64,000 bases of DNA from Vulcanimicrobiota bacterium (GTDB taxonomy: Bacteria; Vulcanimicrobiota; Vulcanimicrobiia; Vulcanimicrobiales; Vulcanimicrobiaceae): contig CAVZST010000001.1 in assembly GCA_963778015.1 (NCBI GenBank), positions 917,190 through 981,189 of the forward strand. The letters are read 5' to 3'. Shown here piece after piece: positions 1-64,000 of this stretch. How positions within the stretch are numbered: the stretch's first letter is position 1; every line of letters begins with the position of its first letter. Under the pieces are notes generated by a model. It was given only the letters and a program-made list of their open reading frames with translations. It made no database searches and was not told where the DNA came from. Made by a program: the position numbers and the translations under genes.

Positions 1-140
1 GGTCGCTGGCTCACCAGGCTGCCGTCACGGGCGATACCGTCGGCGACCCGTACAAAGACACCGCCGGACCCGCGATCAATCCCATGATCAAGGTGCTCAA
101 CATTGTCGCACTCTTGCTCGTCGCGTTCCTCGTTCACTAA
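1..140 (+). CDS. hppA: 3' end (partial) of membrane H+/Na+-translocating pyrophosphatase
   Basis: Frame starting at nt 3 reads [45 protein letters not shown] (stop 138-140). GDTVGDPxKDTxGP is the conserved C-terminal PPase motif. Confidence 0.8.
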
Positions 141-264
141 TCCGGCACTGCGAAGCGAAATCGGCTAAATTCATCCGATTATGCTCCGAACCGTCCGAAC
201 GTGAGCGACGCCACGTAGCAATGCTGGTACGCTCCTCTCACACTTGAGATGGAGGCGTATCACC

Positions 265-1590
265 ATGACATTCCGCGTTGTTATCTGCTCTTTGTTGGCC
301 TCGATGCTTGCTTCATGCGCCTCGAGCGGAAACGCTTCACTTCCGAGCGCGCAAGACGCCGCTGCGCCGGCTGCAGCGACTAACCCGACCTGGACCTATA
401 CCGTCGTCGACTTGGGAACGTTGGGAGGCGCAGTCAGCGGTGCCAATAGCATCAACGACCTCAACTGGGCGAGCGGCTTTTCCTCCCTGACGTCGACTTC
501 GTACATACACGGCGCACTTTGGAAAAACGGTGGGCCGGCAATTGACATGGGTACGCTCGGCGGACCGAACAGCGCCGTCGAGTGGCCGGTCAAGAACAAT
601 CAAGGTCTGATCTCCGGGATCTCTGAAACCGCAGCAAAACAGCGCCTGGGAGAGACATGGTCTTGTGCGGAGTCCTTTTTCCCGCAACCGCCGAGCGGTC
701 ACATTTGCCGCGGCTTTGCTTGGCGGAACGGCCGGATGATAACGCTGCCGACGCTGGGAGGCAATAACGGGTTTGCGGCCGGCGCAAACAACCGCGGGCA
801 GATCGTCGGCTGGGCGGAAACTCGCAAGCACGACCCGACATGCACCAGCCCCCAAGTGCTCGGGTTCGAGGCCGTCGATTACAACGTTTTGAAAAAAACG
901 ATTCGCGAGTTGCCGCCGTATGGCAGCGACAAAGACGGAGCCGCGACCGAAATCAACGATCGCGACCAAATAGTCGGTATATCCGGTAAGTGCGATCAGG
1001 CCGTCGGCCGGTTCACCGCACGCCACGCAGTGATGTGGGATCACGGCAAGATCGTGAATCTCGGCACGCTCGGCGGCGTCGCCTGGAACACCCCAATGGC
1101 GATCAACTGGAGAGGCGAGGTCGTTGGATTTTCGGACCTGCATGGCGATCAGAACGGCACGCCCAACTTCCAAGCTTTCTTGTGGAGGAAAGGCCGCGGG
1201 ATGATCGATCTCGGCACACTTCCCGGCGACGTGTATAGCCAAGCACTGGGCATCAACGGAGTGGGACAGGTCGTCGGCGTTTCGTATGGCGCCAATTTCG
1301 CCACCTCGCGCGCCTTCATCTGGGAGAACGGCAAGATGACCGATCTCAACTCGCGCATTGGCAAAAGTTCTCACTTCTATCTGCTCTACGCCAACGACAT
1401 CAACGACAAAGGCATCATTGCAGGGGGCGCCTGCATCTTGACCAGCGGCACGTGCGGAAGCAACGCGCCCGCATACATGGCCATTCCTTCGAAGGAGACC
1501 ACTGGTTCTTCAGCCGCCGGCGTTGCCTCGCCCACGCTGCCCAAGCAGCTACGGCGGTTACTGCTCAGCCGACTGTTCATGCCGCAATGA
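265..1590 (+). CDS. HAF-family extracellular repeat lipoprotein
   Basis: ORF 244-1590. ATG at 265 gives signal peptide MTFRVVICSLLASMLASC with a lipobox. At least 5 repeats of xLGTLGG...(I)N..G.vVG occur, as in HAF repeats. Confidence 0.8.
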   Translation: MTFRVVICSLLASMLASCASSGNASLPSAQDAAAPAAATNPTWTYTVVDLGTLGGAVSGANSINDLNWASGFSSLTSTSYIHGALWKNGGPAIDMGTLGGPNSAVEWPVKNNQGLISGISETAAKQRLGETWSCAESFFPQPPSGHICRGFAWRNGRMITLPTLGGNNGFAAGANNRGQIVGWAETRKHDPTCTSPQVLGFEAVDYNVLKKTIRELPPYGSDKDGAATEINDRDQIVGISGKCDQAVGRFTARHAVMWDHGKIVNLGTLGGVAWNTPMAINWRGEVVGFSDLHGDQNGTPNFQAFLWRKGRGMIDLGTLPGDVYSQALGINGVGQVVGVSYGANFATSRAFIWENGKMTDLNSRIGKSSHFYLLYANDINDKGIIAGGACILTSGTCGSNAPAYMAIPSKETTGSSAAGVASPTLPKQLRRLLLSRLFMPQ

Positions 1591-2081
1591 CTCGGTCGCT
1601 GCCCATCCTCGCGGCGATGATCCTGGGGCTTCTGCCTCTACGGACCGTCGCGGCCTGTGACGCGCCGGTTTACCGAGAGTTCGACTTCTGGGTTGGCAAC
1701 TGGCGCGTCACGGATGCACGCGGTAAGCTGCTTGGATTTGACAGAGTAACCAAACGTCTGGGCGGCTGCGTCATCTACGAAGAGTACCGCGATGCAAACG
1801 ATTCGAGCATCGGAATCGGCCTTACCGGCTTCGGCTTGCGTCCCGGTCAATGGCATCAGGACTTCATGGACGATCGCGGTTTCGTCCTGGCGTTGGACGG
1901 CTCGCTGCAAGACGGGCGCATGGTACTGACCGGCACGGATTACGTCGGCGGCACCGCGCGATTGAATCGCGGCGTGTGGAGCCGGCACGGCGACATGGTC
2001 GAAGAACTCTGGACCCGTTCCACCGACGGCGGAACGACCTGGGAAACGCGCTTCGACGGCTGGTTCCACCGGATCGAGTAG
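1587..2081 (+). CDS. secreted protein of unknown function (FDFWVGNW motif, DUF1579-like)
   Basis: Internal ATG at 1587 overlaps the upstream stop (ATGA), suggesting translational coupling. N-terminus MTRSLPILAAMILGLLPLRTVAA looks like a signal peptide. Confidence 0.6.
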   Translation: MTRSLPILAAMILGLLPLRTVAACDAPVYREFDFWVGNWRVTDARGKLLGFDRVTKRLGGCVIYEEYRDANDSSIGIGLTGFGLRPGQWHQDFMDDRGFVLALDGSLQDGRMVLTGTDYVGGTARLNRGVWSRHGDMVEELWTRSTDGGTTWETRFDGWFHRIE

Positions 2082-2143
2082 GCCCTTCCATTGTTTTGGC
2101 GCGGTCACGATTGGCCGCGCCATCGCGTTATCCCTAATTCGAC

Positions 2144-3010
2144 ATGTGGCAAGAACGCGTGTGGAGCCGGCACGAGGACCGCGAGATGGTCTTTCGCGCT
2201 CGTGCGACCAGCGCGCAGCGCAATTGGAACGGCTTCGACGCGATCATCTACGAAGCGTCTGCCGGCTTTTCCGAGCAGGAATTCGTCCGGCACAACGTCA
2301 GCATGCAAATCGGCCGGCCCGTACTGGTCACGAGCCGCTGCAACGGTCAAACGCTGCGACGGCTTCAGGTGCCCGGCGACGTCAAAATCGTCCCGCCCCG
2401 CGTATCGCGCGTCTGGGAAACGGAATCCTCAACGATCAAGCTCACGATGTACCTGAGCTCCGTCTTGATGCTCTCCGCCGCCGACGCGATGGGCGTCGAT
2501 CCTGACCACATCGACATCCCGCCGCAACTGCACGTGCGAGATCCCCGCATCGAGCACATCGGCTGGGCGGTCAAGGCGGAATTGGAATCCTCCGAACCTC
2601 TGGGCCGTTTGTACGGCGAGAGTCTTGGACTCGCGCTCGCCGCTCACTTGTTGCGAGCTTACGTGCCGGCGCGCACGCCGCCAACTAATGTCCGGCTCGG
2701 CCGGCGTCGCCTACAACGAGTCGTGGATTACATCCAGGACCATCTCAGCCAAGACCTCTCGCTCTCCGACCTCGCAAAGCTGCTCGACATGAGCCCGTCG
2801 CACTTTAAAGTAATTTTCAAGCAATCGATGGGCTTGCCCGTCCATCAGTATGTCATTCGAAGCCGAGTCGAGTATGCGACCGATCTGATCGCCCGTGGGA
2901 AGCTGCCTCTCAGCGATGTGGCTCTCCAGGCAGGTTTCGCGAACCAAAGCCACATGGCGCGTTCGATGAAGCGTCTCACAGGCGTCACCCCCAACGCGGT
3001 CCGCCGTTAG
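2144..3010 (+). CDS. AraC-family transcriptional regulator
   Basis: C-terminal dual HTH: LSLSDLAKLLDMSPSHFKVIFKQSMGLPVHQYVIRSRVEYATDLI...GFANQSHMARSMKRLTGVTP. Confidence 0.85.
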   Translation: MWQERVWSRHEDREMVFRARATSAQRNWNGFDAIIYEASAGFSEQEFVRHNVSMQIGRPVLVTSRCNGQTLRRLQVPGDVKIVPPRVSRVWETESSTIKLTMYLSSVLMLSAADAMGVDPDHIDIPPQLHVRDPRIEHIGWAVKAELESSEPLGRLYGESLGLALAAHLLRAYVPARTPPTNVRLGRRRLQRVVDYIQDHLSQDLSLSDLAKLLDMSPSHFKVIFKQSMGLPVHQYVIRSRVEYATDLIARGKLPLSDVALQAGFANQSHMARSMKRLTGVTPNAVRR

Positions 3011-3013
3011 CGG

Positions 3014-3457
3014 CTACGCTTTCTGCAGCGCTTCGTATTTGCGGAAAATGATGAGGTAGCTGCTCGCAATAAATGCGATCGCGAATGCCAACAGTGCGTC
3101 GCCGATAGTGCTCGCAAGGCTTCCCCGGTGAGGCGCCACGAAGCGAACGCCCGAGCGCAGGATCAGGGCGAAGGCGAAGATTGCCAGCGTCACCCAGGAC
3201 GAGCCTAAGTACATGACCCCACGCCGGTCGGTCGGACGCACGTCGGTATGCATGCCGCGCAGGACGCCAAACGGAATGCCGACCAGCGCTCCGACGAGCA
3301 GTCCGAAGGCGATCTCGAACGGCGGCGCGGGGTTGAGCATATTGTTCGCATAGATCACCCATGCCGTCAGCCCACAGAGAATAGTCGGCGTCAGCCACAT
3401 ACGAGTCACGCTTATCTTCTGCGGTCGTATCATGCGATACGCTAGTACGACCGCCAC
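3014..3457 (-). CDS. small integral membrane protein (DUF1453/CcdC-like)
   Basis: 147-aa ORF with about 4 hydrophobic helices. Compact spacing after rplL. The family assignment is from memory only. Confidence 0.55.
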   Translation of the reverse strand: MAVVLAYRMIRPQKISVTRMWLTPTILCGLTAWVIYANNMLNPAPPFEIAFGLLVGALVGIPFGVLRGMHTDVRPTDRRGVMYLGSSWVTLAIFAFALILRSGVRFVAPHRGSLASTIGDALLAFAIAFIASSYLIIFRKYEALQKA

Positions 3458-3513
3458 GACGACGAGCGGGAGCAGTTGCGCCCAAGCCGGAGCGCTTTGG
3501 TCGGCGTGCGCCG

Positions 3514-3885
3514 TTACTTAATCTCCACTTTGGCGCCGGCTTCTTCGAGCTTCTTCTTCACTTGCTCGGCTTCGTCTTTGGTCACGCTCTCTTTGACCGC
3601 CTTGGGCGCACTTTCGACGAACGCCTTGGCTTCGGTGAGGCCGAGGCTGGTGAGCTCGCGGACGGCCTTGATGACCTTTATCTTCTCCGCGCCGAAGTCG
3701 GTGAGAATGACGTCGAACTCGGTCTTCTCGGCTTCCGGTGCGGGCGCGGCGGCCGGCCCGGCGGCCATCATTGCCATCGGGGCGGCAGCGGAGACCCCGT
3801 ATTTCTCTTCGAGCTGCTTGACGAGATCCGCCAGCTCGAGAACGGTGAGCTTATCGATTTGTTCGATGAGATCGGTGAGTGCCAT
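3514..3885 (-). CDS. rplL: 50S ribosomal protein L7/L12
   Basis: [36 protein letters not shown]...[26 protein letters not shown]...AGAKVEIK. Confidence 0.97.
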
Positions 3886-3903
3886 AGTAGGTCTTTATCC
3901 TTA

Positions 3904-4434
3904 TTAAGCGTTTGAAGTTGCGCCGGCTTTTTGCTCGCGAATACGCTCCAGGACGCGCACGAGGCCACTCTGGTTCCCCGAGAGCACGGTGACCAGCCCG
4001 CGGATTGGATTCACAAGCGTGCCGACGAGCATCGCGATCAGATCGCTTCTCGGCGGAAGTTTCGCGAGCTCCTCGACCTGCTGCACACCGACGATCTGCC
4101 CGTCGATGTAGGCGGCCTTGACGGCAACACGCTTGACCGTATCGCTGAACGTTTTGAGGGCTTTGGCCGGCGCGACGGGATCGGCTCCGGCGAAGACAAT
4201 GCCGGTCGGGCCGGTGAGAACGCCCTCCAATCGAGCGGCGAGATCGCCGGCAGCGATGCGCAAGAGCGTGTTCTTGACGACGGAATACGTGTTTCCATCT
4301 TTGCGAAGCTCGCTGCGCAGCCGGGTGATTTCGTCGACGGTCAACCCTGCGTAGTCGGTCAAAAAAAGACTTTTCGCTGCGGCGAGCTTCTTGGTGAGCT
4401 CTTCGATGGCGGCTTCTTTACGAGCGGTCGGCAT
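3904..4434 (-). CDS. rplJ: 50S ribosomal protein L10
   Basis: 176-aa ORF directly upstream of rplL with L10-like sequence (LTVDEITRLRSELRK...SVVKNTLLRIA). Confidence 0.95.
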   Translation of the reverse strand: MPTARKEAAIEELTKKLAAAKSLFLTDYAGLTVDEITRLRSELRKDGNTYSVVKNTLLRIAAGDLAARLEGVLTGPTGIVFAGADPVAPAKALKTFSDTVKRVAVKAAYIDGQIVGVQQVEELAKLPPRSDLIAMLVGTLVNPIRGLVTVLSGNQSGLVRVLERIREQKAGATSNA

Positions 4435-4680
4435 GCGTTGTACTCTTCCGGCTAAAGCGATCGGCTAAAGAAAAGCGCCCCGTCGAGGGCGCCTCATTCA
4501 AAGCTCGCATCGCCTAGCGATGGGAAACTCATCGTAATCGCGTCCTCGGTATCCTTCGACGCCGCTCGAGACTTCGGCGCTTCGCGCCTCCGGCCTAAGG
4601 AAGTCAAAATTAAGGCCTTGCGGCCGGCTACGGTCTTTGGAGCCGTCGGCTAGACTACCACAGGATTGCCCGGGAACGCA
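4435..4680 (-). promoter_or_regulatory. rplJ 5' leader (L10-leader-like, structured)
   Basis: ~250-nt non-coding region upstream of rplJ with several GC hairpins (for example catcgc/gcgatg at 4509-4523) and a terminator-like hairpin 30 nt before the ATG. Confidence 0.4.
4464..4492 (-). terminator. intrinsic-terminator-like attenuator hairpin in the rplJ leader
   Basis: Minus strand reads GCGCCC-TCGACG-GGGCGC followed by TTTTCTTT (stem 4475-4480/4487-4492, U-run 4467-4474). Confidence 0.45.
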
Positions 4681-4727
4681 AGGGCTTGCCGAGAAGCCGA
4701 CTGCTCTCGAGGCTCTGGAGCGTTAAA

Positions 4728-5294
4728 ATGAGTGCCTTCGATTATCTAACCGTCCTGGTATCGATCGTGCTTGGCCTCGCGATCGCAAACGTTCTTACGC
4801 GCCTCGCGACGGTCATTACGGCACGTGAACGCGTGGATTTCTATTGGCCGCCAGTCGCCTGGGGCATATTCCTTTTCTTCATTTCAGTGCAGCACTGGTG
4901 GGCCGAGTGGGGCGTGCGCCACACGACCGCATGGAACTTCGGCACCTTTTGGCTACAACTGCTCACGCCTGTCGATCTCTTCTTGCTCTCCGCACTCGCG
5001 TTGCCCGAACGCGAGGAAAACGGCAAACTCGATCTTGGCGCCTGGTATTTTCATAATCGTGTCTGGTTTCTCGGCTTCCTGTTTTTCTTACCGGCACTCG
5101 GCATAGCCGAAGAGGTCGCGAGAACGGGGCATATGGCGTCGCGGCTCAACTTTGCGTTTTTGGTCGCTTTCGACGTCGTCATCGTGGTAGCATATCTCCT
5201 AAAGTCGCGAAAAGCACAGGAGTGGCTCACCGCCCAGGCGATGGTCATGACGGTCGCGTACGTTGTGCTCCTGTATCTCCATTTGCCGGTTTAG
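4728..5294 (+). CDS. polytopic membrane protein of unknown function
   Basis: ORF 4686-5294. ATG at 4728 (MSAFDYLTVLVSIVLGLAIANVL...). About 5-6 hydrophobic segments. Lies between rplA and rplJ on the opposite strand. Confidence 0.6.
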   Translation: MSAFDYLTVLVSIVLGLAIANVLTRLATVITARERVDFYWPPVAWGIFLFFISVQHWWAEWGVRHTTAWNFGTFWLQLLTPVDLFLLSALALPEREENGKLDLGAWYFHNRVWFLGFLFFLPALGIAEEVARTGHMASRLNFAFLVAFDVVIVVAYLLKSRKAQEWLTAQAMVMTVAYVVLLYLHLPV

Positions 5295-5324
5295 GCGGGT
5301 GCCGCGTGGCCTTCGGCAGAGCCG

Positions 5325-6026
5325 CTAGGCCGTTGCCTTCACGCGATTAGGATCGACCTTGACGCCGGGGGCCATCGTGCTCGTGAGCGTCACGCTGCGC
5401 AAATAGGTTCCCTTCGCCGCTGAAGGCTTGGCACGAACGATTGCATCGAGCAGCGTCGTGATGTTTTCGACCAGATGGGCTTCGTCGAAGTTCGCCTTCC
5501 CAACGATCGTGTGAATTATACCGGCCTTGTCGAGACGGAATTCGACCTTACCCGCTTTGATGTCGCGAATCGCAGCGCCTACGTTCGGCGTCACCGTCCC
5601 GGCCTTGGGGTTGGGCATTTTTTGCGCGAGGATACGTCCGAGCTCTTTACCGACCTGCGCCATCATGTCCGGCGTGGCAACGGCTACATCGAACTCCACG
5701 AAGCCGCCTTTTACCCTGTCGATCAAATCCTGATCGCCGACGACGTCCGCGCCGGCCTCCTGGGCCGCCTTCGCATTTTCACCCTTGGCGAAAGCAATAA
5801 CGCGAACGGTGCGCCCGGTGCCATGCGGCAAAAGCACGGTTCCGCGAACGCTTTGATCGCTTTTCTTGGGATCGACGCCCAGCCGAACGTGCGCCTCAAC
5901 CGTTTCGTTGAACTTCGCGTTAGCGTTCCGCTTGACGATCGCAATTGCTTCGGGAGTAGAAAACAGCCGTTTAGCGTCAAAGCCGGCGGCCAGCGCCTTG
6001 AAACGTTTGCCGTGGTGCTGCGGCAT
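5325..6026 (-). CDS. rplA: 50S ribosomal protein L1
   Basis: Internal ATG at 6026 gives [17 protein letters not shown]...[26 protein letters not shown]. The longer ORF (to 6089) overlaps rplK. Confidence 0.95.
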
Positions 6027-6027
6027 A

Positions 6028-6453
6028 TCAGGCCTCCACGTCGACGCCCATCGAGCGCGCCGTGCCGGCGACGATCTTCTTGGCCGCAACCATGTCGTTA
6101 GCGTTGATGTCGGGCATTTTCACCTTGGCGATCTCTTCGAGCTGTTTTTGGCTCAGCTTGCCGACCTTATTGCGATTCGGCTCTTTGCTACCCGACTCGA
6201 TGCCCAGAGCCTGCTTGATGAGGAACGACGCCGGCGGCGTCTTCGTGATGAAGCTAAACGTCCGGTCTTCAAAAACCGTGATTTCCACCGGAACGATCAT
6301 GCCGGTCTGCGACGCGGTACGCTCGTTGTACTGCTTGCAAAAGTCCATGATGTTGAGCGAGTAGGGTCCAAGCGCCGGACCGATCGGCGGCGCCGGCGTT
6401 GCCTTGCCGGCTGGAATTTGGAGGCCGATCTTGCCTACGATCCTCTTAGCCAC
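6028..6453 (-). CDS. rplK: 50S ribosomal protein L11
   Basis: GTG at 6453 is preceded by GAAAGGAAATAC. Product reads (M)[29 protein letters not shown]... Confidence 0.95.
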
Positions 6454-6497
6454 GTATTTCCTTTCGTGATCCTTGCGGGATAACTGCCCCTCGATAC

Positions 6498-6526
6498 GGC
6501 GTGCGATCGGGGTCGCTTCGCACGCC
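6498..6526 (-). promoter_or_regulatory. 9-bp GC hairpin in the nusG-rplK intergenic region (possible rplKA leader element)
   Basis: ggcgtgcga(6498-6506)/tcgcacgcc(6518-6526) are perfectly complementary with an 11-nt loop. No U-tract follows. Confidence 0.3.
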
Positions 6527-6543
6527 AAACCTAGATTAGCGGG

Positions 6544-7266
6544 TCAGACCTTCTCCACTTGGAAGAATTCGAATTCGACGGGTGTTTCGCGGCCAAAGAT
6601 CGAGATGAGCGCGCGTAGGCGCTCCTTCTCGGGCGCGATTTCGTCAACGACGCCGGTGAAGTCGAAGAACGGTCCCGAGGTAACCTTGACGCGGTCGCCC
6701 TTCTTGAAGTCTATCTTGAGCTTCGGCGCCTCGATACCCATTTGCTTGAGGATCGTCTTCACTTCTTTGTCTTGCAGCGGCACCGGCTTCTCGCCGGGGC
6801 CCGGACTCCCGACGAAACCGGTGACGCCCTGCGTGTTACGCACGACGTACCAAGACTGATCGTCCATGATCATCTCGACCAGGACGTATCCGGGAAAGAC
6901 CTTCTTCGGCGTGATCTTGCGCTTGCCGTCTTTAAACTCGACTTCGTCTTCCATCGGAACGAGCACGCGGAAAATCTTGTCCTGCATGCCCATCGAGTGA
7001 ATTCGGCGCTCGAGATTCGCCTTGACCTTGTTCTCGTATCCAGAGTAGGTGTGAACGACGAACCAATTCCGGTTGTCCTTTGGTTTGACCGGCGCGGCCT
7101 CGACGGCGGGCTCTTGCGCCTGCGTCTCCTGGTCGTCAGTGGCTGCCTCGTCTACGAGCGGCTCTTCGATGGCCGTGGCAAGGTCGCCCATCTGGGCGTC
7201 GTCAATGAGCGCTTCCTCGACCGACGGCTCGTCGGTGCCCCGCTCCTGGCGTTCTATGTCGTACAT
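6544..7266 (-). CDS. nusG: transcription termination/antitermination factor NusG with ~65-aa acidic N-terminal extension
   Basis: NWFVVHTYSGYENKVKANLERRI...KITPKKVFPGYVLVEM...GDRVKVTSGPFFDFTGVVDEI (NGN + KOW domains). Confidence 0.95.
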   Translation of the reverse strand: MYDIERQERGTDEPSVEEALIDDAQMGDLATAIEEPLVDEAATDDQETQAQEPAVEAAPVKPKDNRNWFVVHTYSGYENKVKANLERRIHSMGMQDKIFRVLVPMEDEVEFKDGKRKITPKKVFPGYVLVEMIMDDQSWYVVRNTQGVTGFVGSPGPGEKPVPLQDKEVKTILKQMGIEAPKLKIDFKKGDRVKVTSGPFFDFTGVVDEIAPEKERLRALISIFGRETPVEFEFFQVEKV

Positions 7267-7269
7267 GTG

Positions 7270-7503
7270 TTACTGCGTGATGCCTTGTGTTGCGGGATGG
7301 ATCACGTTGAAGACCCACCCGAAGAGTTGATCGACGAGGAACGTGAACAGACCGATTCCGACCACCAGCGCGATGGTAAGGATCGTCGCGGAGATCCACT
7401 CCTCACGCGTCGGCCACGTAACGCGCCGAAGCTCCGCGACGACGCCTCGGAGGAAATCACTTCCTGCGATCGACTGAGCCGCTTTCTTTTGTTGTTCATT
7501 CAC
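7270..7503 (-). CDS. secE: preprotein translocase subunit SecE
   Basis: GTG at 7503 (or TTG at 7506), placed after the tRNA-Trp. Contains FLRGVVAELRRVTWPTREEW plus a single TM helix. The longer ORF to 7584 runs through the tRNA. Confidence 0.8.
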   Translation of the reverse strand: MNEQQKKAAQSIAGSDFLRGVVAELRRVTWPTREEWISATILTIALVVGIGLFTFLVDQLFGWVFNVIHPATQGITQ

Positions 7504-7523
7504 CAAAGTTTCATTTCCGAGGT

Positions 7524-7599
7524 TGGCAGGGCGGACAGGACTCGAACCTGCAACAACTGGTTTTGGAGACCAGGACTCTACCAATTGAGCTACCGCCCT
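7524..7599 (-). tRNA. tRNA-Trp (anticodon CCA), CCA end encoded
   Basis: Minus strand: AGGGCGG TA GCTC AATTGGTA GAGT C CTGGT CTCCAAA ACCAG ... CAGGTTCGAGTCCTG ... CCGCCCT G CCA. It folds into a cloverleaf by hand. Confidence 0.93.
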
Positions 7600-7762
7600 A
7601 TCGGGTCTCCCTATGCGGTTTGTGCGAGCGGCAGAAGCGGCAGTACTTGCTGATGTCCAGCCGGTCCGTTGTCTTCTGCTTGTTTTTTTGCGTGTTGTAA
7701 TTGCGGCGTTTGCATATCGTGCAAGCCAGAACCACCATCACGCGCGTCTCTTTCTTTGCCAT
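7598..7762 (-). CDS. rpmG: 50S ribosomal protein L33 (Cys4 zinc form)
   Basis: ATG at 7762 gives MAKKETRVMVVLACTICKRRNYNTQKNKQKTTDRLDISKYCRFCRSHKPHRETR. Confidence 0.93.
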   Translation of the reverse strand: MAKKETRVMVVLACTICKRRNYNTQKNKQKTTDRLDISKYCRFCRSHKPHRETR

Positions 7763-7786
7763 TAATAGTCTACCACAACATGAATA

Positions 7787-7805
7787 AACGGACCCCCGGT
7801 CCGTT
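7787..7805 (-). terminator. terminator-like hairpin between tRNA-Arg and rpmG
   Basis: Minus strand reads AACGGACC-GGG-GGTCCGTT followed by TATTCA. 8-bp stem. Confidence 0.35.
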
Positions 7806-7880
7806 CGGAACATTCAATGTAGCACACGAGCTCACCGCCCTGCAATGTGACGGCGAGGCCGGGCAGAGCAAGCAAGCGTT

Positions 7881-7955
7881 CGCGCCCGGCCAGAATCGAA
7901 CTGGCAACCTTGGGCTTAGGAGTCCCCTGCTCTATCCAGTTTGAGCTACGGGCGC
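7881..7955 (-). tRNA. tRNA-Arg (anticodon CCT)
   Basis: Minus strand: GCGCCCG TA GCTC..GAGC A GGGGA CTCCTAA GCCCA AGGTT GCCAG TTCGATT CTGGC CGGGCGC G. Acceptor, D and T arms are good. The anticodon stem has two terminal mismatches. Confidence 0.7.
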
Positions 7956-8181
7956 GCATGGTGAGTTGTCTTATTTGACATGCGTTTTGGCCGCACCGCC
8001 GTCCTTGGTCTTCCTCCCAGCCTCGCAGAGGTTGACTCGCCGAAGCCCAGGGATGGCCGAGCGAGCGCTCATTGCGCGCCGCCGCGGACACCCGCCCGGC
8101 CTCTGTGTACGGTTTGCTACATCGCTGATTTCAGCGCAAACCTGGATGGGCTAGTTACCTGAGGTGGCCATGCGGCGCTTT

Positions 8182-9336
8182 TTACTGCATGCCTTGCATC
8201 TGGTCGCACGAGGGGCTGCCGCCGCCGCCCGCGTTGCTCATCGTGAACTCGATCGAGGGGTACTGCAGTTCCGGCGGGTTCGCGGGAGCAGTTACGAACT
8301 TGAGGTTGTTCGATTCGCCGGTCGTTCCGGAGTTCACCGGACAGTCCGGCGCCGTCGTCAAGCCGATGTCCGTCTGCAGACTCACCGTGATCGTAGAGCC
8401 CTTGTTGAAGTTCGCGATATCCCCGCCGCCGTTACCGATGACGTTGAACTCGGCTCCCTCCCAGTGCGCCGACAGATCCGTGATGCCGTTGCGCTGAATG
8501 TTCCGCATTCCGTATTCTGTCTTCCCGACGGAAAGGTAGATGCTGTCGCCGCGTGAGGAGGCCTTGCCGGTCTCGGTGAAATCGCCGAGACTCTTGATGG
8601 AGACGTTTGGAATGTTCACGGCGGTCGGGCTATTCTGCACGCATCCGCCGTCAACATACTCCCAGCCTTTGCCGGGCGGGCACCCACTTAAGCCGGAAAA
8701 TCCGGTCGGAACCAGCCAATCCTGAATGAACAGCTGACCATTCCTTGAACCGGGCGGATTCTCGTAGACGAACTGTTCCCATCCGGCGCAATGCTTGATC
8801 TTGCCGCACGCGGACGTCGCGAAGAAGTATGAGTTCAGCTGCAGCGTATAGCTGTTGCGACCGTTGTCGCCGCCGCCACCGAACTGGGGATTGGTGACGC
8901 TCTTGACCCTTGTGACGCCGGTGACTCGAGGGAACGCGCCAACGGCCGTGGACATAATGTTCGGGCTCGTGTCTGCGCTGTAATCTGCGCCGTCGCCGAC
9001 GTTCTGCGCTAACGCCTCCATTGCATGGCGCGAGGCCGGAACCGGGTACAAGAGATGCGGCGGAGTCGAACAGGCGACGCGCGTCCACTCCGTGGACGGA
9101 TAGGACGTTTCGAAGCATCCCAAATCCGGTAGTAGGCTGCGCACGACCGAACGATGCCAGAGTTCTATTGCCGCGACCTGCGCAGCAGATTGGCCCGCGG
9201 TGGGATTCGCGATGGTTCGGGCCGGAGTTAGTGATTGCGTCGAGCTGGAACACCCCGAGAGTGCCACCGACAAGATCAGGCTCGCAACGATCGCACCGGC
9301 GTACGCGAAAGACCTAGCTACTCGTAGGGACAGCAT
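8182..9336 (-). CDS. Cys-rich secreted lipoprotein of unknown function
   Basis: 384-aa ORF. Signal plus lipobox LSVALSGCSSS. No family recognised. Confidence 0.7.
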   Translation of the reverse strand: MLSLRVARSFAYAGAIVASLILSVALSGCSSSTQSLTPARTIANPTAGQSAAQVAAIELWHRSVVRSLLPDLGCFETSYPSTEWTRVACSTPPHLLYPVPASRHAMEALAQNVGDGADYSADTSPNIMSTAVGAFPRVTGVTRVKSVTNPQFGGGGDNGRNSYTLQLNSYFFATSACGKIKHCAGWEQFVYENPPGSRNGQLFIQDWLVPTGFSGLSGCPPGKGWEYVDGGCVQNSPTAVNIPNVSIKSLGDFTETGKASSRGDSIYLSVGKTEYGMRNIQRNGITDLSAHWEGAEFNVIGNGGGDIANFNKGSTITVSLQTDIGLTTAPDCPVNSGTTGESNNLKFVTAPANPPELQYPSIEFTMSNAGGGGSPSCDQMQGMQ

Positions 9337-9511
9337 TTATCGACCTCCCAAGAATGGCAGCGTTGGAGCGTCCCCGTGGGTACGACGGGTCCGTGAGGCG
9401 CACCTCCACAAATCGCTACGAGTCGACAGGCAGAAAACTACGGCGGTGCTATTGACGAGCTACGGTACCGAAGCCGTCGCCATGGTGCAAATAGCAAATG
9501 ATACGCTGTGG

Positions 9512-9919
9512 TCACGCATAGCTGATCACGAGGATCGCTCCGGCGATCGCTGCGCCGTCCTCCGTCAGCGCCGCTGGGACGCTCCCAATCACCGAAATCG
9601 CTCGGATGCGCAACGCGAGTCCCAGATATGCCCCGAGCGCAGCACCGCACGCACCGAGCATGGCGTTAAGAGCAGGCGCAGGCGCCTTGGCAGCCGTTAT
9701 GGTCCATCCGCAAAAGGCACCGCTGAGTACGCGTGCGATGAGGCCGCCGGCGCTGGTCCGGGCAGGCGCGTTGGGATAGAGGTCGCCGCCATACTCGAGG
9801 AGCGCGAGCAGGCCAAGCGCGTATGCCGGCGGGCCACCATGGCGCAAAAGCACGAGCACCGCTGGAGCCGTGAACGTTCGCAACCCGGCGACGATACCGA
9901 GCAGCAGCGCGCTCATCAC
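9512..9919 (-). CDS. DUF4126-like membrane protein
   Basis: MMSALLLGIVAGLRTFTAPAVL... with a hydrophobic profile. GTG at 9919 or ATG at 9916. Confidence 0.55.
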   Translation of the reverse strand: MMSALLLGIVAGLRTFTAPAVLVLLRHGGPPAYALGLLALLEYGGDLYPNAPARTSAGGLIARVLSGAFCGWTITAAKAPAPALNAMLGACGAALGAYLGLALRIRAISVIGSVPAALTEDGAAIAGAILVISYA

Positions 9920-9941
9920 GCCGGCGCCTTGCGAGCGCCGC

Positions 9942-10760
9942 TCACAAGCCTTTGGTGTACTGCATCAATCCGCCGTCGATAAAGAACGTTGCAGCGGTGA
10001 CGTAAGCGGCCGCATTAGACGCCAAGTACGCCGCCAGGGCCGCCACCTCGTCGGGATCACCGATTCGACGCAACGGGATCTCGCCGAGCAGTTCCTTATG
10101 CTCTTGCGGGTCCCGCCGCACGTCGCGATTGATCCGCGTCGCTATGGCACCGGGCCCGATGTCGTTGACGGTGATGGCGTGCTCGGCGAGCTCGAGCGCG
10201 AGCGTCCGCATGAACATTCGCATGCCACCCTTCGAGGCGCAATACGCCGAGTTGTCCGGCATCGCTAAGTCTTCGTGGACCGACGAAATATTGATGATGC
10301 GGCCGCCCCGCTTCTGCTCGATCATGCGGCGAGCGGCAGCCCGAGCGCATAAAAAGCTGCCGGTGAGATTGATGCGAATGATTCGCTCCCAAACGTCGAG
10401 CGGCATCTCGACGACCGGGTGGTTCTCTTCGATGCCGGCGTTATTCACCAAAATATCGAGACCGCCAAACCGCTCGACTGCCGCGGCAACGAGTCCATCG
10501 GCGTCCTTCTCCTGCGCTACGTCGGCGCGAACCAACTCGACCCTGCCGCCATCTCGACGAATGGCGTCGAAGACCTCTTGAGCCTGGCTGCGGTTTCCCT
10601 CGTTTGGATAGTCGACGACGACGTTGGCGCCGGATTGAGCAAAGCGCGTTGCTATTGCGCTTCCGATCCCGGTTGCAGAGCCGGTTATGATTGCGGTGCG
10701 TCCGGCGAGATCGACGCGCAGGTCGTCTTTGTGGACATCGGTCTTGACGTCGGTGGACAT
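9942..10760 (-). CDS. SDR-family oxidoreductase (glucose 1-dehydrogenase-like)
   Basis: ATG at 10760. Motifs TGSATGIGSAIA (TGxxxGxG), NNAG and SAYCASKGG (YxxxK). Confidence 0.9.
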   Translation of the reverse strand: MSTDVKTDVHKDDLRVDLAGRTAIITGSATGIGSAIATRFAQSGANVVVDYPNEGNRSQAQEVFDAIRRDGGRVELVRADVAQEKDADGLVAAAVERFGGLDILVNNAGIEENHPVVEMPLDVWERIIRINLTGSFLCARAAARRMIEQKRGGRIINISSVHEDLAMPDNSAYCASKGGMRMFMRTLALELAEHAITVNDIGPGAIATRINRDVRRDPQEHKELLGEIPLRRIGDPDEVAALAAYLASNAAAYVTAATFFIDGGLMQYTKGL

Positions 10761-10892
10761 GATGAGCCTCCCATGCAATGCGATTCCCTGGGTGCGCCGC
10801 ACGATAACGCGCAAAGCGCTCCCTTGTCAGCGCGAAATCGGGCCGAGTCGATACAGAGCGGACCCCTTCATTCTGCAAGCGAAGCATCGCGC

Positions 10893-11894
10893 GTGCCTCT
10901 TGTTGCGCCGGTTGCGCTTGCATGTTCGGTCACTGTATTTGCGCGATATGGTAGCTATGTGCCCACCCCCCGTCTTCATGGCCCAGGCCTTCTGCTCGAC
11001 GGCGGTGGCGCCTTGGAAGCGCCCAACTCGTCGCTGCAATGGTTGCATCGGCGGTTGGCTGGTAATAGCGCGGCACGCGCGGGCAACGTCGTGATTTTGC
11101 GCGCTTCCGAAACGAACATTTACGACCGGCGATTCTATCGTTACGCAAAGCTTACATCGGTGCAAACCGTGCTGATCCCGCCATGCGCGTCGCGTGCGCA
11201 GGTCGACTCGGTGACGCCAATTGTCGATAAGGCTGACGCCGTCTACTTCGCGGGCGGCGACCAAGCGCATTACGTCGCATGGAAGGGAACGGCGCTGATG
11301 CGGGCAGTCGCACGCGTCTACGCGCGTGGCGGGGTCGTCGGCGGCGGCAGCGCCGGCTTGGCAATCCAAGGCAGCGTGATATACGACTCCGTGGCCGGAG
11401 ATCGCTTAAACGAAGAGACCCACACGAGGGACGCCGTCGCTAACCCGCTCGAGCCGCGAATCAGCTTCACCACGGGCCTGTTCGCGTGGCCGGCGCTCGC
11501 CGACACGATTACGGATACCCATCTCGTCGTCCGCGATCGGTTCGGCCGGATGGTCGTCTTTCTCGCGCGTATCATTTACGACCGGCTTCTCCCCGAAGCG
11601 CGCGCGATCTACGCGCTCGGCGTCGATCAGGCGAGCTCGGTCGTCGTCGATGCCGACGGCACCGCGACGGTGCTCAACGGCCCGGGAGGACGCGGCGCGT
11701 ATCTCGTCCGCGCCGACTCGATGGCGCACCTCGCTGCCGGTCCGCCGCTCCGCTACACCGTCGCGGTTTCGCATCTTGGAGAGAACGGCGAAAAGTTCGA
11801 TCTGCTCCATAAACGCACCGCCGAACCATGGTATACGGTCACCGTTGACGGCGCGCACGCGCCGATCTATAGTCGCGACCCGTATAGCCGATGA
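10893..11894 (+). CDS. peptidase S51 / cyanophycinase-like protein (start uncertain)
   Basis: The C-terminal two-thirds of ORF 10419-11894 lie clear of the SDR gene. Motifs ADAVYFAGGDQ and GGVVGGGSAGLAIQG (GxSAG nucleophile). The first start outside the SDR gene is GTG at 10893. Confidence 0.65.
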   Translation: MPLVAPVALACSVTVFARYGSYVPTPRLHGPGLLLDGGGALEAPNSSLQWLHRRLAGNSAARAGNVVILRASETNIYDRRFYRYAKLTSVQTVLIPPCASRAQVDSVTPIVDKADAVYFAGGDQAHYVAWKGTALMRAVARVYARGGVVGGGSAGLAIQGSVIYDSVAGDRLNEETHTRDAVANPLEPRISFTTGLFAWPALADTITDTHLVVRDRFGRMVVFLARIIYDRLLPEARAIYALGVDQASSVVVDADGTATVLNGPGGRGAYLVRADSMAHLAAGPPLRYTVAVSHLGENGEKFDLLHKRTAEPWYTVTVDGAHAPIYSRDPYSR

Positions 11895-12373
11895 GTTCCA
11901 GCGTCTCGTATGAGCTGCTCGAGGAACAGCTCCGCTCGCTACTCGCCGATGAAAGCGACTTTATCGCCAATGCGGCCAACTTCGCCGCGTTCGTCTATCA
12001 CGAGCTGCCCGAGGTCAATTGGTCGGGTTTTTATCTCGCGAGAGCGTCGGAAGAGCTCGTTCTGGGCCCCTTCTGCGGGCATCCGGCCTCGACGCGTCTG
12101 CCCGCAGGTCGTGGCGTCTGCGGCGCCGCAGCATCACGCCGCGCGACGCTCGTGGTCGACGACGTGAGCGCCTTCGCCGATCACATCGTCTGCGATACGG
12201 CATCGCGTTCCGAGATCGTCGTGCCGATCTTCGTTCGCGGCGAGTTCGTCGGCGTCTTCGATTGCGATAGTCCGAGATGCGCGCGCTTCACCGACGCGGA
12301 CCGCAGCGGAATCGAGCGCCTCGTCCGCGTCTTCAGTGACTCGGTTCGGGCGCCGACGGCGTTCGCACGCTAA
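11891..12373 (+). CDS. msrC: GAF-domain free methionine-(R)-sulfoxide reductase-like protein
   Basis: WSGFYLA...LVLGPFCGHPASTRLPAGRGVCGAAA...DHIVCDTASRSEIVVPIF. The ATG overlaps the upstream stop (ATGA). Confidence 0.8.
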   Translation: MSSSVSYELLEEQLRSLLADESDFIANAANFAAFVYHELPEVNWSGFYLARASEELVLGPFCGHPASTRLPAGRGVCGAAASRRATLVVDDVSAFADHIVCDTASRSEIVVPIFVRGEFVGVFDCDSPRCARFTDADRSGIERLVRVFSDSVRAPTAFAR

Positions 12374-13547
12374 GCATAACCCAGCCTAAGTTCGCCAGCG
12401 CCATCGATCCAATCGTCAGAAAGACCGTCTCGAAGCCGAAACGCGCAGCAATCGTTCCGCCTAGCAGCGGCCCTGCGAACATGCCCATGAACGTCGCGCT
12501 CGATGTGATCCCAAATACCTGGCCACGCCGCTCGACTGGGAAGATTCGACCGATCAGCGCGTTGGCCGTCGGGAGGACGCCGCCCAAAAACAAGCCGACG
12601 CCGAACCGTAACGCGATGAACGCACCGGCGCTATGAACGAACGCCTGTGGAATCGTGAAGGCGGCGACGCCCGCAAGCGAGATCAAGAGCACGCGACGGT
12701 ACCCGATGCGATCGCTGCGCTTGCCCAAGAACGGCGATGCGATGAGGTCGGCGAGACCGGTTACCGCAAAGGCCAAACCCGCGGCGGTCGCAAGCCATGG
12801 CACGTTGCCGGCCAGATGGCGCACGAAGAGCGCAACGACCGGCTGCACCCCGAAGGCGACGACTTGAGCGAGGAGCACCACCACGAACATCGGTGCAAGG
12901 CTCGGATGGGTCGCGACCTCGTGCAGGCCTGCGAAGAAGGAGGCGGGCCGGTTTGATCCCTTCTCGCGCCGGAAGCGCTCGTGCACGAAAATGAGGCAGA
13001 CGAACGTCGCTGCAAGTGCGAAAAACGACGTCACATAGAATACTTGGCGGTAATCGTGAAGCCGGTCGGCCAGGAATCCCCCGAAGAGCGGCCCGCAGAG
13101 GCCGCCGACGAGCTGGCCCGTAGTCATCCAACCGAGCGAATATCCAAGGCTCTCTTCGGGCACCTGCGTGCCGACCATCGCGATCGCCGCGGCCGAGAAC
13201 CCGCTAAAGATTCCCATGCAGGCGCGCGCGGCGAAGAGCTGCCAGACGTTTTGGACGATGCCCATCACCGCCGTAAAAAACGCAACGGCAAGGCACGAGC
13301 GAACCACCATCGCCTTTCGCCCAGTCCGGTCGGCAACACCGCCCCAAATCGGCGAGAAAATCGCCGCCGCCAAAAAGTTCACCGACGCGATGACGCCGGC
13401 CCAAATCGAAACCGTCGCGATCGGCTTAACGCCGAGCTGAATGATGAAGAGCGGTAAAAACGGACCGGAAACGGAGAAGGCGAAGGACATCAACGCCTGC
13501 ACCGTTACCATGAGCCAGAGCGTGCGCTGCCATGCGCTGAGCGTCAC
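12333..13547 (-). CDS. MFS transporter
   Basis: 404 aa, about 12 TM helices, GGVADRTGRK motif between TM2 and TM3. GTG start. Confidence 0.9.
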   Translation of the reverse strand: MTLSAWQRTLWLMVTVQALMSFAFSVSGPFLPLFIIQLGVKPIATVSIWAGVIASVNFLAAAIFSPIWGGVADRTGRKAMVVRSCLAVAFFTAVMGIVQNVWQLFAARACMGIFSGFSAAAIAMVGTQVPEESLGYSLGWMTTGQLVGGLCGPLFGGFLADRLHDYRQVFYVTSFFALAATFVCLIFVHERFRREKGSNRPASFFAGLHEVATHPSLAPMFVVVLLAQVVAFGVQPVVALFVRHLAGNVPWLATAAGLAFAVTGLADLIASPFLGKRSDRIGYRRVLLISLAGVAAFTIPQAFVHSAGAFIALRFGVGLFLGGVLPTANALIGRIFPVERRGQVFGITSSATFMGMFAGPLLGGTIAARFGFETVFLTIGSMALANLGWVMLSVRTPSAPEPSH

Positions 13548-13562
13548 GCGCTGGCTGTACCC

Positions 13563-14135
13563 TTATTGCGGCGGTGCGCCCTCCATGTGCATCATGCCGG
13601 GGCCGTGCCAATCCATCATGCCGAGCATCGGTCGCGGCGTCAGCGCCATCAGCAACAGCGTTCCGGCGTCGAGCTGGCGGTGCGACGGCATCGCGCCGTT
13701 CTGCGACCCATGGCTCATAAAGCCCGGGTGACCCGCCGGCATTTCGCCCTGCAGCTCGGTCCGCATCTGCTCGTGCAGCTGGCGGCTCTGGGTCGCGAAC
13801 GATGAGTGGGCCATGATGATCCGCTGCCGCTCGGCCGGTGAGAGCATCTGGTCCAGTCGCCTCGCGGTACCGGCAACGTCCGGGCTCTGCGCGATCGCAA
13901 GCTCGCCGATCGTCGCCCCGACCGCGCGCCGGTGAACCGGACTGAGAGCCGAAAGAATTTGCCAACGCATCTGCTGATGGAGTTGCTCTTCTTGCTGTAC
14001 AAAGCGCTGCAGCGTCTGATGCATCGCCTGCCGTTGGTCGGCCGTCGGGGCGGGCGGCGCGCTGGTCTCCTGTGCGAGCGCCGCCAGAGGAAATACGCTG
14101 AGCGCGAGACCCAGCGCCAAAGTCTTTCTATTCAT
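13563..14135 (-). CDS. periplasmic Spy/CpxP/ZraP-like protein with Met/His-rich C-terminus
   Basis: ATG at 14135 gives signal MNRKTLALGLALSVFPLAALAQE. Gln-rich helical body. Tail is MSHGSQNGAMPSH...MLGMMDWHGPGMMHMEG. Confidence 0.55.
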   Translation of the reverse strand: MNRKTLALGLALSVFPLAALAQETSAPPAPTADQRQAMHQTLQRFVQQEEQLHQQMRWQILSALSPVHRRAVGATIGELAIAQSPDVAGTARRLDQMLSPAERQRIIMAHSSFATQSRQLHEQMRTELQGEMPAGHPGFMSHGSQNGAMPSHRQLDAGTLLLMALTPRPMLGMMDWHGPGMMHMEGAPPQ

Positions 14136-14188
14136 AGGCCATCCTACCGCTTTCGCTTGTAAAGGTTGCTGAGAGCTCACAAAAAGGG

Positions 14189-14449
14189 CTAGGCCACCAG
14201 GTCACGCCAACTCGATGCCCTCAGCGTGACACCGTAGTATCCGGCGGCAGCTTTGATGTTGCCGAAAGCTTGTGCGCGCTCGGTTTCGGTCACGCCTCGC
14301 ACTTCGCCAAAGCGCGCGATCGCGCTGCGAACGTGTGCCGCGTCGGTCAGCGGCTCTTTGCGCTCGTTGGGGAAGGCGAAAGCGCTATCGGGCAGCTTCG
14401 CGCGAGCGGAGTCCGCATCGTCGCGCATCGGTTTCCACGTTACTTCCAT
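14189..14449 (-). CDS. DUF6582-like small protein (paralog 1)
   Basis: MEVTWKP...DSAFAFPNERKEPLTDAAHVRSAIARFGEV...AFGNIKAAAGYYGV. Clear paralog of 38970-39317. Confidence 0.7.
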   Translation of the reverse strand: MEVTWKPMRDDADSARAKLPDSAFAFPNERKEPLTDAAHVRSAIARFGEVRGVTETERAQAFGNIKAAAGYYGVTLRASSWRDLVA

Positions 14450-14494
14450 CTGTCTACCCTAGAGCGAAGCTGTGAACGGCGCGTTGACCGGCTG

Positions 14495-16090
14495 TTACAC
14501 CTTTTGCATGAGATCCGCAAGGATGGCGTGCGCGGCGCGTTTGCCGGGAAAGCCGCTGACGCAGCCTCCGGGGTGCGCTCCCGAACCGCAGAGGTAGAGG
14601 TTGCGCACCGGGGTGCGGGTCGCGAAGCGGTCTTGATAGATTTGCCCGGGAAGCAGCTCGCCGTGAAAGATGTGGCCGCCGACCAAACCGAATCGCGTTT
14701 CTAATTCGGGCGGCGCCAAGACCTCGCGGTGTTCGATCGCGGTGAGAAGATTCGGCGCGTAGGCAGCCATGATTGCAACGATTTTGTCGGCCGCCGCTTC
14801 ACGCTTCGCGCTAGTCCAACCGTCGGCGCGATCGTACGGAAAGTACTGCGCGAAGATCGAGAGGATGTGCTTTCCGGCCGGTGCGAGCGACGCATCCGTT
14901 GGCGTCTGGAGAAAACCTTCGATTAGCGGCTCGTCGCTTTCGCCGCGGCTGCGCGCATCCGTATACGCCTTCTGCAGATAATCGATCGACGGCGCAACGT
15001 GAATCGTCGCGCGGTGGTGCGGCCGAGCGTTGGTTCCGGGTCTGCATGTGAAGTTCGGCAGCTCTCCCAGGGCCAGGTTCACCTTCAGCGAGGGTCCGAC
15101 GCTCTTCCATTCCCGCACCTTCGCGGCGAAATCGGCGTCAAAAAGCGAGGGTTCGAGCAACTCGAGGAACGTCGTGCGCGGGTGTGCGTTCGATGCAACG
15201 ATTCGCGCCCGTACCGTCGCGCGACCACTGCCTTGCGGGCCAGAGTGTTCCACGCCACAAGCGCCGGCGTCTTCCACCAGGATTCTGGTCACGGCCGCGT
15301 CTGAAAAAATTTCAGCCCCATACGCGACGGCCGCCTCTGCCAAAGAGCGCGAGACCGACCCCATGCCGCCGCGCACGAAGGCCCACGAGCCTTGAGAGCC
15401 CAGCAGACGCCCGGCGAGATGATGAGCCAGAACGTACCCCGTGCCGGGGTCACGCGGACCGAGGTACGTGCCGATCAATCCATCGTTGACGAGCTCTGCC
15501 TGCAACACCGGCGTGGAGATATAGCGCTCTACTAACTCGGCCGCGGAGCCGCACAGCAAGCGCTGCGTCTGAGGATCGAGTCGCTCAAAGCGCGGCTCCT
15601 CGTCCGAAAACGTGTCGAAGAGCGTCTTGCCCAAATCGTCGGTCTGCTCGACGTAAGCGTCGAAACCGGCGACGTCGCGACGGTCGAAGGCAGCGATTTC
15701 GCGGGCATTATTCGCGCGATCGGTGCCAAGCAGCAGAGATCGACCGTCGAGCAGCGGCGTGAAGGCGTAAGGATCTTTTCGATAGTATGCGAGTCCGCGC
15801 TCGCGCAAACTCAGCTCTTCTACGAGCCAAGGATCGAGTAAGCTGCACACATACGACGCTGTCGAGAGCGTATAACCCGGCCAGAGGCCGGTTTCGCTGA
15901 CGGCAGCGCCGCCTATGGCGTTCCTCTGCTCGAAGACCGCGACCGATCGTCCGGCCTTTGCCAAGAGCGCCGCGCACGCCAGGCCATTGTGGCCGGCGCC
16001 GACGACGACGGCGTCGTACGAGCGCCTAGGGGCTGATGGGAAGCGGACGCTCAGCGATAAGACGGCCGCGAGGCAAAGCAATCCCGGCAA
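14495..16090 (-). CDS. FAD/NAD(P)-dependent oxidoreductase, phytoene-desaturase (CrtI)-like family
   Basis: YDAVVVGAGHNGLACAALLAKAGRSVAVFEQRNAIGGAA dinucleotide fold, 531 aa. TTG start at 16090 or 16081, and either overlaps the upstream gene. Confidence 0.85.
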   Translation of the reverse strand: MPGLLCLAAVLSLSVRFPSAPRRSYDAVVVGAGHNGLACAALLAKAGRSVAVFEQRNAIGGAAVSETGLWPGYTLSTASYVCSLLDPWLVEELSLRERGLAYYRKDPYAFTPLLDGRSLLLGTDRANNAREIAAFDRRDVAGFDAYVEQTDDLGKTLFDTFSDEEPRFERLDPQTQRLLCGSAAELVERYISTPVLQAELVNDGLIGTYLGPRDPGTGYVLAHHLAGRLLGSQGSWAFVRGGMGSVSRSLAEAAVAYGAEIFSDAAVTRILVEDAGACGVEHSGPQGSGRATVRARIVASNAHPRTTFLELLEPSLFDADFAAKVREWKSVGPSLKVNLALGELPNFTCRPGTNARPHHRATIHVAPSIDYLQKAYTDARSRGESDEPLIEGFLQTPTDASLAPAGKHILSIFAQYFPYDRADGWTSAKREAAADKIVAIMAAYAPNLLTAIEHREVLAPPELETRFGLVGGHIFHGELLPGQIYQDRFATRTPVRNLYLCGSGAHPGGCVSGFPGKRAAHAILADLMQKV

Positions 16091-16359
16091 TACACCGGTT
16101 TATCGCCACGCGGATTGAACGGAACCTCGGCCACGCCTCCGCAGTTACTACAAGTCGCCGTGAACATCTCGCGAGGTCGCGACATGCGCTCGGTGGTCGT
16201 CCCGCCGCTCGTGCGCATCTGTTTTCGCGCTTGACGACAATCGGGGCAGCGATTCGGCTTGTTTTGAAAGCCCTTTTGCTCATAAAAGCGTTGCTCGCCC
16301 GAACTGAAGACAAACTGACGTCCGCAGTCCACACAGTTGAGCATTTCATCTACGTACAC
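16051..16359 (-). CDS. zinc-ribbon protein with two CxxC-x17-CxxC modules
   Basis: CVDCGRQFVFSSGEQRFYEQKGFQNKPNRCPDC and CSNCGGVAEVPFNPRGDKPVYCRDC. GTG at 16359 is preceded by AAGGAG with 7-nt spacing. Confidence 0.8.
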   Translation of the reverse strand: MYVDEMLNCVDCGRQFVFSSGEQRFYEQKGFQNKPNRCPDCRQARKQMRTSGGTTTERMSRPREMFTATCSNCGGVAEVPFNPRGDKPVYCRDCFASRPSYR

Positions 16360-16538
16360 GAAGGAACTCCTTAGAGACTCTGCCGACGGTGTGGACTTCT
16401 AAACGGAGCATCCGAGAATCCGACCGCGTGACGAGAGTAGCATTTTGTCGGGGGTTCTGCGACCTGGACGGCACTGGTCCCTGCCGCCCCCCGGGGAAGG
16501 GGCGCGACGCGACGAGGCCGTAGCGACGGCGCAGCATC

Positions 16539-17054
16539 GTGGCCGAAACGATTCCTGAGGTGATCGCCCCCGCCTCGCTGGCCGACTACTTCGAGGTGAT
16601 GACGCGGGCCGTCTTCCAAGCGGGCGTGAGCTGGAAGCAAATAGCGCAGCAGTGGGACGCCTATCGCGAGGCGTTCTCAAATTTCGATCCGGCTCGCGTG
16701 GCCGCGTACGATGATCTAGATGTTGAGCGCATCCTTGCAACGCCCGGTATCCTTCGCATGCGGCGCAAAGTTCGAGCCGCGATCGCCGATGCAAAGGCGC
16801 TGCTCGAGGCGGATCGCGCACACGGCGGCTTCCAAAAGTATCTGCGCTCCTTTGAATCCTATGCCGCGCTGGCAAAGGATTTCAAGCGTCGCTTCGCCTT
16901 TATGGGCGACATGAACGTGTGGTACTTTCTCTTTCGCACGGGCGAAGAAGTTCCGCGCTTCGAAATTTGGGTCAAGACGATTCGGGGCCAGCATCCGAGG
17001 ATGCGCGAAATGGTCGAACGCGCGCGCCGCGAGGGCCGTTCACCAGAACGTTAG
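16539..17054 (+). CDS. tag: DNA-3-methyladenine glycosylase I-like protein
   Basis: YFEVMTRAVFQAGVSWKQIAQQWDAYREAFSNFDPARVA...ILRMRRKVRAAIADAK. Confidence 0.8.
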   Translation: MAETIPEVIAPASLADYFEVMTRAVFQAGVSWKQIAQQWDAYREAFSNFDPARVAAYDDLDVERILATPGILRMRRKVRAAIADAKALLEADRAHGGFQKYLRSFESYAALAKDFKRRFAFMGDMNVWYFLFRTGEEVPRFEIWVKTIRGQHPRMREMVERARREGRSPER

Positions 17055-20000
17055 GGCGACGGCGAAGGCCGGGGCTGCCTGGGACGGATGAGGTAGAGGC
17101 CGAGCTTTGGCGCGTAGTTGAGCTCGGGGATGAGCTTGCCGTCGAATCCGAGACGCGCAAGCTCGTCGGAGGTCGTTGCCGCGAGGCGCCCGCACATCAT
17201 CATCGCCGGAATGATCGTCGCATCTCCGGCCTCCAGCTCGTACCAGATGCCCCCTTTGGCCGAGTGCTGCGTAATGGTCCAGCTCGGCGCCGCTGTGCCG
17301 CTTGAGAAATGGCTCTTGAGTTCGTTGAGGGATTGCGTTGCGAGATTACGGACTTGGCCCGCGCACGACGTCGACGTCCGAATCTCGAATGGATCCTTCG
17401 GCGGCGTCGTCGGAAGCTTGTAGACGCGGAACATCTCTTGACCGGCCTGAGGTTGACGGGCCACGAAATAGAGTCCGACGGCCGGCATGAAGTTGAGCTG
17501 CGCCACGAAAAAGAGCGGGCTTGAGGGCGCGTAGAGCTTGCGCTGCGAGACGTCGCTGCTACGCGCGATATGTAGCGCCATGCAGCCGGCGAGTGCGCGA
17601 AGCATGCCAAAGCCTTTCGGCGTAATCGCCAACGCATACGTCGTGCCCAGCCCATGATAGGTGATCGTCGCATCGCTTAGCGACGGTGCCGGCATTGTCG
17701 CCGGGTAACCAGCTGCAGTTCGGGCCGCGTCGATTTGGGCAACGTAGGCTTTGACCTCAGCGGAGAGCTGACGCGCGTTGCCGGCATTCTCGGTGCTGCA
17801 GGTGGCCGGATTCGTCCCGACGACGAAAGGATCGGCCGGCGGCGTTTGCGGCAGGGGCGAGAAAAGCGATTGGAAACCCCGGCCGCCGCGAGGGCCGCCC
17901 GGCCCAGAGGGACCGCCCGGCCCACCGAGCGGACCGCCGTAGCCGCCACCCGGGCCACCCGGACCGCCTCCCGTGCCTCGGGCGTGAAATGCAGTCGCCG
18001 TCTGGGACGAAAGCGCGCCTTGGCCGAAGCGCGCGGAGTACGTCAGTGAATAGGTGCGCGGCATCAGCGGGCGCGCGATGTTGGCGATCGTGTACCCGCC
18101 GGCCGTAGTGTACGCAACGGCGTCGGCGGGGCTTGCGAAGACTCCGCCGTAGGCGTTGGTGATGTTCGCCGCCGCGAAGGTCAGCGTTCCGCGCGTCAGC
18201 TGGGCGGTTACGCCGGCGTCGTACGTGGTGTACGGCGGCAAGTCGTTGGGATTGTTCGCGCCGACGTGCTGCGCGTCGGCGAGCCACTCGAACATCGAGT
18301 TCGGCGCCTTGTAATCGAGCACGATCCCGGCCCTCTGCAACGGTACGTTGGGGAGTTGTTGACCTGGAATCGTGATCGACCAGGGGTTATCGAAGAGATA
18401 GATATTGGAGTCCGCTTGCGCGCCGGTGAGATTGTAGTACGGCTGGATCACGAGGTTCCCAACCGTCAGATATCCGGTGAGCTCCGCGCCTTGATAAAGC
18501 CGCCGCACGCCCGAGATCGGCGTCATAAAGTAGAGTTGCTGCGCCGCAAACGGCGTGTTCAGCGGCGTGTTGCAGCCAGCGGGGGAATTGTAAATCTGCG
18601 CGACCTGCTGCAGATATCCGGCAGGAATCTCGCCCATCTGGTTGAGCACGTACCCGTTGACGTAAACCGGCAGCAGGACGCCGTTTTGCACTTGGCGGTA
18701 AAGCGTGAGCGATACGTTGCCGCCTTTGAGCTGTCGCGTATAGCCGACACGAAGCGAATTCGACGAGCTGTTCTGCGGCTGCTCGCCCGGCGCGTTGCCA
18801 AAGGCAACCTTTCCAACGCAATCAAAGCGCAGCGACGCAGGATCGCTGAGGATCTGGAGCCTCCCCTGCGTCGCGGCGGCGCCCCCCAGCGCAAACGATG
18901 CGCTGTAGGCGTCGCGGCTCGTGGGACGCCAGGTCGCGCCGACGCTTGCAAGCTGGGAGATGCCGGCGTTGCCGGTCGCCGCGCTGAGGCCGGCTGAGCC
19001 GGACAACGTGAGCTTGTCGCTCGAGTGAATCGTGTCGCTTGCCTGCAGCACGTCGTATTGCGTTGATTGCGAGCCGATATAGAATTCCTCGGCTTGCGGG
19101 ATGAGCGGCGTCGTCGTGAACTGAGACGACGTTCCATAGGCTTGGAGTGAGATCGTGTGACGCTGCTGCGCCGGCAAGGTCGCGTTCACGACGTAACCGG
19201 TCGAGCGCGTGTCGCTCGAATAGCCCGTCGGCGACGGGGCGCCGTTCACATAGCGCGCCAGCTCGTCCAAGAGGCCGCTCGAGTCGAGGGAGAAGACCGA
19301 AGCCTGAAGCTGGGTCGCGCCGATCAGCGCATTGTCAGACAACGAGTAGAGCTGCACGTTGCTGCTATTGGTATTGTTCGGCCCGTATCCGCAGGGAAGC
19401 GTCGTTTGCGGATCGCCGTCGTACCGCAGACAGACGATGTTGGTGTCTCGCGTCGAGTTCATGAACATGCCGCTCAGCGAGTTGTTGTCGCCGAACTCGT
19501 AGCGCGTGGAGAGGACGTTGCCCGAGATGGTGCTATCTCCGTCGTGGACGTAGTCCAGGCCACTGGCGTCCTCGTAGAGATCGCCGTCGATTAAGCTCGG
19601 ATACAGGCGATTGACCGTCTGCACCGCCAAGCCGAGCTTGCCGACCGACCCCGTCTCCGCAAGCGAGTAATTGTAGCGGCCGTAGGTGCCGGTGGAGATC
19701 TGCAGCTGCGTTATCCAGCTCAACGTGGGCTGCAGCGTGCTGAAGTTCACCGATCCGCCCAATCCGCCCAGCGTTGCTCCCATGTGCACGGATGCGCCCT
19801 GGAAGAGATCGGTCGCAAACGCGCCGAGATTTCCCGTCGATCCCGGCGCATTGAGGGGGATTCCGTCGAGCGTGAGCTGCGTCTGCGAGGGATCGTGACC
19901 CTCGAGCGAGATCGTTTGCGTCGCATCGCTATCGTCGCTGGAAGTAGAAACGGTCACGCCCGAGAGCTTATTGAGCGCGTCGGCCAAATCAGTCGAGAGC

Positions 20001-20428
20001 CGTCGTTGTGGCGAGTTTTGATCGATGCTGGTAGAGGAGATCGTCGCCGACGCCTTAGCGGTCACTTCGCCGATGACTTTCAAACCGCCGTTCTCCAATG
20101 CCAACGCAAAACTCACGGTCACGATCCGGCCGTCGAGGACCTCGAACGAATCTGACGTCAAGCTCGTGTAGCCGCGCCGCACGATGCGGGCGCGGTAAAT
20201 ACCGTCGGGAACATCGGTAAAAACGACCTTTCCGTTCTTACCGGTAAGCTCGGACGTGATAACCGGCCCGTCGAGAAGAACGCGAGCGAGTTCGAGCGGC
20301 TGCTTGGTCGACGCGTCGATGACGACGATATCGATTTCTCCGGAATCGGACTGGGCAGCCGCATTGGGCATTAAGCCGGCCATTAGCAGAAGCAGCGAAA
20401 CTGTCGCCGCAGTGCTCCGTCTGAGCAT
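17051..20428 (-). CDS. TonB-dependent-receptor-like outer-membrane protein with a 324-aa C-terminal extension (CarboxypepD_reg domain + plug + barrel)
   Basis: Signal MLRRSTAATVSLLLLMAGLMPNAAAQ. CarboxypepD_reg-like IDIVVID...GIYRARIVRRGY. Plug LADALNKLSGVTV...ISLEGHDPSQTQLTLDGIPL. Barrel-terminal ...RTYSLTYSARF is followed by a G/P linker and two repeats. Confidence 0.85.
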   Translation of the reverse strand: MLRRSTAATVSLLLLMAGLMPNAAAQSDSGEIDIVVIDASTKQPLELARVLLDGPVITSELTGKNGKVVFTDVPDGIYRARIVRRGYTSLTSDSFEVLDGRIVTVSFALALENGGLKVIGEVTAKASATISSTSIDQNSPQRRLSTDLADALNKLSGVTVSTSSDDSDATQTISLEGHDPSQTQLTLDGIPLNAPGSTGNLGAFATDLFQGASVHMGATLGGLGGSVNFSTLQPTLSWITQLQISTGTYGRYNYSLAETGSVGKLGLAVQTVNRLYPSLIDGDLYEDASGLDYVHDGDSTISGNVLSTRYEFGDNNSLSGMFMNSTRDTNIVCLRYDGDPQTTLPCGYGPNNTNSSNVQLYSLSDNALIGATQLQASVFSLDSSGLLDELARYVNGAPSPTGYSSDTRSTGYVVNATLPAQQRHTISLQAYGTSSQFTTTPLIPQAEEFYIGSQSTQYDVLQASDTIHSSDKLTLSGSAGLSAATGNAGISQLASVGATWRPTSRDAYSASFALGGAAATQGRLQILSDPASLRFDCVGKVAFGNAPGEQPQNSSSNSLRVGYTRQLKGGNVSLTLYRQVQNGVLLPVYVNGYVLNQMGEIPAGYLQQVAQIYNSPAGCNTPLNTPFAAQQLYFMTPISGVRRLYQGAELTGYLTVGNLVIQPYYNLTGAQADSNIYLFDNPWSITIPGQQLPNVPLQRAGIVLDYKAPNSMFEWLADAQHVGANNPNDLPPYTTYDAGVTAQLTRGTLTFAAANITNAYGGVFASPADAVAYTTAGGYTIANIARPLMPRTYSLTYSARFGQGALSSQTATAFHARGTGGGPGGPGGGYGGPLGGPGGPSGPGGPRGGRGFQSLFSPLPQTPPADPFVVGTNPATCSTENAGNARQLSAEVKAYVAQIDAARTAAGYPATMPAPSLSDATITYHGLGTTYALAITPKGFGMLRALAGCMALHIARSSDVSQRKLYAPSSPLFFVAQLNFMPAVGLYFVARQPQAGQEMFRVYKLPTTPPKDPFEIRTSTSCAGQVRNLATQSLNELKSHFSSGTAAPSWTITQHSAKGGIWYELEAGDATIIPAMMMCGRLAATTSDELARLGFDGKLIPELNYAPKLGLYLIRPRQPRPSPSP

Positions 20429-20437
20429 GTTGACACG

Positions 20438-20443
20438 ATTATA
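20438..20443 (-). promoter_or_regulatory. perfect TATAAT -10 hexamer 9 nt upstream of the receptor-like gene ATG (possible near-leaderless promoter)
   Basis: Minus strand reads ...GTTTCATATAATCGTGTCAAC-ATG. No Shine-Dalgarno lies between the hexamer and the ATG at 20428. Confidence 0.3.
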
Positions 20444-20485
20444 TGAAACGTCCGCTGAGGGCGCCTGAAGTTGCCCTGTGAACGG

Positions 20486-21931
20486 CTAGATTGTGATCGT
20501 GACCGCGGTGCCGTGCCCTGGGGCGCTGTCGATGGCGATGTCTCCGCCGGCCCGTTCGACCGCGCGCTTGGCAATCGCCAAGCCCAGCCCCGTTCCCACA
20601 ATTTCGCCGCGTTGATCACCACGGTAGAATCGTTCGAAGGCATGAAGTCGCTCGGACTCCGACATGCCGGGACCCTCGTCCCGAACCCTGATGATCGCAT
20701 GACCGTTGGTTCGAGCCGCGCTCAAATGAATCGGCGCGTCGGGCGCATATTTTAAAGCATTCTCAATGACATTCCAGACTGCCTCGGCCAGTTCACCGCG
20801 ATCGGCTTCGATCGTTTTCAGCCCGTCCACGCTGTAATCAATCGTCCGGCGATCGTCGAGTCGCCGGGCGGCTTCACATTGACTGCGCAAAAGGTCCGCG
20901 ACGTCGACGTGCTCGATGTGCGGCGGCGCTTCGGAGTCGAGCCGCGCCAAGCGCATCAGCCGGTCGATCAATCCGCGCATGTGCTCTTTCTCGAGCGACA
21001 TCGTCGCGAGGATCTGACGGGCAATCCGCGGCTCCTCGATCGCACCGCGGCGCAGCACGTCGATATATCCGGCGATCACCGTAAGCGGAGTACGCAGCTC
21101 GTGCGAGGCGTCGGCCGCAAACTGGCGCATGCGTTCCTCGGCCTGACGGCGGTGATCGATCGCCGTCGCGACGCTGGCAACGGCGTCGTTGAAGGCTCCG
21201 GTAAGGGATGCAACTTCGTCGCCGCCCGCCATGACGAAACGGCGCTGCGTATAATCGCCGTCGGCCAAGGCCCGCAACGAATCGCTCACCTCATTGATCG
21301 GCCGCAACGACTGTTGCGCGAACAGGCGCCCGACGAACCAGGAAAGCAAAATCGCTGCCAATGCGATCGTGAGCACGATCCGCCAATACGGGAGCAATGA
21401 CACGAGCAAAAGTGGGAATGAAGGACCGAAGCCAACGTATCCGCCTTCCACATAGGTAAGTGAAAGTGGTTCGAGGCGCGTAGGATCGGGTGGGAGCGGC
21501 GTCAGCGGCCCGTGATATGTATAGAGCCGCAACGCCGGGCGTGCAAAGCGATCGGTCGTACCTTGTGGCCCACGCAGCGCGGGCGGAATGAAGTGTTGCA
21601 TTCCGCCGGCTGCTAAAACTCCGGCGAGCGATTTGGGCCGCAGCGTCTTGTCACCGGCGAGATAATGACCTTTCAAGTCGTAGATGGTCACCCGTAGGCC
21701 GATCCCGCTCAATGCGTTGACGATTTCCGGTGCCGCCTTTGCGAGCGTCATCCCTTCGCGCCGGTACTGATCTACGAGGATTCGCGCCTCTTCGTGCTTG
21801 GCAACCATCACGTCGCCGGAAAACTGCCACAATTCGAAGACCAGGGCAATCGAAGAAGCGAGGATGACGATCAGGACCGTCACGCCAAGCAGCACCGCAT
21901 ACAGAGCGGAGAGGCGCGCTGCCAGCTTCAC
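20486..21931 (-). CDS. sensor histidine kinase (TM-HAMP-HisKA-HATPase_c)
   Basis: H-box FAADASHELRTPLTVI. N/G boxes NVIENALKYAP, DEGPGM and GTGLGLAIAK. GTG start. Confidence 0.9.
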   Translation of the reverse strand: MKLAARLSALYAVLLGVTVLIVILASSIALVFELWQFSGDVMVAKHEEARILVDQYRREGMTLAKAAPEIVNALSGIGLRVTIYDLKGHYLAGDKTLRPKSLAGVLAAGGMQHFIPPALRGPQGTTDRFARPALRLYTYHGPLTPLPPDPTRLEPLSLTYVEGGYVGFGPSFPLLLVSLLPYWRIVLTIALAAILLSWFVGRLFAQQSLRPINEVSDSLRALADGDYTQRRFVMAGGDEVASLTGAFNDAVASVATAIDHRRQAEERMRQFAADASHELRTPLTVIAGYIDVLRRGAIEEPRIARQILATMSLEKEHMRGLIDRLMRLARLDSEAPPHIEHVDVADLLRSQCEAARRLDDRRTIDYSVDGLKTIEADRGELAEAVWNVIENALKYAPDAPIHLSAARTNGHAIIRVRDEGPGMSESERLHAFERFYRGDQRGEIVGTGLGLAIAKRAVERAGGDIAIDSAPGHGTAVTITI

Positions 21932-21946
21932 TGTTTGAGCGCGATC

Positions 21947-22633
21947 CTATTGAGAAAGGCCGTAGCCGACGCCGCGGACCGTTCGAATGAACGAGCCGGG
22001 TTCGCCGGGACGATCCACCTTCCCGCGAAGATACGATATGTAGGTTTCGACGATGTTCGGGCCGCCCTCAAAGTCGTGTCCCCAGACGATTTCCAGGAGA
22101 TGATCCTTGCTGAAGACGCGGCGAGGTTCCCGCATGAACACTTCCAGCAGGTCGAATTCGCGCTGCGTGAACTCTAGCGGTTCCTTTCCCCGCCAGGCCT
22201 CGCGGGTGGCGGGGTTGATCGAGATGTCGCGCCAACGCAGCACGTTCTCTTCGATGAGCTGCGGCCGCCGAAGCTTCGCCTGAAGGCGGGCGATTAGCTC
22301 TTCGAAGACAAACGGCTTGACGAGATAGTCGTCGGCACCGGAGCTCAATGAACGGACCTTGTCCTCAGTGCCCCCCTTTGCAGTAAGCATGAGGATGGGC
22401 GCTTGCGTGATCTCCCGCAGGCGCGGCAGCAGCGTCACCCCGTCGATCTTTGGCATCATAATGTCGAGAACGATGAGCTCCGGATCGAAGATCTTGACGA
22501 GCTCGAGCGCAGCCAGCCCGTCCATTGCGGTCCGCACCTCGTAGCCTTCGCGGGAGAGTCCAAGTTCCAACATCTCCCGGACCATGCGATCGTCGTCGAT
22601 GACCGCAACGCGGGCATTGGGCATTGTATGCAT
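21947..22633 (-). CDS. OmpR-family response regulator
   Basis: ATG at 22633 (or 22624) gives M(HTM)PNARVAVIDDDRMVREML...LDIMMPKIDG...winged helix ...YIRTVRGVGY. The 86 aa upstream in the ORF are not protein-like. Confidence 0.9.
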   Translation of the reverse strand: MHTMPNARVAVIDDDRMVREMLELGLSREGYEVRTAMDGLAALELVKIFDPELIVLDIMMPKIDGVTLLPRLREITQAPILMLTAKGGTEDKVRSLSSGADDYLVKPFVFEELIARLQAKLRRPQLIEENVLRWRDISINPATREAWRGKEPLEFTQREFDLLEVFMREPRRVFSKDHLLEIVWGHDFEGGPNIVETYISYLRGKVDRPGEPGSFIRTVRGVGYGLSQ

Positions 22634-22703
22634 TTCTACGCTGCATCGTGCGTTCTCACCCTTGGAGCTACCTGAACCCGCTCGCCCGGCTGACGATGAC
22701 CAG

Positions 22704-23159
22704 CTACGCAGCCCGGTCTGGGGAATGCCACCGCTGGAGGCGCTGACCCGAAACGAGCGCTGCCCTGCCGATGGCCGCGAGAGGATGCGCAACGACCCGG
22801 ATGCCCCGCTGGGCCAGAAGAGCGCTGGTCGATTCGTCGGGCAGCCAATGCGCGAAGATATGGACCTCATGCGTTTCGGTCGCCTCAGCAAGCCTCACAA
22901 TGACGTCGTCAAGCGTGCATTCGCCCTGGGCGAGAAGCTTGCTCACGATCTCGGCTCGAAACCGCGATGCGCTCCAGCCCGCGGCCACTATGAGGATGCG
23001 CGAGACCTCGTCAACGCGCGTTGCTTCGAAATCGACCAGGGCTGCCTCGATGCAGCAAGCTAGGCCAGGCTCAGTCTGCGCGTGGAGAGTTGCTCCGGCG
23101 ATGGAAGCCGCCGGCCCCGCCGTCAGGAGCGCCCCGGCCCCGATAAAGTACTCGTCCAT
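22704..23159 (-). CDS. hypothetical protein
   Basis: ATG at 23159 (MDEYFIGAGALL...). This frame has the highest third-position GC of the three overlapping ORFs. No family recognised. Confidence 0.45.
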   Translation of the reverse strand: MDEYFIGAGALLTAGPAASIAGATLHAQTEPGLACCIEAALVDFEATRVDEVSRILIVAAGWSASRFRAEIVSKLLAQGECTLDDVIVRLAEATETHEVHIFAHWLPDESTSALLAQRGIRVVAHPLAAIGRAALVSGQRLQRWHSPDRAA

Positions 23160-23223
23160 GCCGCAATCCTGGCATGGACGAGTGCCAACTGGGTGGCGCA
23201 CGCTTTGAGCGCGCCACCGATTA

Positions 23224-23289
23224 TCAAGCCAGTGGATCGGGCGGGGTCAGCGCAAGTGTCAATATAAGACCTATCAGAAAGCTCAGCAT
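23224..23289 (-). CDS. candidate 21-aa hydrophobic small ORF
   Basis: Minus strand reads TAGGGGGATAAGC-ATG, encoding MLSFLIGLILTLALTPPDPLA*. Strong SD, located in an AT-richer spacer. Too short for the ORF track. Confidence 0.25.
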   Translation of the reverse strand: MLSFLIGLILTLALTPPDPLA

Positions 23290-23395
23290 GCTTATCCCCC
23301 TAACGTTTAGCGTAGAGAGACTCTACGGTTCGAGCGCCGTTTTGTCTCTAATCAAAGTTAACTAGACTTTGATCGCCCGGTTAGAACCCACTGGG

Positions 23396-26020
23396 TCATA
23401 TTAATCCCATGCGTCGAGCGGCGCGTAGTGCTTCCGAGTGCCCATGGCAGCCGAGTTTTGCGATGACGTTGGCGATATGCACCCTCACGGTGTGCACACT
23501 CCGACCGCTCCGTGCTGCAATCTCTTTTGGAACCAAACCTTCCGCCAAAAGCACCATAATGTCGCGCTCTGACGCGGTCAGGCTGCCACCACCAAAGCTT
23601 TCTTCGCCATAACGCAGTACGCGGTCGACGGCTCCCAAAAGTCTTGCCACGTCGGCGTAGCCAAGCGCAGTGAGGCCTTCAACACTTTCTCTTATTCGAT
23701 CTAGGCCACTTTCGCCGCGATGACGCAGTCGCAACAGTAAACTGTCTGCCGCCTTTACAAGAAGCACAATAACCGCATCGCTGTCTGTTTTTACGCTCAT
23801 CAACACACGGTCCGCATAAAGCGTGCGACCGTTTATCGCCTCGGCGATTGCGCAGAGCGTCTTCGCAATCTCCATCGAGCGGACCCGAAAGAGGCCAGTA
23901 ACCTGGGAGGAGGCTCGTAAACCTAGGATTTCTTTCACCACATGCGCCGCTGGCTGAAGACGTCCGTCGAGCGCTAAAAAGAGCGCGTATTGACTACCAC
24001 ACACGATTCGATCGAAATTAAACGGCAGCTGCGCCCAGCATGGAGCAACCAACTGATGGGCTTCGGCAAACCGGCCTTCCCAAGCGAGGCGAAGAGATCG
24101 GAAGAGCGTAAGGTATCTGATCGCCAAATCGCTTTTCCTCGTGCTCTCCAATCTCTGCTCGATTTCAATGCTTTTTTCTAAGTCACCTCGACGCATCTGC
24201 GCACTAAGCATTTGTAATAGCGCGGTTTGAAGCGCGAACGCATCGCCAGCCCTCGTGGCTGATTTTGCCGCAAGTTCTGCATACTGCAGTTGCCGGTCGA
24301 CATCGTCTTCTTCGTGGAGGGATAGGTTGGACAAAACGGCATTTGCGCGACTTACAATACTGTACAAGTGAAGCTCCGCTGCAAGCTCGCTTGACTGCGT
24401 AAGCACTTCAAATGCTCTACCGGCAACGCCAAGGTGATGAAAGGCAATGCCCATGTGATGTAACGCTTTCGCACGCACCGAGTCGGAATCGACTTCAGTC
24501 ATGAGTGCCTCAACCAAGGCGAGTGCTTTACGCGCTGTCACCGGATCCCCAGCAACGGCTCGCTGACCTGCGATCAGGGAGAGCGCTTCCGCACGATGGC
24601 CCGTACTTTGCTCTTCATCTTCACCGACCGCATTCAGCAGCTCCCCCACGTCTTCGCCCTGGTTTGCCATCAATGACGCGAGGCGAAGAGCTGCCGTTGC
24701 CTTCAAATCGCGGTCGTTTCCAGATCGCGCCAGTGCACGACGAAAGAGGGATTCCGCTCTGGCGAATTTACCTGCTACTGCGTGAAGCGCGCCTTGCAGC
24801 GCTAGAACGGTAGGATTCTCGCGGCGGGTTTTTTCGTCGAGCGCTTCAATGGCGTGCGCCACGACGTCGCCGTGAGCGCGTTCCAAAAGATCGAAACCGT
24901 GGGCCTCGAGCAAACGTAGCACGTCCGCCGGCGATGCCGCCGCAGCGTAGGACGCAATTGCATGCTCGATGTCGCCGCTTGCTTCGAGGGCGCGGGCGGC
25001 GCGCTCGTGCACGAGCTGTTGGGCGCGCTTACCGCCAAGCGCAGCCTCGCGTCGGAGGAACTCACGAAAAAGGTCGTGGCATTGATAAATGCCCGGCGAT
25101 TCCTCGTAAATGAATGCCGTCCGCTCGCGCAGTCGCTCTACAATGGGGAGCGCGCGATCGAATCCGGCCCGTTGGAGCACGGTTATGTCAATGAGCGGCA
25201 GCGCAACGGCGACTTCGAGCAAGCTGCGCTCGTCGTCATCCAGAGCAGCGTAAACCTGCTCCGCGAGAAGTCTGTAGATCATCTCTCTGGTGAGTGCTGC
25301 GACGTTGCGCAACTCCGATGAGCGCGTCGAGGTGTGCAGAGCAAAGCTCATCGCCGCGGGCCAGCCTTCAGTCAACTCCAACAGATCGGCAAGCTCTTCG
25401 TCGCTTACTTTAAGCCGTAAGCCATCGGCGCCTTCGCGCGCTTCGTCCAAAGTGAACCGAAGGTCGTGTTCGTCGATAGGAAGATCAGCGTCGCGATAAG
25501 CGAGCCAGGTCCCCACGGGAAGACCCGCCGTCGTGCGTGAGGCGAGGATCCAGCGGATCCTTCCCTTCGCTCGCTCGACCAGAGAAGTCAGGAATTCCGT
25601 AACTTCGGGATCATCGTCGACTACGTGAAGATCATCAATGGCCACGATGCCCCGGAACGATTCCAGGTGCGCATCCATCCAACGAGCGAGATCGCGTGCC
25701 CGCTTTGGAGAAGAGGCATTGCGCTCATAAGCGTTCGGTAGCGCTGTGGTCGCGTGCGGCGCGTGTTCACGCAGCGCCTCCGTTAAGCCGCGAAGAAAGC
25801 CGAGAAGGCTCGCGTGCTCCGCGCGCACCGGGAACCGAACGCTCGGTTCGACGAGCGAGCCGAGATATTGACGAAGTACGACCGACTTACCATATCCAGC
25901 GGGAGCGATCAAGAGCGCGATTGGATACTTTGCGGCGGCGGCCAATCGCCCGAGAAGGCGCGGTCGCTCGATCGATGCAGACGCATCGCTGCGATCTTCG
26001 TTTGGCAGCGCGCGGATCAT
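23396..26020 (-). CDS. MalT/LAL-type large ATP-binding LuxR-family regulator (STAND NTPase + TPR-like + HTH_LuxR)
   Basis: Walker A LLIAPAGYGKSVV. Long helical repeat region. C-terminal LTASERDIMVLLAEGLVPKEIAARSGRSVHTVRVHIANVIAKLG. Confidence 0.9.
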   Translation of the reverse strand: MIRALPNEDRSDASASIERPRLLGRLAAAAKYPIALLIAPAGYGKSVVLRQYLGSLVEPSVRFPVRAEHASLLGFLRGLTEALREHAPHATTALPNAYERNASSPKRARDLARWMDAHLESFRGIVAIDDLHVVDDDPEVTEFLTSLVERAKGRIRWILASRTTAGLPVGTWLAYRDADLPIDEHDLRFTLDEAREGADGLRLKVSDEELADLLELTEGWPAAMSFALHTSTRSSELRNVAALTREMIYRLLAEQVYAALDDDERSLLEVAVALPLIDITVLQRAGFDRALPIVERLRERTAFIYEESPGIYQCHDLFREFLRREAALGGKRAQQLVHERAARALEASGDIEHAIASYAAAASPADVLRLLEAHGFDLLERAHGDVVAHAIEALDEKTRRENPTVLALQGALHAVAGKFARAESLFRRALARSGNDRDLKATAALRLASLMANQGEDVGELLNAVGEDEEQSTGHRAEALSLIAGQRAVAGDPVTARKALALVEALMTEVDSDSVRAKALHHMGIAFHHLGVAGRAFEVLTQSSELAAELHLYSIVSRANAVLSNLSLHEEDDVDRQLQYAELAAKSATRAGDAFALQTALLQMLSAQMRRGDLEKSIEIEQRLESTRKSDLAIRYLTLFRSLRLAWEGRFAEAHQLVAPCWAQLPFNFDRIVCGSQYALFLALDGRLQPAAHVVKEILGLRASSQVTGLFRVRSMEIAKTLCAIAEAINGRTLYADRVLMSVKTDSDAVIVLLVKAADSLLLRLRHRGESGLDRIRESVEGLTALGYADVARLLGAVDRVLRYGEESFGGGSLTASERDIMVLLAEGLVPKEIAARSGRSVHTVRVHIANVIAKLGCHGHSEALRAARRMGLI

Positions 26021-26031
26021 CGCACTTCGTT

Positions 26032-26649
26032 CTAAAGCGCTTGTGGCGTTGCCTGTTCTCGATATGCTCCAGGATTTCGAACGTTGCCTTTACCGATCAA
26101 CGCGCTCAAGAAGTGCGCCAGCAGAGCGCCTATCCAGCGCAGCCGCGGCTCGAGCCATGCACGCTGCGATGGACACGTGATCTCGCCGAGCTCGAGCACG
26201 AGGGTTGCGTCGCGCGCATCGACCTGGCGGTATGCGTAATACTCGCGCAATCCGATCGAAAAGTTATTCGGTTGAAATCCAAACGGCCAGTAGTGTCCAT
26301 ATAGCGCGCGCCACCGTGCTGCTGCCGCCGCGTCGCTCTTGTGCGAATAGCCGATCGATGCGCGGCTACGGCAGGGAGGGTCCGAGCCGTCGAAGTGAAT
26401 GAAGACCGCCGCAGTCACTCGATACTTTCCGGCGAAATCGGCGGGACGACGCGCAACCGTCAGACCGTGCTCTCGGAGGATCTGCGTCGCCGCATCGGCG
26501 ACGATCGGCGTCCAACTGCGCTCGCCGGCCGCGCCGAGATTGCAACGATGCTGGGGAAAACGCGCGCAGCTCGCGGGCCGTCCTTCGTGGCCGGCTGAAA
26601 TCAACACGTCGTAGGTCAGCATGGAAAAGCCGAGCATCAGCCCGAGCAT
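26032..26649 (-). CDS. MurNAc-L-alanine amidase-like (Amidase_3-like) protein
   Basis: ATG at 26649 (or 26622). ISAGHEG ... GERSW ... AAVFIHFDG resemble the His/Glu/His zinc ligands. Weak assignment. Confidence 0.5.
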   Translation of the reverse strand: MLGLMLGFSMLTYDVLISAGHEGRPASCARFPQHRCNLGAAGERSWTPIVADAATQILREHGLTVARRPADFAGKYRVTAAVFIHFDGSDPPCRSRASIGYSHKSDAAAAARWRALYGHYWPFGFQPNNFSIGLREYYAYRQVDARDATLVLELGEITCPSQRAWLEPRLRWIGALLAHFLSALIGKGNVRNPGAYREQATPQAL

Positions 26650-26653
26650 CGCA

Positions 26654-27469
26654 TCACCAGCCGCCCGAAGCGCCGCCGCCTCCAAAGCCGCCGCCACCGG
26701 CCGAGAAACCGCCGCCGAAACCCCCGCCGCCGAACGAAGAACCAATGCCCCCGGCGAACCCGCCGCCGCCCCAGAACCACGAGCGCCGCATATCTCGACG
26801 TGCGGCCATCGAGCCTTCACGCATAACGAGATAGCCATAGCGGAGCGTGCCGATGATTTGCATCACGACCAGGACGATGACCAAGAGCACAATGAGGGAA
26901 AGCACGACGATCACAATGCCGCCATTGAGTCCGATCGCCGTTTGCTCGGGCTGGGGCGGCGGCGCGACGCCTTTGTAGGAGGGAGAGATCGTGGTCAGCA
27001 TCGCCGCGACGCCGCTGGAAACCGCGCCGTCGATATCGCCTGCCCGCATGCGCGGAAGGACCTCGTTCTGAATGATTCGATACGAGTCGGCGTCGGTCAG
27101 AGCGCTCTCTAAGCCATAGCCAACTTCAATACGGACTTTGCGATCTTGCATGAACAGAAACAGCACGGCACCGTCGTCATGTCCGCGCCGGCCGATCTTC
27201 CAACGATCGGCCGTCTCGCCGGTCCACGTCTCCAAGGGAACGTCGCCGGTCGTCTGGCCGATCCACACGATAATCTGATGTCCGGTCGACGCTTCGTAGG
27301 CCTGAAGCTCGTTTTCGAGTGAGGCTCGCGTGGCGCTTGAAAGAACGCCGGCATCATCGCTGACTCGATGATCCGGCGTGGGCGGCACCTTGAAATCGGC
27401 CGCCATCGCCGCCATGACCCACGCGCACGCAAGCAGCGCACCGCTGAGAGCAAGAAAACGCGTTCTCAT
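26654..27469 (-). CDS. TPM-domain protein (YgcG-like) with TM helix and Gly-rich tail
   Basis: Signal peptide, DDAGVLSSATRASLENELQAYEASTGHQIIVWI, TM segment, and tail GGGGFGGGFSAGGGGFGGGGASGGW. Confidence 0.85.
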   Translation of the reverse strand: MRTRFLALSGALLACAWVMAAMAADFKVPPTPDHRVSDDAGVLSSATRASLENELQAYEASTGHQIIVWIGQTTGDVPLETWTGETADRWKIGRRGHDDGAVLFLFMQDRKVRIEVGYGLESALTDADSYRIIQNEVLPRMRAGDIDGAVSSGVAAMLTTISPSYKGVAPPPQPEQTAIGLNGGIVIVVLSLIVLLVIVLVVMQIIGTLRYGYLVMREGSMAARRDMRRSWFWGGGGFAGGIGSSFGGGGFGGGFSAGGGGFGGGGASGGW

Positions 27470-27858
27470 GTGGCTCGATCGCTCGACCGCTGAGCAAAGT
27501 ACTCGTGCAGCGCTTCGCCGATCCGTCGGACAGCATCTAGAATCCCTTCCAATATATCGCCGCGAGCGAAGTATGGCCGGCTTTGCTCTACCACCTCATT
27601 CCAAAACGCTTCACCAACGCGCTCGTGTAGCGCTCGATCGCCCAGCACGGCAAACCGCCGTGCTTTCGGGGCGACCAAGATCAACGCAGCGTTGGCGTCC
27701 TCGTGCCGATGCAGGCGCAAACGTTCGAACTCGCGTTTCGCGTGGACTAACGCGTCGACCCTTGCGTCGGGAATAATTCGGACGGCGATGCGCCCGGTCG
27801 TTCCCTCCTCCGCGGCGCCAATCGAGCGCGCGATCGTCGCGCGCTGTTCGCGCGTCAC
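27466..27858 (-). CDS. TPM-domain protein (cytoplasmic type)
   Basis: GTG at 27858 overlaps the LemA stop (GTGA). Its own stop overlaps the next ATG (ATGA). Contains EEGTTGRIAVRIIPD... This is the typical third gene of lemA clusters. Confidence 0.7.
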   Translation of the reverse strand: MTREQRATIARSIGAAEEGTTGRIAVRIIPDARVDALVHAKREFERLRLHRHEDANAALILVAPKARRFAVLGDRALHERVGEAFWNEVVEQSRPYFARGDILEGILDAVRRIGEALHEYFAQRSSDRAT

Positions 27859-28472
27859 GGGCTAAAATTCACGACCGGCGCTTTTTCAGCGCCGGGCTGC
27901 GATTGAAAGTACGGCTTTTCGTTGAAACGGCTGCCGAACATTCCGGCGATCAGGACCGTGGGAATCGTGTCGCGTTTGGTATTGAACGCTCGGGCCGCGT
28001 CGTTGTATTTCCTTCGCTCGAACGCAATCCGGTTTTCCGTGCCCTCGAGCTGTGCCTGGAGCGTTTGAAAGTTTTGCGTTGCTTTGAGCTGCGGGTAGTT
28101 TTCCACGACCGCCAGCAACCGCGAGAGCGCGGCCCCTAATTGGTCCTGCGCGGCGGCATACTTTGCGAAATCTTGAGGATTGCTGACGGCATTTTGCACG
28201 GCTTGGGGCGAAATCTGCCCAACGCTGGCCCTCGCCTTCGCGACCGCCTCGTAGGTCGTCGATTCGAAATTGGCGGCGCCTTTGACGGTGGCGACGAGGT
28301 TCGGGACCAGATCGGCGCGGCGCTGGTACACGTTCTGCACCTGACCCCATTGCCCGTCGACCGCCTGGCCAAGCGTTACGAGCGAATTGTAGGATGCCGC
28401 GACGAACAGCGCGACGACGACCACAATTCCAATGACGACGGCGGGTCCGACGTATGAAGGGCGTTGTTGCAT
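27855..28472 (-). CDS. lemA: LemA-family membrane protein
   Basis: ATG at 28472 gives MQQRPSYVGPAVVIGIVVVVALFVAASYNSLVTLGQAVDGQWGQVQNVYQRRADLVPNLV. Confidence 0.9.
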   Translation of the reverse strand: MQQRPSYVGPAVVIGIVVVVALFVAASYNSLVTLGQAVDGQWGQVQNVYQRRADLVPNLVATVKGAANFESTTYEAVAKARASVGQISPQAVQNAVSNPQDFAKYAAAQDQLGAALSRLLAVVENYPQLKATQNFQTLQAQLEGTENRIAFERRKYNDAARAFNTKRDTIPTVLIAGMFGSRFNEKPYFQSQPGAEKAPVVNFSP

Positions 28473-28493
28473 AGCGTGGCGTAATGCGCCGCC

Positions 28494-28703
28494 ATGCGTC
28501 CCGGCCCTGCCTCGAGCGTCCGAATGCTGCGGGTGGTGCTCGCGGCGATTCCGTTTGCCGCGCTGACCCTCGGGGTGCCGCTCGTCAATCACGTCGAGCC
28601 TCGGATACTCGGCATGCCCTTTCTGTTGTGCTGGATCATCGCTTGGGTTCTCTTGACACCGGCTTTCCTCTGGACCATCGGGCGCTTGGAGCGGCACTGG
28701 TGA
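28494..28703 (+). CDS. DUF3311-like small membrane protein (accessory to the solute:sodium symporter)
   Basis: 69 aa with 2 TM helices (alternative ATG at 28524). Its TGA stop overlaps the GTG of the symporter (GTGA at 28700-28703). Confidence 0.65.
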   Translation: MRPGPASSVRMLRVVLAAIPFAALTLGVPLVNHVEPRILGMPFLLCWIIAWVLLTPAFLWTIGRLERHW

Positions 28704-30187
28704 TTTCACCCGCTACCACGGCGCTTGCAATCGTTGCGATCGTCGTCCTTGGAACGATCATCTTTGCACTGCTCGCCGTGCGGCGCGTCAAAATGGACCC
28801 GGCGCAGTATATCGTCGGTGGCCGCTCCTTCGGAACCATCTTTCTTTGGGTTCTGATGGCGGGCGAAATTTACACGACTTTCACGTTTTTGGGTATCGCG
28901 GGAATGTCGTACTCGCAAGGCGCGCCGGCATACTACATCATGGCCTACGGAACGTGCGCGTACGTCATCGCGTACTTTCTAACGCCTGCCGTCTGGCGAG
29001 TCGGCAAAGAGCATAATCTGCTCACCGGCGCCGATTTCTTCGAGACCCGCTACAATAGTCGCGCGTTGGGCGTCGGCACCGCACTCCTGCAGTTCCTCAT
29101 GATCGTGCCCTACGTTTCCTTGCAGCTCAGCGGCCTGCAGATTCTTCTTCGCGTTGCGGGCTACGGCGCGTACGACGCGAGAGCCGCAGTCTGCATCGGT
29201 TTTATCATCCTTGCGCTTTTCGTCTTCAGCGCCGGGCTACGCGGCACGGCCTGGGCGAGCGTCGTCAAGGACATCTTCGTGCTGGGAGCCGTCGTTTTCG
29301 CGGGGATCGCCATTCCCATACGTTTCTTCGGTTCCCCAAGTGCGATGTTCGATCGGGCGGTGCAGCTCCATCCGCAGATACTCGCCCTCGCTCCCGGGAG
29401 TGCCTTTCATGGAACCACCTGGTACGTTTCGACGGTGTTCTTGTCGGCGATCGGATTCTTCATGGGCCCACAGTCGTTCAATGCAGTTTTCAGCGCGCGA
29501 AGCGGCGACTCGCTGCGCCGCAATGCGATGCTCTTGCCCTTCTATCAATGCTTCTTGAGCTTGATGCTCTTCGCCGGCCTTTCGGCCGCCTTGATCGCTC
29601 CCGGGTTGAAGGGCACGGCCGTCGACCAATCTTTTTTACTGGTCGTCACGCACTATTATCCCTCGTGGCTCCTCGGATTGATCTGCGCGGCCGGGGCGCT
29701 TGCCGCACTCGTTCCCGGCTCGGCGCTCCTTCTTGCCGGCGCCAGCCTCATCACCAAGAACGTCGCCGGCGACGCGTTGGGCATTGCGACGAGTGACAAG
29801 GCGCGGACGATGCTGACGCGCGTGCTCGTGATCGTCGTCGCGCTGATGGCGCTGGGCGTATGGCTCGTCGCGCAACGTACGGTCGTGGAGCTGCTCTTGC
29901 TTTATTACAACGGGATCGCGCAGTTTGCGCCGGGCGTTGTGGCAACGTTCCTCTGGCGCCGCGCGACCGCGTTCGGGGTCGGCGCAGGAATCGCGGCCGG
30001 GTTGGGTGTTGCAGTCCCCCTGGCCGCCCTAAACATTACGCCCTGGGGCATCAACGCCGGCTTTGTCGGGCTTGCGGCCAACGTCGCGGTGCTGGTCATT
30101 ACGTCGGTTATCCCCGCTCACGTTACCAGCGGCGCGCCGTCAATGGGTGATCCGAGTCGGCTCCGCGCGGGACGAGGAAATAGATAA
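28700..30187 (+). CDS. sodium:solute symporter (SSS) family transporter
   Basis: GTG at 28700, 495 aa, about 13 TM helices, contains YIVGGRSFGTIFLWVLMAGEIYTTFTFLG. Confidence 0.9.
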   Translation: MISPATTALAIVAIVVLGTIIFALLAVRRVKMDPAQYIVGGRSFGTIFLWVLMAGEIYTTFTFLGIAGMSYSQGAPAYYIMAYGTCAYVIAYFLTPAVWRVGKEHNLLTGADFFETRYNSRALGVGTALLQFLMIVPYVSLQLSGLQILLRVAGYGAYDARAAVCIGFIILALFVFSAGLRGTAWASVVKDIFVLGAVVFAGIAIPIRFFGSPSAMFDRAVQLHPQILALAPGSAFHGTTWYVSTVFLSAIGFFMGPQSFNAVFSARSGDSLRRNAMLLPFYQCFLSLMLFAGLSAALIAPGLKGTAVDQSFLLVVTHYYPSWLLGLICAAGALAALVPGSALLLAGASLITKNVAGDALGIATSDKARTMLTRVLVIVVALMALGVWLVAQRTVVELLLLYYNGIAQFAPGVVATFLWRRATAFGVGAGIAAGLGVAVPLAALNITPWGINAGFVGLAANVAVLVITSVIPAHVTSGAPSMGDPSRLRAGRGNR

Positions 30188-30749
30188 CGATCGCTAGGTA
30201 TAGGGCGAAGCTCACCACCGGCAACACCAGTGCCACGAGCGTCGCCGCCAGATAGACGCACCAGCCCGTTCGATATCCCCGTACGGTCGCGGCGATCGCA
30301 CCGGGATCCACCTCCCGCTCAAAAGCTTCGGAGCGCACGAGATGCATGAGCATGAGGTTATAAAACGTGGCGCTGCCCGACAGAACGAGGCCGTATAGGA
30401 ACGTTGAGGCCGAGAGCGTGGGATACGAGCCGAGCGTCGTGGTCGCAAACGGAATCAGCACCGTCGCGGCGAGAAGGAACAGGTTCCGGAAGACCGTCTC
30501 ACGGTCGACGCGGTTCACGAGGCGGAAAAGCGCGTGGTGATTTTGCCACATGAGCCCGATGACCGAGAAGCTCAAAACATAGGCTACTAAATTGGGCCAG
30601 AGCCGCAGCAGCGCGTGCGCCACTTCACGATTCGATGGCGAGTGCATGTCGGGAAGGACGAAGCCCAGCGCCAAAAGTGTAATTGCGAACGCAAAGACAC
30701 CGTCGGAAAACGCTTCAAACCGCCCCTTGCTCACCGCTTCCTCATCCAA
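30123..30749 (-). CDS. TMEM175-family (DUF1211) potassium channel
   Basis: RFEAFSDGVFAFAITLL signature, 6 TM helices, TTG start. The 3' end overlaps the symporter 3' end by 65 nt. Confidence 0.88.
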   Translation of the reverse strand: MDEEAVSKGRFEAFSDGVFAFAITLLALGFVLPDMHSPSNREVAHALLRLWPNLVAYVLSFSVIGLMWQNHHALFRLVNRVDRETVFRNLFLLAATVLIPFATTTLGSYPTLSASTFLYGLVLSGSATFYNLMLMHLVRSEAFEREVDPGAIAATVRGYRTGWCVYLAATLVALVLPVVSFALYLAIVIYFLVPRGADSDHPLTARRW

Positions 30750-30840
30750 CGATCATGACGTGATGCCCTGCGGCGCGCGGGATAGAAAAAGGCCCCATCT
30801 ATGATGAGGCCCTTCGTCCTTCGACTTCGGTGCTTCGCAC

Positions 30841-30920
30841 CTTCGCTCAGGATGACACCGTTGCGACTTCGCTCAGGATGACACCGTTTGCGACTTCGCT
30901 CAAGATGGCACCGCAGAAGC
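30841..30920. repeat. three tandem 26-27-nt units with core GCTCAGGATGACACCG, immediately 3' of rpoC
   Basis: Units at 30841-30866, 30867-30893 and 30894-30920 (third diverged: gctcaagatggcaccg). The same core recurs at 60663, 60696 and 60728. Confidence 0.85.
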
Positions 30921-33900
30921 CTATAGGTCTTCGGGATTGATCCCCTTGAGGCGGTCGTACTGCGTTTTCTTCGGGCCTGCGTGCGGGCTTGCATGTTCCT
31001 CATACTCGCCTTCGTACTGCACGGTGAGCGGCTCGCGGTTGCGTTCGTACGCTGTGACCAGCCGGCTCAAGCCGTCGCCGTTTCCGCCCATTACCTCGGC
31101 GAGCGCCGCTTCGTCCGCCGTCATCGCGGCGTAGGGCACGTCGTACTCGTGCCGCGGACGCCCGTCATCGTCGACGTCCTGTCCGTCCGGCACGATGTCG
31201 ACGTTCCGGTAGCGCGACATGCCCGTTCCCGCGGGGATCAGCTTGCCGATGATGACGTTCTCCTTCAGCCCGAGCAGCGGATCGTACTTGCCCTTGATCG
31301 CGGCATCCGTTAGCACGCGCGTCGTTTCTTGGAAGCTTGCCGCAGAGAGGAACGATTCGGTGGCAAGCGACGCCTTCGTCACGCCGAGGAGCACGGGATT
31401 GGCGGTCGCCAACTCCTTTCCGGCGGCCTTCATACGCTCGTTCGCCTCGTGGAACTGGGCCGCTTCGACCAACTGTCCCGGAAGCAAGGGCGTGTCGCCG
31501 CCCTCGACGATTTTCACCTTGCGCAACATCGAGCGCACGATCACTTCGATGTGCTTATCGTTGATGTCGACGCCCTGCGAGCGGTAGACCTTTTGAACCT
31601 CCTGAACGAGATAGTTTTGCAGCGCCGTCTCGCCCTTGACGCGCAGAATGTCGTGCGGGTTGAGCGAGCCCTCGTTGAGCTGATCGCCCGGCTCGACGTG
31701 CTGCCCATCCTGTGCCAACAAGTGCGTGCCCGGCGGGATCTCATACTCGTGCTCGTCGCCGTTAGAGTCAAGCACGTAGACGAGACGCTTATTCTTCTCC
31801 TCGCCCAGCTTGACCGTACCGGCGACCTCGGCAATCGTCGCCTGGCCCTTTGGTTTGCGCGCCTCGAAGATTTCCTCGACGCGCGGCAGACCGGTGATGA
31901 TGTCTTCGGTCGCGACACCGCCCGTGTGAAAGGTCCGCAGCGTCAGCTGCGTGCCGGGCTCGCCGATCGACTGCGCGGCGATGATTCCTACCGCCGTACC
32001 GATGTCCGCGTGGCTTCCCGCGGCCAAATCGCGGCCGTAGCAAAGGGAACAAACGCCATACTTCGATCGGCACGTCAGCACCGAACGGATCTTCACCTGA
32101 TTAATGCCTGCCTCGGTTAGTGCTTTGGCTTTCTCTTCGTCGATCTCTTGATTACGCGTAACGATTGCCGTGGTCGGACGCTTCGGATCGAGCCGGATCT
32201 CTTCGGCCGCACGCCGCCCGATGATGCGATCGATAAGCGGCTCGATGATCTCTTTTCCAACGCGAATATCACTCACGACGATCCCGTTGGTCGTGCCGCA
32301 ATCCTCCTCGCGAATGATGACGTCTTGAGCGACGTCGACGAGTCGCCGCGTGAGGTAGCCCGAATCGGCCGTACGCAGCGCCGTGTCGGCGAGACCCTTG
32401 CGCGCGCCGTGCGTCGAAATAAAATATTCGAGCACGGTCAGCCCCTCTTTGAGCGACGCCTTGACCGGGATCTCGAGAATTCGACCGGATGGATCGGACA
32501 TCAAGCCGCGCATGCCGCCGAGCTGTTTGACCTGCGCGATCGAACCGCGCGCGCCCGAAGTCGCCATCATAAAGACTGGGTTGAGCGGATTCTGCGACGA
32601 TTGCATCGAGGTCGTGACCTCGTCTGACGCCTTCGACCAGATGTCGATCGTCTTGTTATATCGTTCGTCTTCCGAGATGAAGCCCTGCTCGTAGAGCCGG
32701 TGCAGCTCGTCGACTTCGTCCTGTGACTTACCGACGATCTCGTACTTATTCTCGGGAACGATTACGTCGTTGATCGAGACGGTTGTCCCCGAGAGCGTTG
32801 CGTAGTGGAAGCCAAGGTCCTTGATCGCGTCGAGGAAACGCGCCGTCTCGGCGTTGCCGTAGCGGCGATAGCAATCGGTGATCGTCTTTTTGAGGCCGCC
32901 CTTGTCGACGATCGCATTGACGAACTCATGATTCCATCGTTCGGGGAACGCGTAGTTGAAGATCACACGGCCGACCGTGGTCTTGATGAGCGCGCCGTCC
33001 CAGCGCACGTAGATCCACTCTTGAAGCCCGACCTGTTTGTTCTCGTAGGCCATTATCGCTTCTTTGCCGTCAAAGAAGGTCGGAATCGCTCCGGCCGCGT
33101 CGGCGGCAGGCGCGTTCTTCTTCTTCGAGCGCTCGAAGCGTTCGTAATCGTCGGGAATTGCGGCCTTTGCCGGACCGCTGTACTCATCGCGGTGGAACGT
33201 GAGGTAGTAGAGCCCCAGGACCATATCTTGGGTCGGGATCGAAACGGGATTTCCGTAAGCCGGCAACAGGATGTTGTTCGAGGAGAGCATGAGAATGCGG
33301 GCTTCGGCCTGCGCGCCGGCAGAGAGCGGAAGATGGACGGCCATCTGGTCGCCGTCAAAGTCCGCATTGTACGGCGTGCATACGAGCGGATGAAGATGCA
33401 CCGCCTTGCCCTCGACGAGTACCGGTTCGAAGGCTTGAATGCCCAGACGATGCAGCGTCGGCGCGCGGTTCAGCAGGACGGGATGCTCCTTGATCACTTC
33501 TTCGAGAACGTCCCAGACTTCGGGACGCACTCGTTCCACCATCCGCTTCGCGCTCTTGATGTTGTGCGCCAAGCCGCGATCGACGAGTTTTTTCATCACG
33601 AATGGCTTAAAGAGTTCAAGCGCCATTTCTTTTGGCAAGCCGCACTGATGCAGCTTGAGCGTCGGCCCCACGACGATGACCGAACGCCCCGAGTAATCGA
33701 CGCGTTTGCCAAGCAGGTTCTGACGAAAGCGCCCCTGCTTGCCTTTGAGAATGTCGGAGAGCGACTTGAGGGGACGATTATTCGGCCCCGTCACCGGACG
33801 TCCGCGCCGGCCGTTGTCGATCAATGCGTCGACGGCTTCTTGGAGCATCCGTTTTTCGTTCTTGATGATGATTTCGGGCGCGTTGAGCTCGAGCAGACGC

Positions 33901-34712
33901 TTGAGCCGGTTGTTGCGATTGATGACGCGCCGGTAGAGATCGTTCAGGTCGGAGGTCGCGAACCGCCCGCCGTCGAGCTGCACCATGGGTCGCAGCTCCG
34001 GTGCAATGACCGGCACGGCGGCAAGCACCATCCACTCGGGACGGTTGCCGCTGGAAAGGAATGCCTCGACGACCTCGAGCCGTTTGATCGCCTTGAGCCG
34101 CTTTTGACCGCTCGTCTCTTTGAACTCTTTGCGCAGCTCTTCTTGGAGTTTGCGCAGGTTGAGGTCGCGCAGCAGCTCGCGAATTGCTTCCGCGCCCATG
34201 CCCGCCTTGAAGCGGTTACCGAACTTATCGCGCGCTTCGCGGTACTTTTGCTCGGAGAGGACTTCCCGCTTGGCAAGCGTCGTATCTCCCGGATCGATAA
34301 CGACGTAAGCAGCGAAGTAGATCACCTTCTCGAGCTGGCGCGGCGACATATCGAGAAGAATGCCGATGCGGCTTGGCACGCCTTTGAGGTACCAGATGTG
34401 GCTGACCGGTGTCGCGAGCTCGATGTGTCCCATGCGCTCGCGGCGGACCTTTGCGCGCGTAATTTCGACGCCGCAGCGGTCGCAGATCATGCCCTTGAAG
34501 CGAATGCGCTTGTACTTACCGCAGTGGCACTCCCAGTCTTTGGTAGGCCCGAAGATCTTCTCGCAGAAAAGCCCGTCACGCTCGGGCTTGAGCGTGCGGT
34601 AATTGATCGTTTCAGGCTTCTTGACTTCGCCGAACGACCAAGCGCGAATTTGCTCCGGCGACGCGAGGCCGATGCGCATTGCGTCGAAGTTATTGACGTC
34701 GATCAGGTTCAA
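30921..34712 (-). CDS. rpoC: DNA-directed RNA polymerase subunit beta'
   Basis: 1263 aa. [39 protein letters not shown]..., zinc finger [20 protein letters not shown], and [15 protein letters not shown] start with GGAG upstream. Confidence 0.98.
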
Positions 34713-34866
34713 AGGATGGGACTCCGTCCGGCCCGCGCCGCCGCCGCTTACGCAGGGAGATCGCGCTCACGTCGTCACGTAAGGGCTCCCACCGTCGCCG
34801 CTGGCAGAGGGCACAGGCGGCTAGTTTATCACAGCGCCGGCCTAACGTTCAAGCCATAGAAGCGTA

Positions 34867-34894
34867 GGGGCCCAGCCGTCGCCGGCTGGGCCCC
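34867..34894. terminator. perfect 11-bp GC hairpin between the DUF6496-like gene and rpoC (terminator or processing site?)
   Basis: ggggcccagcc(34867-77) gtcgcc ggctgggcccc(34884-94). No U-tract on either strand. Confidence 0.3.
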
Positions 34895-34924
34895 CGTTAC
34901 CGATTCGTTCGTCGGCTTTAGCGC

Positions 34925-35251
34925 CTACTTCTTATGCGAAGATCGCTTTCGCTTCGGCACCTTCCCCCCCGACCGGCGGGCTTCACTCAAGCCGATCGCA
35001 ATTGCTTGCTTGCGGCTCTTAACCTTTTGCCCCGAGCGTCCGGATTTCAGCTCGCCGCGCTTCATCTCGTGCATTGCCCGCCCGACCTTCCTGCCGGCTG
35101 CCGATCCGTACTTCCGGCGCGACTTCTTACGCGAGCTGCTCTTCTTACGCGAGCTGCTCTTCTTACGTGCACGGGAACCGCTCGTATGCGACGTGCTCTT
35201 TTTTCGTGAGGAGCCCTTTTTCCGGGAGCTCGATTTCTTTCGAGGAGCCAT
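34925..35251 (-). CDS. DUF6496-like protein with Lys/Ser/Arg-rich N- and C-terminal tails
   Basis: Core KYGSAAGRKVGRAMHEMKRGELKSGRSGQKVKSRKQAIAIGLSEARRSG. Tails (SSSRKK)n. RBS AAGGAG. Confidence 0.75.
   Translation of the reverse strand: MAPRKKSSSRKKGSSRKKSTSHTSGSRARKKSSSRKKSSSRKKSRRKYGSAAGRKVGRAMHEMKRGELKSGRSGQKVKSRKQAIAIGLSEARRSGGKVPKRKRSSHKK
35123..35170. repeat. 18-bp tandem repeat x ~2.6 inside the DUF6496-like gene (encodes SSSRKK units)
   Basis: cttcttacgcgagctgct occurs at 35123-35140 and 35141-35158, followed by a partial third copy. Confidence 0.75.
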
Positions 35252-35277
35252 GAGGGCGTTCTCCTTTTTGGGTACTG

Positions 35278-35436
35278 CTAGACGCGCAGACCGCGACCCG
35301 TAACCAAGTTAACCACGACGAGGATGAGCACCACGAGCAACACGATGTGGATCAAGCCTCCGCCGAAGTGCAGCAAAAACCCGATCAGCCAAAAGAAGAA
35401 CAGGATCACGATGATCGTCCACAGGATGCCTACCAT
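35278..35436 (-). CDS. lmo0937-family small membrane protein (52 aa)
   Basis: Minus strand reads AGGAGGGGAA-ATG, encoding MVGILWTIIVILFFFWLIGFLLHFGGGLIHIVLLVVLILVVVNLVTGRGLRV*. Below the ORF-track cutoff. Confidence 0.7.
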   Translation of the reverse strand: MVGILWTIIVILFFFWLIGFLLHFGGGLIHIVLLVVLILVVVNLVTGRGLRV

Positions 35437-35699
35437 TTCCCCTCCTACTTGACGTTAAGCGACGGACGGCGCGCGGTCGCGTCGACCGCCCCTCCTTGCG
35501 TTTGCTGCAGGCTCTCTTGCCCAATTTAGGGCTTGCTGAATCAAAAGACAAATGAGCAACGGCAGAGCGATTAGCAACGGATCGAAGCAGCTGGCGCAAA
35601 CCGCGTGCATTCGCAAGCAAAACGTTTCGGGAAAATAGATACGGGCTCGAGGCCTCACGAAAGCCGCTGCCAAACGGGCTTTGGGGAGACGAGAGGCTT

Positions 35700-38153
35700 T
35701 TGCCGTTCGTGTACTCTAACTACTGGTCTCTGCCAGGTATGAAGCGACTGAGCGAACGAGAGCTCTTCCCCGTTCCCGGCGGATCAACCATGCCTTCCGT
35801 TCGGGTCGCCATGGCCTGGATGGCCGACGTGTTGTGGCGGGCGGACTCGGCCGGAAAGGTCGTGGTCGTCACGCCCTGCCGCCCAACGCTGCGGAGCGGA
35901 CAAGGGGAGCTCGATGAGGCCGAAATCCGACGCGTCGAGCAGCTCTGGCGCCGCTGCGTTCGCTGCGCCGAACGCTTCACCGCGATCTATCACGTCCGCA
36001 GCCCCGGCTCGTCGCCGCGCACTTTCCTAGCGCAAGCGCTGCCCGTGCTGGATAATCGCGATGAAGTCGTTTACTGGTCGGGCAGCGCGGGCGAGGTGGA
36101 GCGCCTTGCCGATGCCGGTAGCCAGTTCGTCTCCGAAGCGGCCTCAGTTCTCTCTTCGTCCCTCAATCGCGCAACGATCGTCGATCGGTTGGTCGAGGCG
36201 TCCGTGGAGCACTTTTGCGATTTCTGCGCGATCCACGCTTTCGACGACGACGGATCGATGCATGTCGAAGGCATTGCAGATCGCCGCTCCGAGCAGGGCA
36301 TCGACGCCGGCCTACTGGGCGAAGCTATCCACGAAGCGGTGCGCATCCGCCAGCCGCTGCTGCTTCTGCGGGCAGCGGCGCGCGATTCGGTCGACGAGCA
36401 GATGCAACGCGTACTTAGAGCCCTAAAGGGACGCTCGCTGATCGTCGTCCCCCTGCTAATCGGGACCAGCTGCATCGGTGCGATAAGCTTTGTCGAATCC
36501 GAGCGTCCCGCAAGTTTCGCGCCGCCTGACGTCGACGTCGCGCTCGTCGTCGCTCGTCAACTGGCAATGGCTCTCGAAAATATCAAGACGTTCGAACGCG
36601 AGCAGCGCGTCACCGAGCGCTTTCGCTTCTTGGCTCGCGTAACCGAACGTCTCTTCACCACGCTCGACCCGACGAAAATGTTCGAGCTTTTGCTCGAGGC
36701 ACTCGGCGACGGCTTCGCCGACTACGGGGTTGCAGCTTCGTTATGCGATGGCCGGCTGCGAACCGTCGCCGCGGTGGGAACCAGGGCGCAGCTACGCGAG
36801 AGTGCCGAGCCGGATATTCTGGCCGCGCTGCGCGGTCGGCGCTCGCTCCTGACCGGAGCCGTACCGGGGGTAGGAGAGCCGGTACGAGTCGCGGGCGGCC
36901 CGCTCTTGGAACCGGTTCAACCCCGCTCGTGGATGATGGTACCGGTTTTCGTCGGCGACACGATTTATGGCGCGATCATCTGCTGCTCGAACTCGCATCG
37001 TTACGACGCGGGGGAGCTGGAAGTTCTCCAAGAAATAGGGCGCCGCGCCTCACTCGCACTGGAACATGCGGAAAGCTTCGCTCGCGAGCGGCGGCTCATC
37101 CAAACGCTTCAGAAAGCGACGCTGCCCTCGCGGTTAGCAAGGGTCGACGGCGCCTCGTTGAGCGCTATTTACCGCCCCGCCGCGTCCGAGGTCCAAGTGG
37201 GCGGCGACTGGTACGACGCATTCGATCTCGACGAGCACCGCGTGCTGCTTACCGTGGGCGACGTCACCGGGCACGGCCTCGAAGCATCGATCGTTATGGG
37301 AAAGCTGCGGCATGCCATTAACGTGGTGGCGATGTACGAGCCGGATCCGTCGCGAATCTTGGACGCTGCCGAGCGCGTTCTCTTACGTCGCTATCCGGGT
37401 TCGGTGGCTACGGCGTTTGTCGCTGTTTTCGATTCCCGCAATCGTAATCTTACCTATGCGAATGCGGGTCATCCATATCCGATCTTGCGCCGTAACGATG
37501 GTTCGCTCCAAGAACTCGAAGCCGATGGTCTTCCGATCGGGCTTCGCTCGGAGGGTCCAAGTATGGAGCCACGCACGAAGTCTCTTAACGATGCGTCGCT
37601 CCTTGCTTTCTACACCGACGGATTGACCGAAGCGACCCGAGACATTTCCGCCGGGGAGCGGCTCCTGCGCGAGGCGCTGGCCAGCGACGCCATTTTCTAC
37701 GTCGAGAGTCCGGCCCAATACCTCGAGCAATTTTGCTTGCGCGATCAATCGTGCGACGACGTGGCGATACTGCTCCTAAACTTCGTCAAATCTCGGCGTT
37801 GGACGTTCGAGTCGAGCGACCATCGCGCGGCTAGCCGAGCGCGCCGGGAGTTTTTGGCTGAGCTCGCAGCATGGGCCGTCCCAGGAAGCGACCTCAAACT
37901 TGCGCAGCTCGTCTTCCGCGAGCTGGCTGCCGACGTGGCCCGGCGCGGCGGAGGCCCAATTGAAGTCGCGCTCGAGCGGCGAGATGGCGCGGCGGTGCTC
38001 CACGTCATCGATCGAGCCGAAGCGATCGATCACGGACCGGATCTGCGGGAGATTCACGCGTTTCGGGCGCGGCTCGACGTCGAGATACTCCCGAGCTTCG
38101 GAACGCACGTCCGCGCGATGCTTCCCATCCGAGTCTCTGTGCCCGACGCCTAG
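35700..38153 (+). CDS. multidomain PP2C (SpoIIE) phosphatase: N-terminal sensor region, GAF x2, PP2C, RsbW-like HATPase domain
   Basis: PP2C motifs VGGDWYDAF and TVGDVTGHGLEASIVMGKLRH. The C-terminal ~130 aa are anti-sigma-kinase-like. Start uncertain (TTG 35700, ATG 35739 or 35790). Confidence 0.85.
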   Translation: MPFVYSNYWSLPGMKRLSERELFPVPGGSTMPSVRVAMAWMADVLWRADSAGKVVVVTPCRPTLRSGQGELDEAEIRRVEQLWRRCVRCAERFTAIYHVRSPGSSPRTFLAQALPVLDNRDEVVYWSGSAGEVERLADAGSQFVSEAASVLSSSLNRATIVDRLVEASVEHFCDFCAIHAFDDDGSMHVEGIADRRSEQGIDAGLLGEAIHEAVRIRQPLLLLRAAARDSVDEQMQRVLRALKGRSLIVVPLLIGTSCIGAISFVESERPASFAPPDVDVALVVARQLAMALENIKTFEREQRVTERFRFLARVTERLFTTLDPTKMFELLLEALGDGFADYGVAASLCDGRLRTVAAVGTRAQLRESAEPDILAALRGRRSLLTGAVPGVGEPVRVAGGPLLEPVQPRSWMMVPVFVGDTIYGAIICCSNSHRYDAGELEVLQEIGRRASLALEHAESFARERRLIQTLQKATLPSRLARVDGASLSAIYRPAASEVQVGGDWYDAFDLDEHRVLLTVGDVTGHGLEASIVMGKLRHAINVVAMYEPDPSRILDAAERVLLRRYPGSVATAFVAVFDSRNRNLTYANAGHPYPILRRNDGSLQELEADGLPIGLRSEGPSMEPRTKSLNDASLLAFYTDGLTEATRDISAGERLLREALASDAIFYVESPAQYLEQFCLRDQSCDDVAILLLNFVKSRRWTFESSDHRAASRARREFLAELAAWAVPGSDLKLAQLVFRELAADVARRGGGPIEVALERRDGAAVLHVIDRAEAIDHGPDLREIHAFRARLDVEILPSFGTHVRAMLPIRVSVPDA

Positions 38154-38890
38154 ATTTGCTGGTACTCTTTCGTCCTGGCTAAAATCCGATCCGCGTAACG
38201 AGGGAGCACGCTTCGAAGGCGCAGGATGGTTCTTTCGGCGGTCGGCAGCGATGTCGCCAGCGAATGGAACGCTCCGTTCGCCAACGCCTGCAGCCCATGC
38301 CAGTGGTCACCGAGCACGTCGTCCATTGCACGCCGCATCGCGACGTCAAAGCTACGCGAGAGCGACGGAACGAGCTTGCTGTGAGTCGCTAAGAGCGGAC
38401 GCATCGCCGGTATCTGAAAATCTTCGCTCAACACGTCGATCGGATAGCCGCAGTACAGGTCGAAGTCGACGGAGACCAACAGGTCGTTCCAGAGCCGTTC
38501 CAATTCAATCGCGGCCGTAAACGCTCCAGCGCTCCACAAGCGGCCGACCATTTCCCCGTATGCCCGCAAACCCCCGTAACGGCCCGAAAGACCTTTGATG
38601 AGGTTTCCGACGTTCCGTTCGAAAAGCTCGGCGTCGGGCCAGCCGTGGCGCATAAACGTTGCGAGCGCTCGCGCGTCGTCGAGCACGATCAATCGTTGGT
38701 CATAGCGAGCCTGCCCGCGCTCTTCAAGACGCTCGATCTCGGCGACGATCGCCTCGCGGCGGGAATCGCTTGCTATCACGACGCCGGCTCGTCCCGAACT
38801 CAGCGCATAATGGAGAAAACGCCCGACATCGCGCTCAAGACGCGGCTCGTCTTCGCCATAGAAATGAATTAAGTGCTCAGGGCACCTCAC
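38150..38890 (-). CDS. MEDS-domain protein
   Basis: N-terminus CPEHLIHFYGEDEPRLERDVGRFLHYAL..GVVIAS matches the typical MEDS start (HxxxFY). GTG start. Its stop overlaps the phosphatase stop (CTAG). Confidence 0.7.
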   Translation of the reverse strand: MRCPEHLIHFYGEDEPRLERDVGRFLHYALSSGRAGVVIASDSRREAIVAEIERLEERGQARYDQRLIVLDDARALATFMRHGWPDAELFERNVGNLIKGLSGRYGGLRAYGEMVGRLWSAGAFTAAIELERLWNDLLVSVDFDLYCGYPIDVLSEDFQIPAMRPLLATHSKLVPSLSRSFDVAMRRAMDDVLGDHWHGLQALANGAFHSLATSLPTAERTILRLRSVLPRYADRILARTKEYQQI

Positions 38891-38969
38891 TGGGGCTTTG
38901 GACTCACGTTCACCATCCTACCTGCCCCGCATCGAGGGGAGTCAAACCAAGCTTGGGTACGATAATCCC

Positions 38970-39317
38970 ATGAGAGCGACATGGAAACCTCATGAAAAAC
39001 ACGGTCGGTTGACTCGACAAAGTGATCTTCCGAATAGCGTCTATGCGTTCCCGAAAGAACGCAAAGAGCCGCTGACCGACGCACGTCACGTCCGCAACGC
39101 GGTGGCCAGGTTCGATCAGGTGATCGGGGCTTGCGCTGCCGATCGGGAGTTGGCCTTTGCCAACATAAAGAAGGCCGCGGATTATTACGGTGTCGCGCTC
39201 TCGGAAAGGTCATGGGAGGAGCTCGGCGTGCACCCCCAGCCTCGGCGCAAGCAAAGCGCCCGGAAAAAGACAGGAGCGCGAAAGGCGCCGACCCGCAAGA
39301 AACACCCCCGAAGTTAA
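38970..39317 (+). CDS. DUF6582-like small protein (paralog 2) with Lys/Arg-rich tail
   Basis: MRATWKP...NSVYAFPKERKEPLTDARHVRNAVARFDQV...AFANIKKAADYYGV plus tail RRKQSARKKTGARKAPTRKKHPRS. The start was chosen by alignment to paralog 1. Confidence 0.7.
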   Translation: MRATWKPHEKHGRLTRQSDLPNSVYAFPKERKEPLTDARHVRNAVARFDQVIGACAADRELAFANIKKAADYYGVALSERSWEELGVHPQPRRKQSARKKTGARKAPTRKKHPRS

Positions 39318-39362
39318 CGGGCGCGCGTTTATCGAACGTCGTTTCACGGGGATACCCACCAC

Positions 39363-39914
39363 ATGGATGAGTTGAAAAAGCGGCGAGTTGCCGTGCTGGC
39401 AACCGACGGCTTCGAAGAGAGCGAGCTAACCGAACCGACCAAAGCGCTTCGCGAAGCCGGCGCGACCGTCGAAATCATTTCACGCAAGCGCGAGCCGATC
39501 CAAGCGTTCAAGCACCACGATAAATCGATCAGAATCGACGTCGACAAGACGCTCGATGAAGTTTCGCCCGATAGCTATGATGCGGTACTCCTTCCGGGGG
39601 GCGCGCTCAACGCCGACGAGATGCGAACGGACCCCAAGGCCCAGCATTTCATCCAACAGATGAACGCGGCAGGAAAGCCGATGGCCGTGATCTGCCATGC
39701 GCCGTGGCTTCTGGTCTCGGCGGGTCTAGCAAAAGGCCGGACCTTAACGAGTTGGCCGACCATCGCCGACGACTTGCGCAATGCTGGAGCGCAATGGGTC
39801 GATCGCGAGGTCGTAGTGGACGAAAATCTCGTCACGAGCCGAGGTCCCAAAGACATTCCCGCTTTTAACGAGGCGCTGCTGGGTCAGTTGCGCCGCACCG
39901 CTGCGCCGGTCTAG
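39363..39914 (+). CDS. DJ-1/PfpI-family protein
   Basis: VAVLATDGFEESELTEP...YDAVLLPGGALNAD...KPMAVICHAPWLL (nucleophile-elbow Cys-His). Confidence 0.9.
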   Translation: MDELKKRRVAVLATDGFEESELTEPTKALREAGATVEIISRKREPIQAFKHHDKSIRIDVDKTLDEVSPDSYDAVLLPGGALNADEMRTDPKAQHFIQQMNAAGKPMAVICHAPWLLVSAGLAKGRTLTSWPTIADDLRNAGAQWVDREVVVDENLVTSRGPKDIPAFNEALLGQLRRTAAPV

Positions 39915-39918
39915 CCGT

Positions 39919-40170
39919 TTGCCAACTGCAGCTTTCGAGAGCGAACCGCAAGCGTCGGCGGCCGCGACGGTCTTGCGCGAGTTGGGATTTACGTCCGAAG
40001 TCTTCCTACGCGGCGCAAACAACTTCGAAGAGCGCGCCCGAGCTTTCCTCAGCGGAAATCCACCGCCGTTCGAGCCCAACGCAATCCTGGTCAGCAACGA
40101 CGTTGACGAGGAACGCTTCTTGCGCACGGTGCAGCGCCATTACGGCATCGTCGTACGCGGCGATCTCTGA
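39919..40170 (+). CDS. hypothetical small protein
   Basis: 83-aa TTG-initiated ORF. High third-position GC, whereas the antisense ORF looks like junk. No family recognised. Confidence 0.4.
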   Translation: MPTAAFESEPQASAAATVLRELGFTSEVFLRGANNFEERARAFLSGNPPPFEPNAILVSNDVDEERFLRTVQRHYGIVVRGDL

Positions 40171-40206
40171 TCGCTCGACAACCTCGCTCGCGCGCTCGCC
40201 GCGCTA

Positions 40207-40839
40207 ATGGCGACGACTGCGCACTCGGCTGCTGCCTACCTGCCGGCGCGTCCTTCGTTTACGAGCTTGCGCGGCGCGGCGGCGCATTGCCGCGGCTGCG
40301 ATCTCTATAAACACGCCACCCAAACGGTCTTCGGCGAAGGTCCGGCCCGCGCACGCATGATGCTCGTCGGCGAGCAGCCCGGCGACCGCGAGGACCAGCT
40401 CGGTCATCCCTTCGTTGGGCCGGCCGGCAAACTGCTGCACAGCGCGATGGAACGCGCCGGAATCTCGCCCAGCGACGTTTACGTCACCAATGCGGTCAAG
40501 CATTTCAAATTCGTCGAGCGCGGTAAGCGGCGAATTCACGCTAAACCCAAGGCGATCGAGATTCGAGCGTGCAAGCCGTGGCTCGAAGCGGAGATTCAAG
40601 TCATCCGTCCCGCATTGATCGTCGCACTCGGCGCGACGGCTGCGCAATCACTCTTGGGCGCCGGCTTTCGCTTGCTGGCGAATCGCGGTCGCATCATCGC
40701 CGCAGTGCCGCCGCTCCCGGTTCTTGCGACGATTCATCCTTCGGCGATTTTGCGTGCCCCCGACGACCGGACGCGGCACCGCGAGATGAACAAGTTCGTC
40801 GAAGACCTCCAAACCGCGCGCGCGGCCTGCGCGTCGTAG
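40207..40839 (+). CDS. udgX: UdgX-type (family 4-like) uracil-DNA glycosylase
   Basis: CRGCDLY...GEQPGDRED...FVGPAGKLL...VTNAVKHFKFVERGKRRIHAKP...HPSAILR. GEQPG plus the KRRIH loop are the UdgX hallmarks. Confidence 0.85.
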   Translation: MATTAHSAAAYLPARPSFTSLRGAAAHCRGCDLYKHATQTVFGEGPARARMMLVGEQPGDREDQLGHPFVGPAGKLLHSAMERAGISPSDVYVTNAVKHFKFVERGKRRIHAKPKAIEIRACKPWLEAEIQVIRPALIVALGATAAQSLLGAGFRLLANRGRIIAAVPPLPVLATIHPSAILRAPDDRTRHREMNKFVEDLQTARAACAS

Positions 40840-40853
40840 GGTATAAACCCGGC

Positions 40854-41156
40854 ATGCGTAACATCGAAGCGAGCCGATCGGGGTTTTCGGTGCTCGAAAA
40901 CGGAAACGAGTTGCAGACGGCCGTCATGGTTTTGGAGCCCGGCGAAGAGAGCGGGCCGGTCGGAAACGATCACCCTTCCAGCGAGCAGGTTCTCTTCGTG
41001 GTTGAAGGCAAGGTCGAGGCTGTTCTCGACGGCAGGAAGTTTGAGATGCACGCCGGCGACAGCACGATCGTTCCGAGAGGCGCTGCGCACCAGTTTGCGA
41101 ACCGCTCGAACGAACGAGCGGTAACCTTTAACGTTTACGCGCCGAAGGCGTACTGA
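40854..41156 (+). CDS. cupin-domain protein
   Basis: ATG at 40854, 100 aa. GNDHPSSEQVLFVVEGK...GDSTIVPRGAAHQFAN. Confidence 0.8.
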   Translation: MRNIEASRSGFSVLENGNELQTAVMVLEPGEESGPVGNDHPSSEQVLFVVEGKVEAVLDGRKFEMHAGDSTIVPRGAAHQFANRSNERAVTFNVYAPKAY

Positions 41157-41173
41157 TCTCGCCTGCGTCGCGA

Positions 41174-41518
41174 TTAGAGCGTCTGGACGTAGGCGGCGAT
41201 GTCGCGCGTCTGTTTCCTGCTTAGCTGCGCCGGGTAGAGTTTGGGCATCGGCGGCTCGGGGTCTTCGATCCAGGAGGCCAGCGTTTCGAAATTCATCCGC
41301 CGCGACTCGTCGCGAAGCGACGGCCCGACGCCGCCGCCGGCGCCTTGAGCGCCGTGACAGCTCGAGCAATTTGCGGAGAAAAGCTTCGCGCCTGCCTTTT
41401 TGTCGCCGCCCTGGGTGGCCCCGGAACCGGCCGTCACGGCATTGCCTCCATAGGATGCCGTGGTGCAGGCCACGAGCTGCAACGCGAGCACCGCGCAAAT
41501 CGGCCGGATGATGCGCAT
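41174..41518 (-). CDS. monohaem c-type cytochrome lipoprotein
   Basis: ATG at 41518 gives MRIIRPICAVLALQLVAC (lipobox). Single CSSCHG haem site and a distal Met region PPMPKL. Confidence 0.8.
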   Translation of the reverse strand: MRIIRPICAVLALQLVACTTASYGGNAVTAGSGATQGGDKKAGAKLFSANCSSCHGAQGAGGGVGPSLRDESRRMNFETLASWIEDPEPPMPKLYPAQLSRKQTRDIAAYVQTL

Positions 41519-41561
41519 TGTCGCAATGTACCCGCCGAACGGCTGGGTAAATAGTAGTTCC

Positions 41562-42284
41562 ATGAAGCTAGCGGCGGCGGCTCTCGCCGTGTTCGCGGTC
41601 GCGTCGCCGGGCGCGCGCGCTGCAGATGACGGCGCGAGGCTCTATGCGACGTATTGCTCGTCGTGTCACGGGATTCGCGGACAGGGCAGCAAGGTGGCAC
41701 CCTCGCTCATCGGAAAATCGGCGGCCTACGTTCACTTCATGCTCGATACCGGCCGAATGCCCGCGCCGGCTCCCGGCATCAATGAGATCCCCCGCGTGCC
41801 GCGCTTCACCTACGCGCAGATCGATCAGATCGTCAACTACGTCGTCGGTCTCTCGCCGCGGCCCGTCGATACGTCCTTGCCCCTCGTCACATCGGGTAAC
41901 GTCAACCGCGGCCGGACGCTCTTTGCAGAAAACTGCGCGCAGTGCCATGGCGCGGTCGGCGACGGCGCTTCGGTCGGAACCGATAACGTCGCACCCGACC
42001 TAGCGACGGCAACCGTCTTTCAAATCGGCGAGGCGATCCGCTCCGGTCCCGGCGTCATGCCACGCTTCGGCCCCGACGTCCTTAGCGATCGAGACGTTGA
42101 CGATATCGCGTATTTCGTCAACTTCGTCGAGACGCACGCCGACGACCGCAACGGGCCCAACGCCGGCGGCTTCCCGCTCGCGCACATTGGTCCGGTCGCG
42201 GAGGGCTTCATCGCGTGGATCTTTGGGCTCGGCGCGCTCGTTCTCTTCATCCGCGGCATCGGCACCGCCGGCGACGAATCGTAG
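41562..42284 (+). CDS. qcrC: dihaem cytochrome c subunit of the bc complex (QcrC-like)
   Basis: ATG at 41562. Signal peptide, two CxxCH sites (CSSCHG, CAQCHG), and a C-terminal TM anchor FIAWIFGLGALVLFIRGIG. Confidence 0.8.
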   Translation: MKLAAAALAVFAVASPGARAADDGARLYATYCSSCHGIRGQGSKVAPSLIGKSAAYVHFMLDTGRMPAPAPGINEIPRVPRFTYAQIDQIVNYVVGLSPRPVDTSLPLVTSGNVNRGRTLFAENCAQCHGAVGDGASVGTDNVAPDLATATVFQIGEAIRSGPGVMPRFGPDVLSDRDVDDIAYFVNFVETHADDRNGPNAGGFPLAHIGPVAEGFIAWIFGLGALVLFIRGIGTAGDES

Positions 42285-42300
42285 CTTTTGCTCAGCCCAA

Positions 42301-42618
42301 TCAAAGGCGGCTGAGCACGTTCCTCGCGAAATCGGATTCGAAGTGCTGCAGAATTTGCGGATTGCTGGTGATAAGCGAGATCGCTCCCTGCTTGAGCGCT
42401 TCGGGATTCGAACCATGCTGCGAGATGAGGGTCATGATCTGTTGAGCGATCCCCGATTCGCCGTTCTGGTTTGCGTTGTCTGCGGCGGTCTGCAGATTTT
42501 GCTTGACCTGCTCGCCATCCATGGACGAAACGTGCTCGCTGGCCGATTGTGAAACGGCCGACTGGTCGACCTCACCGGTTGTCACACGCTGGAGAAGTCC
42601 TTCTACCTCATTGAACAT
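42301..42618 (-). CDS. hypothetical acidic/Gln-rich protein
   Basis: 105-aa ORF with an immediately adjacent upstream gene (3-nt gap). No family recognised. Confidence 0.5.
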   Translation of the reverse strand: MFNEVEGLLQRVTTGEVDQSAVSQSASEHVSSMDGEQVKQNLQTAADNANQNGESGIAQQIMTLISQHGSNPEALKQGAISLITSNPQILQHFESDFARNVLSRL

Positions 42619-42620
42619 TG

Positions 42621-43544
42621 TTACGCTCCTACGGCGCTGCTGCGCCGTTGAATGCCGATTTGCCCTTTCGCCGCTGTCGACGTAAGGGAACCGAAGTGAT
42701 TGGCATAGACGTGCGTGAACTCAGCTCCCAAAAGCATGATCTGAGCCGAATAGTTCACCCACAGCAGGAAGACCACGAGGCCTCCGAAGGCGCCGTACGT
42801 CGAGGAGATGCCGGCCCGGCCGAGATACCAACCGAGCAAGAACTGGCCGATTACAAAAAGCAACGCCGTTATGGCAGCGCCCAGCCAGACGTCAGACCAC
42901 GCTATCCGGCATTCCGGCAGAAATTTGAATAGCAATCCAAAGAGCGCCGTGACGAGCCCAAATGACAAGAGAAAGTCGGCAATCTTCACGAGCGTTGGGA
43001 AAAACGGGAAGACGTGCATCAGGGCGTGCCCGGCGACGGTGAGCGCGGTGTTCGCGCCCAGCGCTACGAGCAACAGAAACGCGATGCAGATGACGCCGGC
43101 AAATGAAAGAACTCGCTGCCGAACCATATCCATCAGCCCTCGCTTCTTTGGCTCGACGTCCCACACCGTGTTGAGCGCTTCTTGCAAGGATGCGAAGAGC
43201 CCAATTGCCGCTACGGCAAAGATAGTCCAGCTAATGATCTGGGCCATCGGGCCCGAGCGCTTTTGATTGAAAGTCGCCGTGACGATCGAACGAATTCCGC
43301 CGGCCGCCGACTTCCCTGCGGTCTGGGAAAGATATCCGTATAACGCGTCGAGCAGGCCGTGATGGTGGCCCAAGACGGCCCCCGCGATTTCGACGATAAC
43401 GATGATGAGCGGCGCAATTGCGAACATCGTGAAATACGCGATCGCAGCCGCAAGCCACTGGGCTTTATGGCGCTGAAAACCGGCAAAAGTCTCTTTCGCT
43501 AAAGGTACTAATTCTTGTCGGATTTGAGCCCACTGCGCGCCCAT
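42621..43544 (-). CDS. YihY/BrkB-family membrane protein
   Basis: ATG at 43544 is preceded by GAAGGAGGA. Contains FAGFQRHKAQWLAAAIAYFTMFAIAPL and 6 TM helices. Confidence 0.85.
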   Translation of the reverse strand: MGAQWAQIRQELVPLAKETFAGFQRHKAQWLAAAIAYFTMFAIAPLIIVIVEIAGAVLGHHHGLLDALYGYLSQTAGKSAAGGIRSIVTATFNQKRSGPMAQIISWTIFAVAAIGLFASLQEALNTVWDVEPKKRGLMDMVRQRVLSFAGVICIAFLLLVALGANTALTVAGHALMHVFPFFPTLVKIADFLLSFGLVTALFGLLFKFLPECRIAWSDVWLGAAITALLFVIGQFLLGWYLGRAGISSTYGAFGGLVVFLLWVNYSAQIMLLGAEFTHVYANHFGSLTSTAAKGQIGIQRRSSAVGA

Positions 43545-43888
43545 TGCAAGTCCTCCTTCACGTTTTCTATGGTCTGCTCGGGTACAAACGGCCCGGCACT
43601 CTGAATTTTGCGCTTGCCCGCCAAAGCCAGAGTCGCCGTAACGGCCGCCCACACGATCGTCACGATCAGCGCGGCAAGCCATGGGACTACGACGAGCGAG
43701 AGCGCCAGAACGAGCAGCGCGGTAAGTGAACCAAGCGTTACCAGTGCGGTCAGCGCCGACCCACTGAGCATCCCAGCGCCGACGCCGGCGGTTTTCGCTT
43801 TCTCAGTCAGCTCCTGGCGCGCAAGCTCGAGCTCGCTGCGGACGAGCACGACCACGTCTTCCGACAGCTGCTTGATTAAGGCCGGCAT
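43508..43888 (-). CDS. holin-X / DUF1469-like membrane protein
   Basis: ATG at 43888 gives MPALIKQLSEDVVVLVRSELELARQELTEKAK followed by 2 TM helices. Overlaps the YihY start by 37 nt. Confidence 0.65.
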   Translation of the reverse strand: MPALIKQLSEDVVVLVRSELELARQELTEKAKTAGVGAGMLSGSALTALVTLGSLTALLVLALSLVVVPWLAALIVTIVWAAVTATLALAGKRKIQSAGPFVPEQTIENVKEDLQWARSGLKSDKN

Positions 43889-44004
43889 GCCTTCCGGCTC
43901 GTCTGAGCCCCCTGTAGCCACGATCCACCACCTTTCGCTGGACTGCCTGCGACACCGTACCCACTCTCGCGACGCCTCAACATTGGCCTGACGGCTTTTC
44001 AGCG

Positions 44005-44391
44005 CTACGTACGCGCGCTCTCGGCGCCTAAACGCCAAAAGCACAGCAGCATCCCGATGAGTCCGGCGATTCCCAACAGGGGCGACCATAAGGCGCCCGT
44101 CATCGTCGCGAGCGCCGACACCGCGATTAAAACCGGATACGGCGTCTCCGTCGTAAAGATGCCGAGGTCTTCACCTACAACCTCTTCATTGCGCTTGTTC
44201 GGGTAGTCGCCCTCGAGGTCGGCGTCACGTTCGGCCACGACGGCATAAAGCGCCGCCAAGCTGAGCGCCGCAGTCATGATTCCCAAGAGCGCGCTACCCG
44301 CGCCCTCCTCATGTGCGATGAAGAAGTACGCGATGGCGACGGCACCACCGAACACCGCCGAAATTCCAAAGAGGCCGACGAACGATTTCAT
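44005..44391 (-). CDS. ctaF: cytochrome c oxidase subunit IV, actinobacterial type (CtaF-like)
   Basis: The ATG at 44391 overlaps the ctaD stop (ATGA). 4 TM helices and a central acidic loop EDLGIFTTETPYPVL, as in CtaF. Confidence 0.7.
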   Translation of the reverse strand: MKSFVGLFGISAVFGGAVAIAYFFIAHEEGAGSALLGIMTAALSLAALYAVVAERDADLEGDYPNKRNEEVVGEDLGIFTTETPYPVLIAVSALATMTGALWSPLLGIAGLIGMLLCFWRLGAESART

Positions 44392-45965
44392 CCGTGCGGA
44401 GCCTCGGACGGCATGAGATCCCAAACAGGGCGGCGGCTGCGAATGGGGGGCAGCTCTTCAAAGTTGAACTCGGGCGGCGGTGACGACGTCAGCCACTCCA
44501 ACGTGAAGCCGCCCCATGGATTAGCCGCTACCGGCAGCCGTCTGTAGACCGAAATCGCGACGTCCACGAAGAACAACGTGGCGCCGATCGCGATCAGCCC
44601 GGCTCCCGCGGTCGCGATCGCATTGAGCAACGCGAGATGGCCCATCGGAGGATACGTGAAGACGCGACGCGCCATGCCCTCCATGCCCATGAATCCCATC
44701 GGGACGAACGTCACGTTGAACCCGACGAACATGAAAGCAAATACCCAGCGCCCGATCCGCTCCTGTAGCTTGACGCCGAACATTTTTGGAAACCAGAAGT
44801 AGAGCGCTCCGAAGAGCGCAAACATGCTGCCGCCGCCGATCACGTAATGAAGGTGCTGCACGATAAAGTAGCTGTCGTGCGCTTGGTAATCGAGCGGCGG
44901 CGACGCTATCATCACCCCCGTAATTCCGCCGATCAAGAAATTGAGCAGAAATCCTATCGCGAAGAGCATCGGCACGGAGAACTCGATCGAGCCCTTCCAC
45001 ATGGTCCCAATCCAATTCACGAACTTAACACCTGTCGGCACCGCGATCAAAAACGACATTCCCGCAAAAAACTGGTTGCTGACGGCTCCCGTCGTGAACA
45101 TGTGATGAGCCCAAACGCCGAGCGAGAGCCCTGCGATCGCAAAAGCGGAGATGACCATTCCGACGTAGCCGTAGACCGGCTTTCGCGAAAACGTCGCGAT
45201 GATCTCGGTGACCATACCGAAGTACGGCAGGATCATGACGTAGACTTCAGGATGACCGAAGAACCAAAAGAGATGCTGGTAGAGAATCGGGTTTCCGCCG
45301 TAGAGCGGATCGAAGAAGTGGCCGCCCATGTGCCGCTCGATCAGGGACATCGCAAAAACGGCTGCGAGCGACGGAAAAGCCATGAGGACGAGCAACGCGG
45401 TAGCGACCATCTCCCACGTGAAGATCGGTATGCGCCACATCGTCATTCCGGGTGCTCGGAAGAGAAATATCGTCACCAGGAAGTTGATCGACGTGATGAT
45501 CGTCGAAACGCTCGCCATCAACAAACCGATGAACCACAAGTCCTGACCGGCACCGGTTCCTTCATATAATTCGCTGAGCGGAGCATAAGCGGTCCAGCCC
45601 GCCGCCCCCGCGCCGCCGTAGGTGGCCAAGCCGGCGAAGACGGTAATTCCACCCAACACGAAGAGCCAGAGTCCCGTCGCGTTGAGCCGCGGAAAGGCGA
45701 CGTCGGGCGCGCCGATTTGCAGCGGAATCAAGAAATTCGCCAGGCCTATGCCAAAGGGCGCAATGACGAAGAATATCATCGCGGTTCCGTGCAGGGTGAA
45801 GAGCTCGTTGTAGACGTGGCGCGACAAGAAGGTGTTGTCCGGAACGGTGAGTTGGGTCCGAATCAGCACCGACAGGATGCCTGCCGCGCAGAAAAAGCAC
45901 ATCACCGTCACGATATACATGATGCCGATCTTCTTGTGATTCGTCGTGGTGAGCCACTCGATCAT
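44388..45965 (-). CDS. ctaD: cytochrome c oxidase subunit I
   Basis: ATG at 45965 gives MIEWLTTTNHKKIGIMY...GHPEVYVMILP...HHMFTTG...HYVIGGG. Confidence 0.97.
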   Translation of the reverse strand: MIEWLTTTNHKKIGIMYIVTVMCFFCAAGILSVLIRTQLTVPDNTFLSRHVYNELFTLHGTAMIFFVIAPFGIGLANFLIPLQIGAPDVAFPRLNATGLWLFVLGGITVFAGLATYGGAGAAGWTAYAPLSELYEGTGAGQDLWFIGLLMASVSTIITSINFLVTIFLFRAPGMTMWRIPIFTWEMVATALLVLMAFPSLAAVFAMSLIERHMGGHFFDPLYGGNPILYQHLFWFFGHPEVYVMILPYFGMVTEIIATFSRKPVYGYVGMVISAFAIAGLSLGVWAHHMFTTGAVSNQFFAGMSFLIAVPTGVKFVNWIGTMWKGSIEFSVPMLFAIGFLLNFLIGGITGVMIASPPLDYQAHDSYFIVQHLHYVIGGGSMFALFGALYFWFPKMFGVKLQERIGRWVFAFMFVGFNVTFVPMGFMGMEGMARRVFTYPPMGHLALLNAIATAGAGLIAIGATLFFVDVAISVYRRLPVAANPWGGFTLEWLTSSPPPEFNFEELPPIRSRRPVWDLMPSEAPHG

Positions 45966-46612
45966 GGGGTTGCCGCTCCTCTCGAGGCGATGAAGCGATC
46001 GTACGCGACGCGCGGGACGACTTGAACCGTAAACGACATCAGCGCGTGGTCGAGCCCGCAATACTGCGCGCAGCGGCTCGGAAAGCTCCCGGTGCGGTTT
46101 GGCGTGAGGTCGAAGACGTTGGTCATGCCGGGAATGGCATCGCGCTTGAAAAGGAAGGCCGGCACCCAGAACGAGTGCGTGACGTCGGCCGAACGCAGAT
46201 CGATCTCGGTAATCTCACCCTCGGGCAGATAGAGCGTCGGGGGCGACGCCGGCGTTCCAAAGGCAGCAATGCCGCCGGGATATTCGAAGTGCCACGACCA
46301 GCGGAAAGCGGTGACGGCGACCCTGTTGCCGGGATTGGCTACCACGTGATCGACCGGCATCTCGATCGCGTAGGTTACGCCGAAGAGCCCGCCGACGATC
46401 AAAAGCGGGAGGGCCACGTAGAGAAGCTCGAGCGGCGTGTTCCCGCTGAACTGCTGGGGACGGTCATCCGTTCGGCGGCGGTATCGAACGATGCACCAGA
46501 AGATGCACGCGTAGACGTAAAGTCCGACGAAAATCCCGGCTCCAATAAAGATGTACCAATCCGTACGCATCAGAACGCCGTGGGTGGAGGCCGGATTCAT
46601 CAGCCAGTTCAC
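45962..46612 (-). CDS. ctaC: cytochrome c oxidase subunit II (no fused cytochrome c domain)
   Basis: CuA site HSFWVPAF...CAQYCGLDHALM. GTG at 46612 or ATG at 46600. The stop overlaps the ctaD ATG. Confidence 0.9.
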   Translation of the reverse strand: MNWLMNPASTHGVLMRTDWYIFIGAGIFVGLYVYACIFWCIVRYRRRTDDRPQQFSGNTPLELLYVALPLLIVGGLFGVTYAIEMPVDHVVANPGNRVAVTAFRWSWHFEYPGGIAAFGTPASPPTLYLPEGEITEIDLRSADVTHSFWVPAFLFKRDAIPGMTNVFDLTPNRTGSFPSRCAQYCGLDHALMSFTVQVVPRVAYDRFIASRGAATP

Positions 46613-46675
46613 AATGCCGGTTTTACCCCAAACTCAGCGTGGTGTAGGAGGCCCGCTCGGCGGGTAGGACGAGGC

Positions 46676-47266
46676 ATGGCTACTTCGGCGAAGGATAGCG
46701 CTAGGTCGCTCGCGCCGTTGCCTATTCGCGCGCACCCGCTCGTCCTCGGCGTCGTGCTCTTCCTCGCCTCTGAGTTGATGTTTTTTGCGGCGCTTTTCGC
46801 CGGCTACTTCGAGCTACGCGCAAACCGCGGGCACTGGCCTCCGCCGACGGTGCAACTCAAGCCGCTTGAAGCCGGATTTGGAACCTTCCTACTCTTCGTC
46901 GCCTCGATCGTCATGCTCTTCGCCACGAGAGCGATGGACCGGCATAACATGCGCGCAGCGCGCTGGTGGACCCTGTGTGCGATCGTCGCGGCAGTAGGTT
47001 TCGTCTTGGAGTCCGTTCACGGTTATGCCGACGATGCGTTCGGCATCTCAACCAATGCATACGGCTCGATTTACTACACGATGACGGGCTTTCATTTGCT
47101 CCACGTGATCGCCGGCATCGGCATCCTGACCGCGCTGCTCGCGGGAATGCGCAGCCCGGCGCTGCAAGTCAACCGGCGCGCCGGTGCCGAGGCCATGACG
47201 TACTACTGGCACTTCGTCTTCATCGTCTGGGTCGGCATCTTCGCCACCATTTATTTCGTGCGGTGA
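46676..47266 (+). CDS. ctaE: cytochrome c oxidase subunit III
   Basis: ATG at 46676 within ORF 46022-47266. LFLASELMFFAALFAGYF...YYTMTGFHLLHVIAGI...YWHFVFIVW. Confidence 0.9.
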   Translation: MATSAKDSARSLAPLPIRAHPLVLGVVLFLASELMFFAALFAGYFELRANRGHWPPPTVQLKPLEAGFGTFLLFVASIVMLFATRAMDRHNMRAARWWTLCAIVAAVGFVLESVHGYADDAFGISTNAYGSIYYTMTGFHLLHVIAGIGILTALLAGMRSPALQVNRRAGAEAMTYYWHFVFIVWVGIFATIYFVR

Positions 47267-48069
47267 AGAAAGACGCCGCGATCGCCTCGGCGCTCTTCGT
47301 CGCCATTCTTGGCAGCGCCATCTTCATCGCCGCCTATTTCACGACCGCCGACCGGCTCTTCGAGGGTCTTGGCCTCGCGATAGCCGCCGCGGCGCTGTGC
47401 GCCGCCGCGCTCGGTTGGGCGTTCTGGATAATCCCCGACGAGCAGGTCGTCGAGGAGATCGAAACCTATCCGTCGCCTCCGGGCCAGCGCGCGGCCCAAA
47501 GCGGCGAAGTCGCCGAGAGCGCGCGCGAAGTAACGCGTTCGCGGATGCTGATCGCGCTGCTCGGGGCCGCCCTGGGGTCGTTCGGGCTGGCCTTGATTCT
47601 GCCGCTGCGCTCGCTGGGGCTCGCGCCGGATACTCTGCTGTTCCACACGCGCTGGCGAAAAGGCGAGCGCGTCGTGCGCGACGACGGCAGCCCCGTACAC
47701 GTCAACGACGTCAACGTCGACTCGAGTCTTACCGTCTTTCCCGAAGGTGCGACCGACGACGCGCAGTCGGTGGCGACTTTGATCCGCGTTTCGGAAGAAA
47801 CCCCGGGAACTGCCGGCGGCTACATGGTCTATTCGCGCCTCTGTACGCATGCCGGGTGTCCCGTCGCGCTCTATCGGGCCGACGTAAAAGAGCTCATATG
47901 CCCGTGCCATCAGTCCGTTTTCGACGTGCTGGCGAACGGTTCGGTCGTTGCGGGGCCCGCCGATCACCCGTTGCCGCGGCTCCCGATCGAAGTAGGCGCG
48001 GATGGGATATTGCGTGCGAGCGGCGATTTTCCAGACCCCGTCGGCCCCGGCTTTTGGGAACGCGCATGA
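47263..48069 (+). CDS. qcrA: Rieske iron-sulfur subunit of the bc complex
   Basis: The GTG at 47263 overlaps the ctaE stop (GTGA). 3 N-terminal TM helices. CTHAGCPV and CPCHQSVF Rieske boxes. Confidence 0.9.
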   Translation: MKKDAAIASALFVAILGSAIFIAAYFTTADRLFEGLGLAIAAAALCAAALGWAFWIIPDEQVVEEIETYPSPPGQRAAQSGEVAESAREVTRSRMLIALLGAALGSFGLALILPLRSLGLAPDTLLFHTRWRKGERVVRDDGSPVHVNDVNVDSSLTVFPEGATDDAQSVATLIRVSEETPGTAGGYMVYSRLCTHAGCPVALYRADVKELICPCHQSVFDVLANGSVVAGPADHPLPRLPIEVGADGILRASGDFPDPVGPGFWERA

Positions 48070-49499
48070 AGCGCATACTCGACGCGATCGATCTGCTTCG
48101 CCCAAGGCAAATCGACGAACCGCCGCGCGTGACCACGATAGAACGCTTTCTGCTCTGGATCGACGATCGATTGGGAACGGCGCACTTTCTACGCCATGCC
48201 TTGCGCAAGGCCTTTCCCGATCACTGGTCGTTCATGCTCGGCGAGATCAATATGTACGTCTTCGTGGTCTTACTCGCTACCGGAACCTTTCTTGCGATGT
48301 TCTTCGACCCTAATACGTCCAAAACGGTTTACGACGGGCCGTACAAGCTGCTCGACGGCGTGCGCATGTCGTACGCTTATCGCTCGGTCATGGCGCTCAG
48401 CTTTGAGGTGAACCTCGGTCTCTTGGTTCGACAGATTCATCACTGGGCCGCGCTCCTGTTCGTCGCCGGAATCGCGACCCATATGGGACGCATCTTCTTT
48501 ACCGGCGCGTTTCGCAAGCCGCGCGAGATCAACTGGGTGATCGGTTTTCTGCTCTTTTGGCTAGCGATCTTCGAAGGCTTCTCGGGGTACTCGCTTCCCG
48601 ACGATCTGCTCAGCGGCATCGGGCTGCGGATCGCGGTTGCCGTCTTGCAATCGGTGCCGGTCGTTGGAACCTGGCTGACTTTTCTGCTCATCGGTGGCGT
48701 CTATCCCACGAAACAACTGCTGGGCCGGCTCTTCACGCTTCACATTTATCTGGTGCCGTTCGCGTTAGCCGGTTTGATCACGCTTCATCTGATCGTACTT
48801 TGGCGCCAGAAGCACTCGCAGTTCCCCGGGCCGGGCCGAACCGAGCGCAACGTCGTCGGCTCGCCGCTCGTTCCCAGATACGCCGCGAAGTCAATGGGCC
48901 TTTTCATGGCCGTCATAGCGGCGGTATGTGCGCTGGGCGCGCTCGTTCAAATCAATCCGATCTGGCTCTGGGGCCCGTACGAGCCGTGGAATGCCGTGAG
49001 CCCCGCACAACCCGATTGGTACATCGGCTGGCTCGAGGGGGCGCTTCGTCTGGGACCGCCGCTTGCCGTTCGAATCTGGGGACACATGATTCCGTCGCCG
49101 TTTTGGCCGGCGGTGCTGCTGCCGCTCCTTCTCTTCGCCGTCTTTCTCGTCTGGCCGTGGATCGATGCGGCGATTCGCAAGGACCGCGCCTCCCATCAGC
49201 TGCTCAACAATCCGCGCGACGTTCCCTGGCGCACCGGCGTCGGCGTTGCGATCTTCATCTTCGCATTCGCATTGACGGCCGCCGGCGGCGACGACGTGCA
49301 GGCGCGGTACCTGCACCTCAACATCACCACGATCGTGACCTTCTATCGCGTCTTCTGCCTGGTGGGACCAATCCTCGGGTTTTTCGTCGCCTACGCCGCG
49401 GCGAGCGAGCTGCGCGAGCGCGCCGGCGTGCGGAAGGCTCCGCGGGTGCGCCTTCGACGCAACATCGAGGGCGGATTCGAAGAGGAGTCGTTGCCCTGA
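48066..49499 (+). CDS. qcrB: cytochrome b subunit of the bc complex
   Basis: The ATG at 48066 overlaps the qcrA stop (ATGA). WSFMLGEINMYVFVVLLATG...QIHHWAALLFV...LHIYLVP. Confidence 0.93.
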   Translation: MKRILDAIDLLRPRQIDEPPRVTTIERFLLWIDDRLGTAHFLRHALRKAFPDHWSFMLGEINMYVFVVLLATGTFLAMFFDPNTSKTVYDGPYKLLDGVRMSYAYRSVMALSFEVNLGLLVRQIHHWAALLFVAGIATHMGRIFFTGAFRKPREINWVIGFLLFWLAIFEGFSGYSLPDDLLSGIGLRIAVAVLQSVPVVGTWLTFLLIGGVYPTKQLLGRLFTLHIYLVPFALAGLITLHLIVLWRQKHSQFPGPGRTERNVVGSPLVPRYAAKSMGLFMAVIAAVCALGALVQINPIWLWGPYEPWNAVSPAQPDWYIGWLEGALRLGPPLAVRIWGHMIPSPFWPAVLLPLLLFAVFLVWPWIDAAIRKDRASHQLLNNPRDVPWRTGVGVAIFIFAFALTAAGGDDVQARYLHLNITTIVTFYRVFCLVGPILGFFVAYAAASELRERAGVRKAPRVRLRRNIEGGFEEESLP

Positions 49500-50257
49500 G
49501 CATCGAGTCGAGAGCGGCGCTGTGCCTCGGGGCGGCCACGCTCTTCGGAATTGCGGCCGTCGGACCGCCGCTCGACCGCCTCGCGGATACGTCGTTCGCG
49601 TGGCACATGGTCCAGCATCTCGCGCTCTTCTTTTTGGTAACGCTTTTGCTGCTGCTCGCACGCCCGTTCGACGTGCTCGCGCGAATCGCCGGAAAACGGC
49701 CAACCGGGGCCTTTGTGCGGGCGACACGCCCGCTGCACGCGCTCGCCTTGCCGCCCGTAGCTTTGATCGTCTTCATCGCGACGCTGTGGGCAACGCACTT
49801 TTCACCGCTCTACGAGCTTGCGTTGGAACATCCGTGGGCGCACATCGCCGAGCATGCGCTCTATCTCGCCGCCGGCGTCGTTTTTTGGCTTCCCGTCGTT
49901 GGGCCGCCCCCGCTCCGGCCGCTGGGCTATCCGGGACGATTGCTCTATCTTCTTGTCGCGCTGCCGCAAGGCGCGCTTCTGGCGATGGTTATCGCAAGCG
50001 CGCGAGACCCGCTCTATCCGCACTACGCCACTGTGGCCGGCTCGCGCGCGGCCGCGCTCGCCGATCAAGCCAATGCCGCCGCGGCGATGTGGATTCTCGG
50101 AGGCTTCGCGGTTCTCGGTGCCTTGCTGCTTACGCTCGCCGCCTGGGCGCGCCGTGAGGCCGAGCAGACTCCTTCGTCAACTCCACAATGCAAAATCCCA
50201 ACGCATCCAGATCGATCGCGAAGGGCAGCGAACGGACGAGGCGCAGCGGCGTCGTAA
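49496..50257 (+). CDS. ctaG: cytochrome c oxidase assembly factor CtaG-like (caa3_CtaG family) membrane protein; start codon unresolved
   Basis: FAWHMVQHLALFFLV...HIAEHALYLAAGVVFWLPVVG. No in-frame ATG/GTG/TTG lies between ~49241 and ATG 49607. CTG at 49496 overlaps the qcrB stop. Confidence 0.65.
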   Translation: MSIESRAALCLGAATLFGIAAVGPPLDRLADTSFAWHMVQHLALFFLVTLLLLLARPFDVLARIAGKRPTGAFVRATRPLHALALPPVALIVFIATLWATHFSPLYELALEHPWAHIAEHALYLAAGVVFWLPVVGPPPLRPLGYPGRLLYLLVALPQGALLAMVIASARDPLYPHYATVAGSRAAALADQANAAAAMWILGGFAVLGALLLTLAAWARREAEQTPSSTPQCKIPTHPDRSRRAANGRGAAAS

Positions 50258-50290
50258 CGGTTCACGTCGCGGTATTTCCCCTATGAAGTG
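49877..50290. repeat. direct repeat copy A of the ctaG/glycosidase junction
   Basis: Colinear blocks match 55806-56130 (see findings). Contains intact ctaG 3' half plus decayed glycosidase 3' end. Confidence 0.85.
50130..50290 (-). pseudogene. relic of the C-terminus of a GDE-type glycosidase paralog
   Basis: Single frame reads LHRGNTAT*TVTTPLRLVRSLPFAIDLDALGFCIVELTKESARPHGAPRRRA*. The intact gene has ..IGNTATRTVTTPLRFARSL[30 aa]FAIDLDALGFCVLELVPESRPPRGAPRRRA*. Confidence 0.8.
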
Positions 50291-50306
50291 CGCTCGTACC
50301 GCCGTC

Positions 50307-52828
50307 TCACTCCAGCGCTTGCGCCTGCGCGATTGCCTCGTCTTCAGTCATCGTCGCGCCTACGCCCATCAGATGCGCGAGGTCATCGGCTCCAAACGCA
50401 TCGCGAAGCAGGGCGATCGCGCGACCGTATTCTTGTGTCAAGTCGCACAACCCCTCGATTCCCAGCGCATCGCGGCGAGCATCGACAAAGCCGAGTATCC
50501 GCGCGACACCCCGCTGCGCGCCTAGTGTGCGTCGGCCCTCCACCTGTGGCCTTAGCGCGGTCGCTAAAGCAAGATGGTGCAGGGCACCGGCTACGACCGT
50601 AGTGAGATGGTTAGCGCAGCCAATTTCAAGCGCTTCACTAGCCGGCACTCGTGCCTCATCGTACCGGCCCAACGCGACGAGGCAATCCGCCATGTTGAGG
50701 AGGGCCGTCGTCATGGTGTCAGTATCGAGCTCGGCCTTTCCATGGGTTGTAAGCACATCCCTAATCAACAGCAACGCAGTTTCGGGGGCCCCTGCGTCAA
50801 ACTCGTTGGCGGCGAGATTCAGCGTGAAGGTAGCCGCAAAGGACTGAGCGCCAAGGACATTCGCAAGCTCAAGAGCCTCGGTAAGTTGTGCGCGGGACTC
50901 GGCGAAATCACCGAGCCTTGAACGAGCAAGTCCGATTCTGCTTAAAGCGTAGGCAATGAGGGGGCGGTCGTCCAGCGTGCGAGCTGAATGCAAGGCCTCT
51001 GTCAGCAGAAGCTCTCCCTCCGACGGTCTCCCGAGACTCACGAGCGCTTCGCCTGCCAAGATTTGCGCCTGGGTGGTCCCCGTGACATCACCGAGCTGCC
51101 GATACCGTGTCAGAGCCCGCTGGGCCGCCGCCAACGACAGTTTGCGTTCACCTAGTTGTCGTAAGTATGCCGCCTCCGCGTGTTCGAGCCGCGCCACCAA
51201 CAGTGGCGGCGTGAACTCATCGACCAATTCGAGCGCCATCCCGATCCAGCGCCGCGCTTCAGCCCCCGGAAAGCTGAGCCCAATCACCTTTCGCGCAGCG
51301 GCCAAGCGTTGCCCCAGAATAACATCGCCGCGTTTTGTCAGCATCCACTGCAGTGCCGCTCGCCAATTCCCTAACTCCACGTGCGCCTGCGAGAGCCATA
51401 CCGGCTCCGGCGCCGTGCCCCAACTGGATTCGAGCCGCTCCGCCAGCTCCACGCAGAAAAGCGCGTGACGTCGCGCTGTTCGCTCCTGCTCACCGCGCGC
51501 TATTAGCTTCGCACTGGCGTACTGGCGCGACGATTCCAAGAGGTAATAGCGTTGCTCGTTACCGGCCTGCTCTGCAACCAGCAGTGACTTCGTTACGAGC
51601 GACTCGATAAGATCTATTACGTCGAGGTCGTCTTCTTCATCGGTTGCGCAAACCGCGGTCGCCGCCTCAAGCGTGCAGCCAGCCGCGAAAACGGAGAAGT
51701 GCTCGAAGAATCTTTGCTCACGCGGCGTCAGAAGATCATAGCTCCAATCAATGAGCGCGGTCATCGTCTGATGCCGCGGCAGCCCTCGAGCCTTTCCCCC
51801 GGTGAGCAGCCGAAAGCGCTGATCCAGCCGTTGGGCGATTTGATGAGGCGTAAGCACTTTCACCCGAGCGGCAGCCAACTCGATCGCGAGCGGAATCCCG
51901 TCAAGCCGACGACAAATCTCGGCAATCACCGCTGCGCTGTCGTCGGTCAATGCAAAGCTTGTATTGACCGCAAGCGCACGATCGACGAAGAGCGCGATCG
52001 CTGCATACGGCAGTATGTCTCGCGCGCTTCGGTGCGCTTCCGGTGGAACCGCAAGCGATGGGAGTCCGTAGGCCCACTCACAAGATACGTCCAATGCTTC
52101 TCGGCTAGTCGCCAGGATGCGTACATTTGGGCACGACCGCACAATACTCGCCGCAACCTCGCGAGCGGCCTCCATCACGTGCTCGCAGTTGTCCAGAATA
52201 AGCAGGAGCCGGCGGGACTTGAGGTACGCGACGACTGTGTCTAAGTCGACTCCCGTCGTTGACGGAAGTTGCAAGCGCAGCTCAAGACAGCTGTTGCCAC
52301 AAGCGTTTGGTCCGCAAGGGGCGCCAAATCGGCGAGCCACACGCCGTCTGTAAAGCGGTCGAGCCAATTGCTTCCGAGCTGCACCGCCAGGCGCGTCTTA
52401 CCAACTCCCCCAGCCCCCACCACAGTGACAAGCCGGTGTTTGCTGAGGAGCTCCGCGAGCTCTCCGGCTTCACGCTGGCGACCAACAAACGAGGTCATCT
52501 GCTGCGGAAGATTACTCCGAGGCGTTGCGTGACCGTCGGGGCGTACGAGCCGTAGCAGCGACGCATTTGCGGCACCATCGTGCTGGGGCCGACGGGACGA
52601 GTCGATCGCGCTTCTCAGGCGCGCTTCGCGCTCCGGCGTCAACTGGAGTGCGAGGGCTAGCAAGCCCACCGTGTCCCTACGAGGACGCGTTCGAGCTCCA
52701 CGTTCCAGCGTGCTGATCGACTCGACGCTGAGCTTCGATCGCTCGGCGAGGTTTTGTTGCGTCATCCCAGCGTCGAGGCGAAACTGCCTCAGCAGCGCCC
52801 CGAAGTGGGCTCGATCGGCCGCCTCCAT
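50307..52828 (-). pseudogene. frameshifted HTH(XRE)-NB-ARC-TPR (STAND) regulator
   Basis: ORF 52241-52828 holds the HTH plus Walker A GAGGVGKTRLA. ORF 50307-52367 holds Walker B RLLLILDNCEH plus TPR-like repeats. They are joined by a 1-nt shift near 52283-52286. Confidence 0.8.
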
Positions 52829-52848
52829 TTCCCCTCCGATTGGTTAGT

Positions 52849-52883
52849 CTATTGTACGGGTCATTTGTACGAGCGTACCTGGA
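52849..52883. promoter_or_regulatory. operator-like element, copy 1 (core palindrome GTACGAGCGTAC)
   Basis: ctattgtacgggtcatttgtacgagcgtacctgga, 21 nt from the STAND gene ATG, in the divergent spacer to lipoprotein gene 1. Near-identical element at 54262-54298. Confidence 0.45.
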
Positions 52884-53013
52884 GTTCATGCCTCTGAAGG
52901 CTCACAATTGCGCAAAGATCTGTGAGCACTAAAGCGCCATTCGGCGCCGCCGCGTCTAGCGCGGCCCACCCGGTAAACTAACAGCCTAACGCTATTTAGG
53001 GAAGGGTTAAACA

Positions 53014-54096
53014 ATGCGAATCCCTCAACATACCCTGTCAAAAGTCATTGTATCGGTCGCCCTGACAATGATCGCAGGCTGCACCGGCAGCGATTCGCAA
53101 CTCGCGCCGGGTCCTAGCGAGGTGATCCCTAGCGCCGCGGTGTCGTTGGTGCGGCAACAAACTGCGCAAAACCCTTCAATTAGTAACAACGTCGCGCGTG
53201 ACAGCGTGGCTAGTTCAGTGCCAGCAATAGCGCCGAGCTTTTTCGATCCGCATGCTAGGATAAGGCCGCTGATTTTTATATCCGATCGTCAGACCAAGGT
53301 GAATATCTTTTTGCAGGCGCGCAAGGATCCGAAAATCGGTCAAATCACCGGTCTCCATTCCCCGCAGGGTCTTGCAACAGACGCGAGCCGTAACCTGTAC
53401 GTCGTTGACGGCGGCACCGGGAGCGGGGCGAACGCGGATGTTCTGGTTTATACGCCGCCTTACACCGGCTCACCGAAGCTGATCCTCAACGATCCCGGCT
53501 ATGAACCCAACGGCGTGGCTGTCTCCCCCAGCGGTGTGGTTGCGGTGGCCAACTACTGCACATTCCCGAGTTGCGGTGGCCCTAGCAGTGTGGTCCTTTA
53601 CGCCAAGAACTCAACGAAGCCGTGCGCGACGGTCATAGCAGACTTAGCAGTTCTTTTCGATGCATTCGACCAGCGTGGAAATTTATACATCGATGGATTC
53701 GGCACCAGTCGCGTGGCCGCCCTGGGCGAAATCTCCGGCGAGTGCAAGGCGAAAAAGATCAAGTCCCTTACGACGAGCAACCATATCGGCGTACCGGAAG
53801 GTATCCAAGTCGACAAAGCGGGTCGGATCGCAATTCTCGATCAGGGTGATGACACTATCTACGCATATAATCCGCCGCACGATCGCGCGCTGGGCAATCC
53901 CGTTTCCACGACTCCACTCCTCGGTATCTCTGCCAATACCTTTGTATTCCTCGCGTCAGGCGTTGATCTATATGCGGGTTCCAATTGGGGCGATGCCGGC
54001 GAATATCACTACCCGGCCGGCGGCACAGCCAAGAAGATGATTACAACGAGCGGCAGCGCATGGGGGTTGGCAGTTACGCCGGCGCTCATTAAGTGA
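53014..54096 (+). CDS. lipoprotein, beta-propeller-like (NHL-like repeats), paralog 1
   Basis: Lipobox LTMIAGCTGS. Shares with paralog 2 the motifs GQITGL, (V/I)YTPPYTGSP, YAKNST.PCAT, ISG.CKAKKI..LTT, IGVP and AVTP. Confidence 0.8.
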   Translation: MRIPQHTLSKVIVSVALTMIAGCTGSDSQLAPGPSEVIPSAAVSLVRQQTAQNPSISNNVARDSVASSVPAIAPSFFDPHARIRPLIFISDRQTKVNIFLQARKDPKIGQITGLHSPQGLATDASRNLYVVDGGTGSGANADVLVYTPPYTGSPKLILNDPGYEPNGVAVSPSGVVAVANYCTFPSCGGPSSVVLYAKNSTKPCATVIADLAVLFDAFDQRGNLYIDGFGTSRVAALGEISGECKAKKIKSLTTSNHIGVPEGIQVDKAGRIAILDQGDDTIYAYNPPHDRALGNPVSTTPLLGISANTFVFLASGVDLYAGSNWGDAGEYHYPAGGTAKKMITTSGSAWGLAVTPALIK

Positions 54097-54261
54097 CATC
54101 ATTGTTACCTGCACACAGCATCCTGGCATCTAGGATTGAAGCAGCGGGGACCCGCGACAGCGACGGAAGCGATAGACCCGTTCGCCGGCGACCTCTGCAA
54201 GTCTCGAGATGCTCGCCGCCACAACGCTAGCGCAGCTGATAAGGTGCTCACATTCGCCAGC

Positions 54262-54298
54262 CTATTTGTACGGGCTCATCTGTACGGGCGTACCTGGA
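54262..54298. promoter_or_regulatory. operator-like element, copy 2 (core palindrome GTACGGGCGTAC)
   Basis: ctatttgtacgggctcatctgtacgggcgtacctgga, ~100 nt upstream of lipoprotein gene 2. Confidence 0.45.
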
Positions 54299-54396
54299 CG
54301 CCCTGCCCCAGCGGGCCCATAGTGGACGTGTCGCGAGACAGCGCTGAAAGCGCTGGAATTCGCGCACTCGGAAACCTTCGCTAAGGAGAGTTAATT

Positions 54397-55515
54397 ATGA
54401 GCATTTCTAACGCAGTGGATCGTGCGGCAATCGCATCCGTCGCACTCGCGATGCTGGCCGGTTGCTCCGGCGGTTCGCTAACGGCCGCAACGCCGGTCGG
54501 GCAAACAGCGAGCGCCGATACTAAGTCCGCCCAGGAGCAAGCCGTGCAAGGAGGCCGCAACGAGATGGGCATTTGGTTGCGGAAGGGGTCCATCGTTTCC
54601 GGCCTTCGGGTGACAACGCCGAGCTTTCTGAGTCCTGATGCCGTGGGCAAACCTCTTCTCTTCGTTGCGGACGACACGAACAACGTCGTCGACATTTACC
54701 GGCAAGCGCATAAGAAAAAGATGGTCGGTCAGATCACCGGCTTGAGCTTTCCCGCGGTCGCGACGGATACCGGTGGACGCCTGTACATCGCAAACTCTAG
54801 CGGTTCGGCCGGGGGAAATGTACTCATCTATACGCCTCCTTATACGGGATCACCGATCCTGACCTTGAGCGACGCCGGCTATTCTCCTTACGCCGTTGCC
54901 GTTTCCTCCACGGGCGTTGTTGCCGTAGTGAACCTTTGTAACGCCCCGAGCTGCGCGACTGGTAGCGGAAGCGTCAACTTCTATGCTAAGAATTCGACGA
55001 TGCCTTGTGCGACGCTCACCGATCCTTACCTCACGAATATGTTTGGCGGCACGTTCGACGGCAAAGGGCGCCTCTACATCTCGGCGCAAAGCTTCAGCGG
55101 CCCGGCAGTCATCGGTAAAATTAGCGGCGGTTGCAAAGCAAAGAAGATTACGCTCCTAACTACTAACAACCCCATTGGCGTGCCGGGCGGCGGCATCCAC
55201 GTCGACAAGCTCGACAGGATCGCCATATGGGGCACCAGCGGGTCATCTAACTCGTCGGTTATCGAAACCTTCAGGCAGCCCAAGATGGGCTCTCTTGGCA
55301 AGCCTGTCTCGATCACTCCGCTGACGAGCACCGCGAATTATTGTTCCGTCGACTTTGCGTTCCGGGCATCAGGTCGCAAGCTCTACGTCGGCGACGGTTG
55401 CGGCAAAGCTGTGGAGGAGTATGACTTCCCGCTGGGTGGTACGGCGAAAAAGACGATCACCTTCCCCAATGGAGCGCCCTACGGAGTGGCCGTTACCCCG
55501 CCCCTCGTTCCGTAA
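54397..55515 (+). CDS. lipoprotein, beta-propeller-like, paralog 2
   Basis: Lipobox LAMLAGCSGG. RBS AAGGAG. Colinear similarity to 53014-54096 along the whole length. Confidence 0.8.
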   Translation: MSISNAVDRAAIASVALAMLAGCSGGSLTAATPVGQTASADTKSAQEQAVQGGRNEMGIWLRKGSIVSGLRVTTPSFLSPDAVGKPLLFVADDTNNVVDIYRQAHKKKMVGQITGLSFPAVATDTGGRLYIANSSGSAGGNVLIYTPPYTGSPILTLSDAGYSPYAVAVSSTGVVAVVNLCNAPSCATGSGSVNFYAKNSTMPCATLTDPYLTNMFGGTFDGKGRLYISAQSFSGPAVIGKISGGCKAKKITLLTTNNPIGVPGGGIHVDKLDRIAIWGTSGSSNSSVIETFRQPKMGSLGKPVSITPLTSTANYCSVDFAFRASGRKLYVGDGCGKAVEEYDFPLGGTAKKTITFPNGAPYGVAVTPPLVP

Positions 55516-55805
55516 GTCGAATCTATGCAGCGTTCTCAACTGTGCCGGCTTGTGCAAGGAGGTCGGGCGACAAACCGTACTCGACCTCTCTTGCTGATGT
55601 GCTTTGCTGATCGATTTATGCCTCATTTCTGACGCTGAAATCCTGTTCGAAGGTTCAACAGCCAATGTAGCACAGGTCACTGAGAGAAAGTGAACTGTGG
55701 TTACGCGGCCGCCACCGGCTACCATGCGCTCATCCCCGCGTCGAGCGTTTGAAGTGCAGTCTGTAGCGCCCTTCGGTAGATCCTGCGGCCTGCTCCGACG
55801 GCACC

Positions 55806-55935
55806 GTCTTTTTTGGCTTCCCGTCGTTGGGCGCCGCCGCGAGGCGCGCTTCTGGCAATGGTTATCGCAAGCGCGCGAGGTCCGCTTTACGCTCGCCGTC
55901 TGGGCGCGCCGCGAGGCGGACGAGACTCCGGCACC
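55806..55935 (+). pseudogene. relic of the ctaG 3' region
   Basis: Reads ..FWLPVVG..ARFWQWLSQAR.. in shifted frames compared with intact ctaG. It lacks the 5' two-thirds of the gene and has internal deletions. Confidence 0.7.
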
Positions 55936-56130
55936 AGCTCGAGAACACAAAATCCCAGCGCGTCCAAATCGATCGCGAAGCCCGCTTCGAGTTTGCGAGC
56001 GTCCAAGCTCCCAGGCTCGACCCACTCGCCGAGCAGGCTCGTGAAATAGCGGACCCGGTAGCGCCCGCGCAGCGAACGAGCGAAGCGCAACGGCGTGGTA
56101 ACGGTGCGCGTCGCCGTATTTCCAATGAAA
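55806..56130. repeat. direct repeat copy B of the ctaG/glycosidase junction
   Basis: Matches 49877-50290 with ~56-bp and ~116-bp deletions in the ctaG part and 87 extra bp in the glycosidase part. Confidence 0.85.
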
Positions 56131-58346
56131 ATCACCAAACTGCCGCGTCGCTGCAACGCGATTTCGGTGACGTCGTCGCCCAACCGCAGCATCGGCGTCG
56201 CGTCGCGGTCGTACGTCTCGACATGTAAGCCGGAGACGCACGCAAAGTTCGCATAGAGCGAGGGCTCGGGCGTACGCGCGATAAACCAGGTGAGCCGCTT
56301 TCCGCGAACCACCACGTTACGGCACCCGAGCCACTTCCATTGCGGCGCGAGGCGAGGATTGCAGACGAGCTGCTTCCCGCGGATTTCCAGGCCGCATGCG
56401 CCTTCGATTGCGGACCAGACGTAGCGAGGCGGATACCAAGGCGAGAGCATCATTCCTTGGTTCGCGAGCGTCTCGCCGTGGAGCCACTCGGAAAACTGCC
56501 CCGGAACGGTATTGTTCTGGCCGGGGTCGCGCGAATAATGCGCAAAGCTCGTCCCCAGCGCGTAGGCCATAAAGCCGGGATTGAAGCGCGCCGCTGCCAT
56601 TGCATAAAGGAACGTGCCGCCGACCCAAACGCCGCCGAGCAGGCCCCAGCTTTGGATGGGGCTGTATTCGAGATCGTCGCGCGCGACGGTGCGGATGCCG
56701 GCCTCAGTCCAAAACGATGGGACGCTGAGGCGGCTGACGATGCGCGCAGCCGTCTCATGTTCGGCAACGCCGAGAACAACGGGAAAAAGCATGTCGACGG
56801 TAACCTTCGAGCGGGGCCGGCCGTCGACGTCGATGTTGAGGTAGTAAAGCCCGGTGTTGGGATCGATCAGGTGTCGGTTGATTGCCGCACGCAATCCGGT
56901 TGCCTCGCGTTCGAACCGGTGCTTATCGTTCTTGTTTCCGAGCGCCGCGGCCATCAGCGCCATCGCGGTGAAGGCAGCGTAGCATTCAGAGTTCACTTCC
57001 GTCGATGCGCCCGAGATTCGATAGTCGTCGATGATGTTTCGCCAGCCGACGATGCCCCACATCGAAGTCTTCGTCGACGTGCACCAAATCAAGCCGCGCG
57101 CGTCGCGCTGATCGAGCAGATATTCGGCCGCGCGTTTGGCTGCCGCATACGACTCACGAAGGAATTCAAAATCGCCGGTTACGAGGTAATGATGACTCAA
57201 CGCAAGGATGACCAGCGGGGTGTCGTCGTTCACATTCAAGCCGTAATCGTTCGCGTCGCCGTTGCGAACGTCGTAATACTCGACGATTTTGCCGTTTCGC
57301 TGAGCATTGCGAAGGTACCATCGTAACGATTCGCGCGAAAAATCCGGCGTGACATAATCGGACCCGAACGCGAACGAAGCAGTGTCGCGGCCGACGCTGT
57401 TGTTCGAGCGCGTCGGGTCGTTGACGAAACACCAGCCCGTCGGCGCGTAGAGCTCCGTGCGCAACATGTTCGCCTTTGCCCAAAGCACGCCGCGGTTGAC
57501 GTTCGCGTCGGGGGTGACGACGATCGCGCGCCCGAGCACTTCGTCGTAGTGGCGGCGGGTTTGGACGAGCGCGACCTGTGCGGAGGGGGCGGTCCGGTAG
57601 CAGCGGCGCGCGCCGCGCGCTCCTTGCGCAGAGCCGACCAGCGTGAACCAAAAACGGTGACGTGTCGCAGGCAAAAGACGGTACCGGTGATGGAAGAACG
57701 CGATCGGCTCGGCGACCCCGCGGGACACGGAGTTTGAGAGCCTGCCCGCAAAGTGCGGCCGAGTCATCTTGCCGTGGTCGCCGGTTACTTCGAAACTCGT
57801 CGGCGCGCGGGAGGACCCGATCGCGCGTCCCGCATGGGGCTGGGACGCATTCCACGCGACAAAGGCTCGAAGCGTCCGGTCGTAGCTTGCGCGCACGTCA
57901 CGCAGGGTGTTGCCGCGCAGAAGCGCGCCGGTGAAGCTGTCGAACTCGTGGGTTTCGTGCGAATCGTTGCGTACCTCGACGATGAGGTAAGCCGTCAGCG
58001 GATCGACGCGATTGCCTTGCGGCTTGGCGTTGAGGACGAAGAGGCTTTCGACGACGCTCACGCCTTCGTCGATGCGGTACTCGTACTCCTGAAAATCCGG
58101 ATGGATCCGGAACTTACCGTCGACCTTCGCGCGCGCCGCACCGGATGGCGCATCCCAAAACTGAATCGAAACGCCTGCAAGGAGGTTCAGGCCTAGGTCG
58201 CTAGAGTAAAATTTCTCGATCGCGCCCGAGGCTTTGATGAGGATCGCGCCCTTCGGGCCGCCGAGCGTGCTGCCGACGGCGAGCTGCGTGTCCTCGACCT
58301 CGTAGACAGCGATTCGTTCGCCGGAACCAAAGATTCGAGCGCTCAC
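55887..58346 (-). CDS. amylo-alpha-1,6-glucosidase / glycogen-debranching (GDE_C, six-hairpin) family glycosidase
   Basis: 819 aa, GTG start. (alpha/alpha)6-type region DTPLVILALSHHYLVTGDFEFL...SGASTEVNSECYAAF...GIRTVARDD...VPGQFSEWLHGE. Family assigned from memory. Confidence 0.8.
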   Translation of the reverse strand: MSARIFGSGERIAVYEVEDTQLAVGSTLGGPKGAILIKASGAIEKFYSSDLGLNLLAGVSIQFWDAPSGAARAKVDGKFRIHPDFQEYEYRIDEGVSVVESLFVLNAKPQGNRVDPLTAYLIVEVRNDSHETHEFDSFTGALLRGNTLRDVRASYDRTLRAFVAWNASQPHAGRAIGSSRAPTSFEVTGDHGKMTRPHFAGRLSNSVSRGVAEPIAFFHHRYRLLPATRHRFWFTLVGSAQGARGARRCYRTAPSAQVALVQTRRHYDEVLGRAIVVTPDANVNRGVLWAKANMLRTELYAPTGWCFVNDPTRSNNSVGRDTASFAFGSDYVTPDFSRESLRWYLRNAQRNGKIVEYYDVRNGDANDYGLNVNDDTPLVILALSHHYLVTGDFEFLRESYAAAKRAAEYLLDQRDARGLIWCTSTKTSMWGIVGWRNIIDDYRISGASTEVNSECYAAFTAMALMAAALGNKNDKHRFEREATGLRAAINRHLIDPNTGLYYLNIDVDGRPRSKVTVDMLFPVVLGVAEHETAARIVSRLSVPSFWTEAGIRTVARDDLEYSPIQSWGLLGGVWVGGTFLYAMAAARFNPGFMAYALGTSFAHYSRDPGQNNTVPGQFSEWLHGETLANQGMMLSPWYPPRYVWSAIEGACGLEIRGKQLVCNPRLAPQWKWLGCRNVVVRGKRLTWFIARTPEPSLYANFACVSGLHVETYDRDATPMLRLGDDVTEIALQRRGSLVIFIGNTATRTVTTPLRFARSLRGRYRVRYFTSLLGEWVEPGSLDARKLEAGFAIDLDALGFCVLELVPESRPPRGAPRRRA

Positions 58347-58411
58347 GGCAAGTCCGATTGCTTGCTTTAGAGGCCCGCTCCTCCTTAGCGCTAATTCGCT
58401 TCTGCGTGCTG

Positions 58412-59419
58412 ATGCTCGCTATCGAAACGTCGTGCGACGATACCGCGGCAGCGGTCGTTCGCGATGGGTGCGACGTGCTTTCGAGCGTCGCCACCAATCA
58501 AGACGCCTTTCACGCAAAGTACGGCGGCATCGTTCCGGAGATCGCCGGCCGCCGGCATGTCGCATTGCTCTCGGCGGCGGTCGAAGATGCCCTCGAGCGC
58601 GCCGACGTGCGGTTTGGTGACCTGGACGGCATCGCCGTAACCTGCGGTCCCGGTCTCATCGGCAGCCTCGTCGTCGGCGTCGCGGCGGCGAAAGCCTATG
58701 CCTTTGCGTTGCATCGTCCACTTTATGGCGTCAACCATCTGCACGGCCACATCTTCGCGCCCTTTCTCGGCCGCGATGAGCCGCTACCGTACCCCTTTCT
58801 CGCGCTGCTCGTTTCGGGGGGCCATTCGCAGCTGGTCGCGGTGCAGTCGGCGATGCGCATGCACGTACTCGGTCGCACTCACGATGACGCTGCGGGCGAA
58901 GCGTACGACAAGACGGCGCGTCTACTCGGACTTCCGTACCCCGGCGGCCCCGCGCTCGACGCGATGGCGCAACGCGGTGATCCCCGTGCATACGCCTTTC
59001 CCCGCCATCGGCCCGCTGCCGACTCGCTCGATCTCTCGTTCTCCGGACTGAAGACCTCGGTTCGCTACTTCTTAGAATCCGAAGCCGGTCGCGATGCCAA
59101 GCCAGAGGACGTCGCAGCTTCGTTTCAAGCCGCGGTGGTCGATGTGCTGATGACGCGCCTTCAGGCGGCGTACGAACGCGATTCTTACCGTGCCGTCGTG
59201 CTTTCGGGCGGCGTCGCGGCGAACTCCGCGCTCCAAACCGCCTTTCGCTCGTGGAGTAAGCGCAACGGCATCGCCGCATTGACGCCGCCTGCAAAGTACT
59301 GCACCGACAATGCGGCGATGATCGCCGCGGCGGCCTACTACCAGCGCGACGCCGTTCGCGCGGATCCGCTCACGCTCTGCGCCGACCCGAACCTGCCGTT
59401 CGCCTCGCAACGCAGCTAA
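58412..59419 (+). CDS. tsaD: tRNA N6-adenosine threonylcarbamoyltransferase
   Basis: MLAIETSCDDTAAAVV...HAKYGGIVPEIAGRRH...VNHLHGHI...VSGGHSQL. ATG at 58412 (GTG 58406 also possible). Confidence 0.92.
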   Translation: MLAIETSCDDTAAAVVRDGCDVLSSVATNQDAFHAKYGGIVPEIAGRRHVALLSAAVEDALERADVRFGDLDGIAVTCGPGLIGSLVVGVAAAKAYAFALHRPLYGVNHLHGHIFAPFLGRDEPLPYPFLALLVSGGHSQLVAVQSAMRMHVLGRTHDDAAGEAYDKTARLLGLPYPGGPALDAMAQRGDPRAYAFPRHRPAADSLDLSFSGLKTSVRYFLESEAGRDAKPEDVAASFQAAVVDVLMTRLQAAYERDSYRAVVLSGGVAANSALQTAFRSWSKRNGIAALTPPAKYCTDNAAMIAAAAYYQRDAVRADPLTLCADPNLPFASQRS

Positions 59420-59745
59420 CAGCCACGCGGCATTTTCGGAAGGTCGTTCGCAATGAACAAGCCGAGGTCGCCGTCGCTCGTCATCGTACCGCGTGCGTGC
59501 ACGCGGCGCGACTATCTACCGCCGGTCGAATGCCGCAAGCGAGATAAGCGTCTAATCTGTCCAGAAACCGGGGTGTCACTTCAATCAGGCTTTTGGTCAA
59601 AGAATGACGCGCCAGAGGTCGCGTACCTTATCGAGACAGGCGTATATCACAAATAGTATCAAGGCACAGGCATCGTCATACTAAGCAGGCCCTAAAACGT
59701 GCGCTCGGACAACAAGTCACCAATGGGGCGGTTCTTCAAGCCGGT

Positions 59746-60198
59746 TTAGCCGTCAATAGATTCTAGGTAGGCCACGTCGGCGAGATCCTGGGGTCGGCCT
59801 GCAGCCTTCTTGTTCTCGATCAGCTCCGCCTTACCAATGTAGCAAACCGGAACGCCGCCGTACGTTGACACGACCCGCGCCGCCCAGGCCTGCTCGAACG
59901 TCACGCCGTCGATGGAAGTAATGATGTCGATCTGATTGGGAGGCCGCCCCATGATGTAGAACGTCCCCGGCGTTTTCAGGTCGTCCGGTCGAAGCTCGGT
60001 CAACGGCGCACCAAAGGCCAGGAGCGCTCGCCAGACCTTTTCGGCATTTTTGGAATCGAGCCTGACGAAGATGTCGACATCGCAGGTTGCACGCGGACGC
60101 CCGTGAAATGCGAACGCATACGCACCGATAATCAGATACTCAGCGCCTTCGGCGTTCAACGCGTTCAACAGATCGATCAAGTCGACGTTCTGATGCAT
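59746..60198 (-). CDS. nucleotidyltransferase-fold protein (MNT/DUF6036-like, TA-type)
   Basis: LLNALNAEGAEYLIIGAYAFAFHGRPRATCDVDIFV matches the NTase G-x(9-13)-DxD pattern. Confidence 0.7.
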   Translation of the reverse strand: MHQNVDLIDLLNALNAEGAEYLIIGAYAFAFHGRPRATCDVDIFVRLDSKNAEKVWRALLAFGAPLTELRPDDLKTPGTFYIMGRPPNQIDIITSIDGVTFEQAWAARVVSTYGGVPVCYIGKAELIENKKAAGRPQDLADVAYLESIDG

Positions 60199-60370
60199 CC
60201 GTCCCCCAAGGCATACGTCGTACGAGTTCCCAAATTGCCTCGACTCGCAGTGGCGCCGGAACTACCTTCTGCGCGTCGCGCTTGAAGGATGCGAATTCCG
60301 ACGGCGACCGCGCGACAAATTCGACCCACGTCGAGCGCCGCACGGCGGCGCGCTCTTCGAATGAGTTCAT
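60140..60370 (-). CDS. small partner protein upstream of the nucleotidyltransferase
   Basis: 76-aa ORF overlapping the NTase start by 59 nt. No family recognised. Real only if the overlap is genuine. Confidence 0.4.
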   Translation of the reverse strand: MNSFEERAAVRRSTWVEFVARSPSEFASFKRDAQKVVPAPLRVEAIWELVRRMPWGTDASERRLDRSVERVERRRR

Positions 60371-60545
60371 TGCGCCTTCAAAGTTCGCGGTGAACGGGAA
60401 GTCAACCCCCAGCGCAGGCCGCTATAACTCAAAGCGGCAGACTTTGCTGTCTCGAGTAAGCGCAATCGTCGGCGTATTCCAATACACGTTGTTACTGAGC
60501 GTCGCGACAACCGCAGCAAAATTCTGACGCCGGCCATTTAGACTG

Positions 60546-60619
60546 CGCGGTCGGAGGGACTCGAACCCCCAGCCAACAGGTTCGAAGCCTGCTGCTCTAT
60601 CCAATTGAGCTACGACCGC
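60546..60619 (-). tRNA. tRNA-Arg (anticodon TCG)
   Basis: Minus strand: GCGGTCG TA GCTC AATTGGATA GAGC A GCAGG CTTCGAA CCTGT TGGCT GGGGG TTCGAGT CCCTC CGACCGC G. Confidence 0.93.
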
Positions 60620-60654
60620 GCGTTTACATGCAGCGTCCTTCGACACGCTCGCTG

Positions 60655-60743
60655 CGCTCGCTGCTCAGGATGACACCGGAGTAGCGCCGCTCGCTGCTCA
60701 GGATGACACCGAGTAACACGGCTCGCCGCTCAGGACGACACGG
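60655..60743. repeat. three tandem 31-33-nt units with core GCTCAGGATGACACCG; the third unit contains the cfa stop codon
   Basis: Units at 60655-60678, 60688-60711 and 60719-60743 (diverged: gctcaggacgacacgg). Same orientation as the rpoC-proximal set. Confidence 0.85.
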
Positions 60744-62022
60744 CATAAAGATCTCGCCGCGTTGCCGGCAGCTCCACGCGGCCATCTTGGTCCGGCCGCG
60801 CGAGCAGCGACTGAAAGACGCCGATCCGGCCAATGTTAAAGCCTTGCGCGCTTCCGGCGAGATACAGACGCCACAGGCGATAACTCGTTTCACCTCCAGC
60901 AGCAATCGCCTCGCTGCGATTGCGCTCGAGCTTCGCAACCCACGCGCGCAAGGTGCGCGTATAGTGCTCGCGCAGGTTCTCAACGTCGCGCACTTCGAAA
61001 CCGGTTTCTTCGGCGACGCGCAACGAATCGGCGACGGCAGCGAGTTCTCCGTCGGGGAAGATAAAACGACCCAGGAATCCCGTCGCGGTACCGTGGCGGC
61101 GCCGGCCAGCGCTCTGATCGGCGATTGCGTGATTGAGAAAGAGACCCCCCGGACGCAGCGCGTCGTAAGCGGCGCGAAAGTATTGCGAAAAACGCGCCTG
61201 TCCCACGTGCTCGAACATCCCCACGCTGACGATCTTGTCGAAGCGCTCGCCCGCCAGCTGCCGGTAGTCGCGCAGCTCGACGCGGGCCCGATCGCCCACG
61301 CCTGCCGCGGCGATGCGCCTCTGCGCCTCCTCGTATTGTGGTCGGCTCAACGTGATGCCCAGGGCATGCCCTCCAAACTGTGCGGCGCGAATAACCAGCG
61401 CGCCCCAGCCGCAGCCGATGTCGAGCAGCCGTTCGCCGGAGCGCAACCGAAGCTTGCGCAGCGTGTAGTCGAGCTTGGCGGATTGAGCGCCGTCGAGCGA
61501 GTCGATGCCTTCGTCCCAATACGCGCACGAATAGACCATCTCGCGATCGAGAAAGCTGCGGTAGAACGCCGCGGGCTGGTCATAATGAAAGCCGATCGCC
61601 GCCCGATCGCGGGCGCGCGAGTGAAGCCTTCCACGAAGCTTCGCTTCCCGCAAGCGCGGAATGCCCACTTTCGGTAACTTGCGCAGCACGTGAAGCAGCC
61701 GGACCGCAGTGATGGTGCGCAAGGATCCGCTCGCCCGATAGATGGTATCGACGGCGTGTTCGAGATCGCCATCAACGTCGAGCAAACCAGCGCCGAAAGC
61801 TCGGCCGGCCGAAAGATCGAGCGGCGCCGTGAACGCCGAGCGGAGCGCGCCGGGCGAATTGACCTCCAAGACGAATCGCTCGCCGTTTGACGCGTGCACA
61901 CGCGTTCCGTCCCAAAGCCTGGCTCCGAAGTCGCGCGCGTACTGCTCTCCAAAGAGCAGCCGCAGCACCGCGAGCGCGATCCGCGCGTAGGGATCGGCCG
62001 ACGCGAATCGCTCAGCGATCAA
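60730..62022 (-). CDS. cfa: cyclopropane-fatty-acyl-phospholipid synthase family SAM methyltransferase
   Basis: HYDQPAAFYRSFLDREMVYSCAYW...LLDIGCGWGALVIRAA...FDKIVSVGMFEHVG. Start uncertain (TTG 62022 or GTG 61968). The ORF extension to 62244 overlaps the upstream gene. Confidence 0.85.
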   Translation of the reverse strand: MIAERFASADPYARIALAVLRLLFGEQYARDFGARLWDGTRVHASNGERFVLEVNSPGALRSAFTAPLDLSAGRAFGAGLLDVDGDLEHAVDTIYRASGSLRTITAVRLLHVLRKLPKVGIPRLREAKLRGRLHSRARDRAAIGFHYDQPAAFYRSFLDREMVYSCAYWDEGIDSLDGAQSAKLDYTLRKLRLRSGERLLDIGCGWGALVIRAAQFGGHALGITLSRPQYEEAQRRIAAAGVGDRARVELRDYRQLAGERFDKIVSVGMFEHVGQARFSQYFRAAYDALRPGGLFLNHAIADQSAGRRRHGTATGFLGRFIFPDGELAAVADSLRVAEETGFEVRDVENLREHYTRTLRAWVAKLERNRSEAIAAGGETSYRLWRLYLAGSAQGFNIGRIGVFQSLLARPDQDGRVELPATRRDLYAVSS

Positions 62023-62653
62023 AGGCGACGATTTGGTTCGCTTCGCGATGGCTGGTCCAAAACTTCGAACCGTCGTAGGCGAGCGAACGAGCTGTAAACG
62101 GTATGCGCGCGAGATCCTCGCTCGCATTGCCGCCGTTGCCGGAAACCCGCGTGAGAAAATAGTCGTCGCTCTCCTCGCGATCGGTCGTGACGAGGTAAAA
62201 GCTTCCGTCCACGTAGCACTGTCCGCAGATCCCGTGCGGCACATCGATCTGACGCACGACGTTACCTCGCTCGTCGAGCCCTAGAATCCGGCGGTTGTAC
62301 CACTGACTGAGATAGAGGCGGGTGCCGTCATAACTAAGCTGAGATCCCGTCGCATCCGGACAATCGATGGTGCCCTGCGACTTGAAGCCGTGCCCGGGGA
62401 CGAAGCGGCGGATGACGCGGTCGTCGTTCTCACCAACGCCGCAAACGACACGCAACTCGTCGCCAATTACGGTCATGCCCCAGGGTTTGCCGGGCACGTT
62501 CTCCTCTTCGATCAGGGTCCATTGCCGAGGATCGATCGCGTAAAGCCGATTGGTCTCGATCGATCCCATCCATAGCTTTTCCCCATCGAAAGCCAGCGCC
62601 TGGGGGCGCGGTGCCGGCGATGGAAGTCGTAGCGTCTCGGTTACGTTGTGCAC
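62012..62653 (-). CDS. beta-propeller protein (glutamine-cyclotransferase-like?)
   Basis: GTG at 62653 is the first start after the SDR stop. Repeats of the type ALAFDGEKLWMGS / LSYDGTRLYLSQ / LAYDGSKFWTS. Confidence 0.55.
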   Translation of the reverse strand: MHNVTETLRLPSPAPRPQALAFDGEKLWMGSIETNRLYAIDPRQWTLIEEENVPGKPWGMTVIGDELRVVCGVGENDDRVIRRFVPGHGFKSQGTIDCPDATGSQLSYDGTRLYLSQWYNRRILGLDERGNVVRQIDVPHGICGQCYVDGSFYLVTTDREESDDYFLTRVSGNGGNASEDLARIPFTARSLAYDGSKFWTSHREANQIVAFDR

Positions 62654-62670
62654 GCTGGAAGCATACGTCG

Positions 62671-63519
62671 TTAGCTGTTGACTACCTCTCCTCCATTCAC
62701 GTGGATCGTCTGACCCGAGACATACGACGAATCGTCGCACGCGAGAAAGATGACCGCGGCTGCAACCTCGTGCGGTTGTCCGGGCCGTTTCATCGGCGTA
62801 TCTTGCCCGAACTTCTCGACCTCGTCCTTGGGAAACGTCGCCGGAATCAACGGCGTCCAGATCGGCCCCGGTGCAACCGCGTTGACGCGGATGCCCCGAT
62901 CGACGATCGAGTTCGATAACGCCCGCGTGAACGAAACGATAGCACCCTTCGTCGAAGAGTAGTCAACGAGCTTAGGGCTGCCTTGGTACGCCGTCACCGA
63001 GGCGATGTTGACAATCGCCGAACCGCTCTGCAAGTGCGGCAGCGCGGCCTTGACGACGAAGAACTGCGCGAAGATATTCGTGCGGAACGTTCTCTCGAGC
63101 TGTTCTGCGGTTATTTCCTCCGGGCTTTCTTGCACGTGCTGCTCGCCTGCATTGTTAACGACGATGTCGAGCCGCCCGAACCGCTGCACGGTTTCCTCAA
63201 TCGCGCTGCGGCAGAACGCTTCATCGCCGACATCCCCGCGCAGCGCGGTGCACTCGCGCTCGAGCTCCTTGACGAGACGGCAGGTTTCCGCCGCATCCTC
63301 GTCTTCATTTAGGTAGACGAACGCGACGTTGGCTCCCTCGTGCGCCGCGGCAACCGCCACTGCACGACCGATTCCGCTGTCGCCGCCGGTAACAAAGACC
63401 GTACGATCCCTAAGCTTGCCGGAGCCGGCAGTCAGCGGCGCGCTTCTCGGTTGCGGTATCATTTCGCGCTGAAGTCCCGGCTGTTGTTCCTGATGCTGCG
63501 GCGGCAAAGTTTGGCTCAT
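62671..63519 (-). CDS. SDR-family oxidoreductase (YhdF/GSP39-like general-stress type)
   Basis: ATG at 63519 is preceded by GGAGAC. TGGDSGIGRAVA, NNAG, YSSTKGA. N-terminal Q/P-rich leader typical of this subgroup. Confidence 0.9.
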   Translation of the reverse strand: MSQTLPPQHQEQQPGLQREMIPQPRSAPLTAGSGKLRDRTVFVTGGDSGIGRAVAVAAAHEGANVAFVYLNEDEDAAETCRLVKELERECTALRGDVGDEAFCRSAIEETVQRFGRLDIVVNNAGEQHVQESPEEITAEQLERTFRTNIFAQFFVVKAALPHLQSGSAIVNIASVTAYQGSPKLVDYSSTKGAIVSFTRALSNSIVDRGIRVNAVAPGPIWTPLIPATFPKDEVEKFGQDTPMKRPGQPHEVAAAVIFLACDDSSYVSGQTIHVNGGEVVNS

Positions 63520-63634
63520 TGAAAGTCTCCAAATATAAACGTTGATGTGGCACGCATTTTCCCTCGGACGCGCGCCTTCAATCAGCGCCTGTGGACGCCG
63601 AGGATTACGAGCCGCCTTTGCCGGAAGACCCCGC

Positions 63635-64000
63635 ATGCCCATCGTTGCGGTGACGCAAGCGCAGCCGGTGAGACCCGGCGGAAGCTTCGACTACGTCGCG
63701 GTCGATGCGCAGCGCCGGCGCGTCTATGCCGCGCATGGCGGCGGCGGGGGCTTAATGATTGCCGATGCCGACACCGGCAACGTGCTCGCGATTGTCAGGG
63801 TTGGCGCCATGGCGGGCGTTGCGGTCGATCCCGCAACCGGACACGTATTTACGGGCAACGGTAAAGGACGCTCCGTAAGTGAAGTCGACCCTCAAGCGCG
63901 GAGTATCCTCCGCACCGTGGCCGTCGACGGTCCGGTCGATGCGATTGCTTACGACTCCACCCTGGCCCGCATCTATGCCGATGAAGCCGACGGGACGCGC
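63635..64000 (+). CDS. 5' part (partial) of a YncE/YVTN-like beta-propeller repeat protein
   Basis: Open frame to the window end: FDYVAVDAQRRRVYAAH..LMIADADTGNVLAIVRVG..AGVAVDPATGHVFTGN..VDAIAYDSTLARIYA. Start uncertain (ATG 63635 or 63545). Confidence 0.6.
   Translation, partial: MPIVAVTQAQPVRPGGSFDYVAVDAQRRRVYAAHGGGGGLMIADADTGNVLAIVRVGAMAGVAVDPATGHVFTGNGKGRSVSEVDPQARSILRTVAVDGPVDAIAYDSTLARIYADEADGTR

Follow-up and report, generated by a model that had tools for sequence, protein, structure and literature searches.

The gene studied here, which lies in a 64,000-nucleotide stretch of DNA (the window) from a soil bacterium of the Eremiobacterota, encodes an Oar-type TonB-dependent transporter (TBDT) with a signal peptide, a CarboxypepD_reg domain, a TonB-box-like motif, a Plug domain and a barrel of ~22 strands. 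Its polypeptide runs past the barrel-terminal Phe into a 50-aa disordered linker and then into a rigid tandem of two homologous alpha/beta domains, each of ~130 aa. TBDTs, whose Oar-type members include Myxococcus xanthus Oar and Bacteroides SusC, are among the best-studied outer-membrane machines, and the textbook members end at the barrel-terminal aromatic residue, which is the BAM insertion signal. In the present protein this beta-signal is retained, but we infer that it acts from within the polypeptide. The family shows that assembly of a TBDT barrel tolerates a beta-signal inside the chain and a sizeable passenger behind it.

Architecture of the gene and its product

The ORF list contains a single uninterrupted frame for this protein (window 17051-20428, minus strand; 1125 aa), and more than 115 full-length homologs of 1097-1147 aa are 65-86% identical. 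The earlier note, made from the letters of the sequence, had described the signal peptide, the receptor domains, the linker and the two repeats, and all of these elements were recovered when its coordinates were translated. The features of the gene and its upstream neighbours are as follows.

21947..22639, minus strand: OmpR/PhoB-family response regulator (Pfam Response_reg and Trans_reg_C), likely start at M85 of the listed ORF
20486..21931, minus strand: sensor histidine kinase (HAMP, HisKA and HATPase by Pfam), directly upstream on the same strand
20429..20485, minus strand: promoter-like conserved intergenic region with TCnCAG, T..AGG and TATAATC blocks (25-sequence alignment)
17051..20428, minus strand: whole gene for the TBDT-like outer-membrane protein with its C-terminal extension, 1125 aa plus stop (ORF list; more than 115 full-length homologs)
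20354..20428, minus strand: signal peptide, aa 1-25 (MLRRSTAATVSLLLLMAGLMPNAAA/Q), read off the sequence; helix at aa 2-19 in the model
20102..20326, minus strand: CarboxypepD_reg-like N-terminal extension, aa 35-109 (PF13620, E 5.4e-7, 30.3 bits)
20054..20086, minus strand: GLKVIGEVTAK, a TonB-box-like motif at aa 115-125 that separates the N-terminal extension from the plug (ortholog conservation)
19781..20053, minus strand: Plug domain, aa 126-216 (PF07715, E 1.6e-9, 38.6 bits, cut-off 23.9)
18026..19723, minus strand: beta-barrel, ~aa 236-801 (strand prediction, Foldseek, PF00593 in homologs)
18026..18058, minus strand: RTYSLTYSARF, aa 791-801, the strand that closes the barrel and holds the internal beta-signal (coordinates verified; conserved strand)
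17978..18025, minus strand: short conserved post-barrel segment GQGALSSQTATAFHAR, aa 802-817 (ortholog conservation)
17876..17977, minus strand: disordered Gly/Pro-rich linker, aa 818-851 (translation; pLDDT <50)
17447..17875, minus strand: first copy (repeat 1) of the new alpha/beta domain, aa 852-994, containing Cys877 and Cys949 (module model, dN/dS)
17084..17446, minus strand: second copy (repeat 2) of this domain, aa 995-1115, containing Cys1022 and Cys1079 (hhalign, module model)
17054..17083, minus strand: Pro/Ser-rich C-terminal tail PRQPRPSPSP (low pLDDT; ortholog comparison)

Residues 1-25 read as a Sec signal peptide, with a basic n-region, a hydrophobic core and AAA/Q. Pfam places the CarboxypepD_reg and plug domains, both called earlier from the sequence, at aa 35-109 and aa 126-216, respectively. 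The first of these matches, at 30.3 bits, lies just under the PF13620 cut-off of 32.3 bits, and relatives score 27.9-39.4 bits with 7 of the 9 scanned reaching the cut-off, in keeping with an Oar-type protein. The plug, at 38.6 bits against a cut-off of 23.9, is that of a TBDT. In the TonB-box-like motif between them, L116, K117, I119, G120 and V122 are invariant in 78 orthologs, and G115, V118, T123, A124 and K125 are each at least 90% conserved; the motif, conserved as GLKVIGxVTAK, may correspond to the xxVVVTA-type TonB boxes.

The first ~800 aa follow the order of Oar-type TBDTs, with a signal peptide, PF13620, a candidate TonB box, PF07715 and a PF00593-type barrel that closes in a hydrophobic-x-Phe strand (PMC6434023). 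The window protein differs from them in adding ~324 residues, namely the linker and two new domains, and in a barrel so divergent that the PF00593 threshold is missed. The view that a post-barrel module is atypical for a TBDT stands: a census of 34,893 TBDTs counted N-terminal architectures only and leaves C-terminal domains unmentioned (PMC6434023), and the module has no match in Pfam, NCBIfam or the PDB. Literature searches on C-terminal TBDT extensions and on Eremiobacterota TonB systems turned up no account of this architecture. The known Oar-type members, to our knowledge, stop at the barrel-terminal aromatic residue.

The barrel ends at an internal beta-signal

The full-length AlphaFold model is of low confidence (pLDDT 53, pTM 0.36); strands were counted on it and a family was assigned from it by Foldseek, but contacts between module and barrel were not read from it. 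It predicts ~22 long strands over aa 239-798, and the top 50 Foldseek matches in the PDB are all TBDTs (best E 3.4e-10). Pfam gave no PF00593 match in the window protein at E<=1. In three homologs this family scores 27.0 (P0026), 31.4 (P0063) and 44.3 bits (P0186) against a cut-off of 27, the first two proteins being 79-80% identical to that of the window. At the family level, therefore, the barrel is the 22-strand barrel of PF00593, with a strand count that is uncertain, as it comes from the low-confidence model.

In the close homologs, PF00593 is aligned up to its last profile position (436/436), which falls on the NITNAY motif at ~aa 754-756, and the canonical final hairpin, ending PRTYSxTYSxxF, comes after it. 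The final strand of the full-length model spans aa 791-798. Orthologs keep this last strand as PRTYSxTYS(A/V)(R/K)F, and in the distant paralogs it reads PRxxxxxYxxxxG; the beta-signal consensus is that of PMC10945584. The profile end, the canonical hairpin and the non-barrel fold beyond it all agree with a barrel end at ...TYSARF (F801), as had been proposed from the sequence. The earlier note had named a barrel running on through the region as grounds for abandoning its claim; this reading is ruled out, since the part after F801 models as an unstructured linker and alpha/beta globular domains. The true C-terminus, ...RPSPSP, lies 324 residues beyond F801, so that the protein does not end at the last-strand aromatic.

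The fusion is genuine and widely conserved

Comparative data show that the fusion of barrel and module is genuine and not an artefact. Among GTDB species-representative genomes, 126 of 151 pattern-matching stretches encode a relative, and in the best 80 loci, which were examined, the module follows immediately on the barrel wherever upstream DNA is present, with no change of frame in most of them. The same unbroken ORF occurs in more than 115 independent assemblies, and the homolog survey places the module C-terminally in more than 115 full-length orthologs, all of which have the barrel end, the linker and the module, and in ~225 clusters at 50% identity; no full-length member departs from this placement. 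The search for stand-alone repeat proteins likewise upheld the fusion: the ~225 clusters contain no genuine stand-alone module, and all short copies checked are frameshifted, truncated or contig-end fragments, such as P0134, one of three pieces (439+420+268 aa) from a broken gene. A search of the examined loci for coexisting module-less TBDTs found no other transporter genes. All family members with a named organism are Eremiobacterota.

The linker DNA is of low complexity with ~72% G+C, and frameshifts in this gene do occur in long-read assemblies, as would suit a frameshift or chimeric join near 18.0 kb fusing two genes, or a barrel that simply continues; however, long-read errors split the gene rather than join two genes, the intact 1097-1147-aa ORF is found in short-read and long-read assemblies from many samples, genuine stand-alone copies are absent from the ~225 clusters, and the region models as alpha/beta domains rather than barrel strands, so that at the level of sequence comparison this explanation is already refuted and its remaining probability is negligible.

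Linker and tandem domains

The segment immediately after the barrel (aa 802-817) is conserved as GQGxxSSQTATAFxxRG in the ortholog group only and is absent from paralogs; in the full-length model it has no secondary structure and a pLDDT <50. Nucleotides 17876-17977 translate to GTGGGPGGPGGGYGGPLGGPGGPSGPGGPRGGRG, the disordered linker, whose length and sequence differ among orthologs while the flanks on both sides are conserved. In the ortholog group, the linker is 40-70 aa long with 46% G+P, and in the wider family and paralogs 18-56 aa with 24% G+P. The Gly/Pro linker described earlier is therefore present, but its strong Gly/Pro richness belongs to this ortholog group and not to the wider family.

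Beyond the linker, the translation of nucleotides 17447-17845 opens with TPPADPF and that of 17066-17407 with TPPKDPF. These are the two tandem repeats that had been recognized from their shared pattern, and each indeed carries two Cys residues (C877/C949 and C1022/C1079). The repeats are 26% identical in BLASTP (E 2e-7), and a profile-profile comparison by hhalign with 84 family members aligns 116 columns (probability 99.4%, E 2e-21). This similarity is well outside the range of chance, and the two domains are homologous products of a duplication. The structure prediction that had been suggested for this region gives confident alpha/beta domains after the linker: the model of the module has a mean pLDDT of 91.7 across both repeats and a pTM of 0.78. 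Repeat 1 consists in this model of helix 28-50, hairpin 69-86, helix 89-98, strand 101-104, helix 106-111 and hairpin 127-138, and repeat 2 has its secondary-structure elements in the same order. The C-terminal tail falls to a pLDDT of ~50 at its last residues and varies in length, with an SPSP-like end in most orthologs.

The four Cys residues are invariant even in paralogs at 22-32% identity, and one disulfide probably locks each domain. The dN/dS ratios, which are rough as synonymous sites are near saturation (dS ~1), are ~0.07-0.15 for repeat 1 in close pairs and 0.17-0.39 for repeat 2. The ratios are well below 1 and indicate purifying selection on both repeats, with repeat 1 constrained to the same degree as the barrel. 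The pI of the module ranges from 5.0 to 10.5 among paralogs (median 6.6), and its median in the ortholog group of the window is basic, at 8.9.

Pfam and NCBIfam assigned no family to the last 324 aa, and Pfam found no recurrent family in 22 diverse modules. A search of the PDB sequences with profiles A2 and A5 returned nothing or one chance match at E 0.82, and the full-length profile found no match there. With the module model, Foldseek gave no match at E<=0.001 in the PDB or BFVD. Because it is unmatched in all of these collections, we regard the module domain as new, without a detectable relative outside the family and with a fold that is novel relative to the PDB and BFVD. It supplies a defined new domain for Pfam-type curation. 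The best Foldseek match in the PDB, the type IV pilin/pseudopilin head 4d40_A, is insignificant (E 0.76, probability 0.63, 59 columns). This head has the same arrangement of a long helix packed on an antiparallel sheet, but the repeats have no preceding hydrophobic N-terminal helix and their Cys pair is placed differently.

Location and function of the module

The Eremiobacterota have a diderm envelope whose outer membrane carries LPS (PMC6664022, PMC9758169), and the host therefore has a periplasm. A TBDT barrel of 22 strands starts and ends on the periplasmic side, and by this topology the module probably hangs there. The beta-signal would accordingly act in the last strand from an internal position, as those of OmpA and the ushers do. 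The ushers FimD and PapC combine a large plugged 24-strand barrel and an internal beta-signal with two periplasmic C-terminal beta-sandwich domains that handle cargo. The window protein shares with them a plugged outer-membrane barrel followed by two small globular C-terminal domains, and this likeness is an analogy only: its domains are alpha/beta with one Cys pair each and follow a long disordered linker, there is no sequence or fold relationship, and Pfam detected neither the usher barrel (PF00577) nor PapC-type C-terminal domains.

By analogy with the two usher domains, we tentatively suggest that the most likely function is that of a tethered periplasmic docking module. The paralog modules may stay within a few nanometres of the barrel rim, and the tethered module might dock transported cargo or a partner below the barrel, with a specificity of its own in each paralog. 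We favour such a specific partner or cargo near the barrel over general binding of polyanions because the paralog linkers are only 18-56 aa long, because the module pI spans 5.0-10.5 among paralogs, and because the paralogs sit in unrelated genomic contexts, several of them adjoining secreted-peptide genes (11 heterogeneous paralog neighbourhoods in all). No ligand site, catalytic motif or binding partner was identified for the module. Taken as a whole, a TBDT carrying a duplicated periplasmic domain pair with a docking role is the best explanation that we can offer, at close to but below an even chance. The family points to an unexplored periplasmic-side function on these transporters and to a distinctive envelope biology of the Eremiobacterota. 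This soil phylum is globally abundant and barely cultured; Vulcanimicrobium alpinum is in culture and is a possible experimental route for the phylum.

Another possibility would be that the module fastens this abundant transporter, and with it the outer membrane, onto peptidoglycan or some polymer of the wall, in the manner of OmpA or of OmpM with its domains in the opposite order. A barrel followed by a flexible linker and a periplasmic globular module is the classic tether layout, exemplified by OmpA. The resemblance to OmpA and OmpM includes a Pro-rich flexible hinge and a beta-signal that is not at the end of the polypeptide, and OmpM is described as both a tether and a channel (PMC10628300). 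A linker of this length could reach the wall, the ortholog-group module is basic, and the presence of the module on many paralogs whatever their genomic context suggests a generic role. However, OmpA_C (PF00691), SLH, LysM or other wall-binding families were not detected by Pfam and NCBIfam in the last 324 aa, nor by Pfam in the 22 diverse modules, and Foldseek gave no match to wall-binding folds. Unlike these tethers, the window protein is also a transporter with a plugged barrel of 22 strands; paralogs do not keep the charge of the module (median pI 6.6), and divergence of the module to 22-32% identity is unexpected for a common ligand. We therefore consider a tether unlikely.

The module could also be a signal transducer that contacts the periplasmic sensor of the co-encoded kinase and reports transporter occupancy, a C-terminal two-component counterpart of the FecA-type STN. 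At 68 loci, one of them that of a distant ortholog (L083), the genes follow the order response regulator, kinase, transporter, and only 57 nt separate the last two; the response regulator is 80-100% identical across loci. The kinase has a periplasmic region of ~170 aa to which Pfam assigns no domain, and the linker of the ortholog group is unusually long. Like FecA and FpvA, the window protein is a TBDT to which a further globular domain, probably periplasmic, is flexibly tethered, and its gene lies beside regulatory genes. In those transducers the neighbouring genes encode an ECF sigma/anti-sigma pair, whereas here they encode a histidine kinase and a regulator of the OmpR type. The additional domain of the window protein is also duplicated, sits at the C-terminus and has no relation to STN (PF07660), which Pfam did not detect in this protein. 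Moreover, the sensor region of the kinase shows no similarity to the module, and the module is also found on paralogs without a nearby two-component system.

Ordinary transcriptional control explains the synteny, because a conserved promoter, with further conserved blocks upstream of it, serves the transporter gene alone. The TATAAT at 20438-20443 lies 9 nt before the ATG, without a Shine-Dalgarno sequence, and a TAnAAT starts 10-20 nt before the start codon in 26 of 29 ortholog loci. The TCnCAG, T..AGG and TATAATC blocks are invariant in the 25-sequence alignment, whose mean column identity is 57%. The adjacent two-component system thus probably controls transcription of the transporter through this promoter, rather than being the partner of the module, and a transducing role seems highly unlikely.

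A surface location of the module, reached by way of an extra strand or of the barrel itself, as a fused SusD-like lid or binding domain or as an inverse-autotransporter passenger, is very improbable: conserved disulfide-type Cys pairs would fit an extracellular location too, and a flexible Gly-rich linker could in principle pass through a pore, but the canonical last hairpin and beta-signal are intact, the low-confidence model predicts no strand after F801, the conserved post-barrel segment is missing in paralogs, and the lumen of a TBDT is filled by its plug.

Paralogs and secreted-peptide clusters

In a more far-reaching reading, the tandem domains would be a periplasmic cargo or partner receptor defining an Eremiobacterota-specific class of TBDTs that works from the periplasmic side, for example to export peptide toxins and RiPPs across the outer membrane. 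In the ortholog group of the window, such a receptor would link a core transporter with the two-component system beside it. We consider this reading decidedly unlikely. If true, it would generalize Oar-dependent PopC secretion, which is the single case known to us. The tie of a paralog subfamily to secreted-peptide clusters could bear on how widespread TBDT-mediated secretion is: in 4/4 loci, this subfamily lies in or beside clusters with SdpC/SdpA/HTTM and lanthipeptide-dehydratase genes.

Architecture of the transporter

The gene in the window encodes a TonB-dependent transporter (TBDT)-like protein with the following features.

17051-20428, minus strand: uninterrupted transporter ORF, 1125 aa (ORF list)
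aa 35-109: CarboxypepD_reg domain (Pfam, 30.3 bits)
aa 126-216: Plug domain (Pfam, 38.6 bits)
aa 791-801, minus strand: final-strand motif RTYSLTYSARF (translation)
17876-17977, minus strand: Gly/Pro stretch, the linker (translation)
aa 852-994 and 995-1115: repeats 1 and 2, the module, with C877/C949 and C1022/C1079 (translation)
17447-17845 and 17066-17407, minus strand: the repeat cores in the coordinates of the earlier note, starting TPPADPF and TPPKDPF (translation)

Translating the coordinates of an earlier note recovered all of its elements, namely the last-strand motif, the Gly/Pro stretch and two repeats with two Cys each. The repeats are homologous, both as sequences (26% identity, E 2e-7 in pairwise alignment) and as family profiles (hhalign probability 99.4%, E 2e-21, 116 columns). 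Together with the domain calls, these scores show the observation to be real and well beyond chance.

PF00593 found no match in the window protein in Pfam; it is matched by the close homologs P0026 (27.0 bits, at a cut-off of 27 bits) and P0063 (31.4 bits), and by the more distant ortholog P0186 (44.3 bits). All three alignments reach the final profile position (436/436) near aa 750-756. At the profile end, the window protein has an ...ANITNAY motif, followed by one further hairpin ending PRTYSLTYSARF. This is how TBDTs usually end (NLxDxxY ... R-x9-F). The last strand also agrees with the beta-signal consensus, which ends hydrophobic-x-aromatic (PMC10945584). The full-length AlphaFold model, of low confidence (pLDDT 53, pTM 0.36), has about 22 long strands over aa 239-798 and no structure over aa 799-852, and its top 50 Foldseek matches in the PDB are all TBDTs, FrpB, FepA, PirA and BtuB among them (best E 3.4e-10). 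Ahead of the plug and after the N-terminal extension, where a TonB box would be expected, stands the motif GLKVIGxVTAK, invariant or nearly so in 78 orthologs. The first ~800 aa are therefore an Oar-type TBDT, as defined in PMC6434023, and the barrel terminates at F801, where the earlier note had placed its end. Four extra barrel Cys, C333, C346, C537 and C619 (19430-19432, 19391-19393, 18818-18820 and 18572-18574, minus strand), are invariant in 78 orthologs and probably form two loop disulfides, as other TBDTs have. The protein belongs to the TBDT superfamily but departs from the textbook in one respect: its chain does not end in the aromatic residue, since an undescribed C-terminal module is appended. 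The earlier note had called such a module atypical for a TBDT; its observation and its cautious interpretation are supported.

Conservation of the fusion

More than 115 homologs of the full protein (1097-1147 aa, 65-86% identity), drawn from JGI, ENA, NCBI and Logan assemblies, all combine the barrel end with a conserved module, joined by a linker whose sequence varies. Scanning the species-representative genomes of GTDB gave 151 pattern-matching stretches, 126 of which encode a relative; in the 80 best loci, which were fetched, the module directly follows the barrel wherever upstream DNA is present, in most cases in the same frame. A module-only query returned nothing but short proteins, and those inspected proved to be cut off at a contig end or to be out-of-frame fragments of the transporter gene in error-prone long-read assemblies. 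The protein P0134, for instance, is the third of three gene fragments (439+420+268 aa) in the locus L001. Frameshifts occur in the transporter gene and the adjoining kinase of long-read MAG assemblies (MFD series, ENA; L001 3491-6807, also L009, L015, L017, L050, L067, L070 and L071), and because of them gene callers report false 'stand-alone' modules, such as P0134 and P0135, which begin at an artificial M in LPQTPP. The effect of assembly errors is thus to break the gene up, not to produce the fusion, and the chance that the fusion is an artefact is negligible.

Structure and selection of the module

Modelled by itself from 102 aligned sequences, the 274-aa module folds confidently into two repeats (pLDDT 91.7, pTM 0.78). 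Each repeat runs long helix, beta-hairpin, helix, strand, short helix, beta-hairpin, with one Cys two residues ahead of the long helix and the other as the final residue of the second helix. Among 22 modules with a mutual identity of just 22-32%, all four Cys are kept without exception; the domains are probably disulfide-stabilised. Further motifs recur across 85 representatives (PP.DPF, C.PE, F.P.VG.Y, W.EL and LNYAP..GLY).

Neither Pfam nor NCBIfam gave anything on the last 324 aa or any known family for the module, and sequence profile searches of the PDB returned no match for it, in agreement with the earlier description of two tandem unknown domains. Foldseek with the module model found no match in BFVD; in the PDB its best hit was a type IV pilin, a fold rejected at E 0.76. 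As modelled, the fold is new relative to the PDB only.

When 1.84 billion cluster representatives were searched exhaustively with an HMM, 225 clusters matched at E<=0.001, 184 of them at E<=1e-10. Nearly all full-length members measure 1004-1138 aa and carry the module at their very C-terminal end; CarboxypepD_reg is present in 9/9 diverse members scanned and Plug in most of the nine. Against close orthologs, dN/dS (Nei-Gojobori; rough values, as dS is ~1) is ~0.07-0.15 for repeat 1, 0.17-0.39 for repeat 2 and 0.09-0.18 for the barrel, and purifying selection clearly acts on each of the two repeats. The module is a conserved, selected and duplicated new domain pair, always found fused behind a TBDT barrel.

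Named hosts of family members are all Eremiobacterota/Vulcanimicrobiota (Cybelea, Tumulicola, Aquilonibacter, Eremiobacteraceae), and full-length homologs with a named source come from Candidatus Cybelea, Baltobacteraceae or Eremiobacteraeota. A few MAGs under the names Candidatus Acidoferrum sp. or Candidatus Acidiferrales (L011, L075) carry an Eremiobacterota-type transporter within the full synteny of response regulator (RR), histidine kinase (HK), transporter and Tag, which suggests mislabelled or contaminated bins.

Location of the module

Both termini of a TBDT barrel lie on the periplasmic side. No beta-strand is predicted past F801 in the full-length model, and the conserved segment directly after the barrel (aa 802-817) is restricted to the ortholog group. 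On these grounds the module should be periplasmic, and an oxidising compartment would suit its invariant Cys pairs. Judging by genomes and electron micrographs of cultured Vulcanimicrobium alpinum (PMC6664022, PMC9758169), the phylum has a diderm envelope with LPS, and a periplasm and BAM pathway are therefore expected. The beta-signal appears to be kept but internal to the polypeptide, as in OmpA and ushers, and no new insertion mechanism is therefore required.

The linker is 40-70 aa with 46% G+P in the ortholog group, and 18-56 aa (median ~32) with 24% G+P in the wider family; in paralogs, part of this stretch appears to be the short strand that the model shows packing on the module. Such linkers would generally hold the module near the barrel's periplasmic rim rather than at the inner membrane.

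Genomic context

An OmpR/PhoB-type RR gene and a HAMP HK gene precede the transporter gene (17051-20428, minus strand) on the same strand, with 57 nt between this pair and the transporter.

23396-26020, minus strand: MalT-like STAND ATPase/LuxR-type regulator, 874 aa, upstream of the two-component system
21947-22891, minus strand: RR ORF as listed, with a TTG start, an 84-aa Arg/Ser-rich N-terminal extension and the receiver domain from aa 95
20486-21931, minus strand: HK gene
20429-20485, minus strand: HK-transporter spacer
plus strand: Tag glycosylase gene, convergent with the transporter gene

The true RR start is likely M85 (22639). The stop codons of the transporter (17051-17053, minus strand) and Tag (17052-17054, plus strand) overlap in the 4-base stretch TTAG, so that no terminator would fit between them. 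In 68 loci, and also at the distant ortholog locus L083, the genes keep the order MalT-like regulator, RR, HK, transporter, Tag; the MalT-like regulator holds its position in 57 loci (32-82% identity). The RR is 80-100% identical across 63 loci, far better conserved than its kinase (60-92%) or the transporter.

Three blocks of the spacer, which L002-L065 share, are invariant (TCnCAG, T..AGG and TATAATC), with a -10-like box 7-12 nt ahead of the ATG (TATAAT at 20438-20443 in the window, 9 nt ahead), and TAnAAT lies 10-20 nt upstream of the start in 26/29 ortholog loci. A Shine-Dalgarno sequence is absent from the spacer, and no terminator was found in it. These sequence features suggest a separate promoter for the transporter, probably dependent on the regulator, and an mRNA with no leader or almost none.

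Possible function of the module

The module and its architecture form a well-defined new domain family, its named hosts so far Eremiobacterota only, for which we offer a function as a proposal. Tentatively, the module may handle a paralog-specific partner or cargo just beneath the barrel, the closest functional analogy being the paired periplasmic C-terminal domains of chaperone-usher ushers. The alternative of an OmpA/OmpM-like tether, a generic anchor to the wall or a polyanion, is unlikely, since module pI spans 5.0-10.5 among paralogs, module sequences diverge strongly on a fixed scaffold, and the linkers are short; the same three properties would favour a specific partner, the short linkers placing it just below the barrel.

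That the module signals to the adjoining kinase is less probable still, because ordinary transcriptional control from the transporter's own promoter would already explain the RR-HK-transporter synteny. The periplasmic region of the kinase (aa ~91-121) has TYHG and LTPLPPDP, resembling TYHG and LPTTPPKDP of the module, but the alignment falls short of significance (E 0.3-1.7) and the likeness is probably chance in Pro-rich sequence. A surface-exposed module is very improbable.

Module-bearing paralogs occupy unrelated genomic places with no two-component system. In one subfamily a PGYLxxxWP motif precedes the module, and in 4/4 loci the transporter gene of this subfamily lies within or next to a set of secreted-peptide genes.

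L082 4137-13237 and L090 221-7112: SdpC (1-4 copies), SdpA, HTTM (SdpB-like) and DCC1-like genes, with a conserved signal-peptide protein (43% identity between the two loci)
L086 357-9303: B12-radical-SAM and lanthipeptide-dehydratase operon
L089 49-7854: HTTM with JmjC and 2OG-oxygenase genes

In L090 and L086, genes of these sets abut or overlap the transporter gene in an operon-like manner. Given this association, and Oar-dependent PopC secretion as a precedent for TBDT-linked export (PMC6434023), recruitment of cargo from the periplasm for export might be a more novel role of the module. Directly upstream of two other paralogs, small ORFs of 64 aa (L092 7736-7930) and 90 aa (L088 948-1220) with signal-peptide-like N-termini and several Cys may encode peptide precursors or cargo.

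Follow-up and report, generated by a model that had tools for sequence, protein, structure and literature searches.

Gene content of the locus

The window, i.e. the whole 64-kb stretch of DNA analysed here, originates from an uncultured soil bacterium of the Eremiobacterota and lies on a 1.83-Mb contig of an uncultured MAG. The features concerned are the following (window coordinates):

49496..50257, plus strand: ctaG, cytochrome c oxidase assembly factor, intact (Pfam Caa3_CtaG, PF09678)
49876..50288: copy A of the junction, corresponding to positions ~577-923 and 1012-1073 of the ancestral profile (BLASTN; MAFFT versus single-copy junctions; nhmmer)
50130..50288, minus strand: glycosidase 3' relic in copy A, interrupted by an in-frame stop and shortened by a net 87 bp at 50223/50225 (translation; tblastn)
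50288..50299, minus strand: palindrome GTACGAGCGCAC of the cassette type at the left joint of the insert (motif search)
50307..52828, minus strand: regulator with an N-terminal XRE-type HTH (HTH_31), a STAND/AAA NTPase and a C-terminal TPR (Pfam)
52867..52878: palindrome GTACGAGCGTAC, putative operator (conserved region upstream of lipoprotein gene 1)
53014..54096, plus strand: lipoprotein 1, NHL-repeat beta-propeller type, with a lipobox-like N-terminus (Pfam NHL)
54282..54293: palindrome GTACGGGCGTAC (upstream of lipoprotein gene 2)
54397..55515, plus strand: lipoprotein 2, paralog of lipoprotein 1 (sequence comparison)
55516..55804: 289-bp spacer from lipoprotein 2 to copy B, right joint at 55804/55805
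55805..56131: copy B of the duplicated junction (BLASTN; MAFFT versus single-copy junctions; nhmmer)
55805..55886, plus strand: remnant of the ctaG 3' end in copy B (deletions of 56 bp and 116 bp, frame broken), which ends at the glycosidase stop codon
55887..58346, minus strand: glycoside hydrolase (GH), MGH1-like, six-hairpin, intact, 819 aa (Pfam PF22422)

The gene identities proposed from the sequence alone—ctaG, glycosidase, STAND regulator and lipoprotein—agree with the Pfam assignments. The ctaG product matches PF09678 with an E-value of 1.8e-45 and 155.6 bits (gathering cut-off 27.7) over profile positions 23-236 of 237, corresponding to 49520-50152, and is 78-84% identical to CtaG of the relatives. 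Its tail outside the domain, from ~50153, runs through the glycosidase relic, and its start is uncertain, the window having CTGA versus GTGA or TTGA overlapping the qcrB stop in the relatives. Concerning the glycosidase, for which a hydrolase role is predicted from the domain (PF22422; E-value 2e-20, 74.1 bits, gathering cut-off 27), its final ~14 codons lie on the strand opposite to what was once the 3' end of ctaG.

Two copies of one gene junction

A BLASTN comparison of 49300-50700 against 55300-56700 revealed four blocks, all colinear and in plus/plus orientation: 49876-49913 versus 55805-55840 (92% identity, E 2e-10), 49958-50013 versus 55831-55886 (91%, E 1e-17), 50130-50223 versus 55887-55980 (82%, E 1e-18) and 50225-50279 versus 56069-56123 (85%, E 5e-12), the remaining matches of this comparison all having E ≥ 0.05. 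The same block pairs were recovered by a repeat search of the window. Independently of BLASTN, a nucleotide profile built with nhmmer from the single-copy junctions of three relatives only matches the window twice over the same profile interval, copy A covering positions 2-923 and 1012-1073, and copy B positions 651-717 (E 8e-9) and 829-1801, with its first block at ~577. The colinear homology of the two copies, already claimed in the sequence-only reading, is thus confirmed by four significant blocks of 82-92% identity as well as by the profile; their extents had to be adjusted slightly, copy A ending at ~50288 instead of 50290 and the intervening block covering 50289-55804. The junction is present as a direct duplication of ~497 bp around an insert of 5,516 bp. 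Perfect matches of the two repeats now reach 24 bp at most, and this longest run is internal to them.

The junction in relatives

In the close relatives L001, L026 and L098, the ctaG/glycosidase junction is single, convergent and overlapping by 158 bp, with no genes between, i.e. an empty site; the comparison with related genomes, suggested together with the sequence-only reading, thus finds the two genes directly convergent where the block is absent. The glycosidase of L001 and L098 has 819 aa and 87-88% identity to its ortholog from the window. In about 30 other relatives, the end of the ctaG homology and the start of the glycosidase homology coincide at profile position ~860-880, free of repeats. 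Junction duplications are absent also from those relatives in which ctaG and the glycosidase are separated by other genes (L010, L013, L020, L021, L024, L035 and L063), and among the loci compared the duplication is unique to the window.

In the immediate ancestor, the junction was fused: ctaG (plus strand) and the glycosidase (minus strand) had both lost their stop regions, each gene reading into the other over ~158 bp. 3' gene overlaps can originate by stop-codon loss, and the ancestral overlap looks like a loss of the stop region in both genes. In the Cybelea/Baltobacteraceae group, the boundary of ctaG and the glycosidase is prone to rearrangement: its states among the relatives comprise the fused junction, a glycosidase deletion (L096), an IS-associated truncation and several different islets, the glycosidase being truncated in L097.

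Complementary decay of the copies

The glycosidase relic of copy A is 42% identical to GH residues 735-813 (tblastn). Its translation, GNTAT*TVTTPLRLVRSLPFAIDLDALGFCIVELTKESARPHGAPRRRA*, is exactly the one given from the sequence alone, and the 29 codons described there as missing correspond to the net 87-bp deletion at 50223/50225; the deletions of ~56 bp and ~116 bp reported for copy B were likewise recovered, the ctaG relic changing frame twice. None of the three deletions affects conserved coding sequence of the gene that the copy retains: two lie downstream of the stop codon of GH, and the remaining one is in the ctaG tail beyond the domain, where it has replaced the ctaG stop codon.

The substitutions show the same distribution. 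In the glycosidase part, seven copy-specific changes are found in the relic versus one in the functional twin, and in the ctaG part, four in the relic versus none in functional ctaG, so that 11 changes fall on the redundant halves and one on the functional halves (binomial p = 0.006, from a small set of 12 informative sites). The copies have degenerated in a complementary manner, ctaG being kept in A and broken in B, and the glycosidase being kept in B and broken in A. The earlier statement that each copy lost its redundant half holds as far as this 11:1 decay is concerned, but the outer truncations are end points of the duplication, not later losses; the later decay consists of the three internal deletions and substitutions.

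With regard to the origin of the copies, the ctaG relic has an identity of 0.93 to copy A versus 0.79-0.87 to the outgroups, and the GH relic of 0.82 to copy B versus at most 0.79, while four derived sites are common to copies A and B. Both copies thus appear, on few sites, to be endogenous, i.e. from the recipient lineage, since no outgroup is as similar to a relic as the functional twin from the same genome and since the derived sites are shared. The empty sites and the 11:1 bias together support the core of the sequence-only reading, namely that an overlapping convergent junction was duplicated around an insert and its redundant halves decayed.

Content and borders of the insert

The three genes of the insert occupy 4,724 of its 5,516 bp, the longest unassigned stretch being 300 bp. 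Lipoproteins 1 and 2 share 45% identity. The reading frame of the regulator is broken by a -1 frameshift at 52280-52310 (tblastn); its counterpart from L085 is one ORF of 832 aa. The left joint is abrupt: the GH homology ends at 50287/8, and the palindrome GTACGAGCGCAC begins right there, 7 bp before the stop codon of the regulator. This motif has only three sites in the 64-kb window, all of them within the block, and is found again between the regulator and lipoprotein genes of L081 and L085. The 289-bp spacer on the right side has no blastn or tblastx match in any relative locus compared and no junction homology by nhmmer, and no further junction relics were found by these programs anywhere in the block.

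A Pfam search of all three genes detected no integrase, transposase or recombinase, in agreement with the sequence-only reading. At the block ends there are neither terminal inverted repeats, tRNA genes nor Rfam families, and the borders at 50288 and 55804/5 have no sequence in common that could represent an att core. An insertion of a transposon or IS was rejected on account of the missing transposase domain and terminal inverted repeats and of a duplication of ~497 bp versus the 2-14 bp expected. A comparison of composition with the flanks, also proposed earlier, does not mark the block as clearly foreign, its GC3 of 0.63-0.69 being within the range of the window (0.69 ± 0.08); as evidence of foreign origin, composition is uninformative.

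A regulator divergent from lipoprotein gene(s), together with the same palindrome, was identified in L081, L085, L086 and L087, in non-syntenic positions with no ctaG or GH nearby. The insert is accordingly a discrete conserved cassette, consisting of a regulator divergent from NHL-type lipoprotein genes and of a palindromic, operator-like motif. In these four genomes, both an adjoining integrase and gene-end duplications are absent: no flanking repeats were seen around the cassette in L086 and L087, and those in L085 represent a multi-copy dispersed non-coding element absent from the window. An exact-sequence look-up of lipoprotein 2 gave no match, and its best non-self homologs among 5.8 billion proteins are 62-70% identical, the contexts of the best matches (L081-L084) having at most the regulator-lipoprotein pair in common with the window. 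A metagenome scan with the regulator yielded four cassette-bearing contigs of unrelated contexts.

The donor locus, or a sister genome with the same insertion, was found neither by the protein look-up nor by the 5.8-billion-protein search or the metagenome scan, the insertion event itself being thus a reconstruction. A donor would be expected to exhibit the regulator 3' flank GTACGAGCG(C/T)AC, followed by a lipoprotein gene, plus the spacer 55516-55804.

Origin of the arrangement

The cassette of 5.5 kb now lies between two ~497-bp copies spanning the overlap, the left one completing ctaG and the right one the glycosidase. This structure probably arose in one step by a duplicative insertion (a "Dup-In" of natural origin, with the topology of a Campbell insertion), and the copies then decayed in a complementary manner; both the direct colinear flanking repeats and the empty site in relatives that such an event implies are present. 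The cassette would have come from elsewhere in this genome or from that of a related member of the Eremiobacterota, and two illegitimate (non-homologous) joints would have connected it: joint b within the glycosidase 3' end and joint a within that of ctaG, ~497 bp upstream of b. The joints would have been made on two copies of the region, i.e. sister chromosomes bridged by the fragment, and, because a lies to the left of b, the interval a..b would appear on both sides of the cassette. Alternatively, a circular intermediate carrying a..b may have entered by a single crossover; linear bridging and the circular Campbell intermediate give an identical product and are hence indistinguishable. An imperfect similarity of the regulator 3' end to the glycosidase beyond b, noticed by eye at ~15 of 21 positions, was considered too weak for a microhomology.

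Within the overlap, this would be the sole insertion geometry keeping both genes whole, an argument weakened by the glycosidase being dispensable in some relatives, as seen from its deletion in L096 and truncation in L097. Later deletions and divergence would then have shortened the longest perfect repeat match to the present 24 bp; with such a match, loss of the cassette by repeat recombination is expected to be rare, so that removal of the homology needed for excision would have fixed the insertion. From the two mechanisms offered in the sequence-only reading, the Campbell-type topology fits, but a segmental duplication followed by gene replacement is not supported, the window containing no second copy of the regulator or lipoprotein genes. 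A large segmental duplication was rejected for the same reason (tblastn), with the best homolog of lipoprotein 2 reaching just the 62-70% given above.

Spontaneous tandem duplications are frequent in bacteria, and a ~497-bp tandem duplication may have uncoupled the two genes first, the cassette entering the neutral spacer later. This order of events, rather unlikely on the whole, leads to an identical final structure and suits a locus that is rearrangement-prone in the clade. It needs, however, three illegitimate joints versus two, and the insertion has to hit or erase the original b|a joint; nhmmer detected neither a GH fragment on the copy B side nor a ctaG fragment on the copy A side. Moreover, a bare duplication occurs in no relative examined, and a bare 497-bp tandem repeat should, judging from the size dependence of repeat recombination, be quickly lost (PMC5389514).

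Two successive steps are also conceivable, an insertion of the cassette at b truncating the glycosidase, with its 3' end and a piece of ctaG restored afterwards from close kin by homology-facilitated illegitimate recombination. The losses in L096 and L097 indicate that a truncated intermediate would be viable, but two rare events are required, no intermediate has been seen, and the donor must have been nearly identical to the recipient, the relic of copy B being closest to copy A and having derived sites in common with it; we consider this course of events improbable.

Even less credence is given to the remnant of a site-specific integrative element comparable to those known from icd (e14, phage 21), which would since have lost its integrase and the greater part of its sequence. 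Elements of this type bring along replacement 3' ends for the genes that they target. The outline is the same as that of e14 flanked by icd and an icdC fragment (PMC13626634), but the insert has neither an integrase nor the space for one, its borders have no common core, and the 24-bp identical run is internal to the repeats. In addition, the left joint directly adjoins an operator-like motif located 7 bp from the stop codon of the regulator, the two repeats seem to be endogenous and not to have been brought in by an element, and the cassette occurs in four other genomes without an adjoining integrase or gene-end duplications.

Finally, an assembly artefact, i.e. a chimeric join or a duplicated repeat, is highly improbable despite the source being an uncultured MAG, several related MAGs also containing frameshifted genes and the regulator frameshift being possibly a sequencing error, since the copies have diverged by 8-18% and carry three distinct deletions found in no relative, their changes are biased onto the redundant halves—a pattern that an assembler mis-joining would not make—and the contig is 1.83 Mb long.

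Significance and comparison with known systems

The case presented here is a known kind of rearrangement with an ordinary mechanism, a clean natural example and no new molecular system. The one-step duplicative insertion would illustrate how two genes overlapping tail to tail can both survive the entry of a foreign or translocated cassette, and how direct repeats may decay complementarily, locking the insertion by loss of excision homology; the example is of use in teaching and in the annotation of pseudogene fragments in MAGs of the Cybelea/Baltobacteraceae group. A bolder view, to which very little probability is assigned, is that the cassette is a recombinase-less mobile module of the Eremiobacterota that recurrently copies hundreds of target bases to both sides, duplicative insertion being perhaps common and overlooked. 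The cassette context differing in each of five genomes and the left end with its operator-like site exactly at the joint point in this direction; a second case of the cassette with flanking gene-end duplications was not found (none in L086 and L087, and only the dispersed non-coding repeat in L085). If true, duplicative insertion would be a general bacterial route for untangling overlapping genes and gaining small islets.

A Campbell-type single crossover of a circle carrying an internal target fragment produces a direct duplication of that fragment around the insert. The window resembles it in having one copy complete on the left and the other on the right; it differs in that its insert has no replicon, plasmid or phage functions and no known circular form, and the circle itself would need two illegitimate joints. 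In duplication-degeneration-complementation (subfunctionalisation), a bifunctional unit is duplicated and one function is kept per copy, whereas in the window the principle applies to the strands of one short interval, not to subfunctions of one gene.

In E. coli, e14 is flanked by icd, the 3' end of which extends into the element, and by the displaced icdC 3' fragment pseudogene (PMC13626634). As with e14 and phage 21, a functional gene in the window lies on one side of the insert and a displaced 3' fragment of the same gene on the other. Whereas e14 employs an integrase together with a defined att core and brings along a diverged icd 3' end of its own, the window has no integrase, no core and apparently endogenous copies, with two overlapping genes served together. 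Concerning merodiploid formation in natural transformation, interchromatid integration via homologous IS861 repeats generates duplications of 100-900 kb (PMC3784515); a single fragment pairs there with two sister chromatids to give a tandem duplication with the fragment at the joint, a similarity to the route proposed for the window, although the duplication here is 0.5 kb and its joints are repeat-free. The Dup-Ins, engineered by lambda Red recombineering in Salmonella and E. coli, are presumed to arise when two sister chromosomes are bridged; recombination removes them if their repeats exceed ~300 bp, the loss being undetectable at 100-210 bp (PMC5389514). They share with the window a cassette at the join point of a short tandem duplication, each side having one complete gene end; they rely, however, on designed 40-nt homologies and lambda Red, whereas the joints in the window look illegitimate, the insertion is an old one of natural origin, and its repeats have decayed to a point where loss is improbable.

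The duplicated junction

The 3'-3' junction of ctaG and a glycosidase gene (GH) occurs twice in the window, as copy A and copy B, on the two sides of an inserted block. BLASTN of the two intervals gave four colinear blocks on the same strand (E-values 2e-10 to 1e-18), all remaining matches having E ≥ 0.05, and the same pairs were recovered by a separate repeat search:

49876-49913 and 55805-55840, 92% identity
49958-50013 and 55831-55886, 91% identity
50130-50223 and 55887-55980, 82% identity
50225-50279 and 56069-56123, 85% identity

The copies were mapped by aligning both to the single junctions of relatives and by running against the window a nucleotide profile derived from relatives alone. 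Copy A covers profile positions 2-923 and 1012-1073 and copy B about 577-604, 651-717 and 829-1801, the doubled ancestral interval being about 497 bp (positions ~577-1073). Relative to the ancestral junction, copy A carries a net 87-bp deletion and copy B deletions of 56 and 116 bp; 5,516 bp (50289-55804) separate them. The finding is real: the colinear homology claimed by the sequence-only reading is borne out by the BLASTN blocks, its translation of the GH relic and its deletion sizes are exact, and its structural interpretation, a junction duplicated around an insert with complementary decay, is right. The genes of the locus are as follows:

ORF ending at 50257, + strand, ctaG, Caa3_CtaG assembly factor (Pfam, E 2e-45)
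50307-52828, - strand, XRE-HTH/STAND NTPase/TPR regulator (Pfam)
53014-54096, + strand, NHL-type lipoprotein 1 (Pfam)
54397-55515, + strand, NHL-type lipoprotein 2, paralog of lipoprotein 1 (45% identical)
55887-58346, - strand, GH, 819-aa MGH1-like six-hairpin glycoside hydrolase (Pfam)

Upstream of this locus lie ctaD, ctaC, ctaE, qcrA and qcrB, and downstream tsaD. Relatives start ctaG with GTG or TTG, which overlaps the stop of qcrB (as GTGA or TTGA), a position occupied in the window by CTGA (49496-49499); the window gene begins either with this CTG, which is non-canonical, or with the ATG at 49607, the latter giving the 216-aa product on record (P0121). Further downstream, three tandem copies of the 24-nt unit CGCTCGCTGCTCAGGATGACACCG, spaced 32-33 nt apart (60655-60743), lie close to a tRNA gene (60546-60619, - strand).

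The ancestral overlap in relatives

A GH-based scan with one genome per species returned 80 loci, nearly all from Eremiobacterota (Candidatus Cybelea, Baltobacteraceae). In the two closest by GH, L001 (87%) and L026 (86%), the gene order is tsaD, GH, ctaG, qcrB, with GH and ctaG convergent, overlapping by 158 bp and without intervening DNA; L098, found via CtaG, is arranged alike. In these relatives the two genes are directly convergent and the block is absent, which is the comparison that the sequence-only reading had proposed. None of the ~30 loci of other relatives examined has a duplicated junction; in these, ctaG homology ends where GH homology starts, at profile position ~860-880.

In most relatives GH stops about 15 codons earlier (at ...IELQRxxx), ctaG stops a few codons past WARRE, and a gap of 1.5-4.9 kb with varied genes lies between them; in L008 the overlap is just 11 bp. 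A cytochrome c/PQQ-type dehydrogenase occupies the gap in L010, L013, L020 and L021 (about 12400-14600), and other genes do so in L024, L035 and L063. Some of the CtaG proteins at such loci span 350 aa and are fused to a cytochrome c domain (PF13442 + PF09678); P0172, P0173 and P0227 were noted with the dehydrogenase and fusion loci. The clade of the window, L001, L026, L096, L097 and L098 has lost both stop regions, and each gene reads into the antisense strand of the other; the ancestral overlap appears to be itself a derived state.

Two relatives with a fused junction have lost GH, which is therefore dispensable. In L096 (1634-2457) only the last ~52 codons persist beneath the ctaG tail, tsaD being directly next, and in L097 (8650-9463) residues ~551-815 are kept with frameshifts, followed by ORFs without assignment and IS (rve) transposases. 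The site is unstable and prone to rearrangement in this clade.

The inserted cassette

The divergent pair of regulator and lipoprotein genes recurs on four contigs (L081, L085, L086, L087; regulator 52-77% and lipoprotein 46-62% identical to the window), whose flanks are unrelated to one another and to the window. The regulator is a single 832-aa ORF in L085; in the window a -1 frameshift (52280-52310, - strand) splits it into two, which could reflect real decay or a sequencing or assembly indel error. A non-coding repeat of 120-210 nt, with copies 80-89% identical, flanks the L085 cassette on both sides (7069-7277, 7375-7420, 12654-12777, 12867-13080, 13159-13209); it gave no tRNA or Rfam match, was not found in the window and may represent a dispersed intergenic repeat family.

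Each window lipoprotein gene is preceded by a conserved segment of ~50 nt with the palindrome GTACG(A/G)GCGTAC, the sites of GTACGnGCGTAC being:

window 50288-50299
window 52867-52878
window 54282-54293
L081 682-693, regulator-lipoprotein intergenic region
L085 9422-9433, regulator-lipoprotein intergenic region

The three window sites are the only ones in 64 kb (one mismatch allowed), all in the block; over all fetched loci the background amounts to one site in roughly every 58 kb. The palindrome probably serves the XRE-type regulator as its operator. The third site, GTACGAGCGCAC (50288-50299), lies 7 bp ahead of the regulator stop codon and starts exactly where GH homology ends, and therefore the left joint is cassette DNA abutting junction DNA, with 1-2 shared bases at most. 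On the right, 289 bp without assignment precede copy B.

Since the three genes fill 4,724 of the 5,516 bp, no room is left for a recombinase gene; consistent with the earlier statement, Pfam found no transposase or integrase domain in the insert, and its borders carry no terminal inverted repeat, tRNA or Rfam family. The composition of the block is not distinctive (GC3 0.63-0.69; window mean 0.69 +/- 0.08).

Polarity and origin of the decay

Copy-specific changes were counted only where five outgroups agree. The ctaG-only blocks have four changes unique to copy B (relic) and none to copy A (functional), whereas the GH-only block has seven unique to copy A (relic) and one to copy B (functional), i.e. 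11 against 1 overall (binomial p = 0.006); in the stretch formerly coding on both strands they split 6 to 3. Both copy B deletions fall 3' of the GH stop codon, and that of copy A, within the non-domain tail of ctaG, removed the ancestral ctaG stop, in place of which a new stop at 50255-50257 is used. The identity of the ctaG relic is 0.93 to copy A versus 0.79-0.87 to outgroups, and that of the GH relic 0.82 to copy B versus ≤0.79 to outgroups. This closeness to the same-genome twins, together with four derived states common to both copies, indicates that both arose within this lineage rather than in a distant donor.

Mechanism and comparison with known systems

In structure, a cassette occupies the point where the units of a short tandem duplication join, and one duplicative insertion via two illegitimate joints would be the most economical origin, because there are two abrupt joints and no recombinase. 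A duplication that came first, with the cassette inserted later, is improbable, as three joints would be required and the bare duplication is not seen. Still less credence goes to a GH that was truncated and later repaired with kin DNA, and slightly less again to a decayed e14-like integrative element: the outline matches icd/icdC (PMC13626634), but there is neither an integrase nor an att core, and the repeats are endogenous. An assembly artefact is very improbable, since distinct deletions and biased substitutions between the copies are beyond any assembler and the contig spans 1.83 Mb.

The locus represents a duplication-insertion into a fused junction of convergent genes; the event is natural, old and by now fixed, and complementary degeneration came after it. 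No other geometry of insertion within an overlap keeps both genes complete. The fragment may have entered by linear bridging or through a circular intermediate, the product being identical: a circle bearing the interval from the ctaG 3' end to the GH 3' end would, by Campbell insertion, give the same topology, so that the Campbell-type scheme proposed earlier fits, in common with linear bridging. Engineered Dup-Ins, thought to arise by a fragment bridging two sister chromosomes, segregated readily with repeats of at least 300 bp but not above background with repeats of 100-210 bp (PMC5389514). At this locus the three deletions and 8-18% divergence leave no perfect match between the repeats longer than 24 bp, which would stabilise the insert. 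The rearrangement is of a known kind and the locus adds a further example, instructive if unsurprising to specialists; its topology equals that of the engineered Dup-Ins (PMC5389514).
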